Source: Octopus bimaculoides
Lineage: Eukaryota
Direction of reading: 5' to 3'
DNA length: 64,000 nt
Assembly (NCBI RefSeq): GCF_001194135.2
Contig: NC_068983.1
Coordinates: 105,571,610-105,635,609, forward strand
Numbering within the stretch: the first letter of the stretch is position 1; the number at the start of each line of letters is the position of its first letter. The notes below the pieces were generated by a model that saw only the letters and a list, made by a program, of their open reading frames with translations, searched no databases and had not been told where the DNA came from. Positions 1-64,000 of the stretch are shown piece by piece. The position numbers were made by a program, and so were the translations under genes.

Positions 1-369
1 AACCCTCACCTTACTGGCCGCATCTCTGTACATGGCTCGCACAGCTCTCACTAGCCATTCTTCTATCCCAAGTTTCCTCATTGACCACCAGATAAGGGAT
101 CGGGGGACCCTGTCAAAGGCTTTCTCCATGTCAACGAAAGCCAGGTACAGAGGTTTATCCTTGGCTAGGTATTTCTCTTGCAACTGTCTCACTAGAAATA
201 AGGCATCAGTAGTGCTTTTACCTGGCACGAACCCAAACTGCATCTCATCTAAATTGATTCGCTCCCTAATTAGTTGGGCTATGACCCTCTCTGTAACTTT
301 CATAACCTGATCTAACAGCTTGATGCCTCTGTAATTATTTGTATCTAAAGCGTCCCCTTTACCTTTGTA
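1..369 (-). mobile_element. RTE-clade LINE reverse transcriptase fragment (runs off the window start)
   Basis: Reverse complement encodes YKGKGDALDTNNYRGIKLLDQ...YLAFVDMEKAFDRVPRSLIWWSMRKLG and is nearly identical to the + strand RT segment at about 28290-28650. Confidence 0.93.
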
Positions 370-814
370 AAATTTATAGTCTTCTACTGATGTGAGGGAG
401 CATTATTTTTAGCAGTGAATGACAAAAATGGTAATGCACTTGAGTAGTTACATTTATTCTTTTGCATTCTGTGTTAAAATTCTGCCAGTGTCGGCTTTGA
501 CATTGACTCTTTCAGAATCAGTAAAAATATAGAAGTTCTGTACATGAACAAGTTCAGTAGATTGTCTCTTTTGCACAGGTTATGATGAGAAACATTATCA
601 TTATAAATCAATAATGTCATATCACCAGTCAGTCTTTGTCTCATATTTCTGGCAATATTTCTTTAAAGTAATTATCTCTAGGCCTTTGATCATTTTTCTG
701 ACCTCCTCCAAGATGCAGGTAGGTCTTGTAAGCTGATAAAACAAAAAGCAGAGCATTTTTCCCTCATTGTCAGAATATGAAGACTGAGTGAGAGAGATCA
801 ACTAGCAAATTGCT

Positions 815-1026
815 TCATATTATTTATACTGGCCATATTAGGTCCAAATATTGTTTCATGCTCAAACCAGCTAAATCCAGCCTCGCACACCATCCCTACA
901 ATATTATTTTGACAATAAACAATCACATCACTGAAATTTTGAAGCTGTGAGGTAATGCATGACTAAATCAAAACAGTGTAAATAATTATCATATTTGACA
1001 GAGTAATCTGAATGCTAAAGGTTTAA
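815..1026. mobile_element. Degenerate copy of a TTAA-flanked (piggyBac-type) MITE
   Basis: Ends in TTTGACAGAGTAATCTGAATGCTAAAGGTTTAA and aligns by eye along its length with the intact copy at 33284-33511. The left TIR is decayed. Confidence 0.75.
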
Positions 1027-1229
1027 ACCCTTTCAGTCAGAACTTGCATAAAATAGCTTCTGGTTCTACAATATAAGATTGTCTATTTGAAATATTTAAA
1101 GTAAAAGAGAAACCTTCCATTTTAACTTTATAAAACCCTTGTCTTATGTTACATTATAATGATAAGGAGATAGTTATTTTAATAAACCTCTCTAGGTTTT
1201 TGATTATTTTCAAAATTAATTGAAAACAT

Positions 1230-1282
1230 AAGGCAGTGCTCCAGCATGGCCAGTCAAATGACTGAAACAAGTAAAAGAATAA
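1230..1282 (+). mobile_element. 3' tail fragment of the SINE family seen at 6699-7083
   Basis: GTGCTCCAGCATGGCC-AGTCAAATGACTGAAACAAGTAAAAGAATAA matches the tail at about 7030-7083. Confidence 0.7.
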
Positions 1283-3564
1283 TGGATTTCATTAGAGATA
1301 TAGTTAGGGAACGATTAATAGAGTTACGACTACGAATATTACAGGAAAGAAAACTCGTCCTTTAAATATTACAAAGTCGACATCCATTGGAAAATACCCT
1401 CTTATTATCTGAACATCTAAACTTATCTAGCTGTACTATCACAGTTTGGACTAATGAAACTATATTCAAACTGTATGATTAGTTTTTCTCCAAACATTTT
1501 TTGTCTCGCATTCATTTAATGATTAAAAATAAACCTCATTAAGTATTAGATTTATTTTTATATAATTAGTTACTTTCAAACCTCATATCCTGTTTTACAA
1601 GTTATCTCAAGGCGGTTCAAAGAATATTATTGTACCTGGTCAGTGAAACTAAATATCAAAATATTTCCACCTGTTGAAAGAATTAAATAATTATATAGAA
1701 GAAAGTATATTTAATGATTTAGAACATTAGACAGATTAAGTATATTCATGTAGGTGATAAAAGAAATACACTGATAAATTGAATATTCTTTTCCCATCAT
1801 GAAGTACAGGACACGCTCATTTCACTTTCTTTGAAGGTTTCTCAGTGAAGCAAACAAATATGTGATTTATTCTTATTCAGCAAATTGTTTACGAATGCTC
1901 CAAGTTTGAAAAGCCTTTAAACAAATGTCAAGCATGTCTGGAATTGTCTCCAACACTTACCAAAGAAAAAAATGCAAGTCCTTGACTAATATTGATTTAT
2001 TTTACTGTATAAGTAAATCTACTTTAGCTGTTTGATGTTCTAATAATTGAATATACTTTCACCCACATATCTATCTAATTAACATAAATATGGTGTTCAA
2101 AGCAATCTAATCTGTTAATATTTCTCTTGCTCTACACCAAGTATATATATTTAGTATACTTATTAAGCAATTTGCATGCTAATTCTCAGGAGTGTTCAAA
2201 CAAAGCAAACTGCATTCAGTGTTGCCATTGGCTTGGTGATGAAGAACAAAGATCATTCTTCAACTAATTCGTTTTTCTTTTGCAACTTGCTTTACATAAC
2301 TGTCTAATCATATAGATGGCTTCCAAGATAAATTTAAGTAGAATTCGTTTTGTATCAGTTTTGTTGTCAATTCTAACATGTTTTACATTAATTCTTTCAA
2401 CTGTAAACATATCTGTTATGAGACCTACATGAAAGCATTGTATTTATTGCAAGACTTAACTTTAAAATTTAAATATTGAAATTATTTAGAAAATATTTCA
2501 GATCAAAGTAATTTCTTATTCATTGATGTTATAGTGTCTATAAATAATATATTTTACAAATTCTTAGCCAAAGCAACAATTATATTACCTGTTACCTATA
2601 TATAACTTTTGCCTCGATCACTTGTTTTCTATAGTTGTCTCTAGTTAGCTTTAATGCATGGAGGTTTTTGTTCTTGTTTACATACATTCTGAATGAGCAG
2701 ACTTTGATCAAAAGACATTGCATAACCATTGAATAATGGTAGGATGTGTTTTTAAGAATTGATTTAGCTATTGCTAACTAGTTAAGTGAACTCATAAAGG
2801 CTCCTTAATTAAATGAGGCATTTTCTTTTTTTTTTTTTTTTTGCACATTCTGCCCACCAGTCTTTATTCTGATATTTTTCTAAAGATTTAAAACTTACAA
2901 ACACAAGGTCTCCATTTTAAAGATAATAGACTATTACATTGAACTTCTTGATAAATGTGGAGACTTTGAATTTGATATGATTCAAATGTCTGTTTCTCTA
3001 AAATATTTACATTTTTATGTTTGTATTAAATTGTTTTGTCTTACTGTCTACCCGCCATTATCATGTTAACATTGATTAAGCATTGATATTTATCACAGTT
3101 GCTCAGGTTTTACTGATAGAGATATTCTTGCTGACACTGACTAATGCTTTTATATTCATTTCAATTGACTCATACAAATAGAATAAACTTGGCCACCTTG
3201 CTAAAGTATTCCAATGCCTTAACTTTATTGGCTATATGTCAGTAAGTACATCACTGTGATTTCAACACTATAAATCAATGTTCTGAAAGGGGGGAAAAAA
3301 AAAAAGCAGTCATTTTAAAATGTTTAATGCTAACATTACCTTCGATTAATTTCCAGTATTAAAGTGAAAATTTCAGTCAAGCACAATGAAAAATGTTCTA
3401 ATTTTATAAATACAAATCAGAATTTCATTATTGACATGACTTTCATGAAGTGGCAGGCTCTTTTTCACAGCAACAAGCTACTAATGTTGATTGAAACTGC
3501 CATTTCATACTTGTAGCTTGCTGTACATCCCTCATTCACTTTTGTATGTATTTATGTATCTGTA

Positions 3565-3613
3565 TGTATACACAAACACACACACACACACACTCACACA
3601 CATACACACACAC

Positions 3614-3647
<34 letters not shown>

Positions 3648-3650
3648 CTT
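3565..3650. repeat. Compound (CA)n/(TA)n microsatellite
   Basis: Directly visible dinucleotide runs. Confidence 0.95.
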
Positions 3651-3689
3651 ATATTTATTTGCATGTGTGTATGTATGATCATTATCACA

Positions 3690-3960
3690 TCATTTTAAGC
3701 CCATTTTCCATGCTGGTAGTAGTCGGATGGTTCAATAAGATCTGATGTATCAGAAGACAACATTTTGTTCTGGTATAGTTTCTATGGCTGAATGCCCTTC
3801 TTAACACCAAGCATTGTAAAGTGTACTGTGTGCATTTTTTCATGTCACCATTCATTATAGAATTGTCCTTTTAACCCTGCATGGTCTCTGCTTGATTTAC
3901 CATCAACTTTACAGTGTGTACTAGATGCTTTTTTACATGGTACCAGCACTAGTAAGGTTG
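3690..3960 (-). mobile_element. Old RTE 3'-tail-derived repeat
   Basis: CCATTTTCCATGCTGG...GTTTCTATGGCTGAATGCCCTTCTTAACACCAA resembles the RTE tail at 26270-26420. Confidence 0.6.
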
Positions 3961-4477
3961 TTTTGTTAATCACAAATCTTTGAAAGAGAAAACAGGAGGG
4001 AGAATGTGAGAACTTTGTACAGGGTGTTGAGAAAAATTAAATATAATGGGAGGAACTGGTTTATTGTGAGAAGATAGAAGTGGAGAGAGTAATAGAGGAA
4101 ACAGTGTTGTGGTGAAGTAATGGCAGGAAAGTATAGTTAAGTTTGTGAAAAAGAGTCAGTAGTAGGGATGATGGAATGGGTTGAGTTGAAGGGTTTCAAT
4201 ACTAAACTATGTTATAAGGGGTAATATGGGAAGGCAGGGTACATGAAAGATAAAGATAGGGTTAATTAGGAGCTGCAGAATTTGTGAGGAGAGAGCCAGC
4301 AAAAGTGAGGATTAAAAGGTGTCATGGAAGTGGGGGAGGAGGAGTAGAAGTTGAGAGAGTGTTGAGGTGGTAGAGAAGCTATGGAGAGAAGTCACTGTGA
4401 GAAAGAGGGGTGGGGTGGGCAAATTGTGGACAAATACAGTGAGAATATTCCAACCACTCATCATCTTTACTCAATTT

Positions 4478-5700
<1,223 letters not shown>

Positions 5701-6698
5701 TACGTTGCTTATTTATTTTTTAATGATCCTCCACATTTACACTGACATCCACTTAATTCCTTTCCTGGAATTCTATCTTCTCTTTGGATTATACTAAATT
5801 TTCTGTTTTCATGTTCTTACACACTCTCGTGCGTATGCACATACACATATCTGATAGTAAGCATCTAAACAGACACTTGTAATTTCTATTTCAATTATTA
5901 GAGAACAGTTCACTACTTCACAGTTATAGAATTTCAAATTAAAGAATTTTTTTCTTAGCTATAAAAACATTATTTATCATGGCCTCTTTACCTGAGGATA
6001 ATTTTGATAATCTTTTCATTTCAGTTATAGCTTTTATGTAATGTTTGTGATTGGATATTTTGCATTCTGGTATTGATTAAACTGCTACTTATGTGATATC
6101 CTAAAGGGCATTTTTTTTAATGATAACTATAGCTTTTTTATTATTATTTTGTGGGTGTAATCTAATATATTCTTGAGCATTTAATATCTGATTATATATC
6201 TTTTTCATCTTGCCAATGAAAAATACCAATGCATAAGTAAACAGTTAGATTGAAAGGATGTAATCTGTATGGTTTCAGCTGTGTCTGTTGTCATTTTTGT
6301 TTAGTAATGATTGGACAACTCTCTGGTGAAAGGTATTCTACATGTGACCATCATCTCTGGTATCTACAACTATATTTGTTTCCATTCCTTTTTTAACACG
6401 ATAAAGTGTGATATGAGATAAATTTAGCTGCTATATGAAGCAGATTGAGCAACTACATTGAAGTTCCTTAGTGGGCTTAAAGCTGTGTGTTGTTCATGGG
6501 TGATGGACTTAATTTGTGCCTGATTTAACACCTTTTTATGTCTTTAGTAGAGTCCATTTGTTGCAAGTATTTGGTCCAGGTCTCCAGTCAGAAGATAATT
6601 TTTCTCCAGTAATCTCATAAATCCTGAAGAATGTTATGGCTACTGTCTCTACTACCTGACTATGTATTTTAAATAAAAAAAAGATATTTAATGAAACT

Positions 6699-7083
6699 GT
6701 GGCTGTGTGGTAAGTAGCTTGTTTACCAACCACATGGTTCCAGGTTCAGTCCCACTGCATGGCACCTTGGGCAAGTGTCTTCTACTATAGCCTTGGGCCG
6801 ACCAAAGCCTTGCAAGTGGATTTGGTAGATGGAAACTGAAAGGAGCCTGTTATGTGTATAATATATATATATATGTTTGTGTGTCTGTGTTTGTTCCCTC
6901 ATCATCGCTTGACAACCGATGTTGATGTGTTTGTCCCTGTAACCTAGTGGTTCGGCAAAAGAGATCAATAGAATAAGTACTAGGGTTACAAAGAATAAGT
7001 CCTAGGGTCGATTTGTTCGACTAAAGGTGGTGCTCCAGCATGGCCGCAGTCAAATGACTGAAACCAATAAAAGAAGAAAAGAA
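6699..7083 (+). mobile_element. Full-length tRNA-derived SINE with a CORE-like CCTTGGGCAAG motif and internal TA/TG microsatellite
   Basis: Head GTGGCTGTGTGGTAAGTAGC...GGTTCAGTCCC, body CACCTTGGGCAAGTGTC and an AAAAG-type tail. An inverse copy lies at 50450-50833. Confidence 0.9.
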
Positions 7084-8114
7084 AGGTAAAATAGAAATAT
7101 TGAGTAATGGGCCAGAAATTCATATATTTTTACAGGTTGACTTTTTGCCAATATACTTTTACTTGCTTCCGTTAGTGTTTTCACCCAATGTCAGCCCTGA
7201 TCAAGCACCCCTATGAACTTCCTGTCTTTTATTCAGTATTGAAATGCATTATCCAATTATCTAATGTCTTTTTTTTTTTTTTTTTTTTTTTATAAGACAA
7301 TAGATTATGAGTTAAATGTGATTGAGATGCATTTTCTACCTGGCTGAGTAGCATGTAGAAGCTTCTTCACTTAATTCAACTTACCTTGCTGATAGATAGG
7401 CAGACAAATTTTGTATTTAGAAAGTTACCTGTAAAGTATGTTGTATCCAAGGGAAGAGTGAATTTTGGGTTAAACACCATCCTTAAACTGCTGCTGTTCA
7501 GTTATCAATAAATAAAAGATACCCTCCAAAAATAAATAAATGTAAAAGAAACATTAGATATTGTAATCTTGGAAACATTGTGACTGAGTAAAAAATGTAA
7601 TTTCGCAAACATTGTGACTGAATAAAAAAAATGGGATGTTTACAGCTATTCCAGCTGTGAACATGGGTTTGTTTTATTTGATCAGGGCTGACCAGGGACT
7701 AATTTAATAAGGTTTCCTTATCTATTTAACAGTAAAAATATTTTACTAGTGTAGGATTTTATTTATCTTCCTTGGTTTTGTATGAAACATTTTATTTGTT
7801 ATTAAAGCTATTATCATATTTATTGTAAGAAGATCAGTTATGATAGGATTCAATTTGTTGCTCATTGATTTTTTTCTCACTCTCTGCTTTGTTATTTATA
7901 TCGACAAACTGCCAAAAAGAACAGCTTGCTTCTGCCATTTTATATATTGTACAAGTGTCTGATTCAGATTGTGCCAATTTAAACATTAATTTCAGTGCAA
8001 GTAAGCTAACATTATTTCATTAATTTATGTCGATTCTTATTTATCATACAATTAATTACTCACATGGGTCAACATTTTCAACTCTTGGAAGCTAAGAATA
8101 TGATATTAAAATCT

Positions 8115-8310
8115 CAAGGGATTCGCAGAATTAATAGAGCATCAGACAAAATGCTTTATGGTATTTAGCTATGAGCCTTTACATTGAGAGTTCATTCCTC
8201 CTACTTAGGTTGTTTTTGCCTTTCATCCCCTGGGATTGATAAAATATAGTACCAGTGAAGTACTGGAGTTAATATAATTCACTATACCCCTCTTTTAAAA
8301 ATGTAGAATA
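8115..8310 (+). mobile_element. Degenerate SINE of the GCCTTTCATCC family
   Basis: TTTGCCTTTCATCCCCTGGGATTGATAAAATATAGTACCAG matches the copies at 14231 and 51129. Confidence 0.7.
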
Positions 8311-9496
8311 GAATAAATTTAAATACAATACGATAAATTTTAATAGAATAATCTCTTTTTATTTTTCAAATTGAGAGGTAAATTTCATGATTAAGTTAGT
8401 CATGCTTCTGATAAAACTATTTCTTTCAAGGCTGTTTAAAAATTTATTTTAAGACTTTGTTGGTTGAATTGCTAAAGTGTTTTGGAAAAAACTGACTTCA
8501 AAAATTTACCCTTATTATTGAAACATTCTGGGATGACTGACAAATGGAAAACAGTAATTTTGGTTCTGTGGTACACTACGCAATTATATGGTTTGGGATT
8601 TGATTCACTGTTCAGCATCTGGTGCAAGTGTCTTTGGGTTGACCAAAGCCTTATTAATGAAATTTGGTAGGTGGAAACTGTTGGGGAGAATGGTCTCCTG
8701 TTATTAAGCGATAAACTTAATTTGTCACCCTGTTTAATTCTACCACCTGGTTTTAGTGGCATCCACTCTCTTACAAGCATTTAGGCCAGGTTTGTGATTT
8801 GAGGCTAACTTCCTCTCTTTCTCATAGAGCAATGGACATTGCACATCCTCTTCTGACTAAATAATAAAAAAAAATTAGTTTGTTCTGAGATCAAATCCTA
8901 ACAATATACTTTCCTTCAGTTCCTTGCAAAAACTTGTTCTTGTACCTACTCAAAGAAATCACTTACATTTGAGAACTTGTAAAAAATCAATATTGAAATG
9001 TTAACTAGCTTTGGTTAAAATCAGGATATTGTCTTTTCTGTTACGTTTCAACAGGGAGGAATAATGACAGTCAATATTAACATTAAGTAGTTATCTATTA
9101 CTATCAAGTAATAGCACTATTTACTATATTAATTGAATTTTTAGAGAGAATGCATTGAGCAAATTCATTGTTGCTTGGCTGAAAGTTAATGTTTCACATC
9201 TCCATATATTAAGTTTTGTTAGACAATATTTAGTACATTTTATTGGTTTCCTAGCCAACTATTGGAATTCATATCTACAAGTTATGGCCAAGAAGATAAA
9301 TCAAAGAGTTACTAACTTTCAAAGTATTTTATATACCAAGCAAATCATTTAACCCTTTCAACTTTCCTGTCACTATTTAATTTAGAATTTGTACATGAGG
9401 TAGGTTTTCACCTGAACATTTTTTTAATGGTAAAAATGTCAGTCTGTTCTTTTTCCTTTTGTGGCATAGAATTCATTGTGCACAACCTTTTATGCT

Positions 9497-9534
<38 letters not shown>

Positions 9535-9834
9535 CCGATTTGCCTGCCAACTTTTGATTTTATGTCTACCTGTTGTAACCTCTTCCCCTTGTTCCTTTTG
9601 TGCTATTTTATGTTTGTGAGTTTAAATTTCTAAGGAACAATATTAGGCTTCTAAATCTTTTATCATTCCTTTTATAATCCTTTCTTGATAAATCCACTCT
9701 TTATTGTAAGCTATGGCTGTACATCAGGTGAAAATTTTTTTCCAAAACCTCTTTATTTTTTGTTACACTTCAATTGATATGTATCAAAAATGTTTTTCAA
9801 CAATATGTACAAATACATTGGATTAAAATTTTGG

Positions 9835-10000
9835 CACAAAGCCAGCAATTTTGGAGAAGCGGTTAAGTCAATTACATCAACCCCAAAAGGATGAAAGGCA
9901 AAGTCAACCTTGGCAGAATTTGAGCCCAAAATGTAAAGATGGACAAAATACCGCTAAGCATTTTGCCCAGTGTGCTAATGATTGTGCCAGCTTGCTACCT
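9835..10000 (-). mobile_element. SINE of the GCCTTTCATCC family, reverse orientation
   Basis: AAAAGGATGAAAGGCAAAGTCAACCTTGGCAGAATTTGAGC is the reverse complement of the family core. Confidence 0.8.
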
Positions 10001-10149
10001 TAATATGCACAAGTATATTGGCAAGTAATTTCCTGACTGTCTTATGGGATAATGGGAGAGTGAATATAAGCATTGATCAAGTGTTAAGTGCTGTAGTTTA
10101 ACTGCTTGAGATGAGTTCAGTATGAGTTAGATGATTTATATATACATTG

Positions 10150-10400
10150 GTTCAAGGTGATTGAACAAGTGAAATCACAAGCGTGAGGATAACTAATATG
10201 ACAATATCCTTGGTATGGACAAGACGGTGAAGACAATTGAAACCCATATATTTAATAAAGAATTTCATTCAAAATTTCAAGAATATTAATGTACATGATA
10301 GGCACCTGAAGAAGGCTGAAGGGTACAACAGCTGAAATGTTATGAACATAAAAATCAAAAGGAAGAATATAATTCAAATACATCAGTAGATACCAACTCA
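10150..10400 (+). mobile_element. Penelope-like element terminal remnant carrying a hammerhead-like motif
   Basis: CACCTGAAGAAGGCTG-loop-CAGCTGAAATGTTATG at 10303-10344 has the architecture of Penelope-associated minimal hammerheads. Boundaries are approximate. Confidence 0.5.
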
Positions 10401-13400
10401 GAAATTCAGGAAAAAAGTTGTCACATAATTTTTTATTACAGTATTTAAAATATTTTGTTCGGGTTTATATAATAATGCTATTTATTTACCAAAAAAAATA
10501 AAATGATAAAGAGAGAAAACCCTATAATATAAAACTACTGGAATAATTCCTACTGGTAACACTTGTTGCTCGACAACTCTCATTGAAAATATTATAACAC
10601 CATTTCATATGATTATAGTTTTGCTACTGTTCTACTCTTTGCTTTAATTAGTGTGTGCAGACATACGAATACAAAAGCAAGCAGTTTCAGTGGAAATGTC
10701 ATGATGTTTCTACTTCACCTCTGACAGTTTTGTTTTTTGCCAATTGTAATGATTCCTTGTAATCAATCATTTCTCCTTATTATGCACATTTTTTTTTTTT
10801 CAAGTACATGAATTTTTTATTGAAATCAAATAATTATCTCATTTTAGCTGCATAATTTGGTGTATAATCAACCAGATTAACTTGCTCATTATCAATTTCA
10901 TTTCACAGTCTTCCACATTATACCATTCTCTTTAACATTACTTCCATATTGATGTGTAATGATTAAAAAAAAAAGATCCTTTCATATTTACTGATTTAAT
11001 AACTGGCTTTGTATCTTATATAATGAGATATATGAATAGGTTTAATTTTACTCTTAATGTTTATATTTAAACATGATAAATATGAAATATTTTCATTAGT
11101 CTAGGTTAAAAATAGGAGAAAATAGCCAACTACACTCCTTGTTACACTACTACTACACTGAAAATTTGAAAAGGGATTAAGATCATTAAAAAAAAAAAAA
11201 TCTACATGAAATGAATCCTCAGCATGTGAGTGTGTGAAGGGGAAAAGTGAGTGAGCGACTATAATGCAGAACTACTGGTTGTTGGGTATGAACTGAAAAA
11301 CCTTCCTAAAATTTTACTATCAATAGTTTATGTTAATAAGGATATCAAAACAAAACATTATCTCTGTTCATGTGTCTAAATTTGCAAACACCTTCAACTT
11401 GGAGAAATAGAAACAAAATATTTAGAAAAACTTTTTCTGTAGCATTTTTTATTTCTTTTGTGTTAACAATTTTTTAATATGAATTATATATATATGACAT
11501 TTGCATTCAATAACAACAAAAAGGAAAGGAAGAACACTCACCTAAACGTATAACTATACGATTTAGTGCTATTTTAGTTAAGCATTTTGAAAGAAATTCA
11601 TTTCTTCTTTTTGCTAGTCAACGACTATATTGGCGCAAATCCAAAAAAATGTTGTATTAAGAAATAGAGCAATTTGGTCATTGAAAGGTAAATACATCCA
11701 TTTTCTTGTGAATATTTTTTCTTAAATTCTAACATTTTAAACCCCTAGACATTTCCTCACCACAAGCAACTAATACCACTAATAAAGCTATGTGTATAAG
11801 TTTCCAAAACCAATATTTTATTTGTATATTTAAGGTAATGAAATGCACAAAATTGTTTTAAAATTTTAAACTTCTTAATGTGGCAATATTTTGAAGGAGA
11901 AAACTATTGAACTGAAAATTTTGTTAAGAATTGTATTTCTCTTTTAAAATTATAACAAAGTGAAGGGCGGAAAAAAAACAAGCAAAATTATTTGCTAATG
12001 CCAAACATATGAATCTTCAAAATATTGCAAGCTGTATTCTAGTTAACCTAATCACTGCATGTTTTTAATTCCCAGTACTAACCATAAATGCATGACTATG
12101 TAATCCTGAAATGTCCCAAGATATTTCCCTTAACCCTTAGGAATTCTAACGTACCCTAAAATCAATAGATTGTATGTATATATAACAAGACTACTTCTTT
12201 GCATAGTAAACTAGAGTTTTATTAAATTTATTAGTGCCGATCAATAAATGTCAAAATTATTAATACCAATGAAGGAATTTAATTAAAAAAATAACCACAG
12301 CAACAACAAAAAAATGAGTTTACAAGGAAAACCACTGTCTCGTATCAATATAAAGAAATTATTTATCTTTCCAGAGCATAACTTCCAAATAATACTTATT
12401 GACCTTAGCATACTTATAGCTAACCTTTATGGAGATTGTTTGTATGGTAGTTGTAAAAATAATCTGTTTAAAGGTTTGCTTAAACAAATTTTTTGTTTAC
12501 TCTTTTTTTTTTTTTAATAGTTAGATTTAATGATAGATAAATATTAGTTATATAAGCATTAATTGATGGTATTTAAGAATGTTTGGCCCAACAAAATTGA
12601 TGACACATCATGACAAATGTACATGTCATCACAGCTCACACCAACACAGAAAATTTGTACATTAAAATGATGATGGCAAGGAGTAGGAGGAGGAATAAAT
12701 TACAATTAATAACATGGTATAATACCTATCTACTGCTGCTGACCTGCTACATACACTCCAAGCTACTTTTGTTTTTACTGTAATAAGCTTCTGCCAATTA
12801 ATTTAAAAACCACTTTCTAGTTCTTGGTTGCCTTTAGTCCACAATATTACAAACACTCAGACTAGAGATGCAATTTTAGATAGCCTTGATGATACACTGC
12901 CTTTTATTTGTGTCGATCTCCTATTAGTATCTGTAATGGGAAAGGTTTCTCAGAAGTGGTTTCTTCAAAATTTAAAAGTTTGAGTAATGTCCTAGGAGGC
13001 TACTTTAATTCATTCTTTTTAGCCATGTTTGAACCCCTTCTGGAAGAAAGTTTTAACATGATGTTATAGGCTTATCTATGTTGGTTGTATACCTATTTGT
13101 CCATATTGGCCAATTGCAAGATGGTTGGGATGCAACTGTGGCTAGATGATTAACCGTGATCATTGGTTGAATTTGAATATAGACCACATCAAGCTGGAAC
13201 AAAGAGAGATTGTATGTCATTTCATCTATCACTCTAACAATTCTGCCCTCCTGGACTGGTACTTTATTGTATCTGAAAGGATATGTTGACCTCAGCAGGA
13301 TTTGAACTTGTAGTGCAGAAAAGGAATATCATAACGTGTTTTATCCTACACTCTAACAACATTGCATAATCATGTATTTTGTTCACTCCTGTTCATGATT

Positions 13401-14230
13401 GGTGACCTCCCTTCACCCATGAGGAAAATGAATGCATTCTTTGCCTATTAACTGCTAGCTGGATCCTGCATGGGAATTGAGATATTAGTCAGCAGCAACC
13501 TATGAATATTGGTCATTTTAGCCTCACCCATCGTCAATTTAAAGCTGTGACAAAACTTATCTTAAAGAATTAGGCTATTTCTTCTTCCTCTACATTAATA
13601 TTAATTTGATCTGCTTCAAATGTGGATTCTTTAGCTCTCACTATCAGTCACTTCTCTCAGGTACATATCTAGTGTTTATTCAACTTTATTATCCAGTTAT
13701 ACTCCATCTTCCAGCTACTTGTCTGGATATTAACAAAAAAAAGGACTTCCAACTATTTGTACTTAATTGTCACTATCTTTGAGCAAGCATAAAAAGAGCA
13801 GAGTTCTGCTCTGTTCTTTAATTAGCCATTGTTCAAATACTATTTTTCAAAGAAACCTGCTAGGTTAGACAAGTTACTAAAGTGCCCGAAAGATATTTTG
13901 ACAAGGAAAATGAATTCAATTTCACAAAGAGACTCCAAAATAAACTGCACATAGTGTTTGTTTTGTTCTTGACCAAAATAATGAATTATTAGTCTTTTAT
14001 TCTACTTTGGTAGGTGAGCATTTCATACACTAATCATGCATTAAATAGGTATTTTATTCAATTATCTCATTAGTTAAAAAAAAAGACTTAGTGATATTAG
14101 ACTAAAAAGCTCACAAAAATAAACACATGAAATCAGTAGTGTCCAGATGATGAATGTAGATGCTGGTTTTGCAAATGTTTAACAAAAGAAAAATCACCTT
14201 CAAGCCTAATGTAGAATTTAAAGAATTGGA

Positions 14231-14461
14231 AGGCAGCGAGCTGGCAGGAACATTAGCACGCCAGCAGTATTTCATCTGTCTTTACATTCTTAGCAGTATT
14301 TCATGTCTTTACATTCTGAGTTCAAATTCCACCAAGGTCGACTTTGCCTTTCATCCTTTCAGAGTCGATAAACTAAGTAAGTACCAGTTGTGTACTGGGG
14401 TCAATCTAATCGACTGGCCCCCTTCCCCATAAAATTTTGGGCCTTTTGCCTAGAGTAGAAA
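14231..14461 (+). mobile_element. tRNA-derived SINE (GCCTTTCATCC family) with an 18-bp TSD and an internal duplication of about 30 bp
   Basis: TSD AGAATTTAAAGAATTGGA at 14213-14230 and 14462-14479. GCAGTATTTCAT(CT)GTCTTTACATTCT occurs twice between 14264 and 14317. Confidence 0.92.
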
Positions 14462-15881
14462 AGAATTTAAAGAATTGGATGATATATATTTGCTTCAGTA
14501 GCTATAATATTTATGATTAATACCTGCTGTTGTTTATTGAATTTGCAGATGAGGTTTATAGCACAACAAAATAGGTTTATAAGTTTTTTTGTTTTTTGTT
14601 TTTCAATGAAATAATCATTTTATTCATTTGCAAAAATGAATAAACAAATAAAATGTCTTCTCACTTGATAAAAATTGATTTTTCATTTCTTTTAAAAATT
14701 GATTCTTGGAAAAGAAAAATTCCAAAATAACAATAACATAAAATCAAATATGTATTTTGTGTTTGATCAATATTTCAATCAGTTTACTTGAACTGTTCAA
14801 TTCGCACACACAGTTATATTGGACTGGGTGCTTTTCCATAACCAGATTGCCATTCATTTCTCTACCAAGAATGCATTTGCTTTCATTCAAGTGTTACTTT
14901 GTATTTCAATCTTTTCATAACACCACTCATTCTGAGCTCAACTCATATTTTATAACATTTTTTCATATCCAAATACACGTCTAGATTTTAAACTGATGTT
15001 AACAAAATTTAGGTCAACATATTTACATTAAGCATGCTAGTGAATTAGGATTTTCTTATGTCACACTAATAACTTCAAATTTATACTAACCACCATAGTC
15101 TCTAAAGATTGCACAGCTAACACGATAATGCATTAAATAAATATTTTTAATATTCACTCTAACAATCTACTGATAATTTTCATGTTTTAATTGCTTTTTA
15201 TAGTTATAAATTTAAAAAAGACTAAATGCTGTTGTTTTTAAATATATAAGCTGTAATGTAAGTGTATTTGCAGTCATGGAAATAGATATAAAGAAAATTA
15301 TTTTGGTTAAGCATTTAAATTAGTAACATTTCAAAATTTTAAGCAGTCATAATGAAATTTTAATAATACTAGGTAAATGTCTGCATGCAAGCATGTTTAC
15401 ATGTGTTTATTAGAGTAACATAAGGCACATCCATGTATGTGTATTTATATATAATTAACCTACTAAGTAGTTAATTTTGTTGTTTTCATATGCTTTTAAA
15501 TTGTTGACTTTTTTTTTCATATTACAAATAATTTGTAAACATTTTAATGTTTCCATTCAATTGTTTCCATTTCTTTTCTTTTTTTATGTAATTGGTTAAA
15601 ACATTTATGAAGAATCATTTATAATTCATATTTTCTAATTTGTTTAAATTTATAAACTATATTTAAATAAAAGTTACATTTATTTAGACCAAGATATATA
15701 CATACATATATANNNNNNNNNNATATATATATATATATATATATGTAAATGTAAACCTGTTCTTAATTCAATCCTGATTAAAAACTAATTGATGAATGTA
15801 TAAAAATATTTTCTACAATAACATAGATCTAGTAATTAATAATGCAGCTAATGCAGCTATTCCCTTATATATATATATAAA

Positions 15882-15923
<42 letters not shown>

Positions 15924-16507
15924 ACATGCGTGTGCACACTTTTGTGGATAGAAAATGCATTGCAAAAACTGCTTAACATATTTGCCGTTAGAGCAATTCA
16001 TTGACATTTTGTTAAATCTCATTTAAGCATCTTTCTCAGTTGCATCATACACATATCATTAAAAATACCATTTTCTTATTTGAATATAAATTCATGCCTT
16101 AAACTAACTGTTCTAACAGAACATTTCTTAACTAATATTTCTCACTCCTAATTTCATCTAAACACTTTTGAGTCATTCTTGGTTGTTGTAAATTAAAGGT
16201 TAGCAGTCACATTGGCTTTTCAAAAGACTGCTATCAATTATCCACCTTATTACTCTACTGAATAACAAGTTCAGCTTTTTATATAAGGGAAGAAGTACAT
16301 TTTTTTTTCCTCCTGTTTATCAGTGGTTCAATATATCAGAATGGTTGAATTTTGCCTTTAGACTAACTTATGGTTATTTACTTGATAGATAACTGCTGCA
16401 TTAACCTAATTTAGTTGCTCTAACTACTGATAGATTACAATAAATCATTGTGTACTTTAAAGTTTGACCATTAGTTAGTTTATCTTTTAGCATTGGTGCT
16501 TCTCAAC

Positions 16508-16535
16508 ATGGCGAACATCTTCAAAACTTCTATTG
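16508..16535 (+). CDS. AP1G1: Probable upstream coding exon of AP-1 gamma (exon 16491-16535) encoding the N-terminal extension MANIFKTSI-G
   Basis: Acceptor TTTATCTTTTAG at 16490, Kozak-like CAACATGG, donor TTG|GTAAGT. Its phase-1 end joins the GT that precedes the ATG at 21441, giving [17 protein letters not shown] in frame. Confidence 0.72.
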
Positions 16536-18854
16536 GTAAGTGGTTTTAAATAATTTAATTATATATTACTTGTTTAATTAATAAATATATATATATGGGA
16601 ATAATTTACTTTTGGATTTTTAAAAAAATTCTCTGAATGGATATATTTTTTTTATTCCCTAGTTTGAACAGTTGTCAGTAGTCTCTGGTGAATTGATAAG
16701 TGGGTGTTAATTTCATTTGATTGAGTATTTTGTGTTTCGACTTCATAAGGTTCATTGTTAGTGTTCATTAAATCTTCAAAAGAAAATAAACTACAGATAA
16801 CACTATTACATTTGAATTTGCATTAGGATTTTCTTTTTAAATTTAGTCAATGGTATTGATGATGGCATTAAATCAAAGCTATTGAGTGGCTTCAGACAAT
16901 CAAATCTCTTAATAAGATAAATGATTTATTTCAGTGAATACTAGTAGGTGGGTTTTTTTTTCTTTTCTTTTCTGATCTGGTGAATATTTTTTTTTTCGGT
17001 GGATTGAATAACATATTTTTTCAATGGCTAACATTGTTAGAGTAAAATTCCTTCTACACTTCTAAATCAAAACTACATGTAATCATTTAATACTTCAAGT
17101 AGATCTGTATGAAGATTTTTTTTTTTTCAAGTATATCTCTTATTCATTATAAACAAAATCTGTTCAGCTTCATACAGCAAAATAGATTTCATGATTTTTT
17201 TTTTTTTTTCTGCCATATTAACTTTGAGTGAGAACATAGTTTCTCTTTTCCTTTTTTTTTTTTTTTCTTTAATACTCTGTTGTAATATTATTATAAAGCT
17301 AATTTGTTCATCTCCCATTCTTTTCTGCCCTCATTCATGTAAGATTCTACAGAATTTCAATTTCTCAGTGAGTATGAATGGTTACACTTGTTGAAAAGAG
17401 AGAGAGAGAGATTTCTTTTTAGTTGCCTTTCTATTCGATCTAATTTGTAACATGAGGAAAGCTGTCTTAAAATTAGAAGTAATTAACTGAAGGAAATGGA
17501 ATGACTTTCTTAAGCAATTTTAGCTAATAATAGCTGATGTGTTGCTTCTATAATAAATTTAGCTTACAGATTTTATTTGTTTTATGTACTGAGCATAATT
17601 TATGGGATTTTGAGTTAAGCATATAAGGGTCTTAATGCCTTTACTTCATAAACAGCATCTATGAAAACCAGAACAAAATCAATAAGATCTATAAAAAAAA
17701 CTGCACACTTCAACTGTTATTTTTATTTTGAAAAGGGTTTGATGTTATACTTGCAAGGGACCACTTATGTTGGCCTAAATATAATCCCAGAAATGTAAAA
17801 ACAGCTGAACCAACACCTCAAAATCCAGCAATTTATGATGTTTTTCAAATTTTTGATCACCCCCAGTATTGATTCTACATTTTTCTTGGTGATTTCACTA
17901 AGTTTTGGAAGAAAATAGTACGTGTTTTAATGATCCTTCCTGAACTGACCTTTACAGCTTTATTTTATTGCTGTGCTTTCTATGCTTGATATCTGCCATC
18001 ATATATTTTTATTTTTTATTTTTATGGGCTTTTTTATTTCAACTTTATTTTACTATTCACCTATTTCCCTCACTCTTGAGCAGTTTCAAGGCTTTTTACT
18101 GTCTGCCAGAGAATACTTACTGTATTTTCGTTTTTTGATTTATCTTGTATTCTAAAAGTCTTCTTTTTTTTCTATTTCAATTTTCTTCCTTTATTGTCTG
18201 CTGGAAAATGTGTTATTTAAATGGAACTTATTTTAAAATCAAAATGATAGAAGTTGACTTCTACCATTGGTTAATGGAAATGAAAACAATAGACGTTCAA
18301 AAGAAATTGAATTTATTTCCCTTGTCAACTGCTGAATTTTTATTTATTTTTAATCTTAAAGGTCTTTTATCATAATCACTTTCTTCATAATATTAAAATG
18401 GTGAATAAGACTTTTTTTAGATAGAAATAGGGATAAAATTAATTGAATTTTCTTTGGTTGTGTGGGTTGGATGGGTCTACAGTGCTGTTTTCACTGTTTT
18501 GATTTTGTATTATGTGAGGCTTATCTTCAGATTTTTCTTATGTCATACTTTGTATACCTCTCAACCATTGCTACCTTCTCCCTTCAATACACAACACTTT
18601 CATCTTGTATATAACATGCATTCAATGCAGTACTCTTGTGCCGTTGGCGAATACTTACATGTTAAGCTATCTTCCCAATTCATATACACTCATAAATATT
18701 GCACATTCGCCTGATTCAGCACTCATTGCTCATAATTTCACTTACATCAAATCTCTTATACTTACCACGTATATCTACTTTTTATACAGCCAGAAAAACC
18801 CTTTGTTGCCAATAGTGATTTTTCAGTTCCTTGAAGTGCAATGGCTATAAAACA

Positions 18855-20720
18855 GTTTCCCATTTCTTCAGACAGTTCTTTGCTTTTTTACTGTACTGTG
18901 CAAAGTCTTTTGTACTGCAAGACTTGGGTAGTAGTAGTATGGATTGCTTCTCTACATTCATAGGATGAGTTGGTCTTGTTCCCCATATGACTGAAGCAGC
19001 TTTTGATCATCCTATTCTTGTTGTCAGGCAATGTTGAGTGTTTTCCACTGACTGCATGGTAATTCTGAGTCAGGAGGGAGGTCTGCAGCAGGAGAGGATT
19101 CCCATGCCAATTGGAGGAAAGTCATTCTCCAGCTTTTCCATCCAGAATTGAAGCATGGTTTTGTCCTCGGATGTTAAGGACTGGACATGACTGAGGAAGT
19201 TTTTCCTTGACTTCAGTTATTAGTCAGGGATTGACATCCATGGATGAAGTGGCATTCATTACCAGTAGCCTTTGTCATTTCAACTTGCCTGGCTACTTCC
19301 CATCTGATATCAGTAGGAGTAATGCTTGCAAGGAGGTGCAGGTTGTTTCTGTTGGTGGATTTCATGCAGCTGTGATCAGGCAGCAGGTGTTGTTCAGTAC
19401 TGTAAGTTTCTGGGTATGGGTTAATCTCTCCCAGGCAGGATATGTATACTTCGCAGAAGAATAGCACAAGGTCAAATCGGTGGATTATAATGTGTGTGTT
19501 GTAGCTCCCCATTTGTAGTTGACTAGTTTCTGTAGGATATTGAACCGACTTTCATTTTGGTGTTTTTGATATGCTGGAAAGAGATAGTGCATGCCAAGGT
19601 AACTCCAACATAGACAGGGTAGGTACAGTGATGTTCCAGACCATTTGATGTTAAGAGGTACTTCACAATTCTTGAGATGGAATGAGCAGACTCAAGTTTA
19701 CCTTTTAATGGTTGGCATGTAGGTGGTTACATTCATGAGAGAGGAGTAGTTCACCTAGAACTGAGATGAGGTTTGTTTCTACTGCTTCAAATGTACTCTC
19801 TGATTCATTGGCTTGTCATTAGTGTAGAAGTTACATAGTAGTAGGGCTAGCACATTACTTTGGAGTAAGTCTTTCCATTGTCATTGCCATCCACAAAGAA
19901 ACACCAATCTTCCAGGTGAGCTCCTATGCAGTCAGTATCTGCCAGATCTTTTATTAACTCCAAGATCTTTTTCAGGAGGTGGCAATGCTTCAAAGTATCA
20001 TATGTGGAAAACAGATCAACAAAATCTGCTCCTATTATCCTCAGTCTGCTGAGTGAGATTCAGAAGTTGGCTTGTTGTAGATTTGCCAGGCTGGAATCCA
20101 GCATGTTGAGGAATGATGGCTGGTTCAACAACAGGGGCAAACATGTTAATGATCAGATGCTCAAGCAGCTTTTGTTTGGGGCATAGCAGAGAAATCGAAT
20201 GAAAGTTCTTTGCATATGCTGGATCTTGGCCCAATTTGAGAAAATCCTGATTTTCCTCCAGTTCTTTGAGATGTATTTTTGTCAGCATGCATGTGTTCAT
20301 TAGCTCAAAGATCTACTTCCATGTCAGAGGTCCAAAAGTGTTTGATCCCGTCTATGAAAATGTTATCCAGTCCAAAGGCTTTATCAGTATTATAGGTGTT
20401 GATGCTGATATTAATCTCTTTGGGAGGCGATGGCTAAGTCAGTCCATAAGTTTGATAGAGCTATTGGTATTGCTTATAGCTTGGTACTTTAAGTATCTGG
20501 GCCCAAAATGTATTGAGTGTGACTGTCTCTTTATATTCTTGTAGGCTACTTGGTGCTCAAACTTTGTAAAATTGTCATAATTCTTGATGTCTGCTGGGTG
20601 ACATGATCTTCCTTTCTAGATCTTCTTGGAAGCCAGATCAGTTTGCTTTCCCAAAGTTGAATCTTCTTTTGGAATGTAATTGTGATGTTTATATCCTAGT
20701 TACCATACTTTCAATAATAA
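18855..20720 (-). mobile_element. Degenerate LINE, probably Vingi/Ingi-like (I group)
   Basis: Minus-strand motifs RRFNFGKANW, HAGFQPGKSTTSQLLNLTQ, QSNVLALLLCNFYTNDKP (decayed QGSVLAP-L-NIYTNDQP) and LHLLASITPTDIRWEVA. Many stops and frameshifts. The clade assignment is from memory. Confidence 0.8.
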
Positions 20721-21440
20721 TTATATCATCATTGAGCAGAATTTTAGTATAATCAGCTAGCTATCTCTGTAGAACATAGCTTTTATTTCATGACTATCCT
20801 GTCAGTAGTACATAGCATTTATTTCATGACTACAAAATTCTGGTTTCCTGTAAGTTTGCCAGAAATCTTTATCATTTGTGTAGTCTTTGCATTGTATTCA
20901 TAATGTTGAGTTTTTATCCACTCTTATCTTACATATTATTAGTGATCTGACCCCATATAGTATAAAAGTATTGGATCATTGGTTTTTTTACTTTGTTCTC
21001 TAAACTAATTTGATATCTGAGTTGTGTCCAATGTTAACTACTTTATTTGATATTATTTTGGCCACTAAAATAAATCAAATTTATCCTTAGTAAATTTCTG
21101 CTTTTTTATATTCTGTACATGATTCTTGATTATAATTACTTTGATTCCAGGCTTTGATTCAGATTGGATCCTGATCATGGTTTAATTTGTATCTTATTAA
21201 TGTTGATATTCACAAAAAAATTTTTTTCTGCATTTAAAGAATTATAATGTTATTATTTTACAATGCATTGTTGTTTTTTATATGTTTTTCTAAATTAAAT
21301 ACTATGAGGTTAAATAACTTCCTCAAATGTTGTTTAAAATAAAAACACAAAAAGGAGTTATATGTTGAGCTTTAATATTTTTTTAATGTAATTATTAACA
21401 AACCTTTTGAGTAAGAATTCTTTGTAATTTTTTGATAGGT

Positions 21441-21641
21441 ATGCCAACCCCGAAGAGATTACGGGACCTGATAAGGGAGATCCGATCAGCCCGTACTGCT
21501 GCTGATGAACGGGCTGTAGTGAACAAAGAATGTGCCCAAATTAGGGACTCATTTAGAGATGAAGATAACACTTATCGTTGCAGAAATGTGGCTAAATTAT
21601 TATATATACACATGCTTGGCTATCCAGCTCATTTTGGTCAG
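21441..21641 (+). CDS. AP1G1: AP-1 complex subunit gamma-1, exon with the canonical start ([15 protein letters not shown]...YPAHFGQ, 67 aa)
   Basis: Translation is the gamma-adaptin N-terminus. Acceptor AG at 21437-21438, donor CAG|GTAAGT at 21642, phase 0. Confidence 0.97.
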
Positions 21642-22079
21642 GTAAGTAAAGTTGGTTAAGTTGATTTTAATTCTGTATAGTGCTTGAAAGAGAATTGCTT
21701 CTCTAACCCTAAGTGATAGAGAGGAGTACTAAAAGTTACTTAGTTTGTTTTCACTATTTCTGGTGCTTTTGGTACAAAGTATCACATCAAGAGCACTATC
21801 ATGAACACTACTACAACCCCAAGACTATCACAAAATATGTGCAGTTCGTTCTTAAAAAAACAATAATGAAAAAATTTTAACATGTGTTTTTCTTTTACAC
21901 ATGACTTAAAGTTCCAAGGGCTGCACCCATAAACTTTTTAAGTGTCTCTAAAACTAGTGGGAAGCAATTGGCAATTTCTCCTCAAACTGGATCCCGTGTG
22001 CAACTGAATATATGCAATAGGGTGTGTGCAAGATGGTGGTGAGTTTAGTCTACTGTTTAAAAACTAGAACAGTCCTTCC

Positions 22080-22210
22080 AATGGGCTTCTCATGTAGCCT
22101 CAGATTGATCTAAAACTATGGTGGAAAACACTTGTCTGAGGTGCCATGCAGTGGGATTGAGCTTTAGACCACATAGTTTTGAAATGAGCTTCTTCATCAC
22201 ACAGCTCTGT
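22080..22210 (-). mobile_element. Partial SINE (6699 family)
   Basis: AACACTTGTCTGAGGTGCCATGCAGTGGGATTGAGC is the reverse complement of the family head. Confidence 0.65.
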
Positions 22211-22775
22211 CGGTTTCTGATGGCTGTATCTTTATACTTTTTTTTTTTTAATCGTTATGCAGTACATACATTTTTGTCTGCCATGATTAATACAGTGTTT
22301 CTGATTAATCCATACTGTAATAATAATATGAAGAACAGCAAATTTTTTGGTAAAGTTTTGATAACCCACATTGTACATTAAACCTTTAGCTAATCTATGA
22401 CATGGAGCTAGCCAATGAAATATTTAGGAGAAATATATATCTTGCTTGCTAACTACAAAGATGTATCTGCTAGCAGACTATTTAGCTTAATAGCTTCCTC
22501 ATTGTCAACTCTAATATTACCCAGAATAATTCTCCAAAATTACTTAGAATAATTTTGGCTGCTTTCTATTTAAAGATAAATATTATGACAGCTGACAGTT
22601 GTGAATATTATTAAGAAAATGTTGTAGAGTAAATGAGTGCTTCCAGTAAAATGAACCCTCGATCCAGTTTTAACTTTTATTTGTAACTTGCTACATAATT
22701 CTTAGACATTACATAATCTCATTTCTTGCACAAAAAGAAAAAAAGCGATCAGATGTTTATTTCAGAACAAAATAA

Positions 22776-22997
<222 letters not shown>

Positions 22998-25139
22998 TGA
23001 CATCTTGCTTTTCTTAGTATATTTCATAGAAACAGTTTAGATTTGCCTGAAACTTGTGAATAACATGGTGAGATAATGTCATCTGATCTTACTAACTGTT
23101 TTTACATTGTGGTATCAAAGAAATTACATCTAAAGTAATTAATTTTTCTCTTGTTCTCCTTTAACATTTGCAGTTTTATTAAATCATAATTGCAGTTAAG
23201 GAAAACATTCCTTATAATGATATATTATTGTTTTAACAGTTGACAAAAGTATCTGATGTTATGGAGAGTTATTGAGAGTAAGTCATAATACTGTATATAG
23301 CAGATTAAATCTAAGAATTACCTGCCTTTTATACAATATTCATTGTAGAGATGCATATAAGATACCTATTTTGAATGTTAATTCATTTCCAAAGACTGCT
23401 CTTCTGTTTTTATTTTCCTTTTAGCTTGGTCGCATTAAGCACTATTTATATGTAACTGTGGGGTTATATGATTATTTATCTTCATGTTAAGTTTGTTTTG
23501 GATGTGAGTTGCAGCATTGACTAATCTTTTGAATAATGAATAGATAATGTCTTTTTGTTTAATACAAGGTGTCCTGATTTTGAATTTTTATATTATATAC
23601 TAATTTTATGTTGTCAGTGGAATTACTGCTCTGATTATTTTGTTTAAATGCCTTTACTTTATGAGATCATTTGACTTTTGAAGTAAATTATGTGTAGTAT
23701 CTGTTTTGGGTGATTGCATTTAATACACTATAGTTTTTACCATCCTGAATATGTACTCAATGACTAGATTTTATTTAGTTTGTAGGATTTAATAGGTTTA
23801 CATCAATGCTGTAACATATCTGGACATATCTCCTGTGGTATCTGGAATGATTAAAACATTACCCATTGACCTAATGTTGCCAATTCCTCAGCGCATAAGT
23901 ATTTCTATTTAAATTTTCAATGCTCACTACATTAAACAATATGTCAACACTAACTTATCTGCTGAAATGCTTTTTTGTTTTCAATTTATTTCTCTCTACT
24001 GCAACAATGACATTTGCAACTTCCTTGTCAATTACAAAATATTTCTCATTGAGAATAGTGGGTAAGGTCAATGGTATCAACATTGATTCTGCTTTACTAC
24101 CTCTTAGTCTTTAACCAAATACTTCTATTTACTGTATGTTTCCCTGTGATGAATCTGTCATTTGACATATTCTGACATATGTTCAGAACTATTTTATCCA
24201 CCATATTCATCATTCTTAAGACAATAGGGTGAACTTTGAAGGTGATTTGCTGCAATTTGAGCAGCCTGAGTAACTGCATGAAAACTCTTTCATTACATAT
24301 CTAAATTGTCCCACTGTACTCCATGTGACTTGTATCAGTGCTTGTTGGCATGTACAGCATGGTCCTCAGTTAGACTGAGTCACACTTAGTCATTCAGCCA
24401 AATAATTATGCGCCATAGTTGTCTTTGGTGAGAGCTAACCTGGAGCTATTCAACTAACACTCTAAGCAGAACTCAAGAAGATAAAAAGAAACACCACATT
24501 TGTTGCTTATTTTAATTTGTAATTCACCCTCAGTTTATCATCAGATTTGTTTTGATGTGTAAGTAATTAGGTCTAAATGTTGATTTACAGAAATCATTTA
24601 TTTTCATTATCTCTATGAAAATTCACGAACTAGGCATGAATTTCAAAAGCTGCATTGGTTACCTGCCTTGGGAGGGGGGGGGGCAGTAATCTTGAATAAG
24701 AAACTACCAATTAAGTCGAGGAGTAAAATAACCTTATGTAAATATAATCTCCCTAGTGCCAATGGTGCAATAAAATACACCCAGTACATTCATGTAAAGT
24801 GGTTCATGACATGAAGAGCAGCCATCCATAGAAAATATAACAAAAATTAAACATACAAATGAGATGTAGACTCTATGAGCTGCATCGCAGGTTACCCATA
24901 TAAGAGGGCATTAATTCTAAACAAGAACTGATCCAGGATAAAACAGACTCTTTAGACTTCATTGCATGGGGAACCTCTCTGGTGTTAGTGGTATGGTAAA
25001 ATACATAGTTTTCACTGTAAGAAAGACTACACAAAACTAAAGTTGTCCGTTTTTTTTTTTTTGTATTCAATCCATACCAGCATGGAAAGATAAAATGATG
25101 ATGGTATGATAAGTTACTGCACTGTTTGCATCTTCTAAA

Positions 25140-25266
25140 TTCCTCTCACAAGCCATTGGTCTACTCAGACTGTTGTAGACAACACTTATCAAAGGTGCCA
25201 TGCAGTGGAATTGAATCTGGAACTATGTAGTTGCAGAGCAAACTTCTTAACCACTTAGCCATGCTG
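25140..25266 (-). mobile_element. Partial SINE (6699 family)
   Basis: Reverse complement reads GCATGGCTAAGTGGTTAAGAAG...GATTCAATTCCACTGCATGGCACC. Confidence 0.7.
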
Positions 25267-25636
25267 TACTTCTTGTATATCCTGTGGTCTGCACAAAAGT
25301 CACCTTTTTGAACAAATTTCATGTGCAAATAGTTCAACAAATAACATATACCTAACAGGTCATTGGTATTATTTGCAGGAACCATATGTTGAAGTATTCA
25401 CTACATTTTCATATTTATGATTTATTAAGTTTGACTTCCAAGTTTTGTGCTGTATACATAGGCTGTTGATTGTGATATAAAAAGCCATCATTGTGTATGT
25501 CTCATAAAGAAAGTTAGAAGGGAAGCCATAAAACTGTTTATCTCTGACTTTGATGCCTCAACTTGTATAGGTACCTATTAAAATGTTTATCATTTAGGTT
25601 TTCTTTGTTCTCAATCTGTAATGCTTTTCTTTCCAG

Positions 25637-25778
25637 TGATCTTACCCATCAGAATCAATATATACAAAGCTTGGCATTGTGTACTTTAGGCTCTGTATGC
25701 TCAACAGAAATGAGCCGAGATTTAGCAGGAGAGGTAGAAAAATTATTAAAGTCTTCAAATGCTTACATAAAGAAAAAG
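25637..25778 (+). CDS. AP1G1: AP-1 gamma exon ([47 protein letters not shown])
   Basis: Acceptor TTTCCAG at 25636, donor AAG|GTAAAT at 25779, 142 nt, phase 2 to 0. Confidence 0.97.
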
Positions 25779-26249
25779 GTAAATAAAATCTTTATTAAAA
25801 AATCTTTTAAATTAGGAAGATAAACTTTTTATGTGCTCCTATAGTTGTTTTTATATTCTGTGTCTGTTGGAGTAACTTGGCAACAAAAGAAAGTTCAGCC
25901 TATTATTCCATGCTTGAAAATAACTAATTTTGTCTTGGATTTCATACATATTTGTGTATTATTCATCAGTGAGATTGACTCCTAAACTTTAATGATAGTA
26001 AAAATAAAAATCACTGTTAAATAATGGCAAAATTGACTGTCTATATGTCTGTAAATTGGCTTGTCCTCATCTTGCAAATCATCCTTCTTTTCAAAACACT
26101 TCAGTTACATAAGATTTAATCAGCCACATTCACAGTTAACCCAGTTATTGATTCTGACTGTTCCTGCCATTTCCTGTATAGATGATCCTTAATCATATGT
26201 GGGAAATTTACAAAACTAGCTTTGTGTTTAATCAAATAAATATAATACT

Positions 26250-28660
26250 CATTATCATCATCATCATTTAACGTCCACTTTACATGCTAGCATGGGTTGG
26301 ATGATTTGACTGGGGACTGGCAAACCAGATGGCTACACCAGACTCCAATCTTATCTGGCAGAGTTTCTACAGCTGGATGCCCTTCCTAACGCCAACCAAT
26401 CTGAGAGTGTAGTGGGTGCTTTTTACGTACCACCAGCACAAGGGCCAGTCTGGCGGTACTGGCAACGGCCACGCTCAAATGGTGTTTTTTTATGTGCCAC
26501 CTGCACAGGAGTCAGTCCAATGTTTTGTTCACATGTCACTGGCACGAGTGCCAGTAAAGCGAAGCTGGAAACGATCGCGCTCAAATGGTGCTTTTTACGT
26601 GTCACTGGCACGGAAGCGAGACTGCTGCTCTGGCAGTGATACTGCTCGGATGGTGCTGTTAGCACTCCGCTGGCACGGGTGCCAGTCATCGAATTTGGTT
26701 CAGTTTCGATCTCACTTACCCCAACAGGTCTTCGCAAGCAGAGTTTAGTGTCCAATGAAGGAAGGTCGGCATGGGTGCCAGTCAACAAATTTGGTTCAAT
26801 TTTCGATTTTGATTTCACTTGCCTCAACAGGTCTTTGCAAGCAAGGTTTTGTGTCCAAAGAAGGAAAGGTACGCATAAGTGGGCTGGCTACACCCCTGCT
26901 AAAGGCCACGGGTTATGGTCTCACTTGTCTTACCGGGTCTTCTCACACACAGCATATTTCCAAAGGTCTCAGTCTAAGTCATTGCCTCGGTGAGGCTTAA
27001 TGTTTGAAAGTTGTGCTTCACCACTTTATCCCAGGTCTTCCTGGGTCTACCTCTTCCACAGGTACCCTCAACTGCAAGGCTGTGGCACTTTTTCACATAG
27101 CTATCCTCATCCATTCAGCGCAATCGTCTCTCTTGCACACCACTTCTGATGCTTCTTAGGTCCAACTTTTCTCTCAAGGTACTTATACTCTGTCGAGTAT
27201 GCACACTGACATTACATTTACATCAGAGCATACTGGCTTCGTTCCTTGTGAGCTTACGCATGTCCTCAGCCCATGTTTCACTGCCATGTAGCATAGCTGT
27301 TCGTTCACATGCATCATACTGTCCACCTTTTACTGTGAGCGAGAGGCCCTTTGTCACCAGCAGAGGTAAGAGCTCTCTGAACTTTGCCCAGGCTATTCTT
27401 ATTCTAGCAGCTACACTTTCAGCGCACCCTCCCCCGCTACTGACTTGGTCAACTAGGTAACGGAAGCTATCAACTAATTCTAGTTTTTCTTCCTGGAATG
27501 TGGCAGAAGTTGTTTTCTGCACATTTACAGTGTTTATAGCTCCTGAACATCTGCTACATACAAAAACTATCTTGCTAGTTAGCCTTCCTTTGATATTGCT
27601 GCACCTCTTATGTGTCCATAGCTTACACTGGGTACATCTTATAGAGTTTCTACCTACACCTTTTCTACAGATCGAGCAGGGCCATCTACCTGAAGGGGTT
27701 TGTGGTTTGTCTACCTTTCTACTTATTAGGACTTTGGTTTTAGCTAGGTTGACTCTAAGGCCCTTCGATTCTAATCCTTGCTTCCACACCTGAAACTTTT
27801 CCTCTAGTTCTGATAGTGACTCAGCAATTAGAGCAAGGTCATCAGCATAGAGGAGCTCCCAGGGGCAACCTGTCTTGAATTCCTGTGTTATTGCTTGGAG
27901 GACTATGATAAATAGGAAGGGGCTGAGGACTGAACCTTGGTGGACCCCTACCTCTACCCGAAACGAGGCTGCAAAGAGAGAGGTTTGGAGACGCTACTAT
28001 GAAAGGTTGCTTAATAAAGAGAATGAGTGGGAGAAAGAGAGTCTACTGAATGTCGACCCAACAGAGGGACCAGCTATCCTAATTGACAGTACCTTGATAG
28101 ATAAAGTGATCAAGAGCATGAAGACAGGGAAAGCGCCTGGCCCACCAGGAATCACTGCAGAGATGCTGAAAATATCTGGCAGTGTTGGCTATAGCCTAGT
28201 CACCCGTATAGTTAACTAGATGATACATGAAGGAGTCATACCCAATGACTGGTGTAGCAGCACCATAGTCAACTACTACAAAGGTAATGGTGACGCTTTA
28301 GACACAAACAATTACAGAGGTATCAAGTTGTTGGACCAGGTAATGAAGGTCACGGAGAGGGTCATAGCCCAACTAATTAGGGAGTGAATCAATTTAGATG
28401 AGATGCAGTTTGGGTTTGTCCCAGGGAAAAGTACCACCGATGCTATATTTCTGGTAAGACAGCTGCAGGAGAAATACCTAGCCAAAGATAAACCTCTGTA
28501 CCTGGCTTTCATTGACATGGAGAAAGCCTTTGACAGGGTCCCCCGATCCCTTATCTGGTGGTCAATGAGGAAACTAGGGATAGATGAATGGTTAGTGAGA
28601 GCTGTGCGAGCCATGTATAGGGACTGTCAGTAAGGTGAGGGTTGGCAACGAGTTCAGTGA
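26250..28660 (-). mobile_element. 5'-truncated RTE-clade LINE with (GAT)n tail, 5' inversion and 8-bp TSD
   Basis: Minus strand 27960 to 26250 encodes FRVEVGVHQGSVLSP...LLYADDL...PHD...SETW, then the 3'UTR and (GAT)n tail. Plus strand 27961-28660 encodes the upstream RT part. TSD ATAATACT at 26242-26249 and 28661-28668. Confidence 0.93.
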
Positions 28661-28860
28661 ATAATACTGTAAATAGAATTATAATCCTTCACTGTATATT
28701 GACTATAGAAAATAATCTAATATTAGGACTTATAATCCCATGTAACAGAAGAAAGAATGGGCATTAGCATGTGTACTAATGCTTATTATTCCCTATTATA
28801 GGGACTTATGTACCCTGATATTAGACTATTTTCTATAATCAATATATGATGAAGGCTTAT

Positions 28861-29437
28861 AGTTTCATTTAATGTCCATTTTCCATGTTGGCATAAGTTG
28901 AATAATTTGACAGGAGCTGGCAAGGACAAGAGCTGGACCAGGTTCCGTAGTCTGTATTAGCTTGGTTTCTACAGCTGGGTGCCCTTCCTAAGAATTACTT
29001 TACAGGGTGTACTGGGTGCTTTTTACATGGCACCAGTGATTTTTACGTCACTCCAGCACCAGTGCTTTTTACATGGCACCGGCACCAGTGCTTTTTATGT
29101 GGAAGAAGTGCTTTTTGTGTGACACCAGCACTAGTGCTTTTTACATGGCACCAGTACTAATGGTGTTAGGGGATGAAATGTGAGTGGGGGAGAATGTTGA
29201 AAGGGCAGATCCCCTCATGGACAAACGTTATCAAGGTGGTTTTAGGATATCAATTCTGTTGTGGTGGGTGCATCTTCTTGAGTACAGCAATGTGTCACAT
29301 ATCTCAGTCCTTTGTCATCTCCTTCATAAGGCTCAATGTTTTGAGATCAGCCTTCAATACTTCACCCCATGTCTTCCCGGGTCTCCCTCTTCCCCAACTT
29401 CCATCCACTTTAAGTGATCATCACTTTTTTATGCAAC
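28861..29437 (-). mobile_element. Older RTE 3' end with short internal tandem repeats
   Basis: RTE-like tail (GTTTCTACAGCTGGGTGCCCTTCCTAA), repeated GTGCTTTTTACATGGCACCAG units at about 28995-29160, and GGTCTCCCTCTTCC (reverse of GRGRP codons). Confidence 0.75.
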
Positions 29438-30780
29438 TCATCATCATCATCATCATCATTGTTTAATGTTTGTTTTCCATGCAGGCATGGGTTGGACGGT
29501 TTGACTGAGGACTGGCACGCCAGGAGGCCGCACCAGGCTCCAATCTGATCTGGCAATATTTCTACAGCTGGATGCTCTTCCTAACGCAAACCACTCTGAG
29601 AGGAGTGTAGTGGGTGCTTTTTACATACCACCGGTACAGGAGCGAGTCAGGCTGCACTGGCATCGGCCATGTTTGGATGGTGCTTTTTACATGCTACCAG
29701 CACAGGGTCTGATTGGAGCGAGGAGGGGGGGAGCTGGCATTGACCCTGTTTGGATGATGCTTTTTACGTGCCACCGGCACAGGGACCCAGTCAGGCGGCA
29801 CTGGCAACGACCTATGTATGAATGGTGTTTATTGCATGCCACCAGCACAGGAGCCAGTCAGGCAGCACTGGCAACGGCCACCACTACAATTCCCATTCTT
29901 GATTGTGATTTGATTTTTGATTTTACTTGACTCAGTAGGTCTCCTCAAGCATGGTATGTTGCCCAATGATTCAAAGGTACTTTTAAATGGGCTGGTTATG
30001 CAACACTGGTATACGGCTGTGATCTCACTTTACTTGCCAGGTCTTCTCAATCACAGCATATCTCCAGAGATCTCGGTCTCTTGTCATTGCCTCTGTGAGG
30101 CTCAACGTTCAAAAGTCATGCTTCACCATCTCATCCCATGTCTTCTTGGGTCTCCCTCTTCCACGAGCTCCTTCCACTGTTAGGGAGTGACACTTCGCAG
30201 CACATGACCATACCAGTGCAGTCGTCTCTTTTGCACACCACATCTGATGCTTCTTATGTCCAACATTTCTCTCAGGATGCTTACACTCTGTTGTGTGTGC
30301 ACACTGACATTACACATCCAGTGGATCATATCAGCTTAATTTCTTTCAAGCCTACACATGTCTTCAGCATTCACTGCTCATGTTTCACTGCTGTGTAGCA
30401 TGGCAATTCGCATACATGCATCATACAGTCTACCTTTCACTCTGATCGAGAGGCCCTTTGTCACCAGTAGAGGTAGGAGCTTTCTGAACTTTGGCCAGGT
30501 TATTCTTATTCTAGTGGCAACACTCTTTGAGCATCCACCCCCACTATAGACTTGGTCACCTATGTAGCAGAAGCTATCAGCTACTTCTAGTTTCTCCCCC
30601 TGGCATGTGATGTAATCCGTTTTCTGAGCATCCACAGTGTTTATTGCCCCTGTGCATCTGCTTCACACAAAAGCTATCATCCCAGTTAACCTTCCTTTGA
30701 TGTTGCTGCACCTCTTATGTGTCCATAGCTTACACTGGGTACATCTTATGGAGTTTCTACCCACACCTTTTCTACAGATC
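29438..30780 (-). mobile_element. Second 5'-truncated RTE copy of the same family as 26250-28660
   Basis: (CAT)n tail at 29438-29459, 3'UTR repeats, and ORF MDAQKTDYITCQGEKLEVADSFCYIG...LHSSET. It is truncated inside the PHD-finger segment. Confidence 0.9.
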
Positions 30781-31054
30781 AAAATATCAATCACCACTGT
30801 TTTCTAATTCACGCAAAATTCACACATGTTTACTTAATATAACACTGCTCAAAAGTTAATATCAAATGTTAAATTGTGTTGATATTGGTATAATTATTTT
30901 TAATTAACAACTAAAGTATGAGTCTGCCACTTCATCTTTTGGTGTTAAATTTCTCTATGTATGTATTTGTTTTTATTAATTTATCCAAGCTGCCATTGTT
31001 TTTTAATAATGAAACCTTTTGAAATTACCTAATACAGCAATATTGTTTTTACAG

Positions 31055-31151
31055 GCTACTCTGTGTGCTTTTCGCATAATCAGAAAAGTACCAGATCTTA
31101 TGGAAATGTTCATTCCAGCAACTAGGTCTTTGCTCAATGAAAAAAACCATG
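31055..31151 (+). CDS. AP1G1: AP-1 gamma exon ([33 protein letters not shown])
   Basis: Acceptor TTTTTACAG at 31054, donor ATG|GTAAGT at 31152, 97 nt, phase 0 to 1. Confidence 0.97.
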
Positions 31152-32737
31152 GTAAGTTGCTTTCTAAAATGCATACTCTTAGCCCAGAAGTACTTTACAT
31201 TTAATTCTGTTAATTATTTATGTATTTGTGAGAGTGATAATGAGAAAAATATGTGCTTATTGGAATGAATGAAATAATATTTCAGATATTCATCTCCATG
31301 TGCTGGAGATATGCTAAAACATTATGTTACTTAATTCAGGATATTGTTGTTGTTTTTAAAGTAAAAGAAACACAGCCGTAATTAAGGTTATGTTCACTAA
31401 CTGTAAATTTCTCTATTAAGGAAACTAGGCTAAAGGTGGGATGTGACTAAATATTATTACTTACCAGTTGATTTATGAATTTCCTTTTGCTTCATGATGA
31501 TTTGGATGTGACAATAAAAACACCAATCTTCATATCATGTTGCTTTATTCACTTCTTTAGTTATTAACTTCCTTAATATGCTGTGACTAATATAAAACAA
31601 TATAAAATCTAAAGTTTAAAATATTGAAATCAAGGTGACACTTGTATATGTGCAAAATGTATTTGCAAATTTTTTTTGCAGTGTGTTCTTTAAAATTTCA
31701 TTTGTTAGTCTTTGGGTTATTGTATGTAAATTAATGTTCTGTCCTGTTTTACTAAAGAATTTCCCAAGTTACACCTTTTGAATATGACTATGTTCTTCTA
31801 ACAATTGGTGTTATCTACCTTGGTTTTTTATGATATGTAGGTGATCATTTTTCTTCAGTCAAACCATCAACAGGTAAGGGAGTTGTAATGAGAAATAATA
31901 CAATATAAGTATATAATTGTTGCTCACTCAACCAAGCACATCTATGATTTTGTTCATAGTTAATTATTCTGTCAGTGCATTGTTCTCTTTTGACACAATC
32001 AACATTTGATTCACTTTCACACACACACGTGTCTGTTACTAACTGTGGTTAAAGAAATATGTTGTCAACTAGCCTTGACACTGCTATTAGCTATTCACCT
32101 TCTTGTTTTAGTTTTTAATAAACATTACTGTTCAGTGCTGTTAAATTTTCACTTAAGTACAGTATTTATATGAGGGGACAAGTAAAATATTTCATAGTTG
32201 AACTAAAAACTTCGTCAGTTTTTTTGCTTGTTTCTTTCTTTCTTTCTTTTTGTGTGGATAAGAAAAGTTACTGAAATTGTTCTTTCATCAGCCTGGAATT
32301 TATTAAAACTGTCATCTACAGTAGGCCTGTCTTATTGCAGATAAAATTTAGTTGACAGTTTTCTAGGTCAGTTATATACTACAAAGAGAATTTGTTTTTT
32401 GTATGATTACCATAGATATTTTTAGCTTTTATCTTTCACATATATACCTTTGATTTAGAAACATTCTTAACCTTCATTTGAGGTCTCTATATGATTAGCT
32501 TCATTGCTTGCATTTATGTTTCTGTATTCTACAGTATTTTTTTAAAAATAAAAATCTAGTAATCCTCAATCATTTTCCAGTTCCCAAGCTTTATATACAT
32601 ATAATCATAGGTTGAGTTTAAATTCAGTATTTTTATCCCTAATATAGGATTTCAATGCTTTTAACTTCTTGTTCCACAGTCCCATTCATTGATATCTGTA
32701 ATCTTAAATTCTGAAAAGACTTTGGTAATAACTAGTA

Positions 32738-32856
32738 GGCACAAGCATGGCTGCATGGTTGAGAAGTTTGCTTCCAAAGTAAGGGTCTTCTATCTTGGGT
32801 TCACCAAAGCCTTGTGAGTTAAGAAATTTGGTAGATGGAAACTGTAAGGAAGCCCA
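32738..32856 (+). mobile_element. Internally deleted SINE (6699 family)
   Basis: GCATGGCTGCATGGTTGAGAAG head followed by CCAAAGCCTTGTGAG...TTTGGTAGATGGAAACTG. Confidence 0.65.
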
Positions 32857-33283
32857 TTTAAGGAATCGTTCCTAATCTTAGGTTGTGAACTTAATATGTA
32901 ACCTGATTTTACATTACTTTCTGGTACTTGGGTACCTTTAGCTGAGTCTGTTGCAAGCATTCAAGCAAGATCTCTGATCTAAGGATAACTTCTCCATTCC
33001 CTTTTACCAGTCATAGGGGCTTCCCTTTCTTCTCTAACTGATTCATTAAAAAAAATAACTCTTATAAATTTTAGCTTAGTGTATGGACAGATTCATATTC
33101 GATTGATATATTAAATCTTTTTCATAGTTTTTAAGGATTTGTATGCAAAGCAAAAGTACCTCATTGCTTTGTGCAACTCTTTCTGGGACTGACTTTGCTC
33201 ATCCCATCCACCTATTTATTATGAAATAATTATCAACAATATACTGATGGCTTTGTGCTAATAATAATTACAACTATGATACT

Positions 33284-33511
33284 TTAACCCTTTAGTATTT
33301 AAATTGGTCATATCCAGCCCAAATATTCGACCTGTTTTGTGTTCAGACCAGACAGATCTGGCTTCTCACATATACCGTACAATGACAGTCGAAAAATAAA
33401 CAATCACATCATTAATATCTTGAAGCTATGAGATAATGTCCAATTAATTCAAAACAATGTGAATAAATAAGCATTACATTTGACAGAGTAATCTGAATGC
33501 TAAAGGGTTAA
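33284..33511. mobile_element. piggyBac-type MITE (220 bp between TTAA sites)
   Basis: TTAA-CCCTTTAGTATT ... AATGCTAAAGGG-TTAA, with an 11/12 TIR match, CCC/GGG termini and a TTAA target. Confidence 0.88.
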
Positions 33512-33835
33512 TGGTTAATTAAATGCAATTGTATCTTTCTACATAATAAAAAAGATTATATAGAAATTGAGAAGTACTTTAAGAATTCATGTTTATATAT
33601 AATAACAGATTATATACATCATGGGTCAGACAGAATTTATTGAAGCAAATTTTCTACAATCAGATGCCTTTCCTGTCATCAACCCTTACTTGTTTCCAAA
33701 CAGGAAATATTTCTCATGGCCAGCCATATTATTCACAGAAAACTGGAAATGAATGACATTACTTGTATAACAAGGCTGTTCATTTACAACCATCATGTGA
33801 TGTCAAGACAAGGGTATATAAATGCATACATAACA

Positions 33836-33990
33836 GGCTTCTTTCAGTTTCTATCTACAAATCCATTCACAAGGCTTTAGTTAGTCTGGGGCTATAGTTG
33901 ATGACACCTGCCCAAGGTGCCATGCAGTATGACTGAACTTCAAGACCACCTGGTCAGAAAGCAAGCTTCTCAACCTCACAGCTACATCTG
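33836..33990 (-). mobile_element. Partial SINE (6699 family)
   Basis: GGCTTCTTTCAGTTTCTATCTAC...CCCAAGGTGCCATGCAG matches 50685-50780. Confidence 0.8.
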
Positions 33991-36310
33991 TACCTATAAT
34001 ATATGTTCCTTAGTATAAATGCTAATGTAATTGTCTGTTAAAATAATTCTTTAAAATTACTCCAGTTCTTGTCAAATGATATAGAAAGTAAATCTTATTA
34101 AGTGAAACAGTCAACAGCTTCAAATGCTAAAGTGTTACTCACAAAAAGAAGTATATTTACAAAGATCAACTAAAATATCTTCTAATTTCTCTGAAATTTC
34201 AGATATTTCAACTGATATAATTTCTTTTTATTCTAATATCAAAATATCCATGCTAATCTTGATTAATTGCTCTTAATTAACTTAGGTTTCAACAAAATTC
34301 TATCATATAATTTTGCCTCAACTTTCATTCTTGCTTGTTTAATTCTATCTAAATTTACAAATTCTTTTAAGTAATTTAAGCTACTTTGTTATACAAATAT
34401 TTCCTATGTATCATCTTTACTTTTGTTCTTGAAGAAAATTTTAAAGCCATATTGATTTTTTTTTTCCCCTTATTGAATTGACTAAGACTTAAATAATGAA
34501 TGTTTACCCATACCAAAAACTGAATACTGGTTCAGTATCAATGATATTAATTCATGATAGGCTTAATGAATAAGCACATTGCCATCACCCCACCCAAACG
34601 GATTGCTGTGAGTGAGTGATTCACTTTGTAACAGTTACTGGACTGTGCAGAGCTGGTTAGAACTCCTGTTAAATTAGGAAAACATTTGCTTTACATAATA
34701 TAACCATTGTATGGTAGCAAATAATTACCAAAAATAAAAGTTATTAGTTTTTAATATAGCTTTGTAAAATTCGGGCAGATTGCCACAAGTACAACTGTCA
34801 CTTCCTGATTTTCCAAAACCTGCTGATAAAAGACATAAAAAAAGGATTACTAACATCATGTGTGCCTTCAGTTGCTTTGTGGAAAGATAAAACAAGACTA
34901 ATTGAATCTATTCTTTAAAAAATAGTGTTTTCCTTTCTGATAAACATTACACATTAGAATTTCCTTTCAACATTTGCCTTTTGATTTATTATTTGAAGTC
35001 ATTTATTTATAAAGCTGCTCTCAGTGCTAGTTTAAGCTTGGCTTAACAGCAGGAAAGAATTACTTCGTAGTTACTGTATCAAAATGGTGCAAGTTGCTAC
35101 ATTAAAGCAAACATTGAACTTTACAGTTATGATGATTGCTAATTTATGTGTAATATTATTCTTAATAAAAGATAATAGGTTCTCTTATAACAATTTGCTG
35201 TTGGATTATAGTTAATCTGTTGCAGAGCTGATAATATTTGTAGAGCTAACTACCTGAGTTTGAACTAATTTTATTACAGAATTTTTTTATTTTTTTTTTC
35301 TTTTGAAAATTAGTATTCTACATATTTTTAAAAGAATTAGCTTTTATAAATGATAAGCTTACTTATTAATCAAAGAATCTAAACATTGGATCAGATTGTC
35401 ATACAAAATAATCTGAATTATTCAACTCAAATGTGATGTCATAGTGATGTCCTTAATTTCTAAATAATTTGGCAATTAGATTTCTTTATGATTGCATATT
35501 GAGTATTTTAAATATTTAAAAATGTAAAGTAAACAATATAATCCTTTGTTTTTGCCCGTTTGTCACCTAAATTATACTATTCACAGGTGAAAATGTTTTG
35601 AAAACATTTCAAATATTTTGAAAAGTATATTTCTTTAAAAGAATATTTTTATTAAGTGCCTAGATATAACAGAATCATTGCTGTTATCATACAAAAATGG
35701 TTTTGTTTTAGTTATAATTAAATCATATTTAGTAGATAGCTAAGTGTAGGGAAATGGAGTGACAGTAATGATAGTGCCAGACTAAATTTTTTTGTGTGTC
35801 TAGTTGTATTCACATTATCATTTTGAGGTCAACAAAATAAGTACCAGTTGAGTATTTAAGGCAATTCTATTAACTACACCCTTTACCAAAATGCACATTT
35901 TTGTACTAAAGTTAGAAATCAATAAGGAATAGAAGACTTCTTAGACAATCACTGAGTTCATTAATGTTGTCATAGCAAAGCAGTTACATACTTCAATGGC
36001 CATCATAAATTTCATTTTTACATAAGCTAAATTCTTTTTACTATGTATAAACAGCAGTCTTGCAGATTTTGAAAGAAAAGTACTCAATCAAGAACATTAA
36101 CCATTTGAAACAGGGGCTGTGTTATTCAATTATTATTAAACCATTTGTAAAAAGGAAAGGCAACTGGAACAAAATAAGTTGCTTTTTAAATAAGTTGTTA
36201 ATTTTTCCTTGTATACTTGTTTATTGAAGAAAAAAAACAGTCCGTTTGTGCCTTGGCTAAATGAAACATTAGCCAATTTTTGAAATGGCACGTATGCTTT
36301 CTTTTTCCAG

Positions 36311-36391
36311 GATTGCCAGGTCATCCAGGTGAAGGATATATCCCATGCAACAGACATGCTGGGCGATGGGCTAGGACTGTGTCTCCAAACG
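36311..36391 (+). CDS. Candidate alternative cassette exon of AP1G1 (18-nt or 81-nt form)
   Basis: Acceptor TGCTTTCTTTTTCCAG, GC-rich island, open in the required phase 1. Frame-preserving donors occur after 18 nt (CAG|GTGAAG) and 81 nt (ACG|GCATGT, a GC donor). No transcript evidence. Confidence 0.4.
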
Positions 36392-39300
36392 GCATGTGCT
36401 ACACATGTGTTTTGTCTGTAGAAGCCTTAGTGTCTGCACTCCAACTACTACTATTCTTAACATCCCTGCATTAGAATATGATCATATCTAGTGTATTTTA
36501 GAAACACATTTCCTGCTGCACCTTTTATCCATTTAGATTATTATTGTGGATTGTAAACATTTTCTTCTTCATAATGTTCCAAAATGCTTCACTGCTATCT
36601 AAAGTACACTCTATACATTCACTATCACCTTTTTCAGTCAAAGTTTCAGGCAACAGATAGGCTTATTGCCAATCATCTTCAGTTTTAGCAATCTCTAGAT
36701 TTATTTTAAGTATAAGTGTGTCATCTACTCTGGTATTTAAATGAAAGGTAACAGTAAAGTAACATTGCTAGTTTTTGAACTCAAAACACTGAGAATCTGT
36801 TTTGTTAAATATTTTCTTAAATCTGTTACTCAGCCAATGACTTGCACTGATCTTTGATATCTGATTTTTTAGTTAAAGATCAGTAAAATGTCTTATTGAA
36901 GGTAAAAATTTGCAAACCTTGTGCAATAAGTTTCACATTATGTTGAATAGTTATAAAGTAATGAAAGTTTTCTGGTTGGAAATTTGTTGTAAAGAGGGTT
37001 ATAAAGAAAAGTTTTTTTCATTAAGAACAATTATTTTTTAAATTCTTTTACTGAGATGTTAAAATTTTATGACTAGTTTGTATGTGAAATGTTCAAAATA
37101 TACTGATAGAATTGGTGTAAAAATTTAGTCTTTTATTTCTATGAATAAAACACTTCTATTAAATAGCAAATGGATTCAGTATGAAATGATTTTATCTGTA
37201 GGATTCTAGTTAGTGAGGGAAGCATTAATAAAGATATGATAGAACAAATGTGTTGGCCAACTTAATATTCATTGAAATATTTGAATTTTATGTTTTAGTA
37301 TCATATAGATTTAGGCAAGAAGCATTATAATCAACTAGAAGCTCTATGAACTAAAAATTTTGTATAAGCATTTATGTTTAGTGTCTTATCTACTTAGCTA
37401 TTCATTCATTCATGATGCTGATGATGAAAGAGATAAGAACTAAGGCTTTAGCCAGAGTGAAGTTTTAACAGCTTAGATAAAACCCCTGAGGATGGTTAAT
37501 TCCAGAAAATGTTTTTCCATTACTAATAGGTGAGAAATTTAGGATGTAAATGGGATTTGTTCAGACTATGAAAGAAAATGAGACAACAGTTCACCTTCTG
37601 TAGTCTAGATGTAAAATATTTACTAAAAATGAGTATTTTAAGAGATGGTATAACAATTTATTGACAGCTTTAGCAATAACTTCACCAAAACAAAAAGGAT
37701 TAGTGGTATAAAGTCAGAGAAACTGTACTAGAGAATAAGGAAAAGAAACTGTATTTGTAGTGTTAGACTACATGTGTAAGTCTACCATTGAGAGATTTCA
37801 GGTTTGATTTTAGAAAATAAGCACCAAAAGTTGATCTGTCTCAGTGGGTAAAACAAGAGCAATTGAAAACATCCCAACTGCTAGTCTTTGAAATGTATGA
37901 AAGGAGAATGTGATATAATATTAAGATTTGAGGAATGACTGAAGTTCAAAGATATGAGAGAAAGTCTATTAAAAAAAGAAAGCATTTGAGGAAGTATGTA
38001 TGCAAAATGCCAGTGAATTGTGTGAAGTGAAACAATATTTAGAAAAGTAGTTTGGAGTTTTTCAGACTGAACTTATAATATGTTTGATGTCTTCTAGCTC
38101 AATCTTAGGCTATTACTAGAAATAATGATAATTATTTCTTATATACATCAATGTTTCCTGATTATGAAGAGGAGAATTGGAAGATCGTGGTATATATGCC
38201 CTTCTACAAACATTCCCTTTTAAAAGTTTCAAATGAGAAATCAAATTTATGTTGCAGTGCAAATTATCAATATCCATAATAACTTATATTCATCTTTATT
38301 TGACTAGCTGTAAAGCCCATTTTGGGAATGATTGTATAGTTAATTGAAATTCTTCTTTATGGTAATGGTATTTATTTCATGGGCCCAGTAGAAGGAAGAC
38401 TTAGCTCTAGCAACACAATTTTCAGATAGTGTAAAGGCAATAATTCTAATTGACTTCAGTCTAACAATGTAATTAATGAACATGAGTGTTTAGATTCATA
38501 TATTTTTGTATGTATGTAACAGTTCGCCTTTGGAAATATTGCCTATTTTGAAAGTATGGCATGTTTTAAGCAACAAGAATAAATAACACAACTCATTTCC
38601 TTTTGAATTAATATTTACAGCTTTATATTTCATTTAATCTGAAGAATTTATTCCTCGTATATAATTTCACAGTTTTGAAGCTTTTACTGGGTCTTAAAAA
38701 TCTGTGATTAATTTGAATGGAAGAACCAATTTAATCACAATTTATAAATAAGGGATTTATTTTTGGCATGTAGTGTACATAGTGTACTTCTCACTGGTTT
38801 AAGTGTGCTGTTCAGTGATATAGATATCAAGTATTCAACATAGAGTGCATGGTTAATTACCCTATCATTTACTGTGAAATTACTTCACTTAGATGAGCAA
38901 AAACATAGAAATGATTCTGTGGATAAGTAACAAAATTTCAAAAGATAGAATAAATGGAAAAGGGAGATTAAATTAGAATGGTATATAACAAATAAGGAAG
39001 AAAATACCCAAAAATAATATTAATAGGTTTAGAGATGGTAAACTAGATAAAAAAAGTTTTCTGAATACAGTATTACAAGTAAATTAGAAATAGCTACTGA
39101 TTGATCCCAAAGATAAAAATACATCTGTAAGTAGCTAAGAGAAGATAAAGTAGATGATTAGTGCTAAAGAAAAAGCTAGCTCAATAGCTTAAGAGCATTG
39201 ACATAAAAAAAATTTCTAAATGCAACAAAAGATGTAGATGAGAATTAAATCCAAAGAGAATGCTTCATGCAGGATAATCCATTTAATATAATGAAATCAT

Positions 39301-39652
39301 TTAGTTTCATAAAAAAAAAAATCCTGGTATTATGATGATTGAAATCAAGCTGTTGATGATCCTTCCTTTTTCTTCTTAAAATAAATCTGTATACTTAACC
39401 TATAGAAGCATGAAAAATAACAGTATTAGAATAAGGCTGATGCAATCAGTATATAAATGTAGCCACCTATCACTGCTTACAGTTACAATAAATTCAGTAA
39501 TGTAATTTTTGTAGTGTTTTAACTATATTAAACCAGTTATATCATTCTGGTACAGTAAGTTATCTCATATGTTAGAACATTGAAACTAATTATTCAAAAA
39601 TTTACTGAAACTTCTGCTTCCAATTTCATTACTTTTTTTTTTTATTTTGTAG

Positions 39653-39661
39653 GTTCAAAAA
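39653..39661 (+). CDS. Candidate 9-nt microexon of AP1G1 (GTTCAAAAA)
   Basis: Long polypyrimidine tract ending TGTAG, donor AAA|GTTAGT, frame-preserving in the phase-1 intron (H-G-S-K-S-V). Confidence 0.3.
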
Positions 39662-40074
39662 GTTAGTTTTGTTTCATTACTTCATTAAAATTAGAATAAG
39701 TCAAAACAACAAGAGAGCTCCATATAGTTGCATGACCTGCCGAGAATAATTTCCAATTCTTCCTTAAAGGATATTGTAGATAATGTAGCCAGAGATAAAA
39801 AAAAAAAAAAAATGGAATGGTTACAGCTGGTACATGTTTCATCATAGGTTTTTTCAATCAAGACAGACCTGGGGCTTAACAATTATTCAAATAAATATTC
39901 AAAGAAAAGATAATTTATATCCATCCATCGCTCTCTCCCAAAATGTTTTACTACTAACATAAGTTAGCTGGTTCTGCAAATTCAGATATTCTAGATGTTT
40001 GAATCAAATTGTTTTAAAATAAATATTCTCCCTTATACCAATTATCATCATCTTTTTACATTTTTTCCCCAAAG

Positions 40075-41870
40075 CTTACATCAGTTGAGTGGGCTTCTCC
40101 AGCATAGCATCACATTGTTTGTTGCAGTCCTTTGTCATCTCCTTCAAGAGATTTAGCTTCATGAGATCAATTTTCACCTCTGCATCTAATGTCTTCATTG
40201 GTCTTCTGCTACAAGTTCCTTCCACTTGGATTGATAGGCACTTCTTTTCACATATGTATTTCTTCATATATATCACATGTCTGTATCAGCTAAGTCTTTT
40301 CTTCAGCACACTACATTTAATTCCTTTCATTCAAGAATTTTCTCTCAGCTCATTTGTGTTCTTGTGTTCATCCACACTAACATTACACATTGAACAGAGC
40401 ATGCTCACCTTATTTATTTCCAACATCCACACTCCACTACATTCAGTACTCATGTTTTGCTAGTCTGCAACATGACATTATATCTAAGTATCCTACAATC
40501 TACCCTTTATTGTGGTTGAGAATGTATTTGTTGCCATTTGAGATAACAGGGGCCCCTAAACTTTTCCACCTCATTTTTACTCTGGCTACTATGCTTTCAT
40601 AAGACCCTCCGTTACTATTGATAAGGTCACCTAAGTAACAAGCTATCAACTACTCTGAAGTTTCCAAGCATTGAAAAAAGTTATCTCATGAGTGCTCTTA
40701 CTGTTAACTACCTTTGCATATCTTCTACAAAGTTCTTCACAAAGTCTTTCTTCTTTGTCAGCCACCTGTAATATTCCTCTTGTACATAGGAAAACTATGA
40801 AATTTCTACTTACTCCATTTTTGCATACTGAGTATGGCTACTTTCCAGATGGCAGTAGAATCTTGCCTTCTTTCCTGCTTACTAAAACTTTTGCCTTTGC
40901 TAGTTTTACTGTAAAACATATTGATTCTAGGCTTTGCTTCAATGTTTGGAATTTCTTCTAATTCTTAAACAGATTCAGTTATGAGAACTAGATCATTTGC
41001 ATATCAAAGGTCCTATGGACAGCTGGTTTTAAACTCTTCTGTTATCACCTGGAAAACTGTAATAATAGCAGGGAGTAGAAAACCAAGCCCTTATGGCTAC
41101 CTCTACCTGCACATTAAACCCCTCATTGAACACATTGCTAACTATCACCATGTTGACAGCATCTCTGTACACAGTTTGCATAGCACTCACAAGTTGTTCA
41201 TCTAAGTCTAGTTAGCAATGAATAGTGACACTCTGTGAAAGGCCTTTTCTAGCTCATTGCATGCTCAATTTTACAACATCTATAATTGTGTCATTAGGAA
41301 AAGGGCATCAGTGATAACCTGTTAACAGAGATTGGAACTACACCTCATCTCTAAATTTTCTTCATAATTAGTTGTACTACCACTTATTTTGTTACTTTCA
41401 CTCACTTAATCTATCAGTTTGATATCCCTATAATTGCTTCTTTCTGGATCATACTGCTACACCAGTTATTGCAGATCCTATATTACCAGACTGACTAATT
41501 GACTTGCAAGTGTTACATTTTATCAGATATTTCCAGCAGCTTGCTCTTCCTTTATATTCGTAATGTCCAGTTTAACCATATTTTTGTCACTTTCAGTAAC
41601 TGGCACCTCTGTTGGGTTTGCTGGTGGGTAGTCCTTTTCTTTCCTATGCATTCTCTTCATTCAACATTCTTTCTTAGTGGTATTTCAATGTCTCCTCCTC
41701 AGTGTCAGTGAGAGTAAGTCTGATTATTATGTATGCACTTTTCACTGATGATGTCCTCATTCATACTGACACTTCTCTGCAATCCAGAACACCTCACATT
41801 GCAGAAGTTTGTACCCCTAAGGGCCACCATACTGAGCTACTCATAATGTTTGAATAGATAATCCAAACTC
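40075..41870 (-). mobile_element. Old, heavily decayed RTE LINE ORF2
   Basis: Minus strand shows decayed GFNVQVEVxHxG...EEFKTSCPxDLLYANDL, a PSGK-W-P-x-SVCK remnant, and LNLLKEMTKDCNKQCDAMLEK. The right boundary is approximate. Confidence 0.8.
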
Positions 41871-43796
41871 AACACTAATCATTTTGCAACTACACCTTAT
41901 TGAATCTATTGAACTATAATGTTCCTTAACTCAATACTATATAGCTCTTCCTTATGTAATGTTATTAAAAAATTTATATTAATTGAAAATCTAAAGTAGA
42001 AGTCTCTTGTTCATAAATGTAAATGTTACCAAAATACACATGTCTGCTGAAATTTTCAATATTGTTGAGTATATCTAGGGATTGGCTTTTGATGTAGAAT
42101 AAACAGGCAGCAGTTGCAAACCTAGTTTTTATTCCTAGTTGTGGGTATTTCATTTCATTTATGAATATTCTTAGGAAAGACATAAACATTACTAAATCCA
42201 TTTCTTTACCCAAAATTAATTGGGCTAATTTCATTATCTGTTTATGAGAGATCACACAAGTGACTTTTGCAATTGTGTTTAGTCATTTCTTGTGATATAC
42301 CAGCTTTTGATAGCTGGTGTTTTACAATCAAACATCTTCCTTGGGTACATCACTTTGGGCTGACCACTAGCAACAATGACATTATTGTTAATGACTTAAG
42401 GCTCTTCTTCATTTTGTGTATATATCCTTTATCTCATAATAGCAACTACTCTGATATATGAACCTTTCATATAGAAAGTCACTATGACAAAAAGTATTAT
42501 CTTTAACATATTGGTTATTTTCAGAAATGATAGGCTCAAATCATTTTGTCTCATGGTAATTACCATCATTATTATTATTATGGTCAAAGATAATCTTAAA
42601 TAAGTATGTTATTTTAGGAAATTATATTCTTAAAGAAAAAAAAGTGTTTTATTTTACTTTTGTAATACAACAAAGACCACATGAATTAGTGTAGTATTTT
42701 TAGTAAATAACCAACCTCCAAGTCCTGTGGTTGTGTGAGCTCACGCTATCAAAATAAATTGTATGTAAAACTTTTAATGATACATTTCAGTATAATGTAT
42801 AGGTATTACAAAGAAAATTATTAAGAGACTTTATAAAAGCAATTTGCAATTTATGTATATACATTCTATATTTTTATAAATAGAAAATTATAACCACTGC
42901 CAAAAAAGAAAAAAAAAATTGTTATACACTATTGCTCCCGTCCCTTTCATCAACTCTTGACACTTCCTTTGCATTATTATTATAGTTATATATTTCATGT
43001 GCATTACCATTTTAATAATAATCTGATTTAACCCTCCTAAAGAATTTCATCTGAAGACAGGTTATTAAGTGATTAAAATCTCTTATTTATGGAATGTATA
43101 ACTTTAGCACTTTGGCTCAAATTTCATATTTTAACTTAAAAGTATTGTGCCTGTTACAGATTAAAAAATTTGACATTAGATGGGAACTTAATTTACAAAA
43201 CCCATGTACCAAAGATTTCTTGCTGTTATCCAAATTTGCAAATTCATGCCAGTATGGAAAATACTATGTAAAAATATGTATTTAAGAAAAGACAGCAAAG
43301 AATATGCATTATTCTGAGACCACCTAAATTACAAGTTTATCCACTGAATGTAAATTGGTGCAGAAATACTTTTGTAATCATATGAAACAGTAAGCAATCT
43401 AGATTCTCTGGAAATAGTGACTTCTCTTTGGACAAGGAGTTAATCTAATTTTTTAATATTCAGCAATTTAATTGTTTAATTTGTACAAGTTGAAAGAAAA
43501 ACAAAAAATATTTCTTAAATTGATAGGACTCAAAGTTGGACCCTAAACTGTTCTGACCTTGCCAACAAGAATGACAAAAGATAAAACCTATTCAATTTGT
43601 TCTTTCTTTTTAAACGTTATTTTCCTTTAAGATCTACTAATATTGAAAATTTCATTTAAAATGCTTACTTTTTTTCATGCATTGTAACAAAGATGGTCAT
43701 TGTAGAAGTTTACTGGCAAGTTTATTCAATGATTATAAGATTTCAATTGTTCATATTATATTTTTACTGGGAATAAAACTACTCGTACAATTTCAG

Positions 43797-43873
43797 GTGT
43801 GTTATTGACAGCTGTCTGCCTAATCACAGAAATGTGTGAAAAGAGTCCAGACACACTGCTTCATTTTAGAAAG
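43797..43873 (+). CDS. AP1G1: AP-1 gamma exon (G-VLLTAVCLITEMCEKSPDTLLHFRK)
   Basis: Acceptor TTTCAG at 43796, donor AAG|GTAAGT at 43874, 77 nt, phase 1 to 0. Not in the ORF track. Confidence 0.96.
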
Positions 43874-45664
43874 GTAAGTGCTGTTGATATACTTAAATAC
43901 TTCCCCTCCCCCATAGTTTTGAGGTAAGTCTTAAATATGTCCATTTATTTCATACCCTATACTCTGTTTTAGGAGGGAAATGCTCTCTCTCTCTCTCTCT
44001 CCTTATATATATATAGATGTTACAGCAAATATATTTGGCATAACAACAGAGTTTGCTCAATTATGTTAATAGAAATACAAAATATTCAAAATTAGTCTGT
44101 TTTCACAACAGTATTGAACTTCCAGTGATGTACTGTGTTTAAAGATTTTCAGACCTGAGAATTGGGCCTTAAATTTGTGTCAGCAGGGACTTAGAATGAA
44201 TGACTTATCATTTATCACCCTATTCCTAATAATAGGGTGATAAAAGAAATGGTATTTCTTTTTTGACAGGATTTTTTATTTAAAATGTGTGTACCTGTTT
44301 TATAATGTAATTTGTTATAGTGCATTTGCTGTAGTGTTTCGTTTATTAATGTTACAATACTTTTCTGTTTACTGTTATTTACCTGTTGCTTCTAATTAAT
44401 ATACTAATAATGTTCAAGTAGAAAATTTTAAAAATAAATACAGAAGTACAAAGGCTTTTCTGTACAGGAAAAAAAATAGTTACTGAGCAAATTCAAGAGA
44501 TGATCAACATTTGCCAAAATACGTGGTTACTTACGATACAAAATGTCCACATCAACGTCACATACAGAGGCCTCAGTACTCTTGCTTAAAATGTTATAAA
44601 TAGAATGAAGTACCAAATACATTACAGTTTATTTTGGTTTAACCATTTCTACATGTACCCATATAGTAAATGTCAATTTCTGACATGATGATTTCAGTTG
44701 CTATCTTTATGAAATTACAATAGACAGAATTCAACAACAAACATGAACTGGGAATTAAATTTATACTAAATGGTATCAAACGTGTATGTTACATTTTAAA
44801 AGATGAATAGTATGTCAAAATCACTGTTTAAGGACCAGCAGTGCTGATTCAAAATACCATATAGATTTACTTTTAGATGCTTGAATATGCATTTTAATAA
44901 GCATTGATTATATTATCCGTGTTGGATAACAATTATAACTTATTCTCATCTCTAGTTTATTGTGGAATTGCTCATGTATGCCATTCTAAAGTTATTCAGT
45001 AGAGATTTAATATACCTACATTGATCTTCATTAGTTTATTACCTTCAAATTTATTTGTTGAAATATTAACCCTCTTTTTAAGCTTGCCTAGATTTCTCTT
45101 ATTTGTAATCTTAATTGTGTGTGTGTTACAGTTTTTTTGTTTGACCACATTTAACAGCATGTCTTTGCATTGGTTACAATTGAAATATTTATTAGAAAGC
45201 CTGTTAATATTACATTTTTTAAAATAAAGTTTTCCCTATGAATGAATATTATAAAAACAAAATTAAAAGTTTTGAATATTGATTTAAACTTTTGATATAC
45301 AAATGTTCAGCAGTAACTTCAACATTAGCACAAAATTAACATTACATTTTATACATAAGCAAATCCATAACTACTAACTGCTGTTTAAATTGGTAGGAAC
45401 TCACCTGTGTCGACAGTCTATTAATCACCTGCTTTACTAGTAAATATAGACTAGCTAGTCTTGCTCTTTTGTGATATATATATATAAGTTGTATTGATTT
45501 CATTGCCACTTTTAAATAGACAGTATCAACTGGGTGGTTCTGTTTACTCCTTCCATCTTTATTGCATTCTATCATTACAGGTTAAAATTTTCCCATAACA
45601 GTGTATATTTTCTGTATTTGCTGTATCATATTCAAATAATTCTGGTCATTAATGTCCCTATTAA

Positions 45665-45666
<2 letters not shown>

Positions 45667-45717
<51 letters not shown>

Positions 45718-45768
45718 NNNNNNNNNNNNNNNNNNNNNNNNNNNNNNNNNNNNNNNNNNNNNNNNNNN
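45667..45768. repeat. (TA)n microsatellite running into an assembly gap
   Basis: Directly visible. Confidence 0.95.
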
Positions 45769-46999
45769 TGAAATTTATGGAGTAAAATATGTATCAAATT
45801 CTCAGTGTTTTATTGTTATTAGGTTTATATTTTGTCAGTTTGCATTTGTTTATTTTTCTTCTTTTTAATTTGTTATGTCTTAGACTGTTGCCGTGACTTT
45901 TTTTCTGGTAAATGATAAAGTAACATCAATAGTTTAATAGTTAAAGAAAAATGTTCGGTCGATGGCAGGTATGGCTGTATGAAGAAAGTTCACTTTGCAG
46001 CTATGCTGTTCCAGTTTTGTCAGACTACCCAGCATCTTGAGCAAGTGTCTTGTATCATAAGCTCAGATTGCAACTGGAATTTAGATTGAAATTGTGCAGA
46101 AGACTATCATATATGTATTTACATACACATACATATATACATGAATGTATGTATTTTTACCAACATATATAAACAAATGACATAAGCATCAGAGAGAAAA
46201 TTATAAAAATGATGTTCTTCAATGTCCTTTCTAATATTTATTTTGCACTGAGTTACAGACACTTCTTTGTCACTCTTACTACGAGAAATATAGTGAACCT
46301 ACATTGGCCTATTGGAAACCTGTAACCAATGACATTCCTCACTGACTGTGATGATATAAAATAAGTTTGGATTTGATTACTCTAAAATGTTAGAAAAAGA
46401 TCTGCAATATAATATTCTAAAAAATAAATTGTAGTCTAGCCTCTTGTACTCTAAAAGATGTTGCTATTTTGAATAGATTATGATGTTCAATAGCCCAATT
46501 AAAATTTCCTTTGAATATGTAGTTTGATTTAATGGTTCTTTTCTAAAATAAATATAATTGATGATCTGCTGCACTTAGACTCTGCATGATGTTGCAACTT
46601 ATTTTATACTCAATCTATGAAAAATATTGGCACTCTGAAATTCTTCAGATCATTCTTTATTACTAACTGTGGCCATACTGAGACACCATCATGATACTTT
46701 TTTTTTTTTTGCTTTAGAAACTAAAGATTTATTTTAAAATTGGCTTTATAACTAATGTTTTTTGTTTTCAAAATTTTATGCAAATATTAACAATCAGTTT
46801 AAAAACTAGACTTTTCTTGTGTGTTTCTAAATTTCAAAACTAGAATCAAAGCAATATCCATCATTGTACAGACTCTTCATTAATGGATAAGCTGTATAAT
46901 TAATTACTTGTGTTTGTGTATGATAAAGATATTAAGTACTTTCTCTTTAACTTACATGGTTCGATATTATTATTATTTCTAAATTAGATACAAGACCAA

Positions 47000-47765
47000 C
47001 AGTTTTAAAGGAAGGAGTTAGTTGATTCCATCAATCTTAGTACTTTATTTATCTACCCCAAAAGGATGGAAGGTCAACTTTGCTTTTATCCTTTCAAGAT
47101 TGATTAAATACATACCAGTCAAACATTGTGATTAATGGTGTTGATTAACCTTCTCTCAAAATTGTTGGCCTTGTCACTAAATCAGATACTATAAAACAAA
47201 TGCCTTGTGTTATTTCTTCCAGTTCTGTATGTTCTCAGTTCAAATCTGACTGTGGTCAAACTTGTCTTTCATCTATTCGGGACCAAATACTTAGGTCATT
47301 GGTATTAACTAATCCTCTCCCCTCAACATTGCTGTCCTTGTGGCTAGATTAGAAAGCATTGTTATTATTATTTAAAGTGGCAAGCTAACAAACTCATTGG
47401 AGCATCAGAAAAAATGCTTTGTGATATTTCTTCTGACATGTTACATTCTGAGTTCAAATTCTGCCAAAGTCAACTTTGCCTTTCATACTTTCAGGGTTGA
47501 TAAAATAAATACAAGTTGAACACTCAGGGGGTTGATCTGGCCATGTGCCAAAATTTGAAACTAAGGCAGCGAGCTGGACGAAATGATTAGTGGTTTTTCA
47601 CCCATTGCTATGTTCTGAGTTCAAATTCCGCCAAGGTTGCCTTTCATCCTTTCGGGGGTCAATAAATTAAGTACCAGTGAAAAACTGGGTTTGATGTAAT
47701 TGACTGATCCCCTCCGCCAAAATTTCAAGCCTTGTGCCTTTAGTAGAAAGGATTATTATTATTAC
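47000..47765 (+). mobile_element. Cluster of 4-5 partial SINE copies of the GCCTTTCATCC family
   Basis: Repeated GAGTTCAAAT...CTTTGCCTTTCAT cores at about 47080, 47240, 47455 and 47620. The first includes an inverted piece. Confidence 0.8.
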
Positions 47766-48445
47766 TTAGTGTGATCTCAAATTTGGCTTCAATATACCAA
47801 TGTTTGGAATTAACTAAAATCAACTCTTACAAGTATCCTGGTACTACAATGGTTTTTTTTATCCTCTCACCTCCTTTTGTTTTAAAATTACATGATTATT
47901 TTTGTAGATGTTTTTAAATTTCAACATTATCATTCACCATTAATTTCAGTTGCAATTTTTAAAAATCTCTTCTGTTTGATCCAACTGAAATCTCAAGTTA
48001 GCTATGGATATTGCTTTTAACAAACAACTCAAACATCATTCCTTACAATTATACAATTTGCTTTGTGCAGATCTATCAACTTGTTTATCATTTCACATTG
48101 TAAGATATAAACAGGTTTTTCTAATTTTTATTTTCGGTGTGTTTTAAAGTTGCTTAAATGTTTTGACTCCCCTCTTTTTATGTTATACTCTTTAAAAGCA
48201 CATACTGCTGGGTTGACAATGAATTTTCTAATACAGAACTTCAAACAAATGGGGGTTTTTTTCTTTTAGAAGGAAGGAGATTTTTTTCACATTAAATTGT
48301 ATCATTTCTTTTTTTTTTTTTTTTTTATTAAATATAAAGTGGCTTTATTTGACCTATTTCTTATTGACTTAACTGATTTTATGTTTGACATCTTTTNNNN
48401 NNNNNNAACTGATTTTATGTTTGACATCTTTTGTGTATTCTGCAG

Positions 48446-48457
48446 GATGATTTGGAG
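48446..48457 (+). CDS. Candidate 12-nt microexon of AP1G1 (DDLE)
   Basis: TTTTGTGTATTCTGCAG|GATGATTTGGAG|GTAGGA, phase 0-0, in the intron directly after HFRK, where vertebrate AP1G1 has its 9-nt NEK microexon. Confidence 0.5.
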
Positions 48458-50449
48458 GTAGGAACTTGGTTAGTTATTTCAATGTTTATATATAAAAAAA
48501 AAAAAATCAAGAAAAATGCAGATTTATGAATATAAGGTTGTGCACCTTAAAACAAGTTATTAAAAAAAAAAAAAACATTCTGAGCATGATTTCTTGTATT
48601 TTTTTTTCTTTTTTCCCCCCTTATATTGATGGCTTTTGCTCAGTAATTAATATCTGAGTAATTTGGGAAAATAGCTTTTTTTTCCTCAACTGATTCCTTC
48701 CTAACTTCACATTCTTATATTTGCAGTATGTGTCTATATTACCAGAAGTACCTTTTTTTTTCATATATATATTTCAAGAAAAATGTAAAAGAAATAAAGT
48801 ACCATAAATTTCTTTAATCTGTCTTTGGTTGGTAGAAAAATTATTTTAATCAGTATAATTCCGATTTGAACATTAGAAGTATGTTAATGTTTAGAATGAA
48901 CAGTTTTGAGAATATAGCAGTAATGCACTGTGAATCTAGTTAGTAAATTTTTTCAATCTCTGTTTTTAATAGGTAGATTCCACTTTCATATTTATAAAAA
49001 TGAATAATGCAATTAAGGAGAGTGGAAAAGTTCACTGCTACTCCCAAGATATGAGTTAATTTACTTCATACTCTTATACTCCTTACAGCAATTCAAATTC
49101 TTTTTGGTTATGTTCTTAATGTTCCATCAGAAAAAATTTTTTTAGTATAGAAAGGTGGGCATTTTAACTAATGCTGATATATGGCAGAGTTAATTGTATT
49201 CATTAGATCTAATAATTTATGTAATCTTAGTGGCTCTAACATCATTTGATGTTAGATTTTTAAATTGAAATAAATTTAGAAGCCTGCTTTCTAGAGTTTA
49301 GAAATATAGTAACTGGAAACTTCACAAATTATTCAAGCAATGTTGTTTAATCATGACTCTAAATGACTCTAAAATAGAAATAAAAAGTTAATATTAAAAA
49401 AAAAAAATCTGTTGCTTCTGATTCATAAGTTTAACTCTTACTGGTGATGTTTTCTTAATTTCGCCATTTTTCAAGTTGATAAAGTTTTTTTATAGAGACC
49501 AAGTAATTTAACTAATGCTTACTTTTCACAAAGTAATTTCTGACTCCCATAAGTTACAAACAATACTGATGTTTTAACTTCTGGTAATATAGAGATGTCT
49601 ATTTTTCTGCAGTTATTCACATCTTGTTGTTTAATGGTTCATTTTAATATTTGGTGATGGTAACTTTCACCTTCTGTTTAATCTTCTCATAGGTAACAGG
49701 TGCATTAGTTATTTTGACATAAGCTATTTTAAAACAAAACATTCTCTCAAACACATATGCACACACATTCACATTTTACATTACGTGAATATTATATATA
49801 TATTGACTGCAAGACCAAAGTTTATTTTGATCTTTTGTGTGTGTGTGTGTACAAGAATAAGTTAGTGCTTGCTGCGTAGAGTTTCAGAATTACTTCTGAA
49901 GTAATTCCAATTCCATAAAAAAAACGTTTTTTTTTTTTTTTCTTTCTTTCCTTGTAATTATTGCTACCTAGTTGTTGCAGTCAGGTGGAAGTGTAATTGG
50001 CTCATTAAAATGAGATTAGAAAGTACAAAAAAATCTATACTCAAGTCAAATCATGAGGCTGCTCAAAGCAGTGAAGGATATTTAAAATTATAATTAATGT
50101 TAATAGAATAGTTGAAGTATATGGAGCAGATTCAAATAGAACATAGTTTCTGCTGTAATTAACAGTTCAGCTTTTATTGTTTTTTGCTTTTGTTTAAGTT
50201 TACTATTCTAGTATTTTCATAGTTAAGACAGTGTTATGCTAGTTGCTGTTGTTTAACCTCAGGTCAGCTTTGATCCAGCAGACCTTTGATCAAAGGTGCT
50301 CAACCCATGAACATTTAGTTTTTTTTTTTTCATACATAATGTAACTAAGAACACATTTTCCAATGCATCTTCCCATTTTTAAGACAGTAGGATGTGTGAT
50401 TTAGAGCAATTTGACCACTCTTCGTTACTGTTTGAGTATCATATAGAGA

Positions 50450-50647
50450 CTCTTACTCTTTTACTTGTTTCAGTCATTTCACTGCGGCCATGCTGGAGCA
50501 CCGCTTTAGTCGAGCAAATCGACCCCAGGACTTATTCTATCGATCTCTTTTGCCGAACCGCTAAGTTACGGGGACCTAAACACACCACCATTGGTTGTCA
50601 AGCGATGTTGGGGGGACAGACACAAACATATACACACACATACATAC

Positions 50648-50678
<31 letters not shown>

Positions 50679-50833
50679 CGATGGGCTTCTTTCAGTTTCC
50701 ATCTACCAAATCCACTCACAAGGCTTTGGTTGGCCTGAGGCTATAGTAGAAGACATTTGCCCAAGGTGCCACGCAGTGGGAATGAACCCGGAACCATGTG
50801 GTTGGTAAGCAAGCTACTTACCACACAGCCACT
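50450..50833 (-). mobile_element. Full-length tRNA-derived SINE (6699 family), reverse orientation
   Basis: End-to-end reverse-complement match to 6699-7083; explains ORF 50392..50808. Confidence 0.92.
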
Positions 50834-51128
50834 CTTCTTCAAGTTACATGCAAATCATTCCATGCCATAAGTTCATGTTCAAGCATCTGGACAAATGAGT
50901 TAATGGATCATCTGTTCTTACTTGTAGTATCCTGTAATAATGTGTAACTTCCATGAGGAAGCGTTCATATATTACATTAGTGGCATCTAACGATTTAATT
51001 TTCTTTTGATCCTATGTATTTACATTACTTTTTATTAATCAATCATTAGCCAGTTATTGTATTTGTAAAATAATATAGCTAATTTACTCTCATAGCAAAT
51101 TTGTTTATTTTTACTCCTAATAGAAATA

Positions 51129-51360
51129 AGGCGGTGAGCTGGCAGAAACGTTAGCACGCCGAGTGAAATGCTTAGCGGTATTTCGTCTGCCGTTACATTC
51201 CGAGTTCAAATTCCCCTGAGATCGACTTTGCCTTTCATCCTTTCGGAGTCGATAAATTAAGTACCAGTTACGTACTGGGGTCGATGTAATCGACTTAGTC
51301 CCTTTGTCTGTTTTTGTTTGTCCCCTCTATGTTTTACCCCTTGTGGGCAATAAAGAAATC
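51129..51360 (+). mobile_element. Young tRNA-derived SINE (GCCTTTCATCC family)
   Basis: GGCGGTGAGCTGGCAGAAACG head, GAGTTCAAATTCC B-box-like motif, and core CTTTGCCTTTCATCCTTTCGGAGTCGATAAATTAAGTACCAG with CpGs retained. Confidence 0.92.
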
Positions 51361-51422
51361 AGAAATTGTATGAAAAGTAACGAAGTGAAAAACTAATCAA
51401 AAGAAACTTTGGTCTCGTACAG

Positions 51423-51462
<40 letters not shown>

Positions 51463-52157
51463 TTGTACAGATCATGTGGATGTGTACAATAATGTATTTA
51501 ATATCATTGCCATAAAATATTTTGCAAAGTTAAGTTAATCAGTTAAAAACTTCATGAACATCAGTGGGAAAAAAATCCTATATTTCTCTTCATTTGTAAT
51601 GAGATGTATTCATTAAATTGTATCTTTATTTCTACATTTATCACTAAATTTATATTATAAATACTAATCTATTAAGATGAATTTTTGTTGTTGTTTTTTT
51701 TTAAATTTAATTAAAACAGGACTTTCAAGTTCATTTTGTTTTATTATAAATATCAGCACTGAACATTTTGTTTTGTTTCATGTATAAAATATACTGGTTT
51801 TTATGCAAGTTATTATTAGATATTGAAATCATTTTAATTTATAAATTTCAATAAGATTTAAATTATCTTTTAATGAAAAGTTGGAAACAAAGTTTTGCAT
51901 TGGAGAAATCTTTTTCTTTTCTTTCTCTACTAAAGGCCTTAAATATGTATGTCAATCAAGACATGTATAACAACTATAATTGGCATGTAGTGACATTATT
52001 CAACATTGGTCAACATTGGTCACTTTGGAAATTTTATTAATCTTGAATAATGTAGGGTGTAATACCAATAGCAAACATTTTCCTCCTATCAACTTCTTAG
52101 TTCTATTAAGTATAAACTGCTATTCAACTAAACCGTTATGCAAACAAAGCCTTCCTT

Positions 52158-52193
<36 letters not shown>

Positions 52194-53392
52194 TTAGTAA
52201 ATGGAGTAAAATGCATATATTAACTGAATACTTTTATTTCCAACATATATTTCGAAGATTACAAATTATACCTTCCATAGGAATAGGTGATGTTGATAAG
52301 AATGTAATCTTCTCTTCAGGGAAATGCATGGTATCTATTAACCAATTTATTTTGTCCGAGTTAATTATTAACTAAGAGAAAATAAATACATATAATAATA
52401 TATATATATTTGTGTTTATATCAAATTATATGTAAAAATGATCTAACATTAGACTGAAGGATTACTCAATACTTTTAGTAGAGTATATGTTAAACTTTTA
52501 TGAGAAAAAATTTTAAATATATTTATTCTTGATCTTTCTCTAGCATTTGATACTAATTTTTCTTTTTGTGTAAATTTTGTAGCAACAGTATATTTTGACA
52601 GTGGGGATAGAGTTTGTCAAACCCTTAAATTGAATAGCAGTTATAGGGACTACGAATAAGTTCTCCCGCATTAGTCAGTTGGGAATGGAAATAACTGTCA
52701 AATTTCTATTAAATCAAGTCCTATACCTTTAAAATAGGAAGTACATATTGTGATAATGTAGTTTTAGATAATCAAAACATCAGGTTGTTTGTATCTTGAA
52801 TGACAAACAGCCACATTTAAGAGGTTCACAGGGGGAAAAAAAAAGACTTCCTCTCTATAATCCACAATTTAATAGTGCAGCATTGCAGTCTCCATGATGA
52901 CCAAGGGAATAATAATGCCACTGCATACCAAATCATTATTGCTTTACACATGTTGACTAGCAGGCATATTTAAGAAGTTCACCAAAGAAACAGAAAAATA
53001 GGAAAAACTCAACTTTAAAAGAATAGATTTAACCTTTTAAGGTCAGAAGATAATAGCAAAACTTCAATCCCTAATCAAACCATTTCCTTCACACTTAATC
53101 ATATTCATTACATAACTTTTTTACTATAAAACTTGCCTGTAAACACTCAGAAAAATATTTTAAAAATCTAATAAATTTCATACCTCAGTAAGATATTTGT
53201 TTCCTCCTTCCAACAAGGCATATTTTTATTCATTAAAATAGTTTTAAAAAATTTTCAAAACTATGTTAATTTTAACTTAAAACCCTATGATGATAAACTG
53301 ACAACAAATAGCTTCCAAAATGATTTCTTTTATAATAGAAAATCTATACGTATTCAATACTCTAATTACATAATACATACGTACATACATAT

Positions 53393-53419
<27 letters not shown>

Positions 53420-53425
<6 letters not shown>

Positions 53426-53625
53426 TTTTTCTTTTTCTCCATATTTTTTTCTCCTATATTCTTTTTCTCCTTGTTTCTCTCCTTGTTTCTTTGTGTTCCT
53501 TTCAGTTGAAGAGCGTAGCTCGAAACATCAAAGACTTTCTCTATTCCCGAGCGTTAAACTAATACATCCATTTGTTGTTTACACCACCTGTCTTCGTCTG
53601 TTATTTTTTTCGTAAATTCTCCCAT
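53420..53625 (+). mobile_element. Penelope-like terminal repeat remnant with a hammerhead-like motif
   Basis: CTTTCAGTTGAAGAGCGTAGCTCGAAACATCAAAGAC, followed by a T-rich tail ending in (TA)n. Confidence 0.6.
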
Positions 53626-53637
53626 ATATATATATAT

Positions 53638-54650
53638 ATCATCATCATCATCATCATCGTTTAACGTCCGCCTTCCATGCTAGCATGGGTTGGACGATTT
53701 GACTGAGGACTGGTGAAACCGGATGGCAACACCAGGCTCCAATCTAATTTGGCAGAGTTTCTACAGCTGGATGCCCTTCCTAACGCCAACCACTCAGAGA
53801 GTGTAGTGGGTNNNNNNNNNNNNNNNNNNNNNNNNNNNNNNNNNNNNNNNNNNNNNNNNNNNNNNNNNNNNNNNNNNNNNNNNNNNNNNNNNNNNNNNNN
53901 NNNNNNNNNNNNNNNNNNNNNNNNNNNNNNNNNNNNNNNNNNNNNNNNNNNNNNNNNNNNNNNNNNNNNNNNNNNNNNNNNNNNNNNNNNNNNNNNNNNN
54001 NNNNNNNNNNNNNNNNNNNNNNNNNNNNNNNNNNNNNNNNNNNNNNNNNNNNNNNNNNNNNNNNNNNNNNNNNNNNNNNNNNNNNNNNNNNNNNNNNNNN
54101 NNNNNNNNNNNNNNNNNNNNNNNNNNNNNNNNNNNNNNNNNNNNNNNNNNNNNNNNNNNNNNNNNNNNNNNNNNNNNNNNNNNNNNNNNNNNNNNNNNNN
54201 NNNNNNNNNNNNNNNNNNNNNNNNNNNNNNNNNNNNNNNNNNNNNNNNNNNNNNNNNNNNNNNNNNNNNNNNNNNNNNNNNNNNNNNNNNNNNNNNNNNN
54301 NNNNNNNNNNNNNNNNNNNNNNNCCGCACATGAGCCAGTCCAGGGGCACCGGCAACGATCCCGCTTGAAAAACCTCATGTGTCACCCGCACAAGAGCCGG
54401 CCTAGGGGCGTCGCCCGCACATGAGCCAGTCCAGGGGTACTGGCAACAAACCCGCTCAAACATTTCATGTATCACCCGCACAAGAGTCAGTCCAGGGGCA
54501 CCGACAACGATCTCGCTCGAAAGATATCATGTGTCGCCCGCACATGAGCCAGTCCAGGGGCTCTGGCACGAACCCGCTCGAAAGATTTCATGTGTTGCCC
54601 GCACATGAGCCAGTCCAGGAGCACTGGCAACGATCCTGCTCGAAAGATTC
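53638..54650 (-). mobile_element. RTE 3' end with an expanded minisatellite of about 62 bp (partly in a 512-N gap)
   Basis: (CAT)n tail and tail sequence nearly identical to 26250-26415. Units starting CCGCACA occur at 54324, 54386, 54415 (short unit), 54476, 54538 and 54599. Confidence 0.85.
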
Positions 54651-54652
54651 AT

Positions 54653-54693
<41 letters not shown>

Positions 54694-54719
54694 CACACAA
54701 ATCACACATACAAATATAG

Positions 54720-56060
54720 ACAAAATAACCATTGTAAGCCAAAACTAAGACTGAGGATGAGTATGCAGTATTGTGGGAAAATAAAACCTGATGGAATCAC
54801 CTTGGACTTAAGCTATGTTGGTGCAGCATCCAGTAGTTAATCTGAATTAGTTGTCTGCCTCTGATGTCTATAGGTAGTCTTCTTTTTTAAAAAAAGTATT
54901 GAGAATGCCCGGTCATAAGTTGTGGTAAAGGTTATGGTGTCATTCTCTTTATTGTCTTAATCACCATATTCCCATCCACTACGAAATTTAGTGTAGCTGT
55001 CCCTTGCTGCACCCACTTTGCCATTCAGATCACTGCCCATCAAGTTGTGTTTATCTTGGTCAATCAGTTGGAGATGAATGTCAGTGGAATTCCAGAATTT
55101 ATCTTTGTTCTTCATTGGAGCATCCTTCTTGAAAGACATATCAAGAAACAGCCTGAGGACTAGTTGATGCTCAATTGATTTTCTGGCAGTCTACTGACGT
55201 CAGAGATGTTCCTTATTTCCTCACTTTTCTCATTGATAACCTCTGCCACACTATTCGGGTTGGTCATGCACTTGGAAGAGGACATGAAGCCTCACTGATC
55301 TCTTTATCCATAGTTCCCTTTTATTTTGTGTCCTAGATGAAGACAATTTTAGCTCTTCAAGACCAGTTCACTGCTTCATCCTGAGAATATACTGCTAATG
55401 ATGATCAACAATCAGAGTTGTTGGATCCATAGCTTGCTCCACCCTTGAATGACTTAGACAAATTTCTTATTTTATTTGGATGAGGAAAATGCTCATCTCA
55501 AGGAACTACTCTAGCATTCACAGTTAAGCTCAGAATAGACATCTCTAGATATAGTATTGATATGACAGCAATGTACTCCAACAGATGTGGAGTCACTTTA
55601 CATGTCAGAGCCTCATGGTTGGGCAGGAAGAGAAATTTGAACATTGCTTGCAATTAGAGTCTAAGTAACTGAATTGGCTACGTCCACCAAATATTTACCA
55701 ATACTAGCCAGGCATACCTTTGGGTTTTGGCAGCTTATAAACTAACAAGGTCATGTGATCCTTCTTGTTGTAATAGCAAGATCTTCTACCAAGCATCAAG
55801 AACTAGTTACTGCTGCCATCCTGCACCATATTCAATTTCTTTTTGTTTAGGTTTGTTACCTGTTCTTAAGATACTAGCTACTTTTTTTTTTTTTTTTACA
55901 TCATTTCCTAGCAGTTTATTGAAATGTGACACTAGAAGCCTTGTCACTCTGCACTAGGACTTCAAATAATGGCTTGCCATACTGGTCACTATCTCAACCA
56001 GACTTGAAAATCTGCCTTCATAGATTTTCAGATCCAAAAATCTTCCAGGATCACTGCTGC
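54720..56060 (-). mobile_element. Old LINE endonuclease-region remnant (RTE-like)
   Basis: Minus ORF HNLMGSDLNGKVGAARDSYTKFRSGWEYG resembles the APE-domain GDLNGHVG...GGWGYG segment. Boundaries are approximate. Confidence 0.55.
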
Positions 56061-59000
56061 CCTCTTTGGCAGTCCACCAAGTTTTTAACATAGCTTGACA
56101 AATCAATGTCAAACATCATTATTATTATCATCATACTTTTCTTAAGTAAAACAATTCTAAAGCTTATTAAAATATTTTAATTTTCATGGTAAAATGTCTA
56201 ATAACTGTGGTTTCCTATTCTGTTCGTATTTATAACTGTCTCTTCAATTTACTTCTGTATGCAAGTATGGAAAAACAGACATAAAAAAGATGGTAATGGT
56301 GTTGGAGACTGGTATATATAATATCTATATTTGTATCTCCCTCAACCATTATGTTCATATTAAATCTCTACATACTGCTACCCACTTCTGCCTCTCTTTA
56401 TTACTATCTCATTTTGTCTCAAAGTACACTCAACCTCTCTTGTATCACTATGCTCCCTACTGTTCTATCTTCCTCCCATCATGCCACCTGTGTAACAAGG
56501 AATGACATCATTGGATTTATCTATATTCAATCCCCTTTTTTTTTCTTTTCTACAAACCATCTCTTTCTGTTTCCCTCCATCACTTATTGCTGATATCCAT
56601 CACTCTCACATAATGGTCTCTTACTCATTACTCTCTGTCATCTCTCGCTTTCTGCACTCCCTCTTTTTCTATGACACTAGTAATGTTGTTTCTATTCAAT
56701 CTTCTTCTCAGCAATCTTCATGTAGCTGTCTCTCACTCTCTCATGTATTCTCTTGTTCCAATCACTTGATGCTTCTCTTCTTTTACACTTTTGTCATGTT
56801 CTCAGTCTAGCTCTTTCTTAATTTGTATAGAGACAGTACAAAGAAAGGGAAATTTTTTTTTACTTTTACCAAGGACATTCTATTGCTGGTGAAAAAACAA
56901 ACATTGTAGAAAGGACACTTTAGTTTTGCTAAGGACAAGACCACCTCTCTAGTGCTGATAGTATTAATTGCACTCAGTGCACTCTATAAAGCAGTTGGTG
57001 ATAGTTTTTCTGGTTGGATGTCTTTCCTATTTCAAAAATGGAATTGTGTATGTAAGACATGTTTCCCAACCTATCTAGGTGGGCAGTAGCTCCAAACAAC
57101 CTAAACCAGGGTGTGAAAAAAAAAAAGAGATGAAAACATTTAAGCTTTTGTTGCTTCTATATTAATAATAATTTCTAAGACTATGTGCTAGTCCAAAATT
57201 TTAAGAAACGAGCATTATTGGTACATATCAAGCCAAGGAAAAAACATATGCCAACTAGAGAACCTCTATTATAGCTGCTCGTTATATAGAAATAGCAGCC
57301 AGATCTTCCTCCAATCACACCCATCTTAGATAAAGAAAGGATACATTTGATAATATAGTCCTGCATGCCTGTAATACAATAGGAAGGGTCACAGCTAGAA
57401 AGCTTTTGATCATTAGTCAACTCCATGAGGGTCAACCTGCAGCTAAACAACAACAATGATATATTTTATCAACCCTGAAAGTATAAAAGAATAGACTACT
57501 ATTTCTGTTATGCCGCTCTAACAATCATGTTAATAGTTAGCACATAACTGGGTACTTGTTGACAAGAAGTAGCAGAATGCAAACTAAATGCTTTACAGTA
57601 TTTAGTTTAATATGTGCTTCTTGCTGAGAACAGCTTTGCCATATATCTATCTAGGATCAATAAAATAATAGCTGTAATGCATTAGGCTCAACTCAGTTAT
57701 CTACATCTATTTATTACAAAATTGTGACCTCATGCTAATGTTAGAAATCAATAATTCGCACATTAGAGCAGTAAAAATAACTGAAACAGTAGATTTTTAG
57801 GCAAAGTACATTAGAGTATCTAATTTCATTCCTCTTAAATTTCAATTTAAGATCTAGCATTTGGGAACTTGACTTTTCATGCATATAGGGGTTTATAAAA
57901 TACGTTGACTTGAAGCAAACAACTATATCTTCCCTATAAATATAAATGGTTGATGTGAGAAGTTGGTAATTAGCTCTGTAGCAAGTGAGGTAGAATTCTG
58001 CTAAGTATTATTGAGCAAAGTGGTTGTTCACAATGACAGGAAATATCAAATTTTTGAGATCAATGTTGACTTTATATTGTTGTGTTGAATTTCATGAAAT
58101 GTTGCCATTTAAGTAGGAGTACCTTTTACTTAGCACTTCTAGTATTCACCATCTCCTTTTCTGTTACTGCTCATCACTTATTCCATTCGCTCATATATAG
58201 ATAATATACATCCTATAAAATTATTATAATCATTTGCCTGGTTTTTCCATGCTGGCATGGTTTTTAATGCATCTGAAATATATCACCATTTTTTGAAAAA
58301 AAAAAAAAACTTAATNNNNNNNNNNTTTTTTTTTTTTTTTTTTTTTTGAGAGAAAAACTCTTTGTGCCCACCAATGGAGATAACAGCTCTCTGAACTTAT
58401 TTCATAACTTTCTTTTTAAATTCAGTCATCAAATAGTGTTGGGATGGTAAGAATTGTTGTATTGGGCTTAAGTTGACTAGGTAGCAACAATTTCTCCTAT
58501 TCTGAGGAATTTATGTACTTCATTTCATAGTACAGAGTTTCTTACTCATTCCTTTTCTATATATTAAACAAATCCACTTGAATGCATTGTTTTTTTAATT
58601 TTTTTTTTTAATGTTTTATTATTTTTTTGTGCTCTGTCTTACTTATCACTAATTTGGCTTTTCCACTCTTGGCTTTTAAGTCATTTGGTCAAAGGATCTT
58701 TCCTCCATGTTCAGAACTTTTTATGCAACTCTTTGGCAGTACAACAAAAAATAGGTCATCGATATATAACAGTTCCAAAACAGATTCAGTCTTGAACTCT
58801 GTTATTTTCTCAAAAACTATGTTAGGAAAAAAAACAAAAACAAGCTGGAGGATAATACTCTGATATCATCCATCTGCACATAAGATTCTTCATTGAATTT
58901 CCCTTAAATTTTGTTCTAGCCTTGAGTAACCTTTTACATTTTTAAAAAATAATCTGCTTAAAAAGAAATGGAGGTAATGGTCCTAGTAATTGATATTCAG

Positions 59001-60951
59001 TTTGAGTACCTGTAGGAATCTGCAAGAAGGTGATTATGAAAAATTTTTTGCGCAAAGTGTGAGGATAAATGAGATGCGATAAGGGAGCTAAAGATGGGTA
59101 CATCAAATTGATAGGAGTAGAGGTGGTATTCAATTTGATAGTTCAGGGAAACAGGCCATTTTAATATTAGCAGTTCTAGAAAGAGCCAAGTCATTTGTAG
59201 TTCATCAGCTATGACAATTTCCAACCACCTTTTCTTGATCCTCTGTCAAACAAATTCCTTTCCTGTCAATGAACTCTTCTGCATCTTTGAGGGATGTTTA
59301 TATAGAATCTGCATCTTAGGAAATAACTGCCATACTGATTACTAGCCATAGTTAGTTAGTACATTTTATTCTAATCCCTATACTCTTGCAAAAGACATGC
59401 ATATAACAAAGCCACCTCTTCCCTGTACATGATATTTGATAGGTATTGTTGATTATTATTATTATTATTATTATTTTAATATACAAGTACATGAGTGGGA
59501 AATGTAGATGTTTCAGCTTTGACTTTATATCACAAATAGACAAAATTGTGTGTGTGTGTGTACATTTTCCATTTGTATTTTTTTCAATTTCTTTCTTTCA
59601 GTTTAAAATATCACTTATTCTTCTTGAATTCCTTAAGTGGATTTTATTCAGTATCATTGATCACTGTGGTAGCAATAAATATGGTAAAAGTGCATATTGT
59701 GCCAGTTAAGCATATTGTTGCTTAGATTGACAATGGCTGATAGTTGATGGCAATTACCCATAGCTATATTGAATGAACTTTTTTTTTTATATTTGATTTA
59801 TTTCTTTATTACTTTTCTTCATATAACTGCTTTTTGAAAAATTAATGGAGCTAAAGATAGTTCTCTGTCATATATATATATATATATATGTATATATTAA
59901 TATTAACAAACTAAGGAAAATAATTATATAAGTTAATAATTGCTTGTGTTTAATAAATTATGATTTTGATAATCAGGATTATTTTAAGAAAGAATAATAT
60001 AAAAGTAAATGGAGATACAATGTTTTTATATTTATTCACATTTAAAGTCCAAGCAAAAATAACTCTTGTGGCCTATTATTATTGAAGCTTCCTTGACTGG
60101 AGCAGACAAATATTTACTTAATGATATTTCATCTTCTTTCTATTATTACACAAAGTGTATATCACTATCTATTGATGTCACTATCAATAGATCATGGATT
60201 TATAGAAGCAGTTATTTACACATGTACTTAGTTACTTGGCAGAATTTTATTCTTTATTGTTATGAAGTAGTACAGTATCAAGATTTGTTTCTATTGTGGA
60301 AATGAATGAATCTGATGGTTATGATTGTTATTTTATTTATTTTACGCTCGTTATATTCTTCAGTGCTGAACATTTTCTCACTATTCTGGAACAGTGTTGT
60401 TGAACCTTTAACACATATCAGCAATGATGAACTTTCACAATTCTCCCTGTAATATTGTTATAAAACATTTATCTAAAAGCATTTAGCTAAAACTAATATA
60501 TATGTGACACTCTAGTAACAGGAGTTTCAAAGGAATTAAAATTTTGAAGCCCCAAGATAAAAAAGTTTTCAGACAACCATTAATTCATTAACTATTATCA
60601 TCTGCATTTAAACTGCCTCATTTTATACTACATTGTTCACAAAAGCTATATATTTTTTTTGACTTCTCTCTCTCTCTGTTTTTGGTCAGCTAAAACAAAT
60701 TATCGATATATTTTCTCTATAATTTGAACTTGTGTGAGACAACAAAATTGATTTCTCTTATATATTCACTCTTGAAAGATTGAGTAATGTGCTCATCTCT
60801 TAATTTTCAATATAACCAAAAAAAAAAAAAAAAAAAANNNNNNNNNNAAAAAAAAAAAAAAAAAGAAAATTGTCTTCTCATTCTACTTCCCTAGCCAAGA
60901 TTTCTAAAAACTAAACAGCAACATTGGCAGATTTTGTAGTTGCTAATACAT

Positions 60952-60986
<35 letters not shown>

Positions 60987-62399
60987 CACACATAGACATA
61001 CACACTGTCCAACCCATACCAGCATGGTCATTGGACATTAAATGATGGTGATGATGACACCTTGTATTGACATAATGAAATTTTAGTTGTTGCTGCTCCA
61101 TACACCTCAAAAGAAATGCTTAAGAAATTTTGGTTAAAATATTGAATCTGTATAAGTACTGCAATACTTTGCATTCTGGAAAATTTGTATTCCTGAAGCA
61201 TTTGCCACTATAAGGATATGCTACAGTGCAAACTTTTTTTTTTAATTCTCAAGTTATAGATTACAATGCATTTCTACAAAATTCTTGTGAAGAATATGTA
61301 ACCACTTTTGAAACCATAACCAGAGCATAGCGGAATCTTGTATGATAGTAATTTTCTAATGTAATATTAAGTTGAAGTAGAAAGCATTCTTTGAAATCCA
61401 ATGGACAAATTAGATGAAATACTTTGCTTGGATCATTACTTTGGATGCATTTTAACCAATAGTTTTTGCAAGTTATCAATTCATATACATTTTAGAAAAA
61501 ATACTGCCAAATATTTATAAAATGTCCTCTTTTACCAATATCTGAGAGCAAATTTTCTTTCCTATTGTCAGTCCTGGACAGAAGAACAAATATTAGTTTT
61601 AAAATATGGTTTCCATCATTTTAGAGATAATGAATTATATATCAACTATTAGATAGGAAAATTTGAAATAAATTCTTTTGCAGTGCTTGCTACCAAGTTT
61701 TGTTATAATCCAATCTAGTCCTATAACTTAACTAATATCAGAGTCAAAAAATGATATTTCATTCATTGAACCTTCTTTGTTTGAATGCTTTATAGGTTTA
61801 CAATGAAGAAAATTTACCACATCAGTATGGCTGACATTGACACCAATTCTTTCTTTTTTATCTGGCTCATGTTTTGTATTCATTCTATGGAATTCAAGCT
61901 AATAAGTATTGTTGTACATAGCAAACACACATAACTTGTTTTATTGTTTTGTTCATTGTATTCTGAACTGAATAGAAGGGTTATAGGTCTCTGAAGATGT
62001 CTTCTGTAATACTGTTGTCAGTAAAAAAAAAATGTCTTTTGTGTCTTCTGTTCTGACTTAGCAGTTGCTAATTAATAAGAGTCCTAGCCATTTAAAAAAT
62101 AAACAGACAGCTGCAACCTTTACAAAATCTTTTTCAGTGTGAAGACATGTAGAAAGATGCTGCTTTTTGAACTCCTTCAATCCAAGTAGCAATAAAACAG
62201 CAGGCATAAAATCATTAATGATAGTGATGATGACTCATATTTGAAAATCCTTTTGGAACATACATTCTCTTTTTTTTTTTCTTCAATTTTGGAGGACTAT
62301 TTGTATGGAAATCATTGATTATTGGAAGTCTCATATTTTAGAGCCATGATTTAGCTCTTTTTTTTTCTCTTTTTCTTGTTTCCACATCCTATTTTTCAG

Positions 62400-62414
62400 A
62401 AAGAAGATAGCATT
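62400..62414 (+). CDS. Candidate 15-nt microexon of AP1G1 (KEDSI)
   Basis: Pyrimidine tract of about 40 nt ending TTTTTCAG, then AAAGAAGATAGCATT|GTATGG, phase 0-0. Confidence 0.25.
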
Positions 62415-63216
62415 GTATGGCCTGATCTCGTATTGTGTAGCTTATTTTCTGTTTAATGAAATATGTCTTTAGTGAATGCATGTTTACTTTAACCCTCTTA
62501 ATACTAATATACTTGAGATAGCCTGTAGTAAAGTGTTATTTAAATTAAAATCTCAATCATAATCTTGTTACAGCATAAATGATATGAAATTTCAGTTGCT
62601 CAACAATAGCATCATCAATAATATTAATATGCTAACTTGTTGTTTTGTATGTACCTGATGTGTGTGTCACAGTTACTTCAAAGAAGTGGCAAAGCAAGAG
62701 AGAGGACAGAGGGAGTAAGAGAGAAAGAAAGTGAGTGGTGAAGGCATTCGTTTTGTGTTTTTAAATGTTTCAGAGAGGACATAGGAGAGAAAGAAAGAGT
62801 GAGAGAGAAAGAAAAAAAAGTGAGAGAGAAAGAGAGAGAGTGAAAGAGACGGTGAGTGGTAACCGTGTTCGTTTTGTGTTTTTAAATGTTTATCACATCG
62901 CAAGAGAAGTAGATACATAGATACATATAAACATTATTAAATCAAAAGTGGGAGAGAAGGGGGACCCAAAGGAAGTGAAAGAAAGAGAGGTGAGAGAGAC
63001 AGTAGAAACAAATCTAAAGAAACGTTCATACACAGATACATTGACAAATATTGGATGTCAGTTTCACTTTTCATTACCACACAAGGATAAAATTAACTTA
63101 CAAATGGCTGAGTACTCCACAGACATACATAACATTAACGTAGTTCTCAGGGAGATTCAGCCTCACACAGAATATGACAAGGCTAGCCCCTTTGAATTAC
63201 AGCTACAACTCAAGAC

Positions 63217-63254
<38 letters not shown>

Positions 63255-63579
63255 ATNNNNNNNNNNNNNNNNNNNNNNNNNNNNNNNNNNNNNNNNNNNN
63301 NNNNNNNNNNNNNNNNNNNNNNNNNNNNNNNNNNNNNNNNNNNNNNNNNNNNNNNNNNNNNNNNNNNNNNNNTATGTTACTTATTTTTAGTAGTTCTTCG
63401 ACTTATTTAGTCCCTCGATAGCGTGAGGCATCGATGCACAGTTAATGCCCTTTATATATTATTAAATATATCCATGAAGAAAGGATGAATTTTTTCATTA
63501 CGAAATTTTTCGTTATTTTTTCATTGAGGTTTTTTCACGCTGACTACTTGATAAATTCTTATAAAGAATTTATCCTATA

Positions 63580-63614
<35 letters not shown>

Positions 63615-63739
63615 GAATGTATTTTAAAGTTAATTAGTAATTCCGTTTACGTTTATGTAACAGATATTTTTGTTGGATTATATAGTCATTTGTGTTACAT
63701 TACTTTCTCTATTTTGTAACTGTCACAATATACTTCTCT

Positions 63740-63880
63740 AAGCCTGAAATTTTTGTGGGGAGGGGGCCAGTTGATTAGATTGACCCCAGTACACAACTGG
63801 TACTTAATTTATCGATCTTGAAAGGACAAGTCAACATCGGCAGAATTTGAACTCAGAACATAAAGACAGATGGTCATAAT
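63740..63880 (-). mobile_element. Partial SINE (GCCTTTCATCC family)
   Basis: CTGGTACTTAATTTATCGATCTTGAAAGGA...CGGCAGAATTTGAACTCAGAAC is the reverse complement of the core. Confidence 0.75.
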
Positions 63881-64000
63881 ATACAAACATTTCTCATGGC
63901 ACCAGTACACTGTTTATATTTTCCGTGAATTTTTCACAGGTCCGGCTAGTAATATATTAATATATAAAGTTGCATGTATTTACTAAACCTTTCAAAATTT

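What the first reader, a model, noticed from the sequence alone, without database searches (positions are those of the whole stretch)
36311..36420. GC-rich island with a strong acceptor and nested in-frame donors: unannotated cassette exon candidate
Seen: an island of roughly 50% GC in a repeat-poor AT-rich intron stretch (about 34-40 kb), starting exactly at TTTCTTTTTCCAG. It is open in the phase required by the flanking exons. Donors after 9 nt (GTCATC, weak), 18 nt (CAG|GTGAAG) and 81 nt (GC donor GCATGT) all preserve frame. They would insert GLP, GLPGHP or GLPGHPGEGYIPCNRHAGRWARTVSPN between NEKNH and GVLL. Other donors would make it a poison exon. It also contains the palindrome GGATATATCC and the stem CATGTG/CACATG. 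I know of no insertion at this position in other gamma adaptins, so a real exon would be a lineage-specific isoform.
Basis: partly seen in the sequence, partly recalled or inferred. Interest (0 to 1): 0.7.

Follow-up and report, generated by a model that had tools for sequence, protein, structure and literature searches.

The report
Unproven microexon-like site in AP1G1 intron
A short GC-rich patch in a long intron of a cephalopod gamma-adaptin (AP1G1) gene carries very strong splice-like signals that could add 3 or 6 amino acids, but cuttlefish transcripts lack such an insert, so it is most likely an unused or lineage-specific cryptic exon.

Summary
The gene is AP-1 gamma-adaptin. Exon 31055-31151 ends NEKNH in phase 1 and exon 43797-43873 starts GVLL. 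The patch 36311-36420 is 50% GC in a roughly 29% GC intron. It starts at tttctttttccag|G, and donors after 9 and 18 nt keep the frame.

By a rough scoring matrix the acceptor is the best of all 7,487 AGs in the window. The +18 donor CAG|GTGAAG ranks in the top 5 of 659 GTs in the intron. The nested donors are not independent evidence, though: they come from CCAGG repeated three times at a 9-nt period.

There is no Rfam, tRNA or Pfam match, no fold signal and no second copy in the window. All six distinct cuttlefish AP1G1 proteins (about 70 transcript contigs on record, 22 read) join NEKNH directly to GVLL. The first 10 kb of the Sepia intron has no counterpart. Transcripts of the window's own species could not be reached.

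My verdict is a cryptic, unconserved pseudo-microexon (about 0.55). A real lineage-specific 18-nt microexon remains possible (about 0.25).

By-product: a genuine conserved 12-nt microexon lies at 48446-48457 (DDLE; DDYE in cuttlefish). It sits at the junction where vertebrate AP1G1 records differ by NEK.

The parts
31055..31151 (+). Upstream constitutive AP1G1 exon (ATLCAFRII...LLNEKNH + first base of a Gly codon; ends in phase 1, donor ATG|gtaagt)
   Evidence: aligns to Sepia pharaonis exon at 87% and to cuttlefish transcripts
36253..36276 (+). Small hairpin TTGGCTAA-ATGAAACA-TTAGCCAA, 34-57 nt upstream of the acceptor. It covers the only CTAA-type branch-point-like motif and the nearest upstream AG (at -40).
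   Evidence: read from sequence; sliding-window fold z about -3 for 36230-36310, not significant after 90 windows
36295..36297 (+). TGC (UGC) motif at -16..-14 from the acceptor, directly upstream of the pyrimidine tract
   Evidence: UGC close to the 3' splice site is part of the eMIC/SRRM4 microexon code (PMC8797185). A single UGC is expected by chance in roughly 1 of 6 such stretches (my estimate).
36298..36310 (+). Acceptor: 11-nt pyrimidine tract TTTCTTTTTCC followed by AG
   Evidence: score 10.05, best of 698 AGs in the intron (next 5.81) and of 7,487 AGs on both strands of the window; the real acceptors of the gene score 1.4-7.0
36311..36328 (+). Candidate 18-nt microexon GATTGCCAGGTCATCCAG. 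It would insert GLPGHP between H188 and G189. The 9-nt sub-variant 36311-36319 would insert GLP.
   Evidence: translation; donor after 18 nt, CAG|GTGAAG, scores 5.26, top 5 of 659 GT in the intron; donor after 9 nt, CAG|GTCATC, scores 0.34, weak
36307..36329 (+). CCAGG-ATTG-CCAGG-TCAT-CCAGG: three CCAGG at a 9-nt period. Each CCAG|G(T) is both acceptor-like and donor-like. In frame it reads PGLPGHPG (Gly-X-Pro).
   Evidence: unique in the window, 0 of 100 shuffles; TRF does not call it
36310..36400 (+). GC-rich core (50-57% GC), inside a milder GC rise from about 36238 to 36520. The AP1G1 frame stays open to the TAG at 36472-36474.
43797..43873 (+). Downstream constitutive exon (GVLLTAVCLITEMCEKSPDTLLHFRK; ends in phase 0)

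Best explanation
The site is a cryptic pseudo-microexon. It is a unique GC-rich patch in the 12.6-kb intron between the NEKNH and GVLL exons of a cephalopod AP1G1 gene. An 11-nt pyrimidine tract abuts three CCAGG motifs spaced 9 nt apart.

Each CCAG|G(T) can act as a 3' or a 5' splice site, and the period is a multiple of three. The arrangement therefore produces an excellent acceptor (36310|36311) followed by frame-preserving donors at +9 and +18.

The segment is only 18 nt, too short for ordinary exon definition, so I infer that it is normally skipped. If the acceptor is used at a low level, the +18 donor restores the frame and adds GLPGHP, which makes leakage harmless. That harmlessness would explain why such a strong decoy can persist.

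It is not part of the conserved cephalopod AP1G1 isoform set. The conserved alternative microexon of this gene lies in the next intron, at 48446-48457.

Shown: the sequence anatomy, the ranking of the sites, the repeat, the absence of an insert from cuttlefish transcripts, and the absence of ncRNA, protein-family or repeat matches. Inferred: that it is skipped in the window's own species.
For: - Cuttlefish transcripts: six distinct AP1G1 proteins on about 70 Logan transcript contigs, 22 of them read at nucleotide level. All read AACCATG|GAGTATTATTGAC, that is NEKNH|GVLL with no insert.
- The same data set recovers the real 12-nt microexon DDYE in 5 contigs, so alternative microexons of this gene are detectable there.
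- No counterpart of the patch, and no comparable acceptor, in the first 10 kb of the orthologous Sepia pharaonis intron. Only exons align between the two genomes.
- The nested in-frame donors are explained by the 9-nt CCAGG periodicity.
- Decoys of this kind occur. My scan at relaxed thresholds gives 8 acceptor-donor pairs on the + strand, 6 of them frame-breaking. The Sepia intron holds an in-frame 33-nt decoy.
- The validated microexon at 48446 has AT-rich flanks, so the GC island is not a microexon hallmark in this genome.
- The 64-residue open frame has no real relatives among 1.84 billion representatives. The only hits are repeat proteins whose scores sum over many stretches. There is no Pfam hit.
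Against: - The acceptor is the best in the whole window and better than every real acceptor of the gene. The +18 donor matches the donor of the validated microexon (5.26 against 5.19).
- A rough joint chance estimate (mine) is a few per thousand that the top acceptor lies in a sense intron and is followed within 60 nt by an in-frame, stop-free, top-1% donor. The repeat couples these events, so the true figure is higher.
- Of the two frame-preserving hits of my scan, the other one (48446) turned out to be real.
- A UGC sits at -16..-14, as in eMIC-dependent microexons.
- A 55% GC stretch in a 29% GC intron must be either young or constrained.
- Transcripts of the window's own lineage were not examined. 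The negative transcript evidence comes from cuttlefish, which are only 86-88% identical in coding sequence.
Confidence: 0.55

Rival explanations
1. It is a genuine, lineage-specific alternative microexon of AP1G1: 18 nt giving GLPGHP, possibly also 9 nt giving GLP or GHP. It would probably be neural and depend on the eMIC domain of Srrm234. It would lengthen the tight turn between two helices of the gamma-adaptin trunk.
For: - Best acceptor in the window and a good donor 18 nt downstream.
- Frame and open reading preserved.
- UGC at -16..-14, a long pyrimidine tract and a 40-nt AG-free zone, which fit the published cis code (PMC8797185).
- AP1G1 is a proven microexon host. Vertebrate records differ by NEK at the next junction, and ap1g1 is among the conserved neural microexon genes deleted in zebrafish. 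Cephalopods have DDYE/DDLE at that same junction.
- The insertion site is at the start of a helix, right after a 3-residue turn, in a confident AF2 model of a close homologue. A Gly/Pro-rich insert is plausible there.
Against: - Absent from all cuttlefish transcripts and proteins retrieved.
- No counterpart in the available part of the Sepia intron.
- No insert at this junction in about 300 gamma-adaptins from other animals.
- The in-frame donors are a by-product of a 9-nt repeat.
- The GC-rich 70 nt downstream of the donor is unexplained and unlike the flanks of the validated microexon.
Confidence: 0.25
2. It is a longer cassette, poison or alternative terminal exon that starts at 36311. Options are the 81-nt GC donor, the 96-nt CAT|GTGTTT donor, out-of-frame weak donors that would lead to nonsense-mediated decay, or read-through to the stop at 36472-36474 with polyadenylation further downstream.
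For: - The GC rise starts exactly at the acceptor and lasts about 90 nt, an exon-like length.
- The AP1G1 frame stays open for 54 codons.
- AATAAA signals lie at 37144 and 37227.
Against: - Every donor beyond +18 scores below -3 in my matrix, and the GC donor ACG|GCATGT is far from the consensus GC donors need.
- The 27-54 residue peptide has no relatives.
- It would put a large Cys/Trp/Arg-rich loop into a conserved solenoid turn, or truncate the protein at residue 189.
- No such isoform exists in cuttlefish.
Confidence: 0.08
3. It is an intronic element that acts on splicing or transcription without ever being part of the mRNA. One option is a recursive splice site: CCAG|GTGAAG at 36328|36329 would regenerate a donor (ATG|GTGAAG) after the first splicing step and leave no trace in the mRNA. 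Others are a decoy exon or an enhancer.
For: - AG|GT juxtapositions at 36319|36320 and 36328|36329 lie downstream of a strong pyrimidine tract, near the middle of a 12.6-kb intron.
- The GC island is unusual for the intron.
- Normal NEKNH|GVLL mRNA is what recursive splicing would yield.
Against: - The first AG after the tract (36310) is followed by GA, not GT, so the strongest acceptor does not regenerate a donor.
- The acceptors at 36320 and 36329 score only 2.1-2.6.
- No conservation is shown.
- As far as I know, recursive splicing has not been described in cephalopods.
Confidence: 0.07
4. It is a fragment of a repeat, retrocopy or small RNA gene that happens to look like an exon.
For: - A roughly 280-nt block of raised GC (36238-36520) is SINE-sized.
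- Retroelement debris exists elsewhere in the gene, for example the RT-like ORF at 27223-27789.
Against: - No second copy in the 64-kb window, in 60 kb of Sepia DNA or in three other invertebrate loci.
- No tRNA and no Rfam match, even at E up to 10.
- No fold signal and no Pfam match in the ORFs of six frames.
- No poly(A) tail or target-site duplication seen.
Confidence: 0.05

Closest known systems
Neural microexons (3-27 nt) dependent on the eMIC domain of SRRM4/Srrm234
   Same: - Length of 18 nt (or 9 nt), frame-preserving.
- Long pyrimidine tract, a UGC just upstream of it, an AG-free zone and a decent donor.
- The host gene is a vesicle-trafficking adaptor.
- The encoded residues would sit at a turn between helices.
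   Different: - No evidence of inclusion.
- No conservation in cuttlefish.
- The acceptor is very strong, whereas published eMIC targets tend to have weak 3' splice-site regions (PMC8797185).
- The downstream flank is GC-rich, unlike the validated microexon in the same window.
The AP1G1 microexon at the HFRK|LVPQL junction (NEK in vertebrate records; DDYE/DDLE in cephalopods, window 48446-48457)
   Same: Same gene, adjacent intron, same size class, frame-preserving, comparable donor score.
   Different: - That one is seen in transcripts (5 cuttlefish contigs) and is conserved: 10 of 12 nt between cuttlefish and the window.
- The candidate at 36311 is one junction upstream and has neither property.
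Pseudoexons / cryptic exons of long introns
   Same: Consensus-like acceptor and donor at exon-like spacing deep in a long intron, with no sign of use in available transcripts and no conservation.
   Different: The acceptor is exceptional (rank 1 in 64 kb on both strands). The segment is far shorter than typical pseudoexons and keeps the frame.
Recursive splice sites (ratchet points) and RS-exons
   Same: Pyrimidine tract followed by CAG|GT motifs in the middle of a long intron.
   Different: The AG next to the tract is followed by GA. The AG|GT junctions are 9 and 18 nt further on and have poor acceptor context.

Membership tests
Alternatively spliced cassette microexon | Functional-looking 3' splice site (pyrimidine tract + AG) | tested here: met
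   Score 10.05, rank 1 of 7,487 AGs in the window. Real acceptors of the gene score 1.4-7.0 and the validated microexon 4.55. The matrix is a rough one written from memory.
Alternatively spliced cassette microexon | Functional-looking 5' splice site 3-27 nt downstream | tested here: met
   CAG|GTGAAG after 18 nt scores 5.26 (top 5 of 659 in the intron). CAG|GTCATC after 9 nt scores 0.34, which is weak.
Alternatively spliced cassette microexon | Reading frame preserved, no stop codon | tested here: met
   Translation gives ...NEKNH-GLPGHP-GVLL.... The frame preservation follows from the 9-nt CCAGG period.
Alternatively spliced cassette microexon | Inclusion in mature transcripts | tested here: not met
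   Tested only in cuttlefish. Six distinct proteins on about 70 Logan contigs, 22 read: none has an insert at NEKNH|GVLL. Not testable for the window's own species with these tools.
Alternatively spliced cassette microexon | Conservation of the exon and its flanks in related species | tested here: inconclusive
   No match in the first 10 kb of the orthologous Sepia pharaonis intron. The rest of that intron and closer relatives were not available.
eMIC/SRRM4-dependent microexon | UGC motif close to the 3' splice site, long pyrimidine tract, AG exclusion zone | tested here: met
   UGC at -16..-14, 11-nt tract, nearest upstream AG at -40; criteria taken from PMC8797185. This is weak evidence, because a single UGC is common by chance.
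Known RNA family (Rfam) or tRNA | Match to a covariance model or a tRNA fold | tested here: not met
   No match at gathering thresholds in the window. Nothing overlapping the patch at E up to 10. No tRNA. Fold z-scores +0.5 and +1.0.
Interspersed repeat | Multiple copies in the genome | tested here: inconclusive
   No second copy in the window or in the fetched loci. The species' genome was not available.
Recursive splice site | Strong acceptor immediately followed by GT, so that a donor is regenerated | tested here: not met
   36310|36311 is AG|GA. The AG|GT sites at 36319|20 and 36328|29 have acceptor scores of only 2.1 and 2.6.
Collagen-like coding sequence | Extended Gly-X-Y repeats | tested here: not met
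   Only three triplets (GLP GHP GEG) before the periodicity ends. No Pfam collagen hit.

The most novel reading that the evidence does not exclude
The 18-nt segment 36311-36328 is a real, lineage-specific, probably neural microexon that inserts GLPGHP into an inter-helix turn of the gamma-adaptin trunk. It would have arisen recently from a 9-nt tandem triplication next to a pyrimidine tract. AP1G1 would then carry two microexons at consecutive junctions in this cephalopod: an ancient one (DDLE, 48446-48457) and a newborn one.
Probability: 0.25. Interest if true: 0.45.

Novelty: not a real feature. Interest (0 to 1): 0.25.

Why it matters
If the site is only a cryptic exon, it has no biological weight. 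It would still be a clean example of a 9-nt micro-duplication creating a perfect-looking, frame-safe decoy.

If it is included in the window's species, it would be a newly born microexon in a core clathrin-adaptor subunit. It would sit next to an old conserved microexon and be useful for studying how microexons originate.

The by-product matters more. Cephalopod AP1G1 has a 12-nt microexon (DDYE/DDLE) at the same exon junction where vertebrate AP1G1 records differ by NEK. That means either an ancient bilaterian microexon position or a striking convergence, and it can be tested directly.

Tried and rejected
Protein searches
- Junction peptide with the 27-residue insert and the 220-residue N-terminus with GLPGHP. 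The hit lists held only proteins up to about 1.75 times the query length, so full-length proteins were not seen. No hit carried the insert.
- Chimeric 589-residue query. It was dominated by the vertebrate-like part that I had added, so vertebrates filled the list. This was a planning error on my part. It still yielded P0254, the cuttlefish full-length protein that opened the transcript route.
- Exhaustive search of the island ORF against 1.84 billion representatives. The only hits were internally repetitive proteins whose scores add up over many stretches. I rejected them as spurious.

Exact look-ups of window ORFs in the assembly collection
- None is on record, so neither the species nor its reads could be identified. 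Two of the four ORFs start with TTG or GTG and may have failed only for that reason.

Other dead ends
- The Sepia pharaonis gene-model tail GEWRSFNLFFLLKN looked like an alternative exon after NEKNH. It is intron read-through and is absent from the window.
- Loci L002-L004 (ENA assemblies) are not close relatives: exon identity is 72-81%.
A close homologue was modelled instead.
- Structural arguments do not discriminate. The validated NEK/DDYE site lies inside a predicted helix.
- The supplement of the bioRxiv paper that includes Octopus bimaculoides splicing data is not held.
- ncRNA, miRNA hairpin, snoRNA, tRNA-derived SINE and collagen fragment were each considered and rejected.
Full report
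**1. What is there**

The window carries the 5' part of an AP-1 gamma-adaptin (AP1G1) gene on the + strand.
- 21441-21641 (holds the ATG)
- 22806-22930
- 25637-25778
- 31055-31151
- 43797-43873

All five have canonical AG/GT borders. Spliced together they give 214 residues that match solved AP-1 gamma-1 chains at E = 2e-109. Exon 31055-31151 ends ...LLNEKNH plus one base (phase 1). Exon 43797-43873 starts GT GTG TTA, so the junction reads NEKNH-G-VLL. The intron between them is 12.6 kb and about 29% GC.

**2.

At 36298-36310 the sequence reads TTTCTTTTTCCAG, followed by GATTGCCAG|GTCATCCAG|GTGAAGG.

GC is 0.50 over 36311-36420. Only 0.4% of 110-nt windows in this intron reach that. At 30-nt resolution the rise begins at the acceptor and lasts to about 36400 at 50-57%, inside a milder rise from about 36238 to 36520.

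The palindrome and the small stem exist but mean nothing. The window holds 307 perfect 10-nt palindromes. The region folds no better than shuffled sequence (z = +0.5 and +1.0). The best of 90 sliding windows has z = -3.3 and lies upstream of the patch.

**3. How unusual are the splice signals?**

I scored sites with a position weight matrix written from memory of metazoan consensus frequencies. It is rough, and I use it only for ranking.
- The acceptor at 36311 scores 10.05. The next best AG in the intron scores 5.81, the four real acceptors 1.4-7.0, and no other AG among 7,487 on both strands reaches 9.
- The donor after 18 nt (CAG|GTGAAG) scores 5.26, in the top 5 of 659 GTs in the intron.
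- The donor after 9 nt (CAG|GTCATC) scores 0.34, which is weak.
- Every GT further downstream scores below -3, and the GC donor ACG|GCATGT is far from consensus.

So only the 18-nt version, and marginally the 9-nt one, is credible.

Pairs with acceptor at least 8 and donor at least 5.26 within 60 nt occur once on each strand of the window. At relaxed thresholds there are 8 pairs on the + strand, 6 of them frame-breaking and 5 inside retroelement debris at 26-31 kb. Decoys of this type therefore exist at a rate that makes one in-frame decoy per window unsurprising.

**4. The nested donors are not independent evidence**

The stretch 36307-36329 is CCAGG-ATTG-CCAGG-TCAT-CCAGG, that is CCAGG three times at a 9-nt period. 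This is unique in the window and never seen in 100 shuffles.

Each CCAG|G(T) is both acceptor-like and donor-like. Because 9 is a multiple of 3, frame preservation is automatic. The same periodicity makes the peptide read Gly-X-Pro (PGLPGHPGEG). Only three triplets follow this pattern, and no collagen or other Pfam family matches.

**4b. What it is not**

- No Rfam family at gathering thresholds in the window, and nothing over the patch at E up to 10.
- No tRNA.
- No second copy in the window.
- No plausible minus-strand exon.
- The 64-residue open frame has no true relatives among 1.84 billion representative proteins. The six hits are internally repetitive proteins whose scores sum over up to 16 stretches.

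**5. Comparative and transcript evidence**

A Sepia (Acanthosepion) pharaonis contig carrying the first four coding exons was retrieved as L001. Only the exons align with the window, at about 87%, so the window comes from a different coleoid lineage. The 10 kb of Sepia intron downstream of the NEKNH exon has no match to the patch and no comparable acceptor. It does hold a 33-nt in-frame decoy. The odd tail of the Sepia gene model is intron read-through.

Among the hits, P0254 (819 residues, from Logan assemblies of RNA-seq runs) is 99.5% identical to the window's 214 residues. Its cluster holds five full-length transcript-derived proteins on about 70 contigs, plus the second half of the Sepia pharaonis annotation.

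I read 22 transcript contigs. They are 96-100% identical to the Sepia pharaonis exons and 86-88% identical to the window. All 22 join AACCATG|GAGTATTATTGAC, that is NEKNH|GVLL without an insert. All six protein sequences agree.

**6. A positive control appeared**

One cluster member, P0313 (823 residues, 5 contigs), carries DDYE (GATGATTATGAG) between HFRK and LVPQL. My scan had already flagged ctgcag|GATGATTTGGAG|gtagga at 48446-48457, in the intron after exon 43797-43873. It is in frame (DDLE), with a UGC right before the AG.

The cuttlefish 16-mer (AG + exon + GT) matches the window once, at that spot, with 2 mismatches. Chance expects 0.04 such matches.

Vertebrate AP1G1 records differ by NEK at exactly this junction. 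ap1g1 is one of the conserved neural microexon hosts deleted in zebrafish (PMC12626424 and PMC12626420). That the zebrafish microexon is this NEK exon is my inference.

The control shows three things:
- Alternative microexons of this gene do get into the transcript data.
- The real one is conserved between the window's lineage and cuttlefish.
- Its flanks are AT-rich, so the GC island at 36311 is not what a microexon looks like in this genome.

**7. Structure**

An AF2 model of the close homologue P0064 (mean pLDDT 86.7) puts the NEKNH|G junction at the first turn of a helix, right after a three-residue turn. A Gly/Pro-rich 3-6 residue insert is conceivable there. The validated NEK/DDYE site lies inside a predicted helix, so structure does not discriminate between the hypotheses.

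**8. Weighing**

For a real exon:
- exceptional acceptor and good donor
- frame kept
- UGC at -16..-14 and a 40-nt AG-free zone, as in the published eMIC code
- the host gene is a proven microexon carrier
- the other in-frame hit of my scan proved real

Against:
- no insert in any cuttlefish transcript, although the neighbouring microexon is captured
- no counterpart in the available Sepia intron
- no insert at this junction in about 300 gamma-adaptins, apart from read-throughs and a few automatic bird and fish models
- the donors are explained by a micro-repeat
- the GC-rich downstream flank is unexplained
- 18 nt is too short for ordinary exon definition

My estimates are:
- 0.55 for an unused or barely used cryptic exon
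- 0.25 for a real lineage-specific microexon
- 0.08 for a longer, poison or terminal exon
- 0.07 for a non-mRNA splicing or regulatory element such as a recursive site
- 0.05 for a repeat or retrocopy fragment

The decisive test is junction reads from the species itself, with 48446-48457 as the control. I could not run it.

**9. Novelty and interest**

As it stands the finding is a well-observed but unproven exon candidate, and its interest is low (0.25). If it proved real it would be a new member of a known kind, a lineage-specific microexon.

Noticed in passing
window 48446-48457 (+), intron after exon 43797-43873: A 12-nt microexon, ctgcag|GATGATTTGGAG|gtagga, in frame (HFRK-DDLE-...), with UGC directly before the AG. 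Cuttlefish AP1G1 transcripts (P0313, L015, L016) carry GATGATTATGAG (DDYE) between HFRK and LVPQL. The match in the window is unique (0.04 expected). Vertebrate AP1G1 records differ by NEK at the same junction. This is either an ancient microexon position or convergence.
   Followed up: partly
window 43917-43923 (+): A 7-nt segment with strong sites on both sides, cccctcccccatag|TTTTGAG|gtaagtct, 44 nt downstream of the donor of exon 43797-43873. It is frame-breaking. It may be a decoy or an alternative-donor arrangement.
   Followed up: no
window about 26800-30700, e.g. 27223-27789 (-): A GC-rich stretch (43-50% GC) in the intron before exon 31055. It holds a reverse-transcriptase-like 188-residue ORF and a repeated gagaggccctttgtcaccag motif (27341 and 30448). 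This is retroelement debris, and it produces several splice-like decoys.
   Followed up: partly
L001 50171-50213 (Sepia pharaonis CAHIKZ030003581.1); proteins P0065 and P0310: The public Sepia pharaonis AP1G1 annotation is split. P0065 ends ...NEKNHGEWRSFNLFFLLKN by reading into the intron. P0310 (399 residues) holds a later part of the protein with an internal gap.
   Followed up: yes
proteins P0257, P0268, P0270, P0300 (birds); P0223, P0228, P0235, P0236, P0246 (cyprinids); P0200, P0210: Automatic vertebrate models show variants at the NEKNH|GVLH junction. Bird models replace the GVLHTSV... exon by an unrelated short exon. Cyprinid models read GE-ILHTS. Cavia porcellus and an unnamed record read GNVSSHTS. 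These are probably annotation noise or minor isoforms.
   Followed up: no
window 36253-36276 (+): A perfect 8-bp hairpin, TTGGCTAA/TTAGCCAA, with an 8-nt loop, 34-57 nt upstream of the candidate acceptor. It encloses the only CTAA-type branch-point-like motif and the nearest upstream AG. The fold z-score for the surrounding 70-100 nt is about -3.
   Followed up: partly
window 15713, 45718, 48397, 53812-54323, 58316, 60838, 63257-63372: Seven runs of N (10 to 512 bases), so this is a scaffolded draft assembly. One 10-N gap (48397-48406) lies 40 nt upstream of the validated 12-nt microexon and is flanked by a duplicated aactgattttatgtttgacatctttt, probably an assembly artefact.
   Followed up: no
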